From: a virus
Reading direction: 5' to 3' (one strand)
Virus record (IMG/VR): IMGVR_UViG_3300045988_087627
Coordinates: 1 to 44,613 of that record
DNA length: 44,613 nt
The notes beneath the pieces were generated by a model. The model was given only the letters and a program-made list of their open reading frames with translations, was not told where the DNA came from and made no database searches. The position numbers and the translations under genes are program-made. Positions 1 to 44,613 of this stretch are shown piece by piece (positions within the stretch are counted from its first letter, which is position 1; every line of letters starts with the position of its first letter).

Positions 1-53
1 CGAATACCGGCAACCGTAGCGCAGCGACGAATACCGGCGACTGTAGCGCAGCG
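1..53. repeat. 27-nt tandem repeat units; 1-43 is an exact copy of 44571-44613 (contig-end overlap)
   Basis: cgaataccggcaaccgtagcgcagcgacgaataccggcgactg occurs at both window ends. The repeat unit is acg aat acc ggc aac cgt agc gca gcg. Confidence 0.9.
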
Positions 54-257
54 ACTGTCGAAGGGAAGGAAAGCATTGCTATCGTTACCGGAAACGGAAG
101 CAAGGCGAGCGGCAAGCGTGGATGCTGGCTTGTGCTTACAGAGCGAGACAAAGAAAATCATGTTCTGGGTGTGCAGGCTGTGAAGGTGGACGGCGAAACC
201 ATCAAGGAAGATACGTTCTACACGCTGTCCGGCGGAAAGGTAACAGAAGTCAAATAA
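1..257 (+). CDS. C-terminal part of a gene that wraps the contig junction (N-terminal part at 44219..44613); DUF7666-like phage protein with NTGNRSAAT nonapeptide repeats
   Basis: Frame 3 is open from the window edge to TAA 255-257. It reads NTGNRSAATNTGDCSAATVEGKESIAIVTGNGSKASGKRGCWLVLTERDKENHVLGVQAVKVDGETIKEDTFYTLSGGKVTEVK. Joining 44613 to 44 keeps the frame (395+214=609 nt). The family name is from memory. Confidence 0.8.
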   Translation, partial: NTGNRSAATNTGDCSAATVEGKESIAIVTGNGSKASGKRGCWLVLTERDKENHVLGVQAVKVDGETIKEDTFYTLSGGKVTEVK

Positions 258-347
258 AGGGAAAACCGCCGAGCGGGAGCGCAATCCCGTTTCGGCGGCA
301 AAGATAAATGTTCAAGGAAAGTCTAACACGAAAAGGAGAAAAAGTCA

Positions 348-614
348 ATGGACAGAGAGACAATGCACCGGCTGCTGGACTTGTGTATCGGCGTTGACGA
401 TCTGGACGATATGCGAGCGGTTGAGTTCTCGGCGTACTCGGAAAACAGCATGGTGTGTATCAACGTTTTCTATCGCGGATACCTTGCGAAGTGGGAAATT
501 ATGGACAGCTACAGGTGCTTTGTGATTAACGGCGAATGCGTGTGGCATCACGGCTTGCAGGAGACAACGCTAGACAAGGTGATTGAGGTACTGGAGGAGA
601 TGCAGCGTGCTTGA
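348..614 (+). CDS. hypothetical early protein, paralog A of a tandem pair
   Basis: ATG follows RBS gaaaaggagaaaaagtca. 88 aa. It shares MD+ETM..LL.LC.G.D...VEF...SY....G..+W.HG+..TTL..VI..LE.MQ with the next gene. Confidence 0.75.
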   Translation: MDRETMHRLLDLCIGVDDLDDMRAVEFSAYSENSMVCINVFYRGYLAKWEIMDSYRCFVINGECVWHHGLQETTLDKVIEVLEEMQRA

Positions 615-636
615 TCGAGAGAGACGCAGAAAACTC

Positions 637-1095
637 ATGGACAAGGAAACCATGATTAAGCTGCTTTACCTGTGCCTCGGTGCAGACACGTCGGGGGAGA
701 CGACGGTCGAGTTTCGCGCGAACACAAATGGCACTGTCGATATCACAATCCGCGACCATGTGAGCGCCGATTACTGCATAGAAAAGGCCTCCTACACGCG
801 CGTCTTCAGCCATGGAAAGGTTATATGGACACACGGCATAAGAAAAACGACGCTGTACGAGGTCATCAAGGATTTGGAGGATATGCAGATGCTGAACATT
901 GAGCCGCCGCTCGAGCCGCCAGAGAGAGACGATCAGGAGCGCATTAACCGGCTGTACGACATGCGCGAGGCGGAAATCCGCATGGGGGCGTTCCTCGAGG
1001 AGCACGAGGGGCTGTTCCCGGATGAGATCAAGAACTTTTTACGGGACGTGCGGGAGCGCGTCTGGGAAGCAGAAGACGAGATAGAGGAGGACTAA
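637..1095 (+). CDS. hypothetical early protein, paralog B with acidic C-terminal extension
   Basis: Internal ATG 637 of ORF 583..1095 gives MDKETMIKLLYLCLG..., which aligns with the start of paralog A. The RBS is weak. Confidence 0.7.
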   Translation: MDKETMIKLLYLCLGADTSGETTVEFRANTNGTVDITIRDHVSADYCIEKASYTRVFSHGKVIWTHGIRKTTLYEVIKDLEDMQMLNIEPPLEPPERDDQERINRLYDMREAEIRMGAFLEEHEGLFPDEIKNFLRDVRERVWEAEDEIEED

Positions 1096-1098
1096 GAA

Positions 1099-1587
1099 AT
1101 GAACTTATATCAGCTGACAAACGAATTTGAGAAAGCAATGCAGGCAATCGCGGTAGACCCGGAGACCGGCGAGGTCAGCGGCTTCGAGGCCGTAGACAGT
1201 CTGGACGCAGCATTCGAGGACAAGGCCGAGGCGTATGCAGTTACCATCAAGAACCTTGCAGCCGAGGCGGCGGCGCTCAAGAACGAGCGGGACAATCTCA
1301 AGGCACGCGAGGACAGTGTGAAGAAGTGCATGGAGCGCATGAAGCAGCACCTTGCGGACAGCATGCTTGCAGTCGGCAAGGACAAGATCAGCACGGCTAA
1401 GGCGGCGCTGTCGTTCCGTAAGAGCGTGCAGGTGAACATTGTCAACGATGTGGAAGTCCCGGACGATCTGTGCAAGGTGGTTATCGACCGAAAGCCGGAC
1501 AAGACGGCAATCGGCAAGCTGCTGAAATCCGGTGAGCCCGTGCCGGGCGCGGAACTGGTGGAAAACATGAATTTGCAGGTGAAGTGA
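1099..1587 (+). CDS. Siphovirus Gp157-family protein (recombination-module accessory)
   Basis: MNLYQLTNEFEKAMQAI...AYAVTIKNLAAEAAALKNERDNLKAREDSVKKCMERMKQHL...KISTAKAALSFRKS matches my memory of the Gp157 family pattern. RBS gaggagg is present. Confidence 0.75.
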   Translation: MNLYQLTNEFEKAMQAIAVDPETGEVSGFEAVDSLDAAFEDKAEAYAVTIKNLAAEAAALKNERDNLKAREDSVKKCMERMKQHLADSMLAVGKDKISTAKAALSFRKSVQVNIVNDVEVPDDLCKVVIDRKPDKTAIGKLLKSGEPVPGAELVENMNLQVK

Positions 1588-1588
1588 T

Positions 1589-2314
1589 ATGAACATCAGG
1601 TTACTTAAGGCAGACGAGATCGAGTGCCGCGTAGCACAGGTGAAGCAGACACGAAACGGCGTTGGGTGCTCGCTGCTGCTCTACAAGGATGCGCGCTGCG
1701 ATATGGCAATCCTTGACGAGGTATACGGCGCGGCGAACTGGCAGCGCGAGCACACCATCATCGACGGCCGCTTGTACTGCAACCTGTCCGTATGGGACGA
1801 AAACAAGAAGCAGTGGATTACCAAGCAGGATGTGGGCACGGAAAGCAACACCGAAAAGGAAAAGGGACAGGCAAGCGACAGCTTCAAGCGGGCTGGTACG
1901 AATTGGGGTATCGGACGTGAACTGTACACAGCTCCGTTTATCTGGATTACACTGGCAGAGGGAGAGTACACAAGTCAGGGCGAGCGCGTGCGCTGCAACC
2001 AAACGTTCAAAGTGTCGGAAATCAGCTATTCCGACAGCCGTAAGATTAGCGGTTTGGTCATCGTGGACAAGAAAGGCAACGAGCGCTTCCGCATGGGCGG
2101 ACAGGCAAAGCCGAAGGAGGACACGAAGATCGCGGCGGCGAAGGCCAAGGCGAACGAGGTAAAGCGGATGCTTGTGAAAATCATGGGCGACAAGACCGCA
2201 GCGGCGCAGCTGTGGAACGAGAAGTATAAGCAGGATGCGGGCGACATCGTGAAGATGAACGCGGCGCTGCTTGATCTCGAAGATCGGCTCAAGCAGATGG
2301 AGGCGCTTGCATGA
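1589..2314 (+). CDS. Rad52/Sak-like single-strand annealing protein
   Basis: The GQASDSFKRAGTNWGIGRELY core and the N-terminal LLKADEIECRV are typical of Rad52-family phage SSAPs. It sits directly after Gp157. Confidence 0.75.
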   Translation: MNIRLLKADEIECRVAQVKQTRNGVGCSLLLYKDARCDMAILDEVYGAANWQREHTIIDGRLYCNLSVWDENKKQWITKQDVGTESNTEKEKGQASDSFKRAGTNWGIGRELYTAPFIWITLAEGEYTSQGERVRCNQTFKVSEISYSDSRKISGLVIVDKKGNERFRMGGQAKPKEDTKIAAAKAKANEVKRMLVKIMGDKTAAAQLWNEKYKQDAGDIVKMNAALLDLEDRLKQMEALA

Positions 2315-2847
2315 CGCATGAGTTTGACAGGGCGCGCGTAGTGAATGACGAGAGCGGCAACTGGCTTTGCCTGCACGTCAAGAACGCGCCTATGGCGCGC
2401 GTAGAGTGCGAGCAGATGAAGGAGGGCAAGTTATACTGCGCAGAGGTGAAGCGCAAGTATGACAAGCGCTCAGGGCGTTGCAACGCCTATCTCTGGCAGA
2501 TGCTCGGAAAGCTGGCGGCGGTGCTCGGCATGAAGCGCGACGAGGTGTACCGCTCGTACATTCCCGATGTAGGGGACAATTACAGACTTGTCCCCTACGC
2601 CAACGAGCAGCAGCGCGATTTGATCGCGAACCTGTGGGAAAAGCAGGGTCTCGGATGGGTGACGCAGGACTGTAACGGCGGTTTGCTGATGTGCTACTAC
2701 GGCTCATCCACTTACAACACGCTGCAAATGGGGCGGCTGATTGACATGGTAGTGCAGGACTGCAAGGAGCAGGGCATTGAGACAGAGCCGGAAAGCACGG
2801 TGCTCGGATGGATTGCCAAGTGGAAACCGGAGGAACGCGGGGTATGA
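2311..2847 (+). CDS. NinB/Orf-like recombination mediator (tentative)
   Basis: ATGA overlap with the SSAP gene. KRSGRCNAYLWQMLGKLA and the C-terminal VLGWIAKWK parallel lambda NinB NRSLDQNRKLWACLGDVS ... LALEWKARW (recalled from memory). Confidence 0.5.
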   Translation: MTHEFDRARVVNDESGNWLCLHVKNAPMARVECEQMKEGKLYCAEVKRKYDKRSGRCNAYLWQMLGKLAAVLGMKRDEVYRSYIPDVGDNYRLVPYANEQQRDLIANLWEKQGLGWVTQDCNGGLLMCYYGSSTYNTLQMGRLIDMVVQDCKEQGIETEPESTVLGWIAKWKPEERGV

Positions 2848-3011
2848 GGTTTACGACATACAAGCGATTCGTACCGGCACACCGGAAGATCGGATACCGG
2901 TACGCCTGCTGGGCGCGGAACCACGGAGGCTGGGCGAAGATGAAAAAAGGGTATCGCAAGCTCGCCAAGAAGCGACTGAAAAGAGAGCTGGAAAGGGACG
3001 CGAGGCAATGA
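2844..3011 (+). CDS. small basic hypothetical protein (55 aa)
   Basis: ATG 2844 overlaps the upstream TGA (gtATGAgg). It is overlap-coupled at both ends. Confidence 0.5.
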   Translation: MRFTTYKRFVPAHRKIGYRYACWARNHGGWAKMKKGYRKLAKKRLKRELERDARQ

Positions 3012-3313
3012 GGAGACAGACGAAGTTTACGGGCGTGTCGCCAAGCGTCTGGAAAGAGGTCTATGACCGGGACGGCGGCGTTTGCCGCCACTGCGGCAAG
3101 GGCGGTGTGTTACAGGCGGCGCACTTTGTCAGCAGGGCGCGCGGCGGCATGGGGATTCCGACGAATTTAGTCATGCTGTGCCCGGAGTGTCATCGGGAAA
3201 TGGACCAGGGCGACGGCAAGGAAATCAAGGAAGAAATGCGGGAATACCTCGAAAGCCTTTATCCCATGTGGAGCGAGGAAAGGCAGAAATATACAAAATA
3301 CACAAGGAGATAG
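3008..3313 (+). CDS. HNH endonuclease
   Basis: CRHCGK...AAHFVSRARGG...NLVMLCPECH is the CxxC-H-N-CxxCH (HNH) signature. ATG 3008 overlaps the upstream TGA. The gene ends at TAG 3311-3313. Confidence 0.8.
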   Translation: MRRQTKFTGVSPSVWKEVYDRDGGVCRHCGKGGVLQAAHFVSRARGGMGIPTNLVMLCPECHREMDQGDGKEIKEEMREYLESLYPMWSEERQKYTKYTRR

Positions 3314-3317
3314 GCAT

Positions 3318-3719
3318 ATGCTGAACAAGATTATCTTACAGGGACGGCTTGCCAAGGATTTGGAGCTGCGATACACGCAGAGCAACACGGCGGTTGCAGG
3401 CGGTACGCTGGCGGTGCAGAGAAGCCGCAAGGACGCGGGCGGAAAGTACCCGAGTGACTTCATTGACGTGGTTCTGTGGAGTAAGCTGGCAGAGCACGCG
3501 CATACGTGGTTCCACAAGGGCGACATGTGCATTATTTCCGGCAGGCTTGAAAGCCGTGACTGGGAGGACAAGAACGGCAACAAGCGCCGCTCGTGGGAGG
3601 TGCAGTGCGAAAGCATTGACTTCTGCGGCGGCAAGAGCGAGGGCAAGCCGAAGGAAGAGGAAAGCGACTTCATCGCGTCGGACGAGAGTGACCCGGACGA
3701 CTGCCCGTTTGAGAGGTGA
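3318..3719 (+). CDS. ssb: single-stranded DNA-binding protein
   Basis: MLNKIILQGRLAKDLELRYT is an OB-fold SSB N-terminus. The acidic tail ends in DDCPFE. RBS aaggaga is present. Confidence 0.9.
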   Translation: MLNKIILQGRLAKDLELRYTQSNTAVAGGTLAVQRSRKDAGGKYPSDFIDVVLWSKLAEHAHTWFHKGDMCIISGRLESRDWEDKNGNKRRSWEVQCESIDFCGGKSEGKPKEEESDFIASDESDPDDCPFER

Positions 3720-3725
3720 CAGGGG

Positions 3726-4463
3726 ATGCTGACGAACGGGCACATACAGATTTACCGACAGCTCACAGAGTGGGGGTGGTACAAAGACCTCCCCACCTGC
3801 AAACTGTGGCTGCATATCCTGCTGAGGGCAAACTACAAGGAAAGCCAGTTCATGGGGAGCAAGATTCCCCGAGGCGCGTTTGTGACGAGATTGCAGGGGA
3901 TTGCAGACGAGAGCGGGCTAACGGTAAAGCAGGTGCGCACGGCACTCGGAAAGCTCAAGAAAACCGGAGAAATCACGGTGGAAAGCAACCGGCATTATAC
4001 GGTCATCGAGGTATGCCGGTATGACGAGTATCAGGGCAGCGAACGGGAGGAAGCGCCTGCAAAGCAGCCGTCGAAACCGGAGATGCCGAAAAAGACGCAG
4101 AGTCCAAAGCCGAAAGAGCCTGACCTTGCAGAGCGGTTTTCTGAGCCTGTGCTTTCTGCGGTGCGCGACTGGATCACCTACAAGCAGGAGCGGCGCGAGG
4201 CGTACAAGGCTGTCGGCTTGAAGTCTCTGCTGACCGAGATAGAAAACCGAGTAAAGCGCCACGGAGCGGCGGCGGTTGCCGAGGTTATCCGGCTGAGCAT
4301 GGCGAACAACTGGAAGGGCATTATCTGGGATCGCATCAAGGACGCGCCAAAGCAGGCGGAAGCAAAGACGGAACCGGAGAAAACGCCGGACTGGGAGCAG
4401 GCATGGCTTGCGCAGAAGGAAGAAACCAGACGGAAAATGAGAGAGGAAGGTTATGAGAGGTAG
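3726..4463 (+). CDS. replisome organiser / DnaD-like replication initiation protein
   Basis: N-terminal winged-helix pattern IQIYRQLTEWGWYKDLPTCKLWLHILLRANY. A Pro/Lys/Glu linker follows, then a conserved C-terminal domain ...WKGIIWDR. Confidence 0.65.
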   Translation: MLTNGHIQIYRQLTEWGWYKDLPTCKLWLHILLRANYKESQFMGSKIPRGAFVTRLQGIADESGLTVKQVRTALGKLKKTGEITVESNRHYTVIEVCRYDEYQGSEREEAPAKQPSKPEMPKKTQSPKPKEPDLAERFSEPVLSAVRDWITYKQERREAYKAVGLKSLLTEIENRVKRHGAAAVAEVIRLSMANNWKGIIWDRIKDAPKQAEAKTEPEKTPDWEQAWLAQKEETRRKMREEGYER

Positions 4464-4806
4464 AAAGAAAGATACTCTCTGCTGGGACTGCACGAAAGCC
4501 GCTGCGAAGAGCTGCGCATGGGCAGGACGGTTCGAGCCGGTGAAAGGCTGGAAGGCCGAACGAGTGCAGCGGCAAGACCTCAAGGGCGGCGAGACGTTCC
4601 ACGTTATCAGCTGCCCGGAGTTCGAGCCGGACAGACGGCCGGAACAGCCAAAACGCAAGGACGCTTACACAGAGCACGACCTCTGCGTAATCCGAAACAG
4701 TTTGGAGGACGGCGAAAGCGTGAGCATGATCGCGTGGAGACTCGGCAGGAGTTTGACTGCTGTAACGTACAAGATCAGGAAAATGAGGCGAGCAGGTGAA
4801 TTATAA
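4453..4806 (+). CDS. hypothetical Zn-ribbon/HTH protein
   Basis: CWDCTK...C...SCPEF cysteines, and a C-terminal MIAWRLGRSLTAVTYKIRKM that looks like an HTH. It overlaps both neighbours. Confidence 0.6.
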   Translation: MRGRKKDTLCWDCTKAAAKSCAWAGRFEPVKGWKAERVQRQDLKGGETFHVISCPEFEPDRRPEQPKRKDAYTEHDLCVIRNSLEDGESVSMIAWRLGRSLTAVTYKIRKMRRAGEL

Positions 4807-5176
4807 ATTTACGATCAAGGGCACGCTGCCCGGGCTGAACGAGCTAATCGAGGCGGAGAGACGTAATCGACAGGAGGGGGCACGGCTGAAAAAGCAGTGC
4901 GAGGCCGTTGTGATGAATGCAGCGCGGCAGATGGGCGGCGCGGAAATTCAGGAGCCGGTGTACATGGTTTATCACTGGTATGAGAAGGACCGGCGGCGGG
5001 ACAAGGACAATATCTGCGCGTTTGGCAGAAAGGTTATTCAGGACGCGCTTGTTAAGGCGCGGTATTTGAGTAACGACGGATGGAAGAATATCCGAGGGTT
5101 TGAAGATCACTTTGAGGTGGACTCAAAGAATCCGCGGGTTGTGGTGGAGATTTTGGAGGTGGAGGACAACGGTTAG
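4796..5176 (+). CDS. rusA: RusA-family Holliday junction resolvase
   Basis: GTG start. KGTLPGLNELIEAERRNRQ...RRRDKDNICAFGRKVIQDALVKARYLSNDGWKNI is typical of RusA. Confidence 0.8.
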   Translation: MNYKFTIKGTLPGLNELIEAERRNRQEGARLKKQCEAVVMNAARQMGGAEIQEPVYMVYHWYEKDRRRDKDNICAFGRKVIQDALVKARYLSNDGWKNIRGFEDHFEVDSKNPRVVVEILEVEDNG

Positions 5177-5225
5177 CGAAGAGATTTTGAACGCTGCACC
5201 GGAGAATGAGCTTATCCGAAATACG

Positions 5226-5546
5226 ATGAAGAAGGCGGATTTGCTGCTGAACAGTTACAAGAACCCTGTTTGCAGTATTTCCGGTGGCTCGGACAGCGAT
5301 GTTATGCTGGATTTGCTGGAACGGGTACGTGCCGGGCGGAAGATTACGTATGTGTTTTTTGATACGGGTATCGAGTATCAGGCAACAAAGAACCATCTGA
5401 ACGATCTGGAAGCCCGGTACGGAATTGAGATTGTACGGCGGAGAGCGAAAAAACCTGTGCCGGTTGGGTGTAAGGAATATGGAGTGCCGTTCTTTAGCAA
5501 GGGAATCGCACAGAAAATCAGCTACTTGCAGGCACACGGTTTCTAG
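5226..5546 (+). CDS. PAPS-reductase/PP-loop family protein, N-terminal segment ending at an in-frame TAG
   Basis: PP-loop motif CSISGGSDSDVMLDLL. The start is uncertain (ATG 5226, or TTG 5187). It terminates at TAG 5544-5546, in the same frame as 5604..6182. Confidence 0.75.
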   Translation: MKKADLLLNSYKNPVCSISGGSDSDVMLDLLERVRAGRKITYVFFDTGIEYQATKNHLNDLEARYGIEIVRRRAKKPVPVGCKEYGVPFFSKGIAQKISYLQAHGF

Positions 5547-5603
5547 TGGGAAAACGAATCGTTCGAGGCGCTGAACGAGAGGTACACGGGATGCAAAGCA
5601 GGC

Positions 5604-6182
5604 TTGAAATGGTGGACTGACGAAAACGGCGAACGTTCAAAATTTTCCATCTATCGACACACCGGAATGAAAGAGTTTATGCTTAGTACCCCGCCAGAAT
5701 TTGCTATTTCAGACAAATGTTGCAACGGGGCGAAGAAAAACAGCTCTGCGGAATTTCTCAAAGAATGTAATGCAACAATCTGTATTGTCGGCGAACGACG
5801 AGCAGAGGGTGGGATTAGAGCTATGGCGCATACATCTTGCTTTGAACCGCTGCATCATTCCGGCGTTGCGCGGTATATGCCCCTCTACTTTTGGAGCGAT
5901 GAGGACAAAGCGCAGTATAAAGCTCATTACGGCTTGCGATACTCGGATTGCTACGAGGTGTACGGAATGCGGCGCACAGGCTGCTGCGGTTGTCCTTTTA
6001 ATAGCCGGTTCGAGCAAGATTTAGAGATCGTGAAAAAATACGAACCGCAGCTTTACAAGGCGGCTATTAACATTTTTGGCAAGTCGTATGAGTACACCCG
6101 AGCGTATCGGAAGTTCCGCGACGAGTTTAAGCGGGCAAAGAGGAAGGGCGGAGAGGGTCAGACGTGGATAGAAGGTGTGTGA
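5604..6182 (+). CDS. PAPS-reductase family protein, C-terminal segment (same frame as 5226..5546)
   Basis: The frame is open from 5547. There is no RBS before TTG 5604. A Cys cluster (RRTGCCGCPFN) is typical of phage PAPS-reductase-like proteins. Confidence 0.7.
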   Translation: MKWWTDENGERSKFSIYRHTGMKEFMLSTPPEFAISDKCCNGAKKNSSAEFLKECNATICIVGERRAEGGIRAMAHTSCFEPLHHSGVARYMPLYFWSDEDKAQYKAHYGLRYSDCYEVYGMRRTGCCGCPFNSRFEQDLEIVKKYEPQLYKAAINIFGKSYEYTRAYRKFRDEFKRAKRKGGEGQTWIEGV

Positions 6183-6331
6183 CCTGCAAGCGGTACGAGC
6201 CGTTTTGCGGTGTGTGCTGCAACGGAGACAGCGAGCACAGGGCGGATTTCCGATTAGATTACGATTGGTGCGAGGAATGGGAGGAACGGAATGAAATCTG
6301 TGATGTTAAGCATTCGCCCGAAGTGGTGTGA
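6179..6331 (+). CDS. small Cys-rich hypothetical protein (50 aa, tentative)
   Basis: GTG 6179 overlaps the upstream stop. It reads MTCKRYEPFCGVCCNGDSEHRADFRLDYDWCEEWEER... and overlaps the ASCH start by 41 nt. The RBS is weak. Confidence 0.35.
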   Translation: MTCKRYEPFCGVCCNGDSEHRADFRLDYDWCEEWEERNEICDVKHSPEVV

Positions 6332-6869
6332 GAAAATTGCCAGCGGTGAAAAGACCATTGAAGTCAGAAAGACCAAGCCGAAACTGGAAACGCCGTTTAA
6401 GTGCTACATCTACTGCACCAGCGGCAGACCTGACCTGAACATTCCTATTTCGCCGGAACGCCTGATGCAGGACTACTTAGATACAGGTTCCATGCAGTCG
6501 CTGAACTGTCCACTTGGGAATGGCAAGGTCATCGGGGAGTTCACCTGTGACCGGATTTATGAGCTTGCGCCTCTCAACCATGCACCGGATGACATAGAAA
6601 AACAAGCCTGCCTGACACGGGAAGAAATTGTGAACTACCTAAAGGGAACCGGCTACGGCTGGCACATTTCCGACCTGCTGATCTATGACCAGCCGCGGGA
6701 GCTGCCGGCGTTTCGGCGGCTTTGTCCTAATGACCTATACTGTGAGGCCTGCGCCATGTACAGCAACAACAACGGTATCTGCAACAATGGGGCTTTGACG
6801 CTTCGCCGCCCGCCCCAGAGTTGGTGCTATGTGGAGGAATCCAAACAGAAAGAATTGGAGGAGATGTAA
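6291..6869 (+). CDS. ASCH (PUA-like) domain protein
   Basis: MKSVMLSIRPKWCEKIASGEKTIEVRKT is a canonical ASCH N-terminus. RBS gggagg is present. Confidence 0.75.
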   Translation: MKSVMLSIRPKWCEKIASGEKTIEVRKTKPKLETPFKCYIYCTSGRPDLNIPISPERLMQDYLDTGSMQSLNCPLGNGKVIGEFTCDRIYELAPLNHAPDDIEKQACLTREEIVNYLKGTGYGWHISDLLIYDQPRELPAFRRLCPNDLYCEACAMYSNNNGICNNGALTLRRPPQSWCYVEESKQKELEEM

Positions 6870-6872
6870 AAC

Positions 6873-7523
6873 ATGAGTAAATACAAGCCCGGTGAAATTG
6901 TCACCATCAAGGGAACGGAATTTGCGGTGTTGGATGTAGAAGAAGGCACGGCAAACGGAAAAGATAAACTGTTCGTGCTGCTCAAAGAGCCGTTTGGAAG
7001 CACACCATTCAGCACGGACGGCAACGACTATACTGAAAGTAAACTGCTTGACGAGGTAGGGCGGTGGTATAGCGAATTTGTATCTGGTTTGAACAAGGAA
7101 CTGATTTTCCAGAGAGAAATCATTCTATTGACCGTGGACGGGCGCGCGAATTATGGGATTGTTGATCGCTTAGCAGCACCGTTGACATTTGATGAGTGGC
7201 GCAAGTATTCACGCTATATTCCAGATTGCGAGAGAAGCTATTGGCTGGCAACTGGCGATGGCGCGCCGGGGCGCCCCGGCGTGGCGTGTGCGATGTTCGT
7301 GTTCTACGATGGCGCTTGGGGCAGCGGCAGCTGCTCGAACACGTATGCGGTGCGTCCGGCTTTGGTCGTGTCGGAAGAGCTGATTGATACGCCGAAGGGC
7401 GATGGTTTGAGCAAGTTCAGCACGATGGAGCTGATTCAGGAGCTCGCGGAAAGGGCAAAGATGGACGGCGGCGCGGCTGAGATGTGCCCGAAATGCGCGA
7501 AGAAATATGCAAATCACCCTTGA
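6873..7523 (+). CDS. hypothetical protein (DUF6273-like, tentative)
   Basis: RBS ggaggag. YWLATGDG...YAVRPALVV resembles the WLRS...VRPA motif family (from memory). Confidence 0.6.
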   Translation: MSKYKPGEIVTIKGTEFAVLDVEEGTANGKDKLFVLLKEPFGSTPFSTDGNDYTESKLLDEVGRWYSEFVSGLNKELIFQREIILLTVDGRANYGIVDRLAAPLTFDEWRKYSRYIPDCERSYWLATGDGAPGRPGVACAMFVFYDGAWGSGSCSNTYAVRPALVVSEELIDTPKGDGLSKFSTMELIQELAERAKMDGGAAEMCPKCAKKYANHP

Positions 7524-7624
7524 ACGGGTGGGAATGGCAGAACAGGCGGCGAAATCCATGGAGGAAATGGAAAAGAGACTGCACACATGGGAAACGCCGA
7601 TCACGATGCCGGAGGAGGAAAACG

Positions 7625-7935
7625 ATGAACGTAGTAAGTAAAGATGTTGAAAAGCTCGTGGAAAAGGAACTGGAAGCGCAAAAGCGCGGTTTCCACGGTT
7701 CCATAGCCCGCATGAGGGGTGGGCGGTGCTACGTGAGAAATACGACGAACTGGAAGAAGAAGTGCATCAGCTCGACGGCGAGATCAACTGCTATTTGTGG
7801 GGAAGCGTGAAACGCAATACAACTGCTGACAATGTGGAAGCAATTAGACTGCGCGCTATCTCCGCCGCTTGCGAGGCTATACAGGTGGCGGCGATGGCAC
7901 AGAAGTACCTTGACATGTTGGAAAGAGAGGAATGA
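7625..7935 (+). CDS. conserved phage protein that needs a -1 frameshift (or 1-nt indel correction) at A-run 7680-7683
   Basis: ATG 7625 follows ggaggagg. The downstream part (FHSPHEGWAVLREKYDELEEEV...) lies in the -1 frame, which is open from 7651 and has no start codon before GTG 7726. Confidence 0.6.
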
Positions 7936-7936
7936 A

Positions 7937-8491
7937 ATGAAGAAAATTGCTTTAATCGTGCTGGCTATCGTGGCCGCGCTGGTACTTATGATCGCCGCTG
8001 CGTTCGTGTCGGCCAATAACCGCGCGGTATCGGCGGAGGAACAGGTCAGTTCGGCGGCGGCCGACGTACAGGTAGCTGAGAAACGCCGTGTTGACCTCGT
8101 ATACAATCTGGCGGACGCGGTGAAGTCCTACCAGAACTACGAGGGTGATACGCTGACCAGGATTACACAGGCTCGCACTGCTGCTGCATCGGGCAAGGTA
8201 GAAGAAGCACAGGTTACGTTAAATGCTGTTGCGGAGCAGTACCCGGAACTCAAGGCAAACGAAAATTACAAGCAACTCATGACCGAACTTGCGCTGACCG
8301 AGAACCAGATCGCGCAGTACCGCAACAACTACAATCAGCAGGTACGGGCATACAACAAGCTGGTACGGTCTTTCCCGACCGGTTTTCTGCTGAGGGTAAT
8401 GAACTATCAGACAATCGACACGACCTACACGGACTACGATGCACCGGAAGATGCTCCGCAGAACCTGTTCGGTGGCGGCGATGGAGATTAA
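7937..8491 (+). CDS. lemA: LemA family membrane protein
   Basis: N-terminal TM helix, then NNRAVSAEEQVSSAAADVQVAEKRRVDLVYNL...YPELKANENYKQLMTELALTENQIAQYRNNYNQQVRAYN, the LemA signature. Confidence 0.85.
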   Translation: MKKIALIVLAIVAALVLMIAAAFVSANNRAVSAEEQVSSAAADVQVAEKRRVDLVYNLADAVKSYQNYEGDTLTRITQARTAAASGKVEEAQVTLNAVAEQYPELKANENYKQLMTELALTENQIAQYRNNYNQQVRAYNKLVRSFPTGFLLRVMNYQTIDTTYTDYDAPEDAPQNLFGGGDGD

Positions 8492-9206
8492 GCCTCGTGA
8501 GATTGCGTTCAGCGTTGCAATCGTGTTTGTTATGGTGGCACTGGGATTTCTGCTCGGTAGCAAAATCAGTGACCATATCGCTGAGACAAACGAGAAATTT
8601 ACCACGGCAGCGCAGATCACAGACGATGAGCAGTTTCAGTACGCGCTGGCTACCGATTTCGGGAATGTCATCGCTTACGGCGATCTGATCGCGGAACAAC
8701 CTGTTTCGGCAGATGATTTGGACGGCGAATACGCAATACTGACCAAAATCACGGAACGATACACCATGCACACGCGCGAAGTGACCTATACCGATAGCAA
8801 GGGACATACGCACACCCGCACCGAGATATATTGGACGTGGGACAGGGTGAAACGAGAAGAAGACAGCACGGAAACTTTTTCGTTTATGGGTGTATCATTT
8901 CCGGCGGACAAGTTTTCTGTTACAGCACACCAACAGGGCGATACAATCTATGACAGCAGACTTGTGCGGCATTATTACGAAGCTGTGGACGCAAATATGG
9001 TTGGCAGTATACATACGCAAATCAAAGATCATATGATTGCAGACAACAACAGGTTTTATACGGACGCAGAACCACAGGCGATTGTAAACCTTGCTATAAG
9101 ACAAGGTAATATTGCTATCATCTTGTTCGGTGTATTATGGATTGCACTGACCGGTGGCGCGGTATATGGTTTCTGTGCGCTGGAAAACAGGTGGCTGGAC
9201 GGATAA
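8481..9206 (+). CDS. two-TM membrane protein, LemA partner (GIDE-like, tentative)
   Basis: ATG 8481 overlaps the lemA end by 11 nt. It has an N-terminal TM (IAFSVAIVFVMVALGFLLG) and a C-terminal TM (IAIILFGVLWIALTGGAVYGF). Confidence 0.7.
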   Translation: MEIKPREIAFSVAIVFVMVALGFLLGSKISDHIAETNEKFTTAAQITDDEQFQYALATDFGNVIAYGDLIAEQPVSADDLDGEYAILTKITERYTMHTREVTYTDSKGHTHTRTEIYWTWDRVKREEDSTETFSFMGVSFPADKFSVTAHQQGDTIYDSRLVRHYYEAVDANMVGSIHTQIKDHMIADNNRFYTDAEPQAIVNLAIRQGNIAIILFGVLWIALTGGAVYGFCALENRWLDG

Positions 9207-9298
9207 TGTACAGTCCTGAAATGATAGAGTATCTGAAAGAAATCAAGCGCTACCTCGTGTGGCGCTACGGCATTACGGACAGGGAGGGGAAGCATTGA
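9206..9298 (+). CDS. tiny hypothetical ORF (30 aa)
   Basis: ATG overlaps the upstream TAA (gatAATGta). I recognise no family. Confidence 0.3.
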   Translation: MYSPEMIEYLKEIKRYLVWRYGITDREGKH

Positions 9299-9355
9299 AC
9301 AAGTGGGAGGCGGTGGTAAGGGCAATCAGAAAAGAACTCGGAGAGGAGAAAATGA

Positions 9356-9601
9356 ATGATCGATACTGCGAGGAAGTCGGGCGTTACTTACTATGGCGAT
9401 ACGCCGTGCAGGACGTGCGCGTACTGGCGGACGCTCGGCAACTATAAAAATCTGAAGCTGTGGGCGTGCCACTACGCATTGGTTAACCGGCATTCAAGGG
9501 GATGCGAGCCGGGCGAAAGGTGCACAAAAAGAACAGAAAGCTACCGCAGACGGATAGCTTTCAAGCACGACGGAAGCACCGAGGAGATTACAAGCCGATG
9601 A
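9356..9601 (+). CDS. small Cys-rich hypothetical protein
   Basis: RBS ggagaggag. CRTCAYW...WACHYALVNRHSRGCEPGERC. ATGA-coupled to the next gene. Confidence 0.6.
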   Translation: MIDTARKSGVTYYGDTPCRTCAYWRTLGNYKNLKLWACHYALVNRHSRGCEPGERCTKRTESYRRRIAFKHDGSTEEITSR

Positions 9602-10011
9602 CAGCGAAAGAATGGCTGATGCGCGGGCGCGCACTGGAAAAAACGATTACAGCCTTGCAGGAGGCGCGGAAACGCGCCTATGCACGGGCTACGGGCGCAA
9701 CCGCGCCGGTAAGGGACACGCCGGGCGGAAAAGGGAGCACGGGGAACAAGGCGGACCCCTATATCGAATTGGGCGAGAAGATCGCAGCGAAGGAAAACGA
9801 GCTTGCGGAGATATACGGCGAGATCGTGCGCGTGCTGGGCGAAATGCGGGATAATGAGCTGCAAACGCTCCTGCTTGAACGTTACGTGAACGGCGCAACA
9901 TGGGCGCAGACGGCGCGGCGGCTGCATTACAGCGAGGCGCACGTGAAGGGCTACATGCACAGAATGGCGCTGAATGCTGTGGATAAGTTAATACCCCACA
10001 ATACGCAATAA
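9598..10011 (+). CDS. RinA/ArpU/DUF1492-like late transcriptional activator (sigma region-4-type HTH)
   Basis: MTAKEWLMRGRALEKTITALQEARKRAY...LLLERYVNGATWAQTARRLHYSEAHVKGYMHRMAL. It lies upstream of the packaging module. Confidence 0.7.
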   Translation: MTAKEWLMRGRALEKTITALQEARKRAYARATGATAPVRDTPGGKGSTGNKADPYIELGEKIAAKENELAEIYGEIVRVLGEMRDNELQTLLLERYVNGATWAQTARRLHYSEAHVKGYMHRMALNAVDKLIPHNTQ

Positions 10012-10028
10012 TGTGATATACTGATATC

Positions 10029-10815
10029 GTGGAAGAGCTCCAAGGGAGCAAAACCACGGCATTCACGGGTTGATAAATTCCGGTTATGTCCTCCTAATTC
10101 TCTCCCCTGCTTCGGCGGGGGACACGCTCCAAAGGCTGCACGAGGCCGGCGGGGCTCACACTTCCTTTCGCCCAAGCATTCCCAAATGAGGCGGGAAACC
10201 GCCTCGATCTGTCCGCCGCGTCTGCACGAGGACGCGCCGGGCCATTCGACTTCCGGGAATACAGTTCAAGGGAACGCGGCAGAGATGCCGCACATGCTCC
10301 AAAGCCTGCATGAGGGCGGCGGGGCAAAAAAAGACAGCCGAACGGCTGCCCATAATCTGATAGCCCGGAAAGACGGGCACGGGCGCAGCTTACGGAACGG
10401 CGCGCCGACACCTATTCTGGCGGCCCAGAAAGACGGGCACTGTTTGCGAACTTTGCCGGACTGCCCGGCAGGCCTTGCGCAGGGCCAAAGCGTCAGTACA
10501 CAGCGCAGCAGCACGTGTATCAGGGAGTAATTCCCTGCAACGGGGTAGCGCCCTGCGGTGAAAGTCCGCCGGTTTGCAGGCCGATAACTGCGCGCGAGGG
10601 GTTCAAAATTCGAACGTCCTATTTTGTAGCAGCCCCTGAGCGCAAGCCGGGAAACCGTCCGTAAAGCCGGACGCAAGGCGCAGCGATACGCGCACATACC
10701 CCGAAAGGGGTATACATGCAGCCGAAAGTTGATACGCGGTGCAATTCCGTGTGGCTGCACCTCCAATTGTCATAGTAAAAGCACCTCCCCGGGATGGCTT
10801 CGGGAAGGTGCTTTT
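10029..10815 (+). ncRNA. candidate large structured RNA (~0.8 kb; GOLLD/ROOL size class, family unverified)
   Basis: No credible ORF. There are many hairpins with GAAA/UUCG loops on the + strand only, internal covarying repeat hairpins, and a 3' intrinsic terminator. Possible promoters are the extended -10 tgatatact (10014-10022) or TTGATA-17-CCTAAT (10070-10098). The 5' end is uncertain. Confidence 0.55.
10777..10815. terminator. bidirectional intrinsic terminator
   Basis: aaaagcacctccccg-ggatggctt-cgggaaggtgctttt. The hairpin has an A-run before and a T-run after, between convergent + and - transcription. Confidence 0.75.
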
Positions 10816-10843
10816 GCTTAGATGTTGCTTAGATGTTGCTTAG
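10816..10843. repeat. 11-nt tandem repeat gcttagatgtt x2.5
   Basis: Read directly from the sequence. It overlaps the stop codon of the - strand ORF 10840..11001. Confidence 0.8.
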
Positions 10844-11001
10844 CGGTTATCATAAGCGCATAGAGCCTCGCACAGCTCGCGCGTCGGGCACTGAGAGCAG
10901 TCGCACTCCGAAATGATAACATTTTCGCACAGTGCGCGAGGATCGGCCATAAAAACGGCCTCGGCTGCTCGGTAGTCCTCAGGGGTAATGATGTTATACA
11001 T
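10840..11001 (-). CDS. small Cys-rich hypothetical protein (53 aa)
   Basis: MYNIITPEDYRAAEAVFMADPRALCENVIISECDCSQCPTRELCEALCAYDNR. RBS ggaggcgtaaccc precedes the ATG. It is below the ORF-track length cutoff. Confidence 0.55.
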   Translation of the reverse strand: MYNIITPEDYRAAEAVFMADPRALCENVIISECDCSQCPTRELCEALCAYDNR

Positions 11002-11086
11002 GGGTTACGCCTCCAGCCGGTAGGTGATCGCGCTGTTAAGCAGTGCGAAAGTGATGCACTCGTTACCTCCGGGGCGGGTGGTTGAT

Positions 11087-11524
11087 TTAGTGCTCAAATT
11101 TGCCTTTGGCAATGTCAACGGTTACGGCTATGCCGGTATGGGTGCGCTGATACTCTTTTGCGTCTGCTATGGCTTTGTGGCGGTCGGTGCCGTCGTAGGT
11201 CTTAACGCTGACCCGCTGCCGTGTGCCGTCCGGAAAGGTGTCCCACTCGGTAAAGTAGTAGTACACTTTCTTTTCCCATGCATCGCGGCGGCGCTTGAGC
11301 TCGGCGGATCGGGTCGGCTGCGTGCTGACCAGATAGGCGGCACGCTCGGCCATATCGCGCCGGTACTGCTGTAAGTCCTCGATCATGCGTTGCAGTCGGG
11401 AGATGTCCTCGGCGGCGTGCTTGTCGCTCTGGAGCAGGTCCGCAAGGCTGGTGCGTTTTGCAGGGGATCGCATGCAGATGTAAAAGTTAACTTGACGCTC
11501 TCCGCGTGCTCCGTAGTCAATCAT
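11087..11524 (-). CDS. hypothetical protein (145 aa), second gene of the - strand cassette
   Basis: ATG 11524 follows aagggagggcgtcgcc, which lies inside the end of the J-domain gene. I recognise no family. Confidence 0.65.
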   Translation of the reverse strand: MIDYGARGERQVNFYICMRSPAKRTSLADLLQSDKHAAEDISRLQRMIEDLQQYRRDMAERAAYLVSTQPTRSAELKRRRDAWEKKVYYYFTEWDTFPDGTRQRVSVKTYDGTDRHKAIADAKEYQRTHTGIAVTVDIAKGKFEH

Positions 11525-11538
11525 GGCGACGCCCTCCC

Positions 11539-12030
11539 TTATGCCGGGAGAGCGTCGGCGCGGTGACCGTCCGAGGTGATGCGCTCGCTGCCGTACTTGC
11601 GGCGGATGTCGGCCATGCTTGCGTGGCTCTTGCCGTGGTGTGCGTCCTTAGCGCAACGCCAGTACCACATGCCCTTTTTCTTCGCCCAGAAGCAGCCAGC
11701 CGCTTTGAGCTCGTCCTTGTGCTCGCGGGTCTCACCGGATACCCATACCCAGGAGCCGCACAGCTCGATGATAATGTCCTTGATGCTGAGGAGCTTTTCG
11801 ATCACTGCGCGGAACTCTTCCGGCATCTCTTCAACGCGGCGGGTCTTGCCGGTCGGGTCTGCGTCGGCTTTGCGGTTCTGCTCAGCCTTGAGGATTTCAA
11901 AACGCTTTTCATAGGCTGCGTTGACTTCCTGCATTGCTTCGGTGCTGCCGCCGTGGTCCGGATGTGCGGCAAATGCTGCGGCGCGGTATGCCTTGCGGAG
12001 TTCGTCGAGAGTATTAATATTGTTAAACAT
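11539..12030 (-). CDS. J-domain (DnaJ-like co-chaperone) protein
   Basis: LDELRKAYRAAAFAAHPDHGGSTEAMQEVNAAYE contains the HPD tripeptide between two helices. RBS caggaggtacacacc. The C-terminal CGSWVWVSGETREHKDELKAAGCFWAKKKGMWYW is a phage-type domain. Confidence 0.85.
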   Translation of the reverse strand: MFNNINTLDELRKAYRAAAFAAHPDHGGSTEAMQEVNAAYEKRFEILKAEQNRKADADPTGKTRRVEEMPEEFRAVIEKLLSIKDIIIELCGSWVWVSGETREHKDELKAAGCFWAKKKGMWYWRCAKDAHHGKSHASMADIRRKYGSERITSDGHRADALPA

Positions 12031-12080
12031 GGTGTGTACCTCCTGTTTTGTGTTTCGGTGTTTTCCTTTGCTGTGATTAC

Positions 12081-12187
12081 ATGATACTACACGTTAACGT
12101 ATAATGCAATAGGCAAGATGCACAAAGATACACGTTAACTGTTATGCAGATTTATACGTTGACGTATAAAGCAAGCCGTGTTACACT
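12081..12187. promoter_or_regulatory. divergent promoter region with three palindromic operators (consensus TATACGT-NN-ACGTATA)
   Basis: Operators: site A tacacgttaacgtata 12088-12103; site B atacacgttaactgttat 12128-12145 (weaker); site C ttatacgttgacgtataa 12152-12169. - strand promoter: TTGCAT(12109-12104)-17-TATCAT(12086-12081). + strand promoter: TTGACG(12159-64)-17-TACACT(12182-87). Confidence 0.6.
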
Positions 12188-12214
12188 TATTCTATATATG
12201 TAGGAGGTGCAAAC

Positions 12215-12388
12215 ATGGCAACAGAGGCACAGATCAAGGCAAATGTTAAGTACAACAGGAGCAAAGACAATATCATGATACGCCCGGACAAAGACGAGGG
12301 AAAACAGATCAGGCAGGCCGCAGCCGATGCGGGTAAAAGCGTACAGGCGTATATCTTGCAGGCAGTGCGTGAGTATATGGACAAGTGA
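12215..12388 (+). CDS. ribbon-helix-helix (Arc/CopG-like) DNA-binding protein (57 aa)
   Basis: RBS taggaggtgcaaac. MATEAQIKANVKYNRSKDNIMIRPDKDEGKQIRQAAADAGKSVQAYILQAVREYMDK shows a beta-strand then two helices. It is below the ORF-track cutoff. Confidence 0.7.
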   Translation: MATEAQIKANVKYNRSKDNIMIRPDKDEGKQIRQAAADAGKSVQAYILQAVREYMDK

Positions 12389-12406
12389 CAACATATTGTA
12401 GGCAGA

Positions 12407-12441
12407 CAAAAGCCGCTCCAAGCAACCGGGGCGGCTTTTTT
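12407..12441 (+). terminator. intrinsic terminator after the RHH gene
   Basis: aaaagccgctcc-aagcaacc-ggggcggcttttttg. Confidence 0.7.
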
Positions 12442-12471
12442 GTGTCTATATATAAGCGGGGAGGTGATGAC

Positions 12472-12834
12472 GTGACGGACAAACAACGGAAATGGATAGA
12501 CTACTACAAGCAGGGCGAAACGGCAACCAACGCCGCAAGGCTTGCCGGGTATAAGTGCAAGGACGATAACAGTTATAGTTCCGTAGGCGCGGAGAACTTG
12601 CAAAAGCTTGCGGACTACATAAAAGACCGTGACGCGATTGTAGACAGTGACCGCGTGGCCGATATGCAGGAAATTAACGCTTTCTGGACGGCTACCATGC
12701 GCGACAAGGACGCGGACACAAAGGACCGGCTTAAGGCGTCAGAACTCCGCGCGAGGGCGGCGGGCGCGTTTATTGAACGGCGCGAAGTAGTGCAAGATAA
12801 GCCGTTCGAGGTGTCTATCAAGGTAGTGGACTAA
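12472..12834 (+). CDS. terS: terminase small subunit
   Basis: GTG 12472 follows ggggaggtgatgac. TDKQRKWIDYYKQGETATNAARLAGYK...AENLQK is the typical TerS HTH N-terminus. Confidence 0.75.
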   Translation: MTDKQRKWIDYYKQGETATNAARLAGYKCKDDNSYSSVGAENLQKLADYIKDRDAIVDSDRVADMQEINAFWTATMRDKDADTKDRLKASELRARAAGAFIERREVVQDKPFEVSIKVVD

Positions 12835-12866
12835 TTACACAAAATTACTGTTTTGTACAATTTAAC

Positions 12867-12907
12867 AGCGGTTTTGCTTCAAATTCAGGGCAAAGCCGCT
12901 TTTTTTA
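12867..12907 (+). terminator. intrinsic terminator between terS and terL
   Basis: agcggttttgc-ttcaaattcagg-gcaaagccgcttttttt. Confidence 0.65.
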
Positions 12908-12964
12908 TGCAGTTTTTGCCGTATTTTATGCGGCGTGGCGAGTAAGTATGCAGGAGGTGAGTGC

Positions 12965-14359
12965 ATGGATATGCAGATCACGCGCAAGCAAAAGGCTTTT
13001 ATCGAGGCTTCTGCCGATGAGGTGCTTTTCGGCGGCGCGGCTGGCGGCGGCAAGTCATACGGTCAGCTAGTCGATGCGCTGCTTTTTGCACTGCGGTATC
13101 CGGGGAGTAAGCAGCTTATCCTGCGCCGGACATATCCCGAGCTGGAAAAGTCGATCATCCGCGTATCGTTGGAGCTTTTCCCACAGGAGATAGCCGTATA
13201 CAACGGCGGTAGTCACACGTGGCGCTTCAAGGGCGGTTCTATCGTGGACTTCGGCGCGTGCGATGCGGAAAAGGACGTATACAAGTATCAGTCCGCAGAG
13301 TATGACGTGATACGCTTTGACGAGCTGACACACTTCACCGATACCATGTATACCTATCTGATAAGCCGTGTGCGCGGCGCGAATGGCTTCCCCAAGCAGG
13401 TAAAAAGCTCGACTAACCCCGGCGGCGTTGGGCATACCTGGGTGAAAGAACGGTTTATTGACCCCGCACCGGCAGGGACGGAGTTCACCGTGGAGGATAC
13501 CGGGCAGACCCGCGTCTTTATCCCCTCTAAGGTGGATGACAATGTCTTTTTGATGGCGAGCGACCCCGCGTATAAAAAGCGACTGCTCAATCTCGGCAAG
13601 CAGGACCAGAAAGCGCTTCTGTTGGGCGAGTGGGACCTCGACACGGGGCGATACTTCGCGGAGTGGAGCGCGGACAAGCACGTCATGCGTCCCTTTGAGA
13701 TACCCCGGCACTGGCGGCGCTATGTGGCGATAGACTATGGCTTTGATATGCTGGCGACGCTGTGGATTGCAGTAGATGAGCAGGGGCGCGGCTATGTATA
13801 CCGCGAGTACTGCGAGGGCAAGGACTGCGGCGAGGGACACACGGGACTGATCGCAAGCGAGGCAGCAAGGGCTGTGCGTGACAGGAGCGAGGGCGAGGAC
13901 ATAAGCAAGACTTTTGCACCGCCCGACCTCTGGAACAGGCGACAGGAGACCGGGCGGAGTATCGCGGATTACTTCCGTGCGGAGGGCGTGACATTGACCA
14001 AGACCAGCAACGACCGCATCAACGGGTGGGCGGCTGTGCATGAGTGGTTGAAGATCGAGCCGGACGAGTTCGGCGGGGAGTGTGCGAAGCTGCGTATCTT
14101 CGACACCTGCCGCAATCTTATTCGGTGCTTGCCGGCTTTGCAGTGCGATGACAAGCACCCAAACGACGTAGCGACAGAGCCGCACGCTATCACCCATCCG
14201 CCGGATGCGCTGCGGGCTTTCTGCGTGTACTGGACATACAAGGCAGACAAGCCACGAGGAGAGCGGGCGAAGTGGACGGATGATATGTATGAGGACTACT
14301 ACAACGCCGACAAGGCAGGCCGTGAGTATCTAATCTCTAAATGGGGCAATCCGTTTTGA
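12965..14359 (+). CDS. terL: terminase large subunit
   Basis: ATG 12965 follows gcaggaggtgagtgc. Walker A GGAAGGGKS, Walker B VIRFDELTH, and NPGGVGHTWVKERFI. Confidence 0.9.
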   Translation: MDMQITRKQKAFIEASADEVLFGGAAGGGKSYGQLVDALLFALRYPGSKQLILRRTYPELEKSIIRVSLELFPQEIAVYNGGSHTWRFKGGSIVDFGACDAEKDVYKYQSAEYDVIRFDELTHFTDTMYTYLISRVRGANGFPKQVKSSTNPGGVGHTWVKERFIDPAPAGTEFTVEDTGQTRVFIPSKVDDNVFLMASDPAYKKRLLNLGKQDQKALLLGEWDLDTGRYFAEWSADKHVMRPFEIPRHWRRYVAIDYGFDMLATLWIAVDEQGRGYVYREYCEGKDCGEGHTGLIASEAARAVRDRSEGEDISKTFAPPDLWNRRQETGRSIADYFRAEGVTLTKTSNDRINGWAAVHEWLKIEPDEFGGECAKLRIFDTCRNLIRCLPALQCDDKHPNDVATEPHAITHPPDALRAFCVYWTYKADKPRGERAKWTDDMYEDYYNADKAGREYLISKWGNPF

Positions 14360-14374
14360 AAATGAGGTGATAAA

Positions 14375-16315
14375 ATGCAAAATCCGTTTGATAAAACGGG
14401 CAAGAGTGACGAGGCGATTTTGAAGAAGTGGCAGGACAGGCTGAGCAAGGCACGGAGCAAGTACCAGGACGAACTGAATTTGATGGTCGAGCGGGAAGAA
14501 ATATACCGAGGCACACACAAGATCGACAAGGTGCACGGCAAGAACCAGAAAACGCAAGACGCAGTAGTGGCGCGGAACGTGGTAGCGGAAATCATCGAGG
14601 CGGAAGTATCAAGCGACATTCCCACGCCTAAGGTTACACCGCGGCACGAGGAGGACGAGCAGCTCGCAAAGACGATTGAGGATTATATTCGAAACGAACT
14701 TGACCGGCTGCCGTTCGAGCGCCTGAATGACCAGGACGAGCGCACCACGCCGACGCACGGCGGCGATTTGTTCCTTGTCGAGTGGGACAACACCAAGCGG
14801 ACGCACACCACACGCGGAGCGCTGAGTGTTACGCTGCTGCATCCGAAACAATTTATCCCGCAGCCGGGCGTTTACAGTATCCCGGAGATGGATTACTTCT
14901 TCATTCAGCTGGCGCAGAGCAAGGAGTACATCAAAAAGAAGTATGGAAAGGACGTATCCGACGAGGACGAGGAACAGCCGGACGCACGCGGCTTTGAGCA
15001 GGGCACGGCGGACGATCTCGTAACCGAGAACATCGGATATTTCCGCAACGCTGACGGCGGCATTGGGCGCGTGGCGTGGTGCAATGACGTACTGCTTGAA
15101 TACATGGAAGATTATCAGGCGCGGCGTATCAAGACTTGCAGCAAGTGCGGCGCGGATATGCAGGGCGATATCTGTCCGTACTGCGGGAGTAAGAGCGGCG
15201 AACAGAAAACCGTCAAGGACTTTGCGCGGACGGACGAGAACGGTATTCCGATGACGAAGATCGTAGATAAAGTGCAGCTTGACGAGATGGGCAACCCAAC
15301 CGTTACGCAGCACGAGGAAAACGACATGATTCCGTATTACAAGCCGGACGTGTATCCGGTAGTGCTGCGGCGCAATGTGTCGGTAGTCGGAAAGCTGCTC
15401 GGCTCGTCTGATGTGGATATGATACGAGATCAGCAGATGCTGATTAACAAGCTCGACAGCTCCATTTCTCAAAAGCTGCTGGGCGGCGGCTCGGTCATCA
15501 CACTGCCGCGAGGCAAGCAGATACGGCGCACGGACGAGAATTTCAAGGTGCTTGAAGTCGAGGGTCCGGAAGAAAAGGCAATGCTCGATGTGCTCACCTT
15601 GCAGCCGGATATTTCCCGTGATATGGCGTTTGAGGACAGCACCTACACGGCAATGCGCAACCTGATCGGCATTACGGATTCGTTCCAGGGACGCAAGGAC
15701 AGCACCGCAACCTCTGGTACAGCAAAGCAGTTTGCAGCGGCGCAGACCGCCGGACGACTGGAAAGCCGCAAGGTCATGAAGAACGCCGCCTATGCGGATT
15801 TGTTCGAGGTTATGTTCAAGTTCCTGCTGGCGTACTCGGACGAACCGCGGCCGATGGTTTACAAGGACACCAACGGCACGCAGATGTACGGCACGTTTAA
15901 CAAGATGGACTTTCTCAAAGTGGACGAGGCGGGAGAGCCGTACTGGAATGATGAGTTTCTGTTCAGCGTTGACCAGACCGCGCCGCTTGCGGGCAACCGT
16001 GAAAACCTCTGGCAGGAGGCGAGAATGAATCTCGAAAACGGCTGTTTTGGTGACCCGGCCGACATGCAGAGTTTGCTGACGTTCTGGACGATCATGGAGG
16101 GACTGCACTACCCGCTGGCAAGCGAGGCAAAACAGCAGCTTTCCGAACGACTGGAACAGCAGCAGCAGATGATGGCACAGCAGCAGGCAATGATGCAGCC
16201 GATGGCAGCAAATGCAGACGGCATTCCCGATATTACGCAGTCCGGCTACGTCAGCCCGGAGACAATGCCGAGTTATCAGGAGGGAGGCGGCAGTTATGGT
16301 ATGTCCGGTATGTAA
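14375..16315 (+). CDS. portal protein (with an internal CxxC..CxxC zinc-ribbon insertion)
   Basis: 646 aa, immediately after terL, with an acidic Q-rich C-terminus. The insertion is TCSKCGADMQGDICPYCGS. Confidence 0.8.
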   Translation: MQNPFDKTGKSDEAILKKWQDRLSKARSKYQDELNLMVEREEIYRGTHKIDKVHGKNQKTQDAVVARNVVAEIIEAEVSSDIPTPKVTPRHEEDEQLAKTIEDYIRNELDRLPFERLNDQDERTTPTHGGDLFLVEWDNTKRTHTTRGALSVTLLHPKQFIPQPGVYSIPEMDYFFIQLAQSKEYIKKKYGKDVSDEDEEQPDARGFEQGTADDLVTENIGYFRNADGGIGRVAWCNDVLLEYMEDYQARRIKTCSKCGADMQGDICPYCGSKSGEQKTVKDFARTDENGIPMTKIVDKVQLDEMGNPTVTQHEENDMIPYYKPDVYPVVLRRNVSVVGKLLGSSDVDMIRDQQMLINKLDSSISQKLLGGGSVITLPRGKQIRRTDENFKVLEVEGPEEKAMLDVLTLQPDISRDMAFEDSTYTAMRNLIGITDSFQGRKDSTATSGTAKQFAAAQTAGRLESRKVMKNAAYADLFEVMFKFLLAYSDEPRPMVYKDTNGTQMYGTFNKMDFLKVDEAGEPYWNDEFLFSVDQTAPLAGNRENLWQEARMNLENGCFGDPADMQSLLTFWTIMEGLHYPLASEAKQQLSERLEQQQQMMAQQQAMMQPMAANADGIPDITQSGYVSPETMPSYQEGGGSYGMSGM

Positions 16316-16415
16316 AATCGACACAAAGACGGACACTGTAGACGGTAAGCTCGTGCTTATCTGCAAAAATCCGCAGTGTTCAAACTATAAGCAGGTAGTA
16401 AAGGAGGTGAAATAG
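16296..16415 (+). CDS. small zinc-ribbon protein (39 aa)
   Basis: ATG follows aggagggaggcggcagtt. MVCPVCKIDTKTDTVDGKLVLICKNPQCSNYKQ. It overlaps the portal end by 20 nt. Confidence 0.5.
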   Translation: MVCPVCKIDTKTDTVDGKLVLICKNPQCSNYKQVVKEVK

Positions 16416-16416
16416 T

Positions 16417-16560
16417 ATGGCAAATAAGAGCGGTTACGCCGGTAAGATCAAGAACACCGGCAGCATGGAGGTTAAGGCGGTTTTCGCCCAGACTTCCGGC
16501 AAGAAGCCTGTCGTTAAGACCGGCGGCGATCTGCGTTCTTCCAAGAAGAGCGGCAAGTAA
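16417..16560 (+). CDS. small basic protein (47 aa)
   Basis: RBS aaaggaggtgaaatagt. MANKSGYAGKIKNTGSMEVKAVFAQTSGKKPVVKTGGDLRSSKKSGK. A strong terminator follows. Confidence 0.6.
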   Translation: MANKSGYAGKIKNTGSMEVKAVFAQTSGKKPVVKTGGDLRSSKKSGK

Positions 16561-16578
16561 ATGGCAAATGAATAGCGG

Positions 16579-16603
16579 AACCGTCCGAAAGGGCGGTTTT
16601 TTT
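16579..16603 (+). terminator. intrinsic terminator
   Basis: aaccgtcc-gaaa-gggcggttttttt. Confidence 0.7.
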
Positions 16604-16652
16604 ATGCCCAAAATCGCACGGAACAGCGTAAAAATCCAGAAAGGAACAGCAA

Positions 16653-17468
16653 ATGGAAGAAATTATGGAAACCGAAGTGGAAACCACCGAGGCAGGCGTA
16701 AACGAGCAGGAAACCGCCGAAACTGCGTCCATCGGACCCGAGGAAACAGGCGAAAACGAGCAGCAGACCGCCGAAGCTGCACCCGAGGGAGTACAGAGTG
16801 CGGAAGATAACGCACGATTTGCCGCTGCACGACGCAGAGCGGAAGCGCAGTTTAATGAGCGCATTCAGCAGGAGCGTCAGGCGGCAAAGGACGAGATGGT
16901 ACGGCAGATGTACGAGGGTCAGCTTGACCCGTACACCAACAAGCCGATCGCCTCGGAAGCTGATTTGCAGGCGTACCAGCAGGCATACCAGCGAGACCAG
17001 ATGCAGCAGGCAGGGCTTGACCCCGCTATGCTCGATCAGATGATCGCAAACAACCCCACTGTACGGCAGGCACAGCAGGTTCTTGACCGTGTACAGATGG
17101 AGGAGGGCGAGCGGCAGATGAACGAGGCAATCAAGGAGATTTCCCACCTTGACCCGTCTATCACCGACGTTGCTGCACTGGCAAGCCACCCGAACGCACC
17201 CGTTTTTAACGAGTACGTCAACAGAGGCTATTCGCTTGTTGATGCGTTCCGCCTTGCAAACTTTGACACGCTCACCGGCAAGAAAGCCGCAGCGGCAAAG
17301 CAGCAGGCGATGAACAACGTCAACGGCAAGAGCCATCTGACCACCACAGCAGGCAATGCGGGCGGTGACGATGTTGTAATCGACCCGCAGGAAATGCAGA
17401 TGATGAAGCACGCATTTCCGAATCTTACCCACGCACAGCTTGTGGCAAAGTTCAAAAAATACAAGTAA
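16653..17468 (+). CDS. scaffolding protein
   Basis: Acidic, Q/E/A-rich and predicted helical. It lies between the portal and capsid genes. Confidence 0.65.
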   Translation: MEEIMETEVETTEAGVNEQETAETASIGPEETGENEQQTAEAAPEGVQSAEDNARFAAARRRAEAQFNERIQQERQAAKDEMVRQMYEGQLDPYTNKPIASEADLQAYQQAYQRDQMQQAGLDPAMLDQMIANNPTVRQAQQVLDRVQMEEGERQMNEAIKEISHLDPSITDVAALASHPNAPVFNEYVNRGYSLVDAFRLANFDTLTGKKAAAAKQQAMNNVNGKSHLTTTAGNAGGDDVVIDPQEMQMMKHAFPNLTHAQLVAKFKKYK

Positions 17469-17482
17469 AAGGAGATTTTTTC

Positions 17483-17881
17483 ATGTTTAAGATCGCATAT
17501 CGCCGCGTGGCTGATGTGTCCCCGTTCGTTTACCTTCCCGGCGCGGACGGCCTGACCCTCGGCATGGCGGCTACTCTGACTTCCGGCGCTCTGGCAAAGG
17601 GCACCGCTTCCGTCAAGCCGACTCACATTATCATGGGTCCCAAGCGCGAGGACGGCAATTACCCGGCTATCGAGGTAAACGACAACATTGTATTTGAGAC
17701 TACCTCGACCGCAACCGTTGCACAGACCGTCGTCGGCTCGGCTGTCACTCTGGCGGCTGATGCGCTGACCGTTACTGCAACCGCTACCAAGGGCGTTTTC
17801 AAGGTGCTTACCACCGACGGCGCTACCACCAACTCGACCGTTACCGGCGTGTTTGTTGATCCGGCAGCGGTTGCCGCCTAA
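17483..17881 (+). CDS. head-associated protein (decoration or capsid accessory, tentative)
   Basis: RBS aaaaggag. 132 aa, Thr/Ala/Val-rich, directly upstream of the major capsid gene. Confidence 0.55.
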   Translation: MFKIAYRRVADVSPFVYLPGADGLTLGMAATLTSGALAKGTASVKPTHIIMGPKREDGNYPAIEVNDNIVFETTSTATVAQTVVGSAVTLAADALTVTATATKGVFKVLTTDGATTNSTVTGVFVDPAAVAA

Positions 17882-17904
17882 AAAGAGAGGAGACAAGATA
17901 ATTT

Positions 17905-18918
17905 ATGGCAGGCATTACTTTTTCTGAGGCTTCCGGCGTTGCTGATTCCTTTTTCGGCAAGTCGCAGGCCCCCATCAAGGCGATTATCGCAGATCGCGTA
18001 GAGAGCTTTCAGGAGCAGAGCATGATTGACAAGGTGTTCTATATGGACACCACCAATAACTACGCGGAGAAGTACACCTCGGCTACCGCACTGGGCGACT
18101 TTCAGGACGTGGGCGAGAACGGCGCATACCCGCTGACCTCTGTACAGGAGGGCTACAGCAAGATCATCGAGCCGACCACCTGGAAGAGCCGCTTTGAAGT
18201 CACCCGCGAGCTCATCGAGGACAGCAAGTTCAATCTGGCGGAATCCCGCGCACGCAAGTTCGGTGCATCTTACAACCGTACCCGCGAGAAGTACGCAGCA
18301 GACATGATCGCGGGCGGCATCGGCACTTCTATCACCTTTGGCGGCAAGAAGTACGATACCACCTCGGCGGACGGCGTTTCTCTGTTCTCCACCGCACACG
18401 GCTCGGCGACCAAGGGCTACAAGAACCAGTCCAACCGATTTAAGTACACCGCCGGTACGGACAAGTACACCGAAATTCTGGACGCGGCGCAGGAGCAGAT
18501 GCAGGACATTCGCGACGACGACGGCAATCTGCTGAACATCAAGCCGGATACCATCATCATCCCGAACTCCGGCAAGCTCAAGCGTGCACTGTTTGCGGCA
18601 ATCGGTTCTGAGCTTGACCCGAACACCAACAACAATGCGTTTAACTTCCAGGTTGGTCTGTGGAACGTACTGGTATGGAACTATCTGCCGAAGACCATCG
18701 GCGGCAAGGAGTATTTCATGCTGCTCGACAGCGACTACAACAAGGATGCAATGTGTATGCCGTGGCTTGACCGCGTTTCGCTTACGGTTCGTTCTTCTGT
18801 GGACGAGAACACCGACGCGAACTACTGGTCCGGCCGTGCACGTTTCGGTGCAGGCTTCAACGACTGGCGTGCAATCTCCATTGTGGGCGATTCTCTCGCA
18901 AACGCTTCCGAGCTGTAA
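17905..18918 (+). CDS. major capsid protein
   Basis: 337 aa. RBS agagaggag. Position after the scaffold gene and a strong terminator after it suggest high expression. Confidence 0.75.
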   Translation: MAGITFSEASGVADSFFGKSQAPIKAIIADRVESFQEQSMIDKVFYMDTTNNYAEKYTSATALGDFQDVGENGAYPLTSVQEGYSKIIEPTTWKSRFEVTRELIEDSKFNLAESRARKFGASYNRTREKYAADMIAGGIGTSITFGGKKYDTTSADGVSLFSTAHGSATKGYKNQSNRFKYTAGTDKYTEILDAAQEQMQDIRDDDGNLLNIKPDTIIIPNSGKLKRALFAAIGSELDPNTNNNAFNFQVGLWNVLVWNYLPKTIGGKEYFMLLDSDYNKDAMCMPWLDRVSLTVRSSVDENTDANYWSGRARFGAGFNDWRAISIVGDSLANASEL

Positions 18919-18926
18919 GGACAAGC

Positions 18927-18955
18927 GGCGGGGGAAACCCCGCCTTTTCCTTTTT
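18927..18955 (+). terminator. intrinsic terminator after the capsid gene
   Basis: ggcgggg-gaaa-ccccgcc followed by ttttccttttt. Confidence 0.8.
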
Positions 18956-18972
18956 GAAAGGAGTGTTAGCTT

Positions 18973-19593
18973 ATGACATGGGAGCAAATCCAGAAAGCAG
19001 CGCTGGACAAGATTTTCTCACGCCTGAACTACGGCACGGAGGTTTCGCTTACTTCGCCTGATGTGGCGGATTATGTGCGGGCAATGCCGCACGCGGCTTG
19101 GTTTGCAATGGTAGACCTTGCCGAGGTCATGCCGATCTACAAATCCGTGGAAGTGGAGCTGCCGGACGATGATGCGGAAGGCTATCGGCTGTTTCATATC
19201 CGCGAGCTTGCACCGGATTTTATGCGGTTCTGCCCGGACAGACTGACGATCATGGGCGCGAACAACACGTTTATGCGCGTGAACGACTATCAGTTTGACG
19301 GCATGGACACGCTGTTTGTCCCGGCGGAGTACGTCGGTACGTTAGTGATCTGGTACGAGGCATACCCGGAGAACATCGACGAGAGCACGCCGGGCGACAC
19401 GACGTTTTCTCTGCCGGAGGAAGCGCAGCGGGCGATTCCGCTGTATATCGCGGCAGAGGTGTTCAAGGAAGATGATATTTCCATGGCGACGCAGTATCTG
19501 AACGAATACGAGAACGTCAAGCAGATGCTCGCAAGCAGGAGACAGCAGACTTCGAGCGGCGGCGCGTGGCGCTCGGTTACGGGGTGGGTGTAA
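18973..19593 (+). CDS. head-tail adaptor/gatekeeper-like structural protein (tentative)
   Basis: 206 aa. RBS gaaaggag. The call rests on position only. Confidence 0.5.
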   Translation: MTWEQIQKAALDKIFSRLNYGTEVSLTSPDVADYVRAMPHAAWFAMVDLAEVMPIYKSVEVELPDDDAEGYRLFHIRELAPDFMRFCPDRLTIMGANNTFMRVNDYQFDGMDTLFVPAEYVGTLVIWYEAYPENIDESTPGDTTFSLPEEAQRAIPLYIAAEVFKEDDISMATQYLNEYENVKQMLASRRQQTSSGGAWRSVTGWV

Positions 19594-21480
19594 ATGGCAA
19601 CATACAAGATTCCCGATTCCCCGAAAAGGTACAAAACCGAGTATTCCAAGTTCAAGGGCGTTGACCTGTCGAGCAATCCGACACAGGTCGACTCAACGCG
19701 CGGCGCTTCCGGCACGGTAAACCTGATTTCGGACAGCGGCGGCTTCCCTGAAAAGCGCAAGGGATGGCGCGTGCTGCTGAATGTCGAAAAGCCGGTAAAC
19801 GGTCTGTATCGCGGCATTATCAAGGGCAAGGAATACTTTCTTGTGCATGGCGGAACACGGCTTTACAAATGGACGGAAAGCGCCTTAGCAGAGCTGAAAA
19901 GCGGACTGACCAACAAGCAGGGCACCTCGTTTACGCTCAACGACAAAATGTACGTGCTGACGGGCGGCGAGTACCTTGTATTCGACGGCGAGACCGCCAA
20001 GGACGCGACATCGGACGCTTACGTTCCGACTACCACCATCGCCAACAAGCCGACGGGCGGCGGAACGAGCTTCGAGGATGTAAATCTTCTGAGCGACAAG
20101 CGCAAGAACGAGTTCTGCGCGGACGGCTCGGCTACCGTGTATCAGCTCGATACCACGGACGTACAGAGCATTTCAGAGGTCAAGGTGAATGGTGCGGTCT
20201 GGGACGCGAGCCGCTACAGCCTGAACGGGAGTAAGGGACAGGTGACGTTTACCAGTGCGCCGCCAAAACCGGCTATCACGGGCAAGGACAACGTGACGAT
20301 CACGTTTGTAAAGCACGTGGACGGATACGCCGAGAAGATCAAAAAGTGCACCATCGCGGCAATCTACGGCGGCAAGTCTCAGGACAGGGTGTTCCTTGCA
20401 GGCAATCCCGACGAGCAGGACAAGGACTGGCGGTGTGAAAGCAACAATCCGCTGTATTTTTCCGATCTCTCCTATACCAAGGTGGGCGCGGACGGCGCGG
20501 CAATCGTCGGATATACGGCAATCTCGGACAGTCAGGCAATCGTCAAGTCGGATGACCGCAGCGAGACCACGATCTATTTCCGAGGGTATAACATCGACAG
20601 CACGACGAACAAGGTTCAGTTTCCGGTACGCAGAGCCGCAGCCGGTGCCGGTGCAGTGGCAAAGCACGCATTCGCATATCTGCCGGAAGAGCCTGTATTT
20701 CTCAGCCGAACGGGCGTGTTCGCGCTGACAAGCAGCAACATCACGGCCTTGCAGGTGGCAAGAAACCGCTCCTACTACGTGGACGCGGCGCTGACCAAGG
20801 AAGATCATCTGGAAAACGCCTGCGCGGTAGTCTGGAACGGCTACTATGTGCTGTCTGTGAACAACCATGCCTACGTACTCGACACCAACCAGAACGTAGC
20901 GTACAAGCCGCAGTCCTACGGCGATTACGTTTACGAGTGCTACTACTGGGACAACTTCCCGGCGGTGCGCATGATGGAAAGCAGGGGAAGCCTGTATTTC
21001 GGCACATCGGACGGACGTATCTGCAAGCTGAACACGGATATTGACACCATGCAGGCGTATTCGGACGGCGGCACGCTCGGCGCGGACGGCAGAATTACCG
21101 GCGGTACGGCAATCTCCGCAGAGTGGCACACCAAGGCGGACGATGACGGCGATTTTATGACGTATAAGACCATGGTAAAGCGCGGCTCGGGCGTTATGAT
21201 GAAGCCTTATACCCGTTCCTCGGTCAAGGTGTTCGCCCGGACAGAACGTGACTTCGGCCGGCAGATACGCGAGGGTATCGCGGATATTTTCAACTGGGAA
21301 GATATTGATTTCAGCCGCTTCACGTTCAACACAAACGACGCGCCGCAGGTGCTTCCGTTCAACAGCAAGGTCAAGAAGTACAAGACCTTGCAACTTATCA
21401 TGCAGAACAACGCACTGAACGAGGCGTTCGGCGTGTTCGGCATTATCAAGAGATACACCATCGGAACTATGGTGAGGTGA
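19594..21480 (+). CDS. tail (nozzle/tubular-type) structural protein (tentative)
   Basis: 628 aa. Coupled to its neighbours (TAAATG). The call rests on position only. Confidence 0.5.
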   Translation: MATYKIPDSPKRYKTEYSKFKGVDLSSNPTQVDSTRGASGTVNLISDSGGFPEKRKGWRVLLNVEKPVNGLYRGIIKGKEYFLVHGGTRLYKWTESALAELKSGLTNKQGTSFTLNDKMYVLTGGEYLVFDGETAKDATSDAYVPTTTIANKPTGGGTSFEDVNLLSDKRKNEFCADGSATVYQLDTTDVQSISEVKVNGAVWDASRYSLNGSKGQVTFTSAPPKPAITGKDNVTITFVKHVDGYAEKIKKCTIAAIYGGKSQDRVFLAGNPDEQDKDWRCESNNPLYFSDLSYTKVGADGAAIVGYTAISDSQAIVKSDDRSETTIYFRGYNIDSTTNKVQFPVRRAAAGAGAVAKHAFAYLPEEPVFLSRTGVFALTSSNITALQVARNRSYYVDAALTKEDHLENACAVVWNGYYVLSVNNHAYVLDTNQNVAYKPQSYGDYVYECYYWDNFPAVRMMESRGSLYFGTSDGRICKLNTDIDTMQAYSDGGTLGADGRITGGTAISAEWHTKADDDGDFMTYKTMVKRGSGVMMKPYTRSSVKVFARTERDFGRQIREGIADIFNWEDIDFSRFTFNTNDAPQVLPFNSKVKKYKTLQLIMQNNALNEAFGVFGIIKRYTIGTMVR

Positions 21481-21484
21481 TGAA

Positions 21485-23380
21485 ATGGCAATCGAAAAGA
21501 TTTCAGACAGCGCGGTGAGCTCGACAGGCGTTGTTTCTGCGGCGGACACGCTGACCGGCACGGCTGCGGAAAACAAGGCGGTGTTCGACAAGCTGCCGCG
21601 GCTGCTGAGAGACAAAGTAAATGAGGTTATTGACGAAAGCAACCGTCTGACGACTGAGGACGGGAAGGCGGTGAAAAGCCCGGACGGCACGGTGAAAAAC
21701 GTGCGGCTGAATGCGGACAACGTAATCGAAACCTCGCAGGACGGCAGTTCGTGGCAGGCTACCGGCTCGTCCGGTCACGTTATTCTGGATGCGTCCGGCA
21801 ACGCGATGCCACAGCGTTCGAGAATGCAGTTCGCAGAGGGCACGGTCGAGGACGTGAACGGCGTTTCCGTTATCCACGGCGTGCAGGGTCCGAAGGGCGA
21901 AAAGGGCAACAAGGGAGACCAGGGCGAAAGGGGCGAGCAGGGTCTCAGAGGTGAACGCGGTCCGCAGGGCGAGATCGGCCCGAGAGGTCCGCAGGGCATT
22001 CAGGGTGAACAGGGCGCACAGGGCATTCGCGGCGCACAGGGCGCACAGGGTCCGCAGGGCGCACAGGGCGAAAAGGGCGCAGATGGCAAGGACGGCAAGG
22101 CGTTATACATCGAGGACGTTTACAGCACCCTCGCCGCACTGCGAAACGCTATTCCGAACGGCAACGACAAGATGTATCAGGTCGAGGAGAACCGCGAGTG
22201 CTATATCTGGAGCGAAAACTCGCTTGACTGGGTGAGCGTCGGCAAGGTAGAAGGTCCAGTGGGTCCGCAGGGCGTGCAGGGCATTCAGGGTCCCACCGGA
22301 CCGCAGGGCATTCAGGGCGTGCAGGGCATTCAGGGCGTTCCCGGCAACGACGGCAAAAATGCGTATGACGCGGCACTCGACGGCGGCTATCAGGGCACGG
22401 AAACGCAGTTTAATGCGGCGCTTGCAAAGATGAATGGCTTCGCGCTTGCAGAGGAGGTTGTCCCCAAGACCCGCGAGATCAACGGCAAGACGCTGAGCGC
22501 AGACGTGACGCTGACCGGCGAGAACATCGCGGTCTCCAGCACCGACTCCACTCCGATTTCTGGTGCCGTCAAATACCGCACAAATCCGAACCTGCTCGAC
22601 AACTGGTTCTTCGGCAGAGCCGTGAATCAGAGGGGGAAGACGGAGATTGCAAGCGGCAACTGGAACACATATTTTGTTGACCGGTGGTTTGCCGCATCAC
22701 CTGAATGCGCGTATGCAATCACTGACGACGGTATTAAAATCTCGAAATTACCACATAAGTATCAGCAGATTTGGGTGCAAAAAATGGAGCGGATGGAGAA
22801 ACGAACGTATACGCTGTCGTTTTTTCTAAAGGACATTGGACTGCTCAGCCTGACGTTTACGCCGAAAGGCTCGGACTACACGGAGCAGACTTTAGACGGC
22901 GGGTTTATTCTGTCATTTACATCTGAAACTGACCTTGCGAATCCTATGATCAGATTACTTACCAGTGCATCTGTAACGGTTTCTGATGTTACCATCCTCG
23001 CCGCCAAACTGGAACTCGGCTCCACCCAGACCCTTGCGCACAAAGAAAACGGCGTTTGGGTACTGAATGAAATCCCTGATTTTGGGGAGCAACTGAGAAG
23101 GTGTCAGCTGTATGCACGCAAAGGGCATACCAGATTTGCATTTAGCAAAATTACATCTGGCAAAAGAATGTACGTTCCTCTGTCACAGATACAGCCTCCA
23201 ATGCGCACAGCTCCGGTGTGCACTTACACTAATGTTTTTTCTTATACGGACGGAACGGCATTAAATGTAGTTAACACTTTTGATGCTGAACGAGCCGATT
23301 TACTTCCGGCTATGACGATTAACGAGTCAATCGACGATAACGTGATTCAATGTGACTATTTTATTTCCGCCGACCTGTAA
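21485..23380 (+). CDS. collagen-like-repeat tail fibre
   Basis: Two G-X-Y blocks and a divergent C-terminal receptor-binding-type domain. Confidence 0.8.
21887..22099 (+). repeat. collagen-like G-X-Y repeat block 1 (71 triplets)
   Basis: [71 protein letters not shown]. Confidence 0.9.
22253..22357 (+). repeat. collagen-like G-X-Y repeat block 2 (35 triplets)
   Basis: [35 protein letters not shown]. Confidence 0.9.
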
Positions 23381-23392
23381 GGAGGTGACACT

Positions 23393-23803
23393 ATGCAAAC
23401 CCCAAAATCCCGCGTCTATGTGCTGACAGACGCACAGGGACGCATTACCCGCATTGAGGGGGAGTACACGCTCCCGGCTGACCTGACGGACTGGGTACTG
23501 GTCGAGGAAGGCGCACCCTGCGACCGTCTGAACCTTGCACAGACGCACTACCTTGATAAGCCGCTGTACACACAGGATGGCGTTATGCGGTACAAACTGG
23601 TAGACGGCAAGGTGGTCGAGCGCACTGCCGAGGAAATCGAGGCGGATAAGGCGAAGCTGCCGAAGCCGGTTATTCCGAAAACCAACGCAGAACTGGAGCA
23701 GGAAAATAAGCTGCTGAAAGCACAACTTAACGCCGCGACCGAACGCAGTGATTTTATTGAGGACTGCATTGCGGAGATGGCGATGCAGGTTTACGCAGAA
23801 TAA
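23393..23803 (+). CDS. hypothetical protein after the fibre (assembly/chaperone-like, tentative)
   Basis: RBS aaggaggtgacact. 136 aa. Confidence 0.55.
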   Translation: MQTPKSRVYVLTDAQGRITRIEGEYTLPADLTDWVLVEEGAPCDRLNLAQTHYLDKPLYTQDGVMRYKLVDGKVVERTAEEIEADKAKLPKPVIPKTNAELEQENKLLKAQLNAATERSDFIEDCIAEMAMQVYAE

Positions 23804-23994
23804 TGAACATTTTTAGACGTTTAGAAAGGTTGGTAATTATGATGGCTATGTTTTTTGCCCAGAGAGTTATCCTCGGCAAGACGAAGTTCGATGCGGTGCC
23901 CAAGGCACTGAAAAAGCAGGTGGCGGAAATTCTGATTGATTCCGGTCTGCCCGAGCTTGTACCGTCCGAGTTCGGCGGCACCAAGGATGCGTAA
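23803..23994 (+). CDS. small hypothetical protein (XkdX-like position)
   Basis: TAATG-coupled. Alternative start ATG 23839 follows gaaagg. Confidence 0.5.
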   Translation: MNIFRRLERLVIMMAMFFAQRVILGKTKFDAVPKALKKQVAEILIDSGLPELVPSEFGGTKDA

Positions 23995-23995
23995 C

Positions 23996-24169
23996 ATGAA
24001 GGGCGCAGAAAACACCGCTGCACCGAACATGATCGTCGATGAGTTTTTTCCGAAGCACATCAGACAGCGTGAGGACTTTGCAGAAATCCGCGAGGCGGTG
24101 CGCAAATACAGGATTACGGAGCTGTATCTCACGCAGAAGTATAACAGAAAGAGAGAAAAGCATGGATAA
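23996..24169 (+). CDS. small hypothetical protein (57 aa)
   Basis: Internal ATG of ORF 23936..24169. It overlaps the holin start by 8 nt. Confidence 0.45.
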   Translation: MKGAENTAAPNMIVDEFFPKHIRQREDFAEIREAVRKYRITELYLTQKYNRKREKHG

Positions 24170-24620
24170 TGTAAACAATTTTAAGGCGGCTGTTACCGCT
24201 TGTATTGCCGTCCTTACCGCCCTGTGGGGGTGGTTCGGCTGGCTCGTGGTGCTGTTTGTCGTCGCAATGACGGCGGACTACCTGACGGGCACTGCGGCGG
24301 CAATGCAGGCGGGTGCATGGAACAAAAAGATTGCATGGAAGGGCATTACGCGCAAGGTTGCACAGATTGCTATTGTAGCGGTTGCAGGCGGTGCAGATTT
24401 GCTTGTCGGAATGATTATGGGGCATCTGCCCATGGTCACACTGCCGTTTGAATACACTGTGCTGTTCTGCCCTCTCGTTGTCGTATGGTACACGCTGACG
24501 GAACTCGGCAGTATCGTGGAGAACGCGGTTTCCCTCGGTGCGCCTGTTCCGGCGTGGCTGCAAAAGGCACTTTCCGCCGCAAAGGACGCGGTGGACAAAA
24601 TCGGAGATGATGAACAGTGA
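24162..24620 (+). CDS. holin (phage_holin_4_1-like)
   Basis: Several TM helices and TADYLTGTAAAM...KGITRKVAQIAIVAVAGGADLL. It lies directly before the amidase. Confidence 0.8.
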   Translation: MDNVNNFKAAVTACIAVLTALWGWFGWLVVLFVVAMTADYLTGTAAAMQAGAWNKKIAWKGITRKVAQIAIVAVAGGADLLVGMIMGHLPMVTLPFEYTVLFCPLVVVWYTLTELGSIVENAVSLGAPVPAWLQKALSAAKDAVDKIGDDEQ

Positions 24621-25339
24621 AAATCACTTACAAAGGCTGTAACCCGAGTAACTACCGCAAGGGCAGAGAGTTCCCGATCAACTGGATTTGCCTGCACTTT
24701 ACCGCGAACAACGGCGATACGGCAAAGAACAACGCGGATTACTTCGCGAACAACGCCAATCTGCGGGCAAGTGCACACTACTTTGTAGACCCGAACAAGA
24801 TTTACCAGAGCGTAAAGGACACGGACACGGCATGGCATTGCGGCAGGGAACGCGGCGGCAGTTACTACAACGACTGCCGCAACGCAAACTCCATCGGCAT
24901 TGAGATGTGCAGCGTTATCCGCAACGGCGTGTATGTTATCCCGGACGAAACGGTACGGAACGCGGCGGAGCTTGTGCGGTATCTGATGGCACGGCATCAC
25001 GTGCCGGTATCGCGTGTGTGCCGTCACTACGATGTGACGCACAAGCAGTGTCCCGAGCCGTGGGTGCGTAATCCGAAACAGTGGGAGAAATTCCTCGAAA
25101 TGTTGGAGGCAGAAGATATGACAGAAGCACAGACGCGCAAAATCGCACAGGAAGAAATCAAGAAGGCAAACGCAAAGGTTTATAACCGCGTGCAGGACTG
25201 CCCGGCATGGGCGCAGAACACGGTGCAGCGGCTTGTGAACAAGGGCTTTTTACAGGGTGACGAAAACGGCAGGCTGGGTCTTACCGAAGACCTGATGCGT
25301 GTGCTGGTTATCAACGACCGTGCACATCTGTACGGTTAA
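24617..25339 (+). CDS. N-acetylmuramoyl-L-alanine amidase endolysin
   Basis: GTG overlaps the holin TGA. ICLHFTANNGDTAKNNADYFANN...ASAHYFVD...AWHCG...NSIGIEMC...HYDVTHKQCPEPW is the Amidase_2/PGRP signature. Confidence 0.9.
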   Translation: MKITYKGCNPSNYRKGREFPINWICLHFTANNGDTAKNNADYFANNANLRASAHYFVDPNKIYQSVKDTDTAWHCGRERGGSYYNDCRNANSIGIEMCSVIRNGVYVIPDETVRNAAELVRYLMARHHVPVSRVCRHYDVTHKQCPEPWVRNPKQWEKFLEMLEAEDMTEAQTRKIAQEEIKKANAKVYNRVQDCPAWAQNTVQRLVNKGFLQGDENGRLGLTEDLMRVLVINDRAHLYG

Positions 25340-25394
25340 ACCGGATTAAGCGGGGTAAGATATGGCGGTGACACTCTGACAAAGGGGCGCCGCT

Positions 25395-25598
25395 ATGAAC
25401 CTAAAAAAAGATTTGACAAAGGCGGAGTGCGTTAAACTCCGCGAGGAATGCAATTTTACAGACGAGGAACGCGCCGTATTCGATCTACGAGTTACGGCGC
25501 GTTCTGTTATTCAGATTGCAGACACGCTGCATATGAGTGAGGCAACGGTTTACCGGCGGCTGCGGAACATCAAACGGAAAATACTGAAAGTTTTGTGA
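25395..25598 (+). CDS. small sigma-70 region-4-like HTH regulator
   Basis: FTDEERAVFDLRVTARSVIQIADTLHMSEATVYRRLRNIKRKI. Confidence 0.7.
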   Translation: MNLKKDLTKAECVKLREECNFTDEERAVFDLRVTARSVIQIADTLHMSEATVYRRLRNIKRKILKVL

Positions 25599-25654
25599 CA
25601 GGTTTTCGCACTTCCGATGCGCTATAATAGACGCATAGAGAGGGGCGATAAAGC

Positions 25655-25810
25655 ATGAGCTACGAACAAAGACTGGAACGTATCGGCTACGACAAGCAGT
25701 GTGCGCGGCGCATTGCTGAGGACTACCGCGAGGCGGGGAACACAAAGTATCTCGACGAGTACCTTGCCTACAAGGAGCGCTCCCTTCACGAAACGGAGGT
25801 GCACGGATAA
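25655..25810 (+). CDS. small hypothetical protein (51 aa)
   Basis: RBS agaggggcgataaagc. TAATG-coupled to the next gene. TATAAT at 25622-25627 lies upstream. Confidence 0.5.
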   Translation: MSYEQRLERIGYDKQCARRIAEDYREAGNTKYLDEYLAYKERSLHETEVHG

Positions 25811-26151
25811 TGGCTTACGGTTATCCACAGTATCCACAGCAATATTCACAACAGAATGTGCAGATGCCGCAGTACCCACAACATATTGTGCGTCCGGTGG
25901 CAAGCGAGGATGAAGCACGGGCGATGCCGACTGATTTCTCCGGCGCGCCTATCTTAATGCCGGACAGGGCACACGGCTATATCTACACAAAGCAGCTCAA
26001 CCTTCAAACCGGCTGCGCGGACTTCGCGAGATACCGCAGAGAGCCGGAGCAGGACGCGCCCAAACCGGACTATGTGCCAAGAAGCGAGTTTGACGAGCTG
26101 AAAGCACGGTTCAACACCTTGTGCGACAAGCTGGGAGGGAGCGAGGCATGA
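25810..26151 (+). CDS. hypothetical protein with Y/P/Q-rich N-terminus
   Basis: MAYGYPQYPQQYSQQNVQMPQYPQ, then VRPVASEDEARAMP...YIYTKQ. Confidence 0.65.
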   Translation: MAYGYPQYPQQYSQQNVQMPQYPQHIVRPVASEDEARAMPTDFSGAPILMPDRAHGYIYTKQLNLQTGCADFARYRREPEQDAPKPDYVPRSEFDELKARFNTLCDKLGGSEA

Positions 26152-26369
26152 TGAGCATAATTCAGCTGATGCAGCTGATGCAGCACGGCGGGAACCCGAC
26201 GGTGCTTTTGCAGCAGATGACAGGCAACACTCCGATGGTGAATCAGCTTATGCAGAGCATACAGGGGAAAAGTCCGGATGCACTGCGGCAGATGGCGATG
26301 AACATCGCCAAAGAACGGGGGATTGACCTCGAACAGTTTGCGCAGCAGTTCGGCTTGAAGATCAAGTAA
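26148..26369 (+). CDS. small Q/M-rich hypothetical protein
   Basis: ATG overlaps the upstream stop. RBS gggaggga. Confidence 0.6.
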   Translation: MMSIIQLMQLMQHGGNPTVLLQQMTGNTPMVNQLMQSIQGKSPDALRQMAMNIAKERGIDLEQFAQQFGLKIK

Positions 26370-27134
26370 TTACTTTCTGGTCGGAGTAGATACGGCTTTT
26401 TCTGGTGACCAACCGTTGCGAATGCGAGAATAAACCGCACGGCGACTGATGCCAAAATGCTTGCACCAATCGCTGATGTTTTTTGTTTCTCCGTTTAGAG
26501 TTATCATAACATGGTCTTTATGCAGCGGTTCAGTGAGTGCTTGTTTGAATGACATTCCATTTTTCATTCTAGCGCGAACAGAAGCAGGGGAAATGTTGTA
26601 TCTTTCACACCAATAAGAAAACGGCATGGTTACATCGTCGATGGTTTCAAAACGTGTTGATGAACGATTGTTGCTTTGCTCACGCATGGAGACCCATCGA
26701 CAGTTGTCCGGCGAATAACCCTTGTCGTTATCTATACGATCAAGAGTAAGCGATGATTTGCAACCGACAGTACCAGTTGCCCAATCAATAAAATTTTGTG
26801 GATTATGCCACTCCTGGCATACGGTTATACCTCTTTTACCATAACGATGGAAATTATGATTGCTTTCGTTATAGCAACGCTGCATCATCGACCACCATGT
26901 ATGGTAAAACGGATTTCCGTTACATCCATGAGTTAGAGAAGTCTTGCCTTTAATGCAACCACAAGATTTGCGATGGCCAGACAAAACACGCGACGGAATA
27001 TCGCTAAAGTAGTTCCCGCAATCACATTGAAAAATCCATCGAGAGGCGTTAAAGTGAGTGGTTGAAGTATCTATTCCCACCACTTTCACATGGTTGATGT
27101 GCTCACCCAAGTGATTTTGTATGTTCTTTTTCAT
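26370..27134 (-). CDS. free-standing HNH-type homing endonuclease with two C-terminal HTH modules
   Basis: YHTWWSMMQRCYNESNHNFHRYGKRGITVCQEW...LTLDRIDNDKGYSPDNCRWV. There are two repeats of the ...S.WC....IS...V..R...G.S...A...P type. It is the only - strand gene in a + strand operon and is visibly lower in G+C. Confidence 0.8.
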   Translation of the reverse strand: MKKNIQNHLGEHINHVKVVGIDTSTTHFNASRWIFQCDCGNYFSDIPSRVLSGHRKSCGCIKGKTSLTHGCNGNPFYHTWWSMMQRCYNESNHNFHRYGKRGITVCQEWHNPQNFIDWATGTVGCKSSLTLDRIDNDKGYSPDNCRWVSMREQSNNRSSTRFETIDDVTMPFSYWCERYNISPASVRARMKNGMSFKQALTEPLHKDHVMITLNGETKNISDWCKHFGISRRAVYSRIRNGWSPEKAVSTPTRK

Positions 27135-27164
27135 ATAATCGTCCTCCGGTTTGGTACTACTAAT

Positions 27165-27173
27165 ATTATATCA
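27165..27173 (-). promoter_or_regulatory. extended -10 promoter element (TGATATAAT) for the HNH gene
   Basis: The reverse complement of attatatca. It lies 31 nt upstream of the ATG, before RBS ggagg. Confidence 0.5.
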
Positions 27174-27272
27174 CGATTTCAGTTTTCCGCTCTTGATAAA
27201 AACGGATAAAAGCGCACAAAACGAAGTAGCGCGCATTTCGTTTTGCATAAATCAAGAAAAGGAGAATTTACA

Positions 27273-28028
27273 ATGAGTGATGACTCTATGGCTCTGGGCT
27301 ATGCACTGGGGCAGGACAGCAACAACGGCGGCGGCAATGACGGCATGTGGGGCGGCAACGGCTCGTGGATTTTTGCGTTTCTGATCATCGCGCTGATCTT
27401 CGGCGGCAACGGCTGGGGCTTCGGCGGTAACAACGGTGCAGGCTATCAGGGTGCAGTAACTCGCAGCGACCTGTGCAGCGAGTTCAACTTCAACAACCTG
27501 TCTCGTTCCGTTCTCGGCATTCAGAACGGCCTGTGCGACGGCTTTTACAGCACGAACAACGGCATGCTCACCGGCTTCAACACGCTCGGCAACAATGTGT
27601 CTAACGGCTTCCACGGCGTAGACAACGCGATTTGTCAGCTCGGCTACCAGACGGCACAGCTTGCAAACAACACGGTTCAGAACATGAACACCGGTTTTAA
27701 CGGCGTGACCGCCGGTCTGACGGCACTCGGCACGCAGATGTCCGGCTGCTGCTGCGACACCCAGAGACAGATGGAACGCGGTTTCTGCGACATCAACTAC
27801 AATGCCGCTACCAACGCACGCGACATTATCCAGACGGCGCACAACGACACCGACCGCATTATTGCGCGCCTTGACCAGATGGAGAACACCCGTCAGCAGG
27901 AGAAGATCGCGGCGCTTCAGAACGAGAATCAGGCCTTGAAGTTCGCAGCTTCGCAGGAGGCACAGAACAATTACCTTGTAAACGCTCTGCGTTTTTCCGG
28001 CTGCGGCTGCAACGCTTGCGGCTGCTGA
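27273..28028 (+). CDS. Gly/Asn-rich single-TM protein with coiled-coil segment and CGCNACGC C-terminus
   Basis: ATG 27273 follows aaaaggagaattaca. TM helix WIFAFLIIALIFGG. It ends in FSGCGCNACGC. Confidence 0.7.
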   Translation: MSDDSMALGYALGQDSNNGGGNDGMWGGNGSWIFAFLIIALIFGGNGWGFGGNNGAGYQGAVTRSDLCSEFNFNNLSRSVLGIQNGLCDGFYSTNNGMLTGFNTLGNNVSNGFHGVDNAICQLGYQTAQLANNTVQNMNTGFNGVTAGLTALGTQMSGCCCDTQRQMERGFCDINYNAATNARDIIQTAHNDTDRIIARLDQMENTRQQEKIAALQNENQALKFAASQEAQNNYLVNALRFSGCGCNACGC

Positions 28029-28084
28029 GATACGATATTCAGGAGGGGGAGCAATCCCCCTGCCTTTGACAGGAGGGAATAGTT

Positions 28085-28471
28085 ATGGCTTGCAAGCCTG
28101 TACAGAAACTTTGTCCGAACCTGCGTATCTCACAGAGCGTGACCTACGCAAGCGGCGTACTGACGGTAAATATCCCGGCGGGAGATTACCAGAACGGCTG
28201 CGTATACGGTATCGTCATCGCGCAGAACATCCCGTCAACAACGATCATCGGCGCGCCGGTGGTCATCACGATCGGCGACGGCACGGTAACGTATCCGCTC
28301 TTAAAATGCAACGGCGCGGCGGCTACCGTGTTCAACCTCGACACGCGGCACAAGCACCTTTGCCGGGTGGTCACTTCGGCAACCGGCGGCAGTTTCCGAA
28401 TGCTCGGAAATTCCTGCTGCTCGCACTCTGACGCGCTGCGCTCGATTAACGGAACGGCGGTGACAGTATGA
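28085..28471 (+). CDS. Cys-containing hypothetical protein (128 aa)
   Basis: RBS acaggagggaatagtt. MACKPVQKLCPNLRISQSV... Confidence 0.65.
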   Translation: MACKPVQKLCPNLRISQSVTYASGVLTVNIPAGDYQNGCVYGIVIAQNIPSTTIIGAPVVITIGDGTVTYPLLKCNGAAATVFNLDTRHKHLCRVVTSATGGSFRMLGNSCCSHSDALRSINGTAVTV

Positions 28472-29121
28472 GAAGGGGAACAATGATGCTGCTGATGCAG
28501 CGGAACAGAAGAAGCGATTTTGAAGGCCGGGAGCACTACGGCGTGCGGTATGATATGCCGCGCAGCCGTTATATCGAGCCCTACGGCTACGACGAACCGC
28601 TCAGCTACTACGACGAGCGCATTCACGGCAGAGAGCCGGAGATGCGTCGGTACTCGAACGGCCGGTTTGCACCGAGAAGCAGCGCGGAATGGCCGGAGTA
28701 CGACGAGTACCCGGAAATGCGTCAAATCGGCTTCCGTGACGGCGATACCTCTTATGTGGGGGACAAGACGCACGGAACAGAGAAAATGCAGGGTTATGCA
28801 CGCGGCGGCGGCGCAAAGCTCAACCGTCAGATGGCGGAGAAGTGGGTGCGCGGCATGAAGAACGCGGACGGCTCGACCGGCGAACACTGGACGATGGAGC
28901 AGACCAGCGCAATTATGGAGCGGCACGGACTGCGATGCAATCCGGTGAAATTCTGGGTGGCAATGAACGCGGTGTACAGTGACCTCAGTGAGGTTGCAGA
29001 AAAGCACGGCGTGGGCAACGAGGAATTTTACGCGGACATGGCAAAGTCGTTCTGGCTGTGCGACAGGGACGCGGTAGAGGACAAGCTCGGCGCGTACTAT
29101 GAAAACGTCGTGAGACACTAA
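28468..29121 (+). CDS. hypothetical protein, candidate internal virion protein
   Basis: ATGA-coupled. Alternative ATG 28483 follows gaagggg. R/Y/E-rich N-terminal half and a globular C-terminal half. Confidence 0.65.
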   Translation: MRRGTMMLLMQRNRRSDFEGREHYGVRYDMPRSRYIEPYGYDEPLSYYDERIHGREPEMRRYSNGRFAPRSSAEWPEYDEYPEMRQIGFRDGDTSYVGDKTHGTEKMQGYARGGGAKLNRQMAEKWVRGMKNADGSTGEHWTMEQTSAIMERHGLRCNPVKFWVAMNAVYSDLSEVAEKHGVGNEEFYADMAKSFWLCDRDAVEDKLGAYYENVVRH

Positions 29122-29132
29122 CTTAACAGGAA

Positions 29133-29160
29133 AGCAGGCGGAAACGCCTGCTTTTATTTT
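29133..29160 (+). terminator. intrinsic terminator
   Basis: agcaggcg-gaaa-cgcctgct followed by tttatttt. Confidence 0.75.
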
Positions 29161-29181
29161 ACCCAAAAAGGAGAAAGATAT

Positions 29182-30720
29182 ATGGCAAGAAGTATATTCG
29201 GCATTGGCTCGGCGATTTCGGCGGGCATGGCTGCGGCTTCTGCTGCGGCGGCGGCGAAGAAAAAGAAGAACAACTCGAGTTCTTCGTCCTCGTCTAATCG
29301 GGGATCTTCGTCGAGCTCGTCCGGTTCTTCCTCGTCGTGGCTCGATCAGGCAAAGGCAAATTCGAGCGCATGGCACACGGCAGACGCGGCAACGAAAAAG
29401 AACCTCGAGCAGGCAAACCGGAAGCTGTACTCTGACCACGGCTACACCTACAACAGCAAGACGGGCACGTGGAGTGCGCCGACAGCCTCGTCCTCTGGCG
29501 GCTCGTACTCCGGCGGTTCTTCCTCCGGCAGTTCTTCCGCGTCCTCGGCGGTCAGCACGCCGGACTGGCTTAAACAGGCACAGGCCAACTCGCAGGCATG
29601 GCATACTGCGGATGCGGCAACGAGAAAGAACCTCGAGGAAAAGAACCGTGCGCTTTATGCGGGGCATGGCTACACCTACGACGCGAAAACCGGCACGTGG
29701 AAAGCACCGACGGCGGCAAACGGTGTGGCAAATACCGTCGGAAACATGCTCGGCGGCGCACTGAGCACGGGACTGAATGCGATGCAGCAGGCAAAGAACA
29801 AATACAACAACGTCGACTATTCGACCGTGCTTGCAGACCAGATGGCAAACGGTGCAACCTGGCAGGATGTACAGCAGTCGCTCAATGACCGCGAAACCAA
29901 GATCGCGCTGAACGGCGGCAAGCTCGACCAGTTTTCCAACGACGCGACGGCGAAGAACGCACAGACCTACATCAACAACATGAAGGCAATCGAGCAGCAG
30001 TATCAGGCAGAGCTTGACCGGCAGGAGCAAATCAAGCAGCAGCAGCAGGCGTACTACGACCAGATGGCAAACCAGATCAATCAGCAGTATTCCGCGATGC
30101 TCCCGACGCTCAACCAGAGCTATGATGATGCGGCGCGGCAGGCGTACATCAACTACCGCACGGCACAGCGTGACCTTCCGAGTCAGCTTGCAGCGGCAGG
30201 AATTTCCGGTCAGGGCGCGTCGGAAAGCGCACTGGTGGCACAGAACAACGCCTACAACAGCGCGTACAACCAGAACGAGCTTGCACGTGCAAACGCAATC
30301 CAGAGCGTGGAGAACAACCGCGCAAGCGCACTGGCGGGCAACTCGACGCAGGCGGCGCAGAGCATGGCAGACCTTGCAAACAGCCTGTATCAGCAGCGTC
30401 AGAGCATTCTGGCACAGCAGGAGGCGGCAAAGCAGAACGTCATCGGCAATCTGTACAACTACGGCAACGCAACCGGCAATTTCGGCGTAAACTCAACGCT
30501 CGACGCACAGCAGACGCTTGCAAATATCGCGTACAACAAGCGCGCACAGGATATGCAGCAGTCGCAGTATGACGAAAGCACCAAGCTGAACGCGAACGAG
30601 ACGGCGTACAACCGCGCAATGGATCAAGCGAACGCATATTATCAGGCATATCAGCAGACGCTTGACCCGACGTACCTGACGATGTACAAGCAGTGGCTCT
30701 CGAAGGCACAGAAGTATTAA
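29182..30720 (+). CDS. Ser-rich / Q-N-A-rich protein with two copies of a 48-aa W..QA.ANS.AWHTADAAT.KNLE..NR.LY..HGYTY..KTGTW.AP module
   Basis: RBS aaaaaggagaaagatat. The two copies are at 29338-29481 and 29566-29709. Confidence 0.75.
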   Translation: MARSIFGIGSAISAGMAAASAAAAAKKKKNNSSSSSSSNRGSSSSSSGSSSSWLDQAKANSSAWHTADAATKKNLEQANRKLYSDHGYTYNSKTGTWSAPTASSSGGSYSGGSSSGSSSASSAVSTPDWLKQAQANSQAWHTADAATRKNLEEKNRALYAGHGYTYDAKTGTWKAPTAANGVANTVGNMLGGALSTGLNAMQQAKNKYNNVDYSTVLADQMANGATWQDVQQSLNDRETKIALNGGKLDQFSNDATAKNAQTYINNMKAIEQQYQAELDRQEQIKQQQQAYYDQMANQINQQYSAMLPTLNQSYDDAARQAYINYRTAQRDLPSQLAAAGISGQGASESALVAQNNAYNSAYNQNELARANAIQSVENNRASALAGNSTQAAQSMADLANSLYQQRQSILAQQEAAKQNVIGNLYNYGNATGNFGVNSTLDAQQTLANIAYNKRAQDMQQSQYDESTKLNANETAYNRAMDQANAYYQAYQQTLDPTYLTMYKQWLSKAQKY

Positions 30721-30771
30721 CAGCACGGGGCGGCATGACCGCCCCTACCTTACTTTTACCGGAGGCGCAAT

Positions 30772-33700
30772 ATGGCAAGCAAAGATAAAAAATATCAGCT
30801 GAGCGAGGGACGCAAGAAGCAGCTTGAGCAGGCACGGCGGAACGCGAAGAACGCTTCGAAGCAGTCGAAACCCGCGTCGAACTACCTCGGCGGCTCGACG
30901 AAGAAAACCACCACAACCAAGAAAACAAGCGGCACGCAGAACCGAAACAATACAGTGAGCCGCTCTACCGGCGGCAAGAGCACGGTAACGAACCGGAACG
31001 TAAAGCAGGCGGACAAAGTAAACTCGGCGCGTCCCTATCGGCAGAGCGTCCGCAGCCTCGGCGACACGGTCGGCATTACGCGTGAGGGCAGACAGCAGAG
31101 GCAGGACACGAGGCGGCAGAACAACGCAAAGAAGGTACTCGAGACTGCAAAGGCAAACGGCACGTTCAAGGCCAGCGGCACGATAAGTGCGCCAAAGCAG
31201 AACACACTCCCGCGCGCAAGCGGCGGCTTTAGAAGCTCGGGCACGGGCAAAACGTGGAACGAGAAGGAAGAACGGCAGAAGGCGATTGACACCTTAAACG
31301 CGAACTCGATCATGTGGCACAACACCACGGACGAGGCAGAACGGAACCGCCTGCACGAGGCGAACAATCAGATTCGCAAGAGCTTCGGCATGACGTATCG
31401 AGACAAGACCGGCGCAACCTATCTCCCCAAGGCAGGCGGCACGACCAACGTTTCCACGCCTGTTGTCAAGATCGCCCGCGGCGCGGCGCTCAACCGTGCA
31501 GCAACCTCTCAGGCGCAGCGTCAGCAGCGCGTAGACGAGCTCAACAGCGAAATCGAGCGCATGCAGAAGCAGTACCCCTACCTCATCAACATGGACGTGC
31601 AAGGGCGGAACACGGCGGACAAGGCGGCGGCTATCGCTCACCTTGCAACTCATCCGAAACTTGCGATTGCAGGCATTAACGGCAGTGCGCAGTATGACAG
31701 GATGAGCGCAGACGAGAAAAAGCAGGCGCAGGCAATCTATCAGCTGTACAAGCGTCTGAACGACGAAAGCAACGCACTGAGCAAGATGAGCGCGGCCAAG
31801 TCGTGGGGAAGCGGCGCGGCAAACACGCTGCTGAATGCAACGGGCGCGGTGGAGAATGCGGGACGCTATGTTTCCGGCACGGCAAACAAGGCGGCAGGCG
31901 ATTTCCTCGACTTTATCGGCAAGGATAAAGCAGGTCAGTTCCTCAAGGGCACGGCGCAGAAAACGTTAGAGGGCAGTCTCTCAGACAAGGCCTTGCAGGC
32001 GGTAAATGAATGGGCGCAGCCTGTCGGCATGGCGAAAAAGGGACAGGAGTTTGCAGGCTCGGCGGCACGCATGGCGCCGGGCATTGCGGCGAACATGGCG
32101 CTGCCGGGCGCAAGCCTTGCGATGATCTACGGGGACAGTGCGAAAAGCGGCGTAAATGAAGCGCAGAGGGAGGGCGCGACGCTCGACCAGGCGATGCTTT
32201 ACGGCACGGGCGCGGGTCTTACCGAACTTGGCACGGAAAAGATGTTCAGCGGCATTCCGGGCATGGGTGAGGGCGTTATCAAGACTGGAAACGGCATTCT
32301 CGGACGCGCGGCGGATATTCTGGGCGAGGGCGCAGAGGAAGCGGCGAGCACGTTCATCAATCCCTATCTCAAGCGGGCAACTTACAACCCGAACGCGCAG
32401 AACGCGACGGCAAAGGAGCTGCTCGACAGCGCAAAGGGCGGTATCGCCATGTCGGCGCTCATGCAGGGCGCAAGCGGTGCGGCAAACCGCCTTGCAGACT
32501 ACCGATACGGCACGGACACGAACACGGTCTACACCTCTCCCGAGGAAGCAAACCGCGATATGGTAGACCCGGTCTATGCACTGCCGAACGGTCAGCGGCT
32601 TGCACTCCCTGAGGGCAACACGCGCACGGCAAACACGCTGTATGCGAACGAAAACGGCAGTGTGGCGAACAATCTGCGTGCATTCAATGATGTTCAGACC
32701 CCGGATGTGCTGTACGGCAATATGCGCGGCGATTTCACAGCGTCGCAGAACAGCGGAAACGTACTGTATGCAGGTCCGAACGGACAGGTGGCGCAGAGCC
32801 TTCCGACCGGGTATCTGCCGGAGGGACGCAGCACCAAGACCAGGATCGCGGCGCGCGGCGAGACGAGAACCATCCCGCTGATGGACGAGTTCGAGACCAA
32901 CGGCGGACTTTACCGCGGGGAAATGGAGTGGGCAAAGCTGCTCATCGACAACTCCAACGAGACCGGCGTTCCGATCAAGACGTATATCGAGGCGCTTGTA
33001 GACCCGGCAGAAAAAAAGATGGGCGCGGTGCTTGACGCGGCGGAACAGTACGTGAAGAACTACAAGAAGCAGGGCGTTTCTATCATTCAGAACGGAGACG
33101 GAACAGGCTACCGCGCAAGCAATAACGAAGATTGGTACAGCCAGTTCTACAGGAAATATGGGCGTGCGCCGAGGAAGTCGGACGCGGCCGACATTGCACG
33201 TGAGTTTATTCAGCACGATCTGCGTGCAGGCGGCGGCAACTGGGTATCGCCCGAGCTTGCGCGGGATTGGTCGGAAGCACAACAGATTCAGGCTGCGTAT
33301 GATGCCATCGGAGACGATGCGGTCAGCGCGGAGATCACACCGGAAGGCCTCAAGGTTATGAACGGCACTCGTGCACGCACAGAGGACATCCGCGAGACGA
33401 ACGCGGGACGGAACGCGATTGTCTCCCCGGCAGAGATCAACAACACGGCACAGCCGCTCGACCTCAATGCGGCACAGGGTGTACAGCAGGGCGCGGTGCA
33501 GAGCAATCCGACACTGCGGGATATTCGCCCGAAGCTCCGCACGGCGGCACAGGCGGCGCAGGAGAGTGCGCAGAATGCCCCGGCGGAAATTACGCAGCCG
33601 ATGCAGGGGAACGCACAGGGTGCGGCTCTGGGGGCACAGCAGACCGCACAGGCGAACGACATTAACCCGACGCTGAAAAAGGCGTGGGTAAATGCGGAAA

Positions 33701-36700
33701 GCTCGGTCGGCGCGGCGGAAGGCGGCTTTGACCCGTACTCCAGAATGGTAAACGACTACGGCGCTATCCCGGAGGGCGAGAACCCGGCGAGGGTGGTGGA
33801 TGTGCCGCAGAGTACCAATGGGGAGGATAGGGTACGCCGCGGCGCAAGAACCTTTATGGAAAGCGGCATTACCACCGATGAAATGATTCCGTCCTTTGAA
33901 CAGGAGGTCGCAAACGGTACATTTTCCTATAATGTGAAAACCGATAAAAGCGCACTGAACAATGCGGTAAGAACCATCAACAAGAAGGGATGGCAGGGCG
34001 CAATGGAACAGTGGGAGGACGTAACAGACGGCCGCAGAACAGCGAGCAAGGACGACATCGTACTCGCGGAAACCATGTACTCGGCGGCAGTCAAGTCCGG
34101 CGACACGCAGACGGCTATGCGGCTGGCGGCGGAAATCGCGGCAGAGGGTACAAGAGCCGGTCAGGAAGTGCAGGCTATCAAGCTGCTGAAAAAGACCACG
34201 CCAGAAGGCCAGCTATATTACTTGCAGAAGGCTGTCGAGAAAATTCAGCAGGAATACCAGGCGCGATTTGACAAGCTCGACAGGAAGGCAGAAAAGAAGG
34301 CGGCAAAGAATGGCGTTCCCGGCGCAGAGGTCGCAGAACAGCACGGCATCACTCTGAACGAGGATTTGGTGCAGGAGTTTTTGAATGCGCCAGATGAGGA
34401 CGCGCGGAAACAGGTCGTAGACAAGATTTATGACGATATTGCGAGCCAGATACCGGCGACGGCAGGCGACAGGCTGAACGCATGGCGCTATTTTGCGATG
34501 CTCGGCAATCCGAGAACACATATCCGCAACATTATGGGCAACGTAGCCTCTGCGGCGGCGCTCGATACCAGTCACAAGGTTTCGGCAGTCGGACAGAAGT
34601 TTTTGCCGCAGGAAAAGCGAACCCGTGCGCTGCATACGAGCAAGGCCGCGAAGCAGTTTGCCAAGGCGGACTATGCAAACGTCGAGGCGGAACTCAGCGG
34701 CAATGCCTACAAAACCGAAATGAGCGAAATCAAGCAGCGGCAGAAACTGTTTCCAAAGCCGCTGCAAAAGGTGATGGACGCGAACACATGGGCGCTTGAC
34801 GCGGAAGATCAGGTTTTTAAGAAGAAATCCTACATTGACAGCATGGGCAACTTCCTGACGGCGCGCGGCTGGGACGTGAACAATCTGACGGAAGCGCAGT
34901 TGAACGAGGCGCGTCAGCACGCGATTCAGGACGCGAAGATCGCAACGTTTCAGGATGCGTCTAAGCTGGCGGACACGCTCAGCCAACTGGAAAAGAAGAA
35001 CAAGGCAACAGAAGTTATTATCGGCTCGCTTGTGCCGTTCAAGCGCACGCCAATCAACGTTGCAAAGCGCTCGTTTGAGCTGTCGCCGGTCGGTCTGCTG
35101 AAAGCAATCACCTATGACGCGGTGCAGGTCAAGAAGGGCAACATGGACGCAACCAAGATGATCGACCACATCGGACAGGGTCTTACCGGTTCAAGCGTTG
35201 CGGCGCTCGGCGCGTTCCTTGCAGCGCAGGGCATTTTCTCGGCAGGCTCGAGCGACGACGACAAGGAAGCAAACCTTGACGCGGGCATGGGTCAGCAGGA
35301 GTATGCAATCAACCTGTTCGGCAAGTCGTACACGATTGACTGGGCGTCTCCGGCTGTTGTGCCGCTTGCGATGGGCGGCGAACTGTATGAAGCACTGCAC
35401 CAGAAGTACGACGATGACGAGACGGCCTTCAATCAGGCAATGGCAACGGTCAGCCGTATGTTCGACCCGATGCTCAACATGACGATGCTGTCCGGCATTG
35501 GCTCGACGGTTACGAGCGCGGCATACAACAAGAGCAATCCGCTGTTTGGCATTGCAAGCAACGTTGCAACCAACTTTGGCGGTCAGTTCGTGCCGACGCT
35601 GTTCGGACAGGTTGCGCGGACGGTGGACAACACGCGCAGAACCACCTATGCGGACAAGAACAGTCCTGTTCCGTCGAGCGTGCAGAAGTTCTTGCAGCGT
35701 CAGGCGAACAAAATTCCGGGTCTGTCGCAGAACCAGCCTGCATATACGGACGTATGGGGCAGAGAACAGAAAAACGGGCCGGACAATGTGTTTGCACGCG
35801 CGGCGTACAACTTCCTCTCGCCGGGCTATCTGGCAGATGCAAAGAGCACACAGACCGAAAAGGCGCTCAAGGAGCTGTATCAGGCAACCGGCGACAACTC
35901 TGTATTGCCAAGCAAGCCGCAGAAGTATTACAAGACTGAGGACGGCACAAAGAAGTTCCTCACTGCGCAGGAGTATTCCGCGCTGACAAGCGAGGGCGGC
36001 AAGATCGCACTGGATGCGCTCGGCAAACTGACAAAATCCGAAGCGTACAAGGGCATGACCAACGACGAGAAGATCGAGGCGGTATCCGATGTGTACAAGT
36101 ACGCAAAGGCAGTCGCGGCAAACAAGACCTACGGTAAGGAGCTTGAGGGCACGATCCAGACCGTCAAGGACAGCGGCATTGAGCCGGGTCTTTACTACGC
36201 CTACAAGGAGATGGAGGACAGTTATAACGACAGCATGGAAAGCTGGGAAGCGCGAGACCAGACGTTTAACTCCATCAAGAGCGACAAGTCGCTTTCTGAG
36301 CAGGAGAAGAACAGCCTGTATCACACGCTGCTTATCAAGGGTACATCTGACAGCCAGTGGGAGAAGTACCAGGAAATCAGCGGCAAGGTGACGGCCGAGG
36401 AGTTCGTTGACGCGATGATACAGAAGCAGGCTATCACCAAGGAGGGCGAGAACATCGACAAGGGACGCGCGGCGGCTGAGGCGACCGAGTTCTCTTATTA
36501 CCTCGATGCAAAGGGTTACACCGGCGCAAAGAGGGAAGCGCTCGAAAACACGTTCAAGTTCTATTCCATGGTCAAGGCGGACCCGGCAAACTACACCTTC
36601 GACATGATACGTGAAAACGGCGGCACAAAGGAGAAAGCAGCAATCGGCGAGGTCGAGAGCGCAGGCATTTCCGCGCCGCAGTACGCGAAGATTAAGACGG

Positions 36701-42692: not shown

Positions 42693-42790
42693 AAGAAAGA
42701 AAGTACCAAAGAAAGAAAAGAAGTATATATATATTCTCCCTACGGTCGAATATATATTAATTTAATTTCTAACAATGCAAGAAGAAAGAA
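42693..42790. other. A+T-rich tract with 10-bp inverted repeat (candidate DNA-unwinding element)
   Basis: atatatattc at 42727-36 and gaatatatat at 42748-57. A purine-rich aagaaagaaag tract flanks them. Confidence 0.5.
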
Positions 42791-42844
42791 CTAACCCTCA
42801 CTACCGTTCGGGTTAGTAAGAAAACCACGACAGGAGGAAAAACC

Positions 42845-43006
42845 ATGACTATCAACCCCGTACTTTTCGGCGTACTCGCCTGCATCTTCGCGCAGCTTGT
42901 GCTGCTGTTCGGGTGGGGCTTTTACCACCGCGTTCTCAAGGACGAGCTGAACAAGCGCAAGACGCTTTTGCTGAAAGCCGCTCAGATGCGCTGTGAGCGT
43001 CGTTAA
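42845..43006 (+). CDS. small single-TM protein (53 aa)
   Basis: RBS acaggaggaaaaacc. MTINPVLFGVLACIFAQLVLLFGWGFYHRVLKDELNKRK... Confidence 0.55.
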   Translation: MTINPVLFGVLACIFAQLVLLFGWGFYHRVLKDELNKRKTLLLKAAQMRCERR

Positions 43007-43087
43007 GCACTCAGGCATGAATTGCATGCCGAGTGGTGCGAAAACGCGACACGCGCCGTCTGAGGGCGCAGAAAGGGGTGATACGCA

Positions 43088-43243
43088 ATGACCGACGGAA
43101 TAAAACGGCGGAACGTCATCCGCGAGATGCAGAAACGCACGATCGGTGAGGCGCTTTACTCGAAAAAGATCGGCAGGAAGCCGAACGCAAGCGCTAAGAA
43201 AATCGGCGTACTGCCTGCACGGCAAGGGCAAAGCAGGGCATAG
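43088..43243 (+). CDS. small basic hypothetical ORF (51 aa)
   Basis: RBS gaaaggggtgatacgca. It runs into the repeat array and ends at TAG. Confidence 0.35.
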   Translation: MTDGIKRRNVIREMQKRTIGEALYSKKIGRKPNASAKKIGVLPARQGQSRA

Positions 43244-43560
43244 CTTGGATGTGCAGAGCAAAGGCAGAGCATAGCGTAGCAGAGCATAGCCACGGCAAAG
43301 CGCAGCAATGCAAAGCGCAGCAATGCAAAGCGCAGCAGAGCAAGGGCGTAGCGTTGCAAGGCAATGCAGGGCATAGACACGCAACGGCAGAGCAAGGCAG
43401 TGAACAGCCGAGCGATGGCATAGCACAGATGCGCACAGCAACGGCAAAGCATGGCGAAGTAGAGCGAGGGCATAGCAACGCAGTGCACTGCAGCGGCAAA
43501 GCATAGCATTACACAGCGCAGCGAGGGCATAGCATGGCAAAGCTATGCGAGGGCAAAGTT
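43215..43560 (+). repeat. T-poor degenerate repeat array (5-nt GCAnA periodicity; 15-nt unit GCAAAGCGCAGCAAT perfect x2 at 43295-43324)
   Basis: Read directly from the sequence. For example, only 4 T occur in 43261-43320. All six frames are open because of the composition. Confidence 0.8.
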
Positions 43561-43589
43561 TGAGGAACGAAACAGGAGGACAAAAAATC

Positions 43590-44219
43590 ATGAAAAAGCT
43601 GAAAATTCACGTGACATTCACCGAGGGCATTCTCGGCACGGCAACCGCAGACCCGGAAATCTACAGCCGGTTCATCGGCTCGAAGAGCCCGGACGCGGCA
43701 ACACTGCCGGAGGAAGTCGCGGCACTCGGTGAGGACGCAATCATCGAGCGCGGCACGACTGTGTTCCCCAAGGACGAGGACGGCACGCCCTTTCTCTGGG
43801 ACTACCAGATCAAGGGGTTTTTCAAGGACGCCTGCGGCATGCTGTCGCGTCTCAGCGGCAAGGACCCGGAGACCGGCAAAAAGCGCAAGGCGGTAAACGA
43901 GTCGGGCAAGCTGACGGCGTACAAGAAGATCATTGACGGCCTGATCTTCGTCGAGCCGCGCCGCATTCGGCTCGATACCACGGGCGAAATCACGATCTGT
44001 CAGCGTTCGCTGCGTGCGCAGACCGCGCAGGGCGAACGGACGGCACTCAGCAGCAGCGAGGAATGCCCGGCGGGCACGACGTGCGAAATGACGATCCTCT
44101 GCTTGGACGATGCACACGAAAAAGCGGTGCGCGAGTGGCTGGATTACGGCGCGCTGCGCGGTATCGGACAGTGGAGGAACAGCTCGAAGGGGCGGTTCGA
44201 GTGGGAGGAAGTCAAGTGA
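43590..44219 (+). CDS. conserved hypothetical phage protein (209 aa)
   Basis: ATG 43590 follows acaggaggacaaaaaatc. ATGA-coupled to the next gene. Confidence 0.7.
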   Translation: MKKLKIHVTFTEGILGTATADPEIYSRFIGSKSPDAATLPEEVAALGEDAIIERGTTVFPKDEDGTPFLWDYQIKGFFKDACGMLSRLSGKDPETGKKRKAVNESGKLTAYKKIIDGLIFVEPRRIRLDTTGEITICQRSLRAQTAQGERTALSSSEECPAGTTCEMTILCLDDAHEKAVREWLDYGALRGIGQWRNSSKGRFEWEEVK

Positions 44220-44613
44220 TGAAATGCTTTAAGGGATTCGACAAGGACTTGCGCTGCAAGGACTTTCAGTACGAAATCGGCAAGGAGTACGAAACCGAGC
44301 GGGCGGAAATCTGCGAGGAGGGCTTTCACGCCTGTGAGTTTCCGCTCGATGTGCTGCGGTATTACAATCCGGCAGATAGCCGGTTCTGCGAGGTCGAGCT
44401 TGACGCAAACGAGCAGACGCACGACGACAGCAAGCGCGTCGGAAAGAAAATCAAAATCGGCGCGGAGATCGGGCTTTCCGGACTGGTTAAGGCTGGCGTG
44501 AAGTTTATCCTCGAAAAAGCTGATTTCGAGCATGCGAAAGCGACAAATACCGGCAACCGTAGCGCAGCGACGAATACCGGCAACCGTAGCGCAGCGACGA
44601 ATACCGGCGACTG
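44219..44613 (+). CDS. N-terminal part of the wrap-around DUF7666-like gene (continues at 44..257)
   Basis: MKCFKGFDKDLRCKDFQYEIGKEYETERAEICEEGFHACEFPLDVLRYYNP... It is open to the window end. Confidence 0.8.
   Translation, partial: MKCFKGFDKDLRCKDFQYEIGKEYETERAEICEEGFHACEFPLDVLRYYNPADSRFCEVELDANEQTHDDSKRVGKKIKIGAEIGLSGLVKAGVKFILEKADFEHAKATNTGNRSAATNTGNRSAATNTGD
44543..44613 (+). repeat. 27-nt tandem repeat (T-N-T-G-N-R-S-A-A units); 44571-44613 is identical to 1-43
   Basis: Units at 44543-69, 44570-96 and 44597 onward. Confidence 0.9.

Follow-up and report, generated by a model that had tools for sequence, protein, structure and literature searches.

The locus and its non-coding character

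The window analysed here is the whole of a viral DNA of 44,613 nucleotides (IMG/VR record IMGVR_UViG_3300045988_087627). Within it, a + strand gene at 9598..10011 encodes a regulator of 137 aa resembling region 4 of sigma-70, and its TAA stop codon (10009-10011) is followed by a non-coding tract that spans 10012-10830. Public assemblies call the regulator as a protein of 137 aa, and 9598 is most likely its start. It matches Pfam Sigma70_r4_2 (E 0.0018), phrog_36 (E 9e-15) and, weakly, NCBIfam sigma models. A preliminary description of the locus had named it a RinA-like late activator; of this the notion of a regulator stands, if loosely, for a phrog_36 protein with a weak likeness to sigma-70 region 4. 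The gene lies outside the RNA described below and is part of its context. Homologs of it are found 5' of the RNA in groups A and B of the relatives and in the relatives L024, L251 and L253. Since it is upstream in only 3 of 86 wider loci, we regard the regulator as a non-obligatory partner of the RNA. On the other side of the tract, the next gene 3' of the terminator in the window is convergent. The window and most relatives of groups A and B have the same order: the terminator, then 1-3 convergent genes (~1.2 kb), then the late genes, which have their own promoter-like region carrying a different operator-like repeat. The packaging module is close by, and the tract falls on a joint at which modules recombine.

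Open reading frames of 105-166 aa are present in the tract on both strands, and had been taken for shadows. Comparison with relatives agrees with this view: they are not conserved, and those of the window tract are interrupted in nearly all close relatives. In a distant group the minus-strand ORFs have only a 20-nt motif in common, and the frame shifts between loci. The tract ORFs have no match in Pfam or PHROG, and the gap is left without any called gene in 8/8 public assemblies. Variable sites per codon position (34/35/29, 54/59/56 and 13/15/17) show no codon periodicity, and 146 of 170 indels among relatives of the tract have a length that is not a multiple of three. In other words, neither an intact ORF in homologs nor a conserved reading frame with third-position-biased substitutions was found.

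The tract folds on the + strand. Its RNAfold z-score is -5.7 on this strand versus -3.5 on the other, and in the stems of the repeated units (see below) 156 G·U cells stand against 7 A·C cells, with 87.7% paired on the + strand versus 66.9% on the minus strand. The orientation proposed earlier thus follows from the G·U asymmetry together with a conserved promoter box and a conserved terminator. The GC content of the RNA is 60%. We are confident that the gene-free stretch after the regulator holds a real structured non-coding RNA. It is probably an independently transcribed gene of ~790 nt, at ~10029-10818 on the + strand, with ends that we place from the sequence.

At the 5' end, a putative extended -10 promoter box, TGATATACT, lies at 10014..10022 on the + strand. 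Five lineages have a TGnTAnAnT box at this position (TGGTATAAT, TGCTATTAT, TGGTATAGT, TGATATAAT), and the motif occurs once in the window. In the relative L257 the promoter is complete (TTGATA-17-TATAAT, 11/12 matches) and includes an upstream TG. At the window promoter we found no recognisable -35 hexamer, and a consensus scan did not list it. Transcription would start near 10029. In L025, the same box is followed by ~50 nt and an immediate terminator.

The strong terminator reported at the end of the tract is an intrinsic one at 10774..10818 (+). Its GC-rich hairpin is an inverted repeat (I1) with arms of 18 nt each (10774-10791/10801-10818, 89% complementary), is found in both the minimum free energy (MFE) and the centroid structure, and is followed by a U tract (UUUUGCUU / TTTTGCTT). 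With AAAA on its 5' side it is bidirectional. It was missed by the consensus scan because of its 9-nt loop. The position is conserved: group B has a terminator there with a fully compensated stem (AAACCCCGCUCACC / GGUGAGCGGGGUUU) and L024 has one at the same place. The terminator is kept with compensated stems while the downstream genes differ. Members of group C have no clear terminator, and their RNA continues directly into a ribosome-binding site (RBS) and HNH/TerS genes.

Hairpin architecture and covariation

All hairpins, repeats and coordinates of the preliminary description are present in the sequence, and its helices covary across homologs in the repeated unit, in the GNRA hairpins and in the 3' domain. 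The RNA begins with a nested hairpin, CGUGG-AAGA-GCUCC-AAG-GGAGC-AAAA-CCACG (10028..10058, +), seen in the RNAfold MFE and centroid structures. Across lineages both of its stems change in a compensatory manner, the outer one to CGUGAU/AUCACG, UGUGAU/AUCACG or UUGAG/CUCAA and the inner one to GCCC/GGGC, GCUC/GAGC or GCCCC/GGGGC. The 5' spacer that follows contains CCUCCU (10090..10095, +), which is predicted to be single-stranded and is anti-Shine-Dalgarno-like. A CCUCC lies 46-76 nt past the -10 box in 10/10 lineage representatives versus 14% of background 110-nt windows. Identity to the 16S rRNA 3' tail extends over 11 nt in L024 and 10 nt in L257. Next comes a GC-rich UUCG-capped hairpin, CCCCUGC-UUCG-GCGGGG (10104..10120, +; MFE and centroid), and a GC-rich hairpin of other sequence takes its position in group B, L024, L251 and group C.

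Three hairpins with the same loop had been noted in the tract. A covariance model of this unit (R1), run with filters off over the 44.6 kb, finds exactly three significant matches, all on the + strand inside the tract, and the next-best score is 10.8 bits. Hexaloop unit 1 (10123..10160; 45.5 bits, E 7e-10) consists of an outer stem GCUCC/GGGGC, an A-rich internal loop, an inner stem and the loop GCACGA. Unit 2 (10208..10246; 27.7 bits, E 4e-5) has a continuous stem and the same loop, and unit 3 (10293..10330; 52.9 bits, E 7e-12) has the loop GCAUGA. The internal duplicate recognised earlier can be extended to 34 nt (10122-10155 vs 10292-10325, 88% identity), and it does contain a compensatory G:C to C:G swap, which adjoins the loop in unit 3 relative to unit 1. 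In some close relatives a fourth unit is inserted ~105 nt past unit 3, and across the family the copy number ranges from 1 to 5. The window contains 4 copies of the core CTGCRYGAGG (0.54 expected), and the invariant 10-mer is spaced at 84-112 bp. Family-wide, the unit hairpin is 87.7% paired versus 35-51% with partners slid, 5 pairs and 86 cells are altered on both sides, and 0 of 500 shuffles equal this. R1 was built from groups A and B and found only 4 group-C/L024-type units at E<=0.01, because those units use CC-GCAUGA-GG. Each of the 1-5 hexaloop hairpins also shows an R-Y-G triplet, mostly AUG, beside GAGG. Kissing loops were considered, as the CAUG and CGCG loop centres are palindromic, but the CACG that dominates units 1 and 2 of the window is not self-complementary and its complement CGUG occurs in group B only, so the idea was dropped.

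Two further GNRA hairpins are interspersed with the units, both of them in the MFE and centroid structures: GAAA-capped GAGGCGG/CCGCCUC (10188..10205, +) and GAGA-capped GCGGCA/UGCCGC (10276..10291, +). In the former, relatives carry CCGUCUC, giving a G·U pair that is permissible on the + strand only. The second duplicate mentioned in the preliminary description was also recovered: GCCCRGAAAGACGGGCAC is repeated at 10363-80 and 10423-40, within a 28-nt repeat (D3) of 82% identity. Each copy is a hairpin with a GAAAGA loop, K1 (GCCCG-GAAAGA-CGGGC, 10363..10380, +) and K2 (10423..10440, +), and the stems covary in relatives (GUCCG/CGGAC, GCUCG/CGAGC, GCGUG/CACGC). A loop-anchored test of the GAAAGA flanks over all loci was swamped by the same word in coding DNA; a test of zone enrichment was informative (see below). 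The middle of the RNA (10441..10640, +) is variable and contains predicted helices only, among them the hairpins CAGGGA-GUAAU-UCCCUG (10521-10537) and GCGG-UGAAAGU-CCGC. It is replaced in L006, L013, L017 and L020, which align only to positions 1-429/448 and 605-819 of the query.

The 3' domain starts with the hairpins CGG-GAAA-CCG and GUCCG-UAAAGC-CGGAC and a helix GCGC 10678-81/GCGC 10690-93 (10648..10693, +); in the window sequence the second hairpin reads CGUCCG-UAAAGC-CGGACG (10656-10673). RNAalifold gives pairs of CG 12/GC 10/UA 8 and GC 15/AU 8/CG 7 in the GNRA hairpin and GC 13/AU 9/GU 4 in the helix. On mixed MAFFT alignments it had lineages out of register and helices under-called or mis-called, and the pairing of the 3' domain given below is from an alignment to a covariance model. 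The hairpin AUACCCC-GAAA-GGGGUAU (10696..10713, +) is the most widely conserved landmark of the family; within group A its CCCC/GGGG switches to CCGC/GCGG. Its pair counts are CG 24/GC 7. The last element before the terminator (10717..10759, +), described by the R2 model and pair counts, is a 7-bp helix UGCAGCC/GGCUGCA (arms 10717-23/10753-59) enclosing ACGCGG-UGCAAUU-CCGUGU, a 6-bp arm whose 7-nt loop is UGCAAUU. The folding energy of the element is -18.5 kcal/mol, and changes on both sides are seen in 6/7 pairs of the long helix and 4/6 pairs of the arm. For the 3' domain, pairing is 97.5% versus 26-51% with partners slid, a percentage inflated by the fitting of the alignment (A6) to the model; 11/20 pairs are altered on both sides and 0/500 shuffles match this. 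The flanks of the T-loop-like hairpin are fully paired in 19 of 36 variants versus a shuffled mean of 5.1.

With its 7-bp helix stacked on a 6-bp arm and a 7-nt loop of the U-N-C-R-A type, the 10717-10759 element appears to resemble the top half of a tRNA (RF00005), that is, the acceptor stem and T-arm, and it occupies the slot of a real tRNA-Met in group C. It differs from a tRNA in having no D arm, anticodon arm or CCA end. ARAGORN found 0 tRNA genes in the window, and the Rfam tRNA model had no match at E<=10, the 10717-10759 element included.

A modular RNA family and its relation to known RNAs

The tract is one member of a widespread and modular phage RNA family, in which lengths range over ~0.28-1.2 kb. 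Relatives are present in well over 150 IMG/VR contigs and in many ENA/Logan gut assemblies, although many of them stem from one very large sample and the sequences are not independent. The 20-nt motif was found in 76 contigs and a probe for the AUACCCC hairpin of the 3' domain in 102 stretches, many of them in new contigs; with this probe >80 further loci were retrieved. Motifs for which the 3' probe did not select co-occur with it: 52 hexaloop hairpins versus 0.9 expected, 14 GAAAGA hairpins versus 0.6 and 29 T-loop-like hairpins versus 6.7. The family is common in human-gut phage assemblies. From 5' to 3' its members have the 5' hairpin, a single-stranded CCUCC(U) and the GC-rich hairpin, then 1-5 hexaloop units (hairpins of two stems, each unit having an A-rich internal loop and the invariant C(U/C)-GCRYGA-GG), followed by GAAAGA-loop and GNRA hairpins and the CAUACCCC-GAAA-GGGGUAU hairpin. 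At the 3' end there are real tRNAs or, as in the window, a putative T-loop-like mimic of a tRNA top half. In many relatives tRNA-Arg, -Thr or -Ile is found within the RNA or 5' of it, and a tRNA-Met lies 5 nt past the conserved hairpin. Positions in the genome vary: the RNA of L257 sits in a tRNA island downstream of TerL, and in L340 same-strand genes lie 3' of the RNA. The compact relative L024 is a natural minimal version of ~280 nt.

There is a cultured member of the family, the Flavonifractor plautii phage Chenonceau, whose annotation has two hypothetical proteins in the homologous region; the link came via group-C relatives. The window tract itself had no blastn match among annotated phages. 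A DNA pattern of the three units gave chance matches only in genome contigs, in GC-rich Actinomycetota and Proteobacteria, where CTGCGCGAGG is a common word, and none proved real by BLAST. A literature search found no description of this family. A 2023 catalogue lists 10,006 viral candidate RNAs with motifs of 29-151 nt only (PMC10690425), and fragments of the family could sit there anonymously.

The preliminary description had suggested an RNA of the GOLLD/ROOL class or a new one. Our results favour the second possibility: this is very likely a new family, distinct from both GOLLD and ROOL. In Rfam 15 the tract matches no family, GOLLD and ROOL included, and the best score is a chance one with Plastid-ycf2 (25 bits versus a gathering score of 65.7 bits). 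Among other candidates tried, cobalamin and FMN riboswitches, group I/II introns, HEARO, OLE and raiA have no Rfam support either. With permissive filters the GOLLD (RF01998) and ROOL (RF03087) models gave no match at E<=10 in window positions 9900-10950, L024 or L257, and none at gathering score in the window or 15 further relatives. In searches with nhmmer, three family-block profiles found nothing at E<=10 in the published GOLLD sequence env-38 or the ROOL sequence env-120, while they matched the window at 1e-10 to 1e-38; blastn versus env-38 produced 9-12-nt chance matches only. The four types of signature hairpin occur 0 times in GOLLD env-38 or ROOL env-120, and signature strings are absent from the GOLLD and ROOL alignments examined.

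The best reading is that of a large ornate phage RNA, like GOLLD and ROOL in kind but forming a class of its own. Very few large, intricately folded RNAs are known in bacteria and their phages: rRNA, RNase P, group I/II introns, OLE, GOLLD, ROOL and raiA. GOLLD and ROOL have no known function. Like GOLLD, the RNA of the window is large (~0.8 kb), phage- or prophage-borne and highly structured. In GOLLD it is the 3' region that is conserved, the 5' region less so, and tRNAs, including a Met-tRNA, sometimes lie inside or adjoin it (PMC12286853). The present family has a comparable layout, with ~790 nt in the window and up to ~1.2 kb in relatives, a conserved 3' block and 5'/middle modules that vary; we consider this layout analogous, and it is no proof of homology. 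The window phage is without tRNA, whereas many relatives have tRNAs embedded or adjacent. The present RNA differs from GOLLD in its GCRYGA hexaloop repeats, GAAAGA hairpins and CAUACCCC hairpin, and in its GC content of 60% versus 39% in GOLLD env-38 (known GOLLD and ROOL seeds are AT-rich, with 35-39% GC). ROOL is a large ornate RNA of Bacillota phages and prophages, often near tRNA islands (PMC5737381, PMC12286853); the present family differs from it in varying in module number and length (0.28-1.2 kb). A third, unrelated family in this niche would make giant phage RNAs linked to tRNA islands a recurrent invention rather than a curiosity.

Proposed function and rival explanations

It is tempting to speculate on what such an RNA might do. 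It would be made from the junction of regulatory and late genes during phage development and would act in trans as a folded scaffold, with the repeated invariant loops as multivalent contact sites for a protein or for a ribosome- or tRNA-related partner; alternatively, the loops might serve self-assembly as in ROOL and in GOLLD, a homo-oligomeric nanocage of 14 copies. We offer a trans-acting multivalent scaffold or decoy, most likely one connected with tRNAs or translation, as a tentative mechanism. Sponge RNAs of the CsrB/RsmZ type are multi-hairpin multivalent binders, and the present RNA resembles them in its variable number of near-identical loops on stems that are free to covary. It differs in being phage-borne and more elaborate and in its GCRYGA loops, which are closed by C-G and U·G and are not GGA. 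A GGA sponge of the CsrA type was rejected, as the loops are without the GGA motif, and no CsrA-type partner is indicated.

The RNA might instead be a cis-acting leader of the late (packaging and structural) transcription unit, with its own transcription complex or mRNA as the target. The mechanism could be processive antitermination (nut/boxB, put or EAR-like) with read-through of the 10774-10818 terminator. Alternatively, the RNA could be a platform for processing or stability that RNase P or Z cleaves at tRNA-like elements, and the tRNAs and the tRNA-like 3' element would offer such sites. In lambda (nut with boxA/boxB, PR'-6S-tR') and HK022 (put), a promoter after the late regulator is followed by a structured RNA and a terminator before the late genes. 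The window has the same promoter-RNA-terminator order, at the regulatory/late junction right after the sigma-like regulator, and L025, with its box, ~50 nt and terminator, has a layout like lambda PR'-tR'; the GCCCG-GAAAGA-CGGGC hairpins resemble lambda boxB. The RNA lies directly 5' of an RBS and HNH-TerS-TerL in group C, whose members, having no clear terminator, suit a leader or processed precursor no less than a free-standing gene, and same-strand genes also follow the RNA in L340. However, read-through in the window and in most A/B relatives would be antisense to the convergent genes past the terminator, the late genes have a promoter-like region of their own with a different operator-like repeat, some members lie away from late promoters, and in L257 the RNA is downstream of TerL. 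The regulator is rarely upstream (3/86), no Rfam antitermination family matches and known antitermination RNAs are far smaller. The lambda nut site pairs boxA with a boxB hairpin bound by the arginine-rich N protein and acts on terminators downstream; the present RNA is ten times larger than its lambda and HK022 counterparts, and no N- or Q-like protein was identified with it. On balance, we consider a leader unlikely.

The remaining explanations are less probable. A divergent GOLLD or ROOL member beyond the reach of narrow Rfam models would share the size class, phage site, variable 5' and conserved 3' parts, embedded tRNAs and, in relatives, Met-tRNA adjacency, and the difference between AT-rich seeds and 60% GC could mask homology, but with no covariance-model, profile, hairpin or string match we find it improbable. 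An invariant 10-mer every 84-112 bp, in a tract that borders on a recombination joint and has the packaging module close by, might also point to an element of the DNA, such as an array of regulator or terminase binding sites, a pac or cos site or a replication origin, with incidental hairpins. This is highly improbable given that stems covary while loops stay fixed, which is a signature of RNA, that G·U cells far outnumber A·C cells (156 vs 7), that the GNRA and UUCG loops are correct on one strand only, that a conserved promoter and terminator bracket the tract and that the family is found at varied positions in genomes. Coding potential, for example of the 166-aa minus-strand ORF at 10266-10766, is suggested by the ORFs on both strands and by the two hypothetical proteins annotated in Chenonceau, and repeated units followed by a terminator would suit a repeat RNA of the type III toxin-antitoxin kind. 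The lack of periodicity, the frame-breaking indels, the interruption of ORFs in relatives and the absence of Pfam or PHROG matches speak against the former. As to the latter, ToxI-like RNAs are near-identical tandem repeats directly 5' of a toxin endoribonuclease gene on the same strand, and the tract does not look like one: TRF finds no tandem array in it, what the units share is the hairpin and no complete repeat, PADLOC gives no toxin or defence match among the neighbouring proteins and the next gene is on the opposite strand. Both versions are hardly credible.

Within the scaffold or decoy reading, a more specific and decidedly speculative version, doubtful even to us, is that the RNA mimics the translation apparatus. 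The copy of the 16S 3' tail, the tRNA top-half mimic and the R-Y-G-displaying hairpins would then act together in trans as a decoy or sponge for anticodon-, tRNA- or rRNA-targeting defence nucleases, 30S subunits or initiator tRNA, and translation would be protected or redirected late in infection. If true, this would provide a functional handle on GOLLD/ROOL-type RNAs, which travel with phage tRNA islands. Chenonceau is an inducible prophage of the culturable F. plautii YL31 (OMM12), which makes function directly testable, and the modularity of the family, with 1-5 unit copies and minimal versions of ~280 nt, amounts to a ready-made deletion series. The calling of the RNA region as hypothetical proteins is a recurring annotation error.

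Boundaries, strand and coding potential of the tract

Judging by sequence comparison, the gene-free stretch at 10012-10830 specifies an independently bounded, plus-strand, non-coding and structurally constrained RNA that belongs to a modular family. Direct reading of positions 9400-11400 confirmed all coordinates of the preliminary description, and the features that it had reported are present: six hairpins, a UGCAYGAG loop on three hairpins, an internal duplicate (10122-10155 and 10292-10325) with a compensatory swap beside the loop, a second duplicate with GAAAGA loops, and a terminator (arms 10774-10791 and 10801-10818). Tract features exceed chance, as indicated by motif counts, model matches and fold scores. 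The core CTGCRYGAGG occurs 4 times in the window versus 0.54 expected. A covariance model of the repeated unit, a hairpin with an invariant GCRYGA hexaloop (10123-10160, 10208-10246 and 10293-10330), was run over all 44.6 kb with filters off and gave exactly three significant matches (52.9, 45.5 and 27.7 bits), all on the plus strand and within the tract; the next best match in the window scores 10.8 bits. Compared with dinucleotide shuffles, the fold is better by 5.7 SD on the plus strand and by 3.5 SD on the minus strand. On the minus strand, 10332-10351 forms a terminator-like hairpin, CAGCC-GAAC-GGCUG, preceded by A7 (GGGCAGCCGTTCGGCTGTCT plus TTTTTTT), which could be a stop for antisense transcription entering the RNA gene.

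Right after the regulator stop, an extended -10 box (TGnTAnAnT) is kept in all lineages, and the tRNA-containing relative L257 has a full promoter, TTGATA-17-TATAAT with an upstream TG. The RNA 5' end would lie at the foot of the 5' nested hairpin, both stems of which change compensatorily between lineages. At the other end, the more distant relatives (group B) have a terminator at the same position with a wholly different stem, complementarity being kept; past that position the sequence is unrelated between loci. The compact relative L024 likewise ends in a terminator. An 11-nt tandem repeat, TTGCTTAGATG (10814-10848, 2.7 copies), begins within the terminator U tract of the window; close relatives carry between about 1 and 4 copies of it, and in some the repeat is replaced entirely.

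ORFs of 105-166 aa are present on both strands of the tract; searched against Pfam and PHROG, they matched no family, and eight public assemblies leave the gap without gene calls. Codon periodicity was looked for in 22 dereplicated close relatives and not found: the three codon positions hold similar numbers of variable sites (34/35/29, 54/59/56 and 13/15/17), and of 170 indels, 146 have lengths not divisible by three. Frame shifts or stop codons break the two longest window ORFs in nearly all of these relatives. Long ORFs on the minus strand of the distant group have only the 20-nt unit motif in common with the window ORF and switch frame from locus to locus. The comparison thus makes a protein-coding gene unlikely and argues against translation of the tract. 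Similarly, an array of sites acting at the DNA level is unlikely given that the unit stems hold 156 G·U versus 7 A·C cells; unit-stem pairing is 87.7% on the plus strand and 66.9% on the minus strand. In the cultured phage Chenonceau, two PHANOTATE 'hypothetical proteins' (WAK79791.1 and WAK79792.1) overlie the RNA element (L341 2446-2929, corresponding to ON453904.1 18215-18698); they are probably spurious calls.

Covariation and the modular family

Covariation of the helices listed in the preliminary description was examined across homologs and found in the unit hairpin and the 3' domain. All 65 distinct unit sequences fold to one architecture, with 87.7% of alignment cells paired in the named structure versus 35-51% with partners slid. 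Five pairs and 86 cells are changed on both sides, the score is reached by 0 of 500 shuffles, and the pair adjoining the invariant core varies among C-G, G-C, U-G, G-U, A-U and U-A. The 3'-domain covariance model, built on six window-type sequences using the window's own structure, covers the CAUACC hairpin, the long helix 10717-10723/10753-10759 and the enclosed UGCAAUU hairpin. Three other lineages score 43-52 bits, and the tRNA-associated relatives (group C), L024 and Chenonceau 21-32 bits. In the resulting alignment, 97.5% of cells are paired versus 26-51% when slid, a percentage somewhat inflated by fitting of the alignment to the model; 11 of the 20 pairs are changed on both sides, a count above every slid version and every shuffle (0 of 500 reach it). 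In a mixed alignment, the three-pair GNRA hairpin of this domain takes the forms CGG-GAAA-CCG, UGA-GAGA-UCA, GGC-GCAA-GCC and GGA-GGAA-UCC, and two more helices covary. The middle 200 nt (about 10441-10640), the helices of which are predicted ones, are replaced in some relatives.

A search with the 20-nt unit motif brought up 76 contigs in IMG/VR, which form two groups. Window-like relatives (group A) are about 95% identical and have three or four units, and group B, with regulators 46-54% identical, has RNAs of about 1.15-1.2 kb and four or five units. In L024 (regulator 42% identical) the RNA occurs naturally in miniature, about 280 nt long and with one unit, and L025 retains the promoter box and terminator only. 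With a probe for the CAUACCNCGAAAGNGGUA hairpin, over 80 additional loci were found in a wide range of samples. Around the probe hairpin, motifs that had not been selected for cluster in 60 distinct loci: 52 GCRYGA hexaloop hairpins versus 0.9 expected, 14 GAAAGA-loop hairpins versus 0.6 and 29 UGCRANN-loop hairpins versus 6.7. These members often contain or adjoin tRNAs: tRNA-Met begins 5 nt past the hairpin, and the element itself encloses tRNA-Arg, -Thr or -Ile and a tRNA-like domain. Within the group-C element of L257, 10086-10156 scores 54.5 bits with the Rfam tRNA model and has no ARAGORN call, and 9935-10075 has the look of a tRNA with a class-II-type D arm, an acceptor-like stem (UUGAGCGG/CCGCUCAA) and a large insertion replacing the anticodon arm.

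The regulator lies upstream in only 3 of 86 wider loci. In L279 the order is dNTP pyrophosphohydrolase gene, RNA, HNH-TerS-TerL, and in L257 it is TerL, GIY-YIG endonuclease, RNA with tRNAs. Chenonceau, a Flavonifractor plautii phage, carries a compact version about 500 nt long, so that the host range includes Oscillospiraceae; when the L257 element was compared with phage Castelnaud, it matched in part. Strain YL31 in OMM12 mice harbours the two phages as inducible prophages (PMC10197239). The int-alpA RNA motif (RF02996) lies directly 3' of the element in L312 (5543-5612) and, by eye, in Chenonceau (L341 about 2870-2940), and about 2.5 kb from it in L285 (2399-2466). Phages that carry the element also have skipping-rope, GP20-b and gut-2 RNAs at other places.

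Genome setting

The window phage, about 44.7 kb, is identical to an ENA gut-metagenome contig; a tRNA gene scan of the window found none. The regulator is a small sigma-70 region-4-like protein (phrog_36) in a plus-strand ORF at 9502-10011. Its start is most likely the internal ATG at 9598, giving 137 aa: this ATG is preceded by a GAGGAG ribosome-binding site, homologs align from residue 34 only, and public gene calls are of 137 aa. Just upstream are genes for a LemA-family protein (7832-8491, E 2e-31) and a phrog_3886 membrane-like protein (8439-9206), both kept in all close relatives. Beyond the terminator follow three minus-strand genes (a 53-aa Cys-rich, a 145-aa and a DnaJ-domain protein) and then, on the plus strand, an RHH gene, TerS, TerL and portal. 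Public assemblies with a 100% identical regulator (L333-L340) share the RNA but differ in their small-gene sets and in the packaging module that follows, which is of the Terminase_2/6N type in some and of the Terminase_3 type in others. The left arm therefore carries the RNA along, and there is a recombination joint immediately beyond the RNA and the 53-aa gene.

Positions 12076-12190, a divergent promoter region between the DnaJ-domain and RHH genes, hold three copies of the operator-like ACGTT(A/G)AC(G/T)(T/G)TAT and two promoter-like sites, a regulatory grammar different from the box following the regulator. The structural region includes a single 2185-aa ORF (30772-37329), presumably for a giant protein of the tail or tape-measure type, within which lies the only other exact CTGCACGAGG of the window (31351), outside any hairpin context.

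Relation to known RNAs and possible roles

The element had been proposed to be of the GOLLD/ROOL class, or new, and it is the latter form that is supported. In Rfam 15, the window and 15 relatives gave no family at gathering score, and at E<=10 with permissive filters (window, L024 and L257) GOLLD (RF01998), ROOL (RF03087), OLE, raiA, HEARO, introns (group I/II among them) and riboswitches were absent. The GOLLD env-38 and ROOL env-120 sequences (Supplementary Table 4 of the cryo-EM paper, PMC12286853) contain none of the signature hairpins, and the signature strings are absent from the GOLLD and ROOL alignments compared. A divergent member of either family is unlikely, since three family profiles that match the window at 1e-10 to 1e-38 have no match in env-38 or env-120 at E<=10. 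Nonetheless, the family is like GOLLD in kind. GOLLD, a phage-borne RNA of unknown function, is over 800 nt, with a conserved 3' and a variable 5' region and sometimes tRNAs in its linker; env-38 adjoins a Met-tRNA (PMC12286853). Size class, phage carriage and the conserved 3' and variable 5' regions are shared; many relatives have tRNAs in or next to the RNA, and the window has none. A literature search found no description of the family; fragments may be listed anonymously in a 2023 catalogue of viral RNA candidates, which holds short motifs of 29-151 nt (PMC10690425). The family would stand as a third, tractable one beside the unexplained giant phage RNAs GOLLD and ROOL. For that reason, and because minimal versions occur naturally and a host with its prophage can be cultured, it should be highly interesting to biologists working on RNA and on phages.

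As to function, we tentatively suggest that the RNA might be a folded scaffold presenting several identical contact sites, either for a partner that could be a protein or be connected with translation, or for self-assembly like that of GOLLD and ROOL. This possible role is suggested by invariant loop and internal-loop sequences on drifting stems, by unit copy numbers of one to five and by the richness of the RNA in GNRA, UUCG and T-loop-like caps. The main rival, which we regard as rather doubtful, is a cis-acting leader of the late operon working by antitermination or processing. Placement of the RNA after regulator and promoter, the promoter-then-terminator layout of L025 and the direct fusion of the group C RNA to late genes would fit such a leader; however, convergent genes follow the terminator in the window, the late genes there have a separate promoter-like region, and the family also occupies other genome positions. 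A type III antitoxin RNA is unlikely, as TRF found no tandem array in the RNA and neighbouring proteins had no match among toxin or defence models.

Two further features deserve notice, a resemblance to the 16S rRNA tail and one to the top half of a tRNA. In every lineage, 46-76 nt separate the -10 box from a single-stranded CCUCC(U); some RNA 5' ends were located here by a pattern requiring CCTCC, and those of groups A and B, L024, L251 and L253 were fixed independently by the regulator stop. Identity with what we take to be the 16S rRNA 3' tail extends over 11 nt in L024 and 10 nt in L257, and a match reaching 9 nt occurs in 1.1% of background windows. The element at 10717-10759 combines a helix of 7 bp with a linker of 10 nt and an arm of 6 bp; this arm bears the 7-nt loop UGCAAUU and runs straight into the helix 3' strand. 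It occupies the position of a real tRNA-Met in group C, onto which the 3'-domain model aligned its helices, and its modelled geometry would correspond to the acceptor stem and T-arm of a tRNA, a likeness that we infer, as neither ARAGORN nor the Rfam tRNA model called this element. Loop positions 3-4 of the main units are purine-pyrimidine only in all lineages (AU, AC, GU, GC), so that the loop displays AUG, ACG, GUG or GCG (or CAU, CAC, CGU or CGC) just before GAGG; AUG/CAU is the commonest, and relatives have tRNA-Met (anticodon CAU) nearby.
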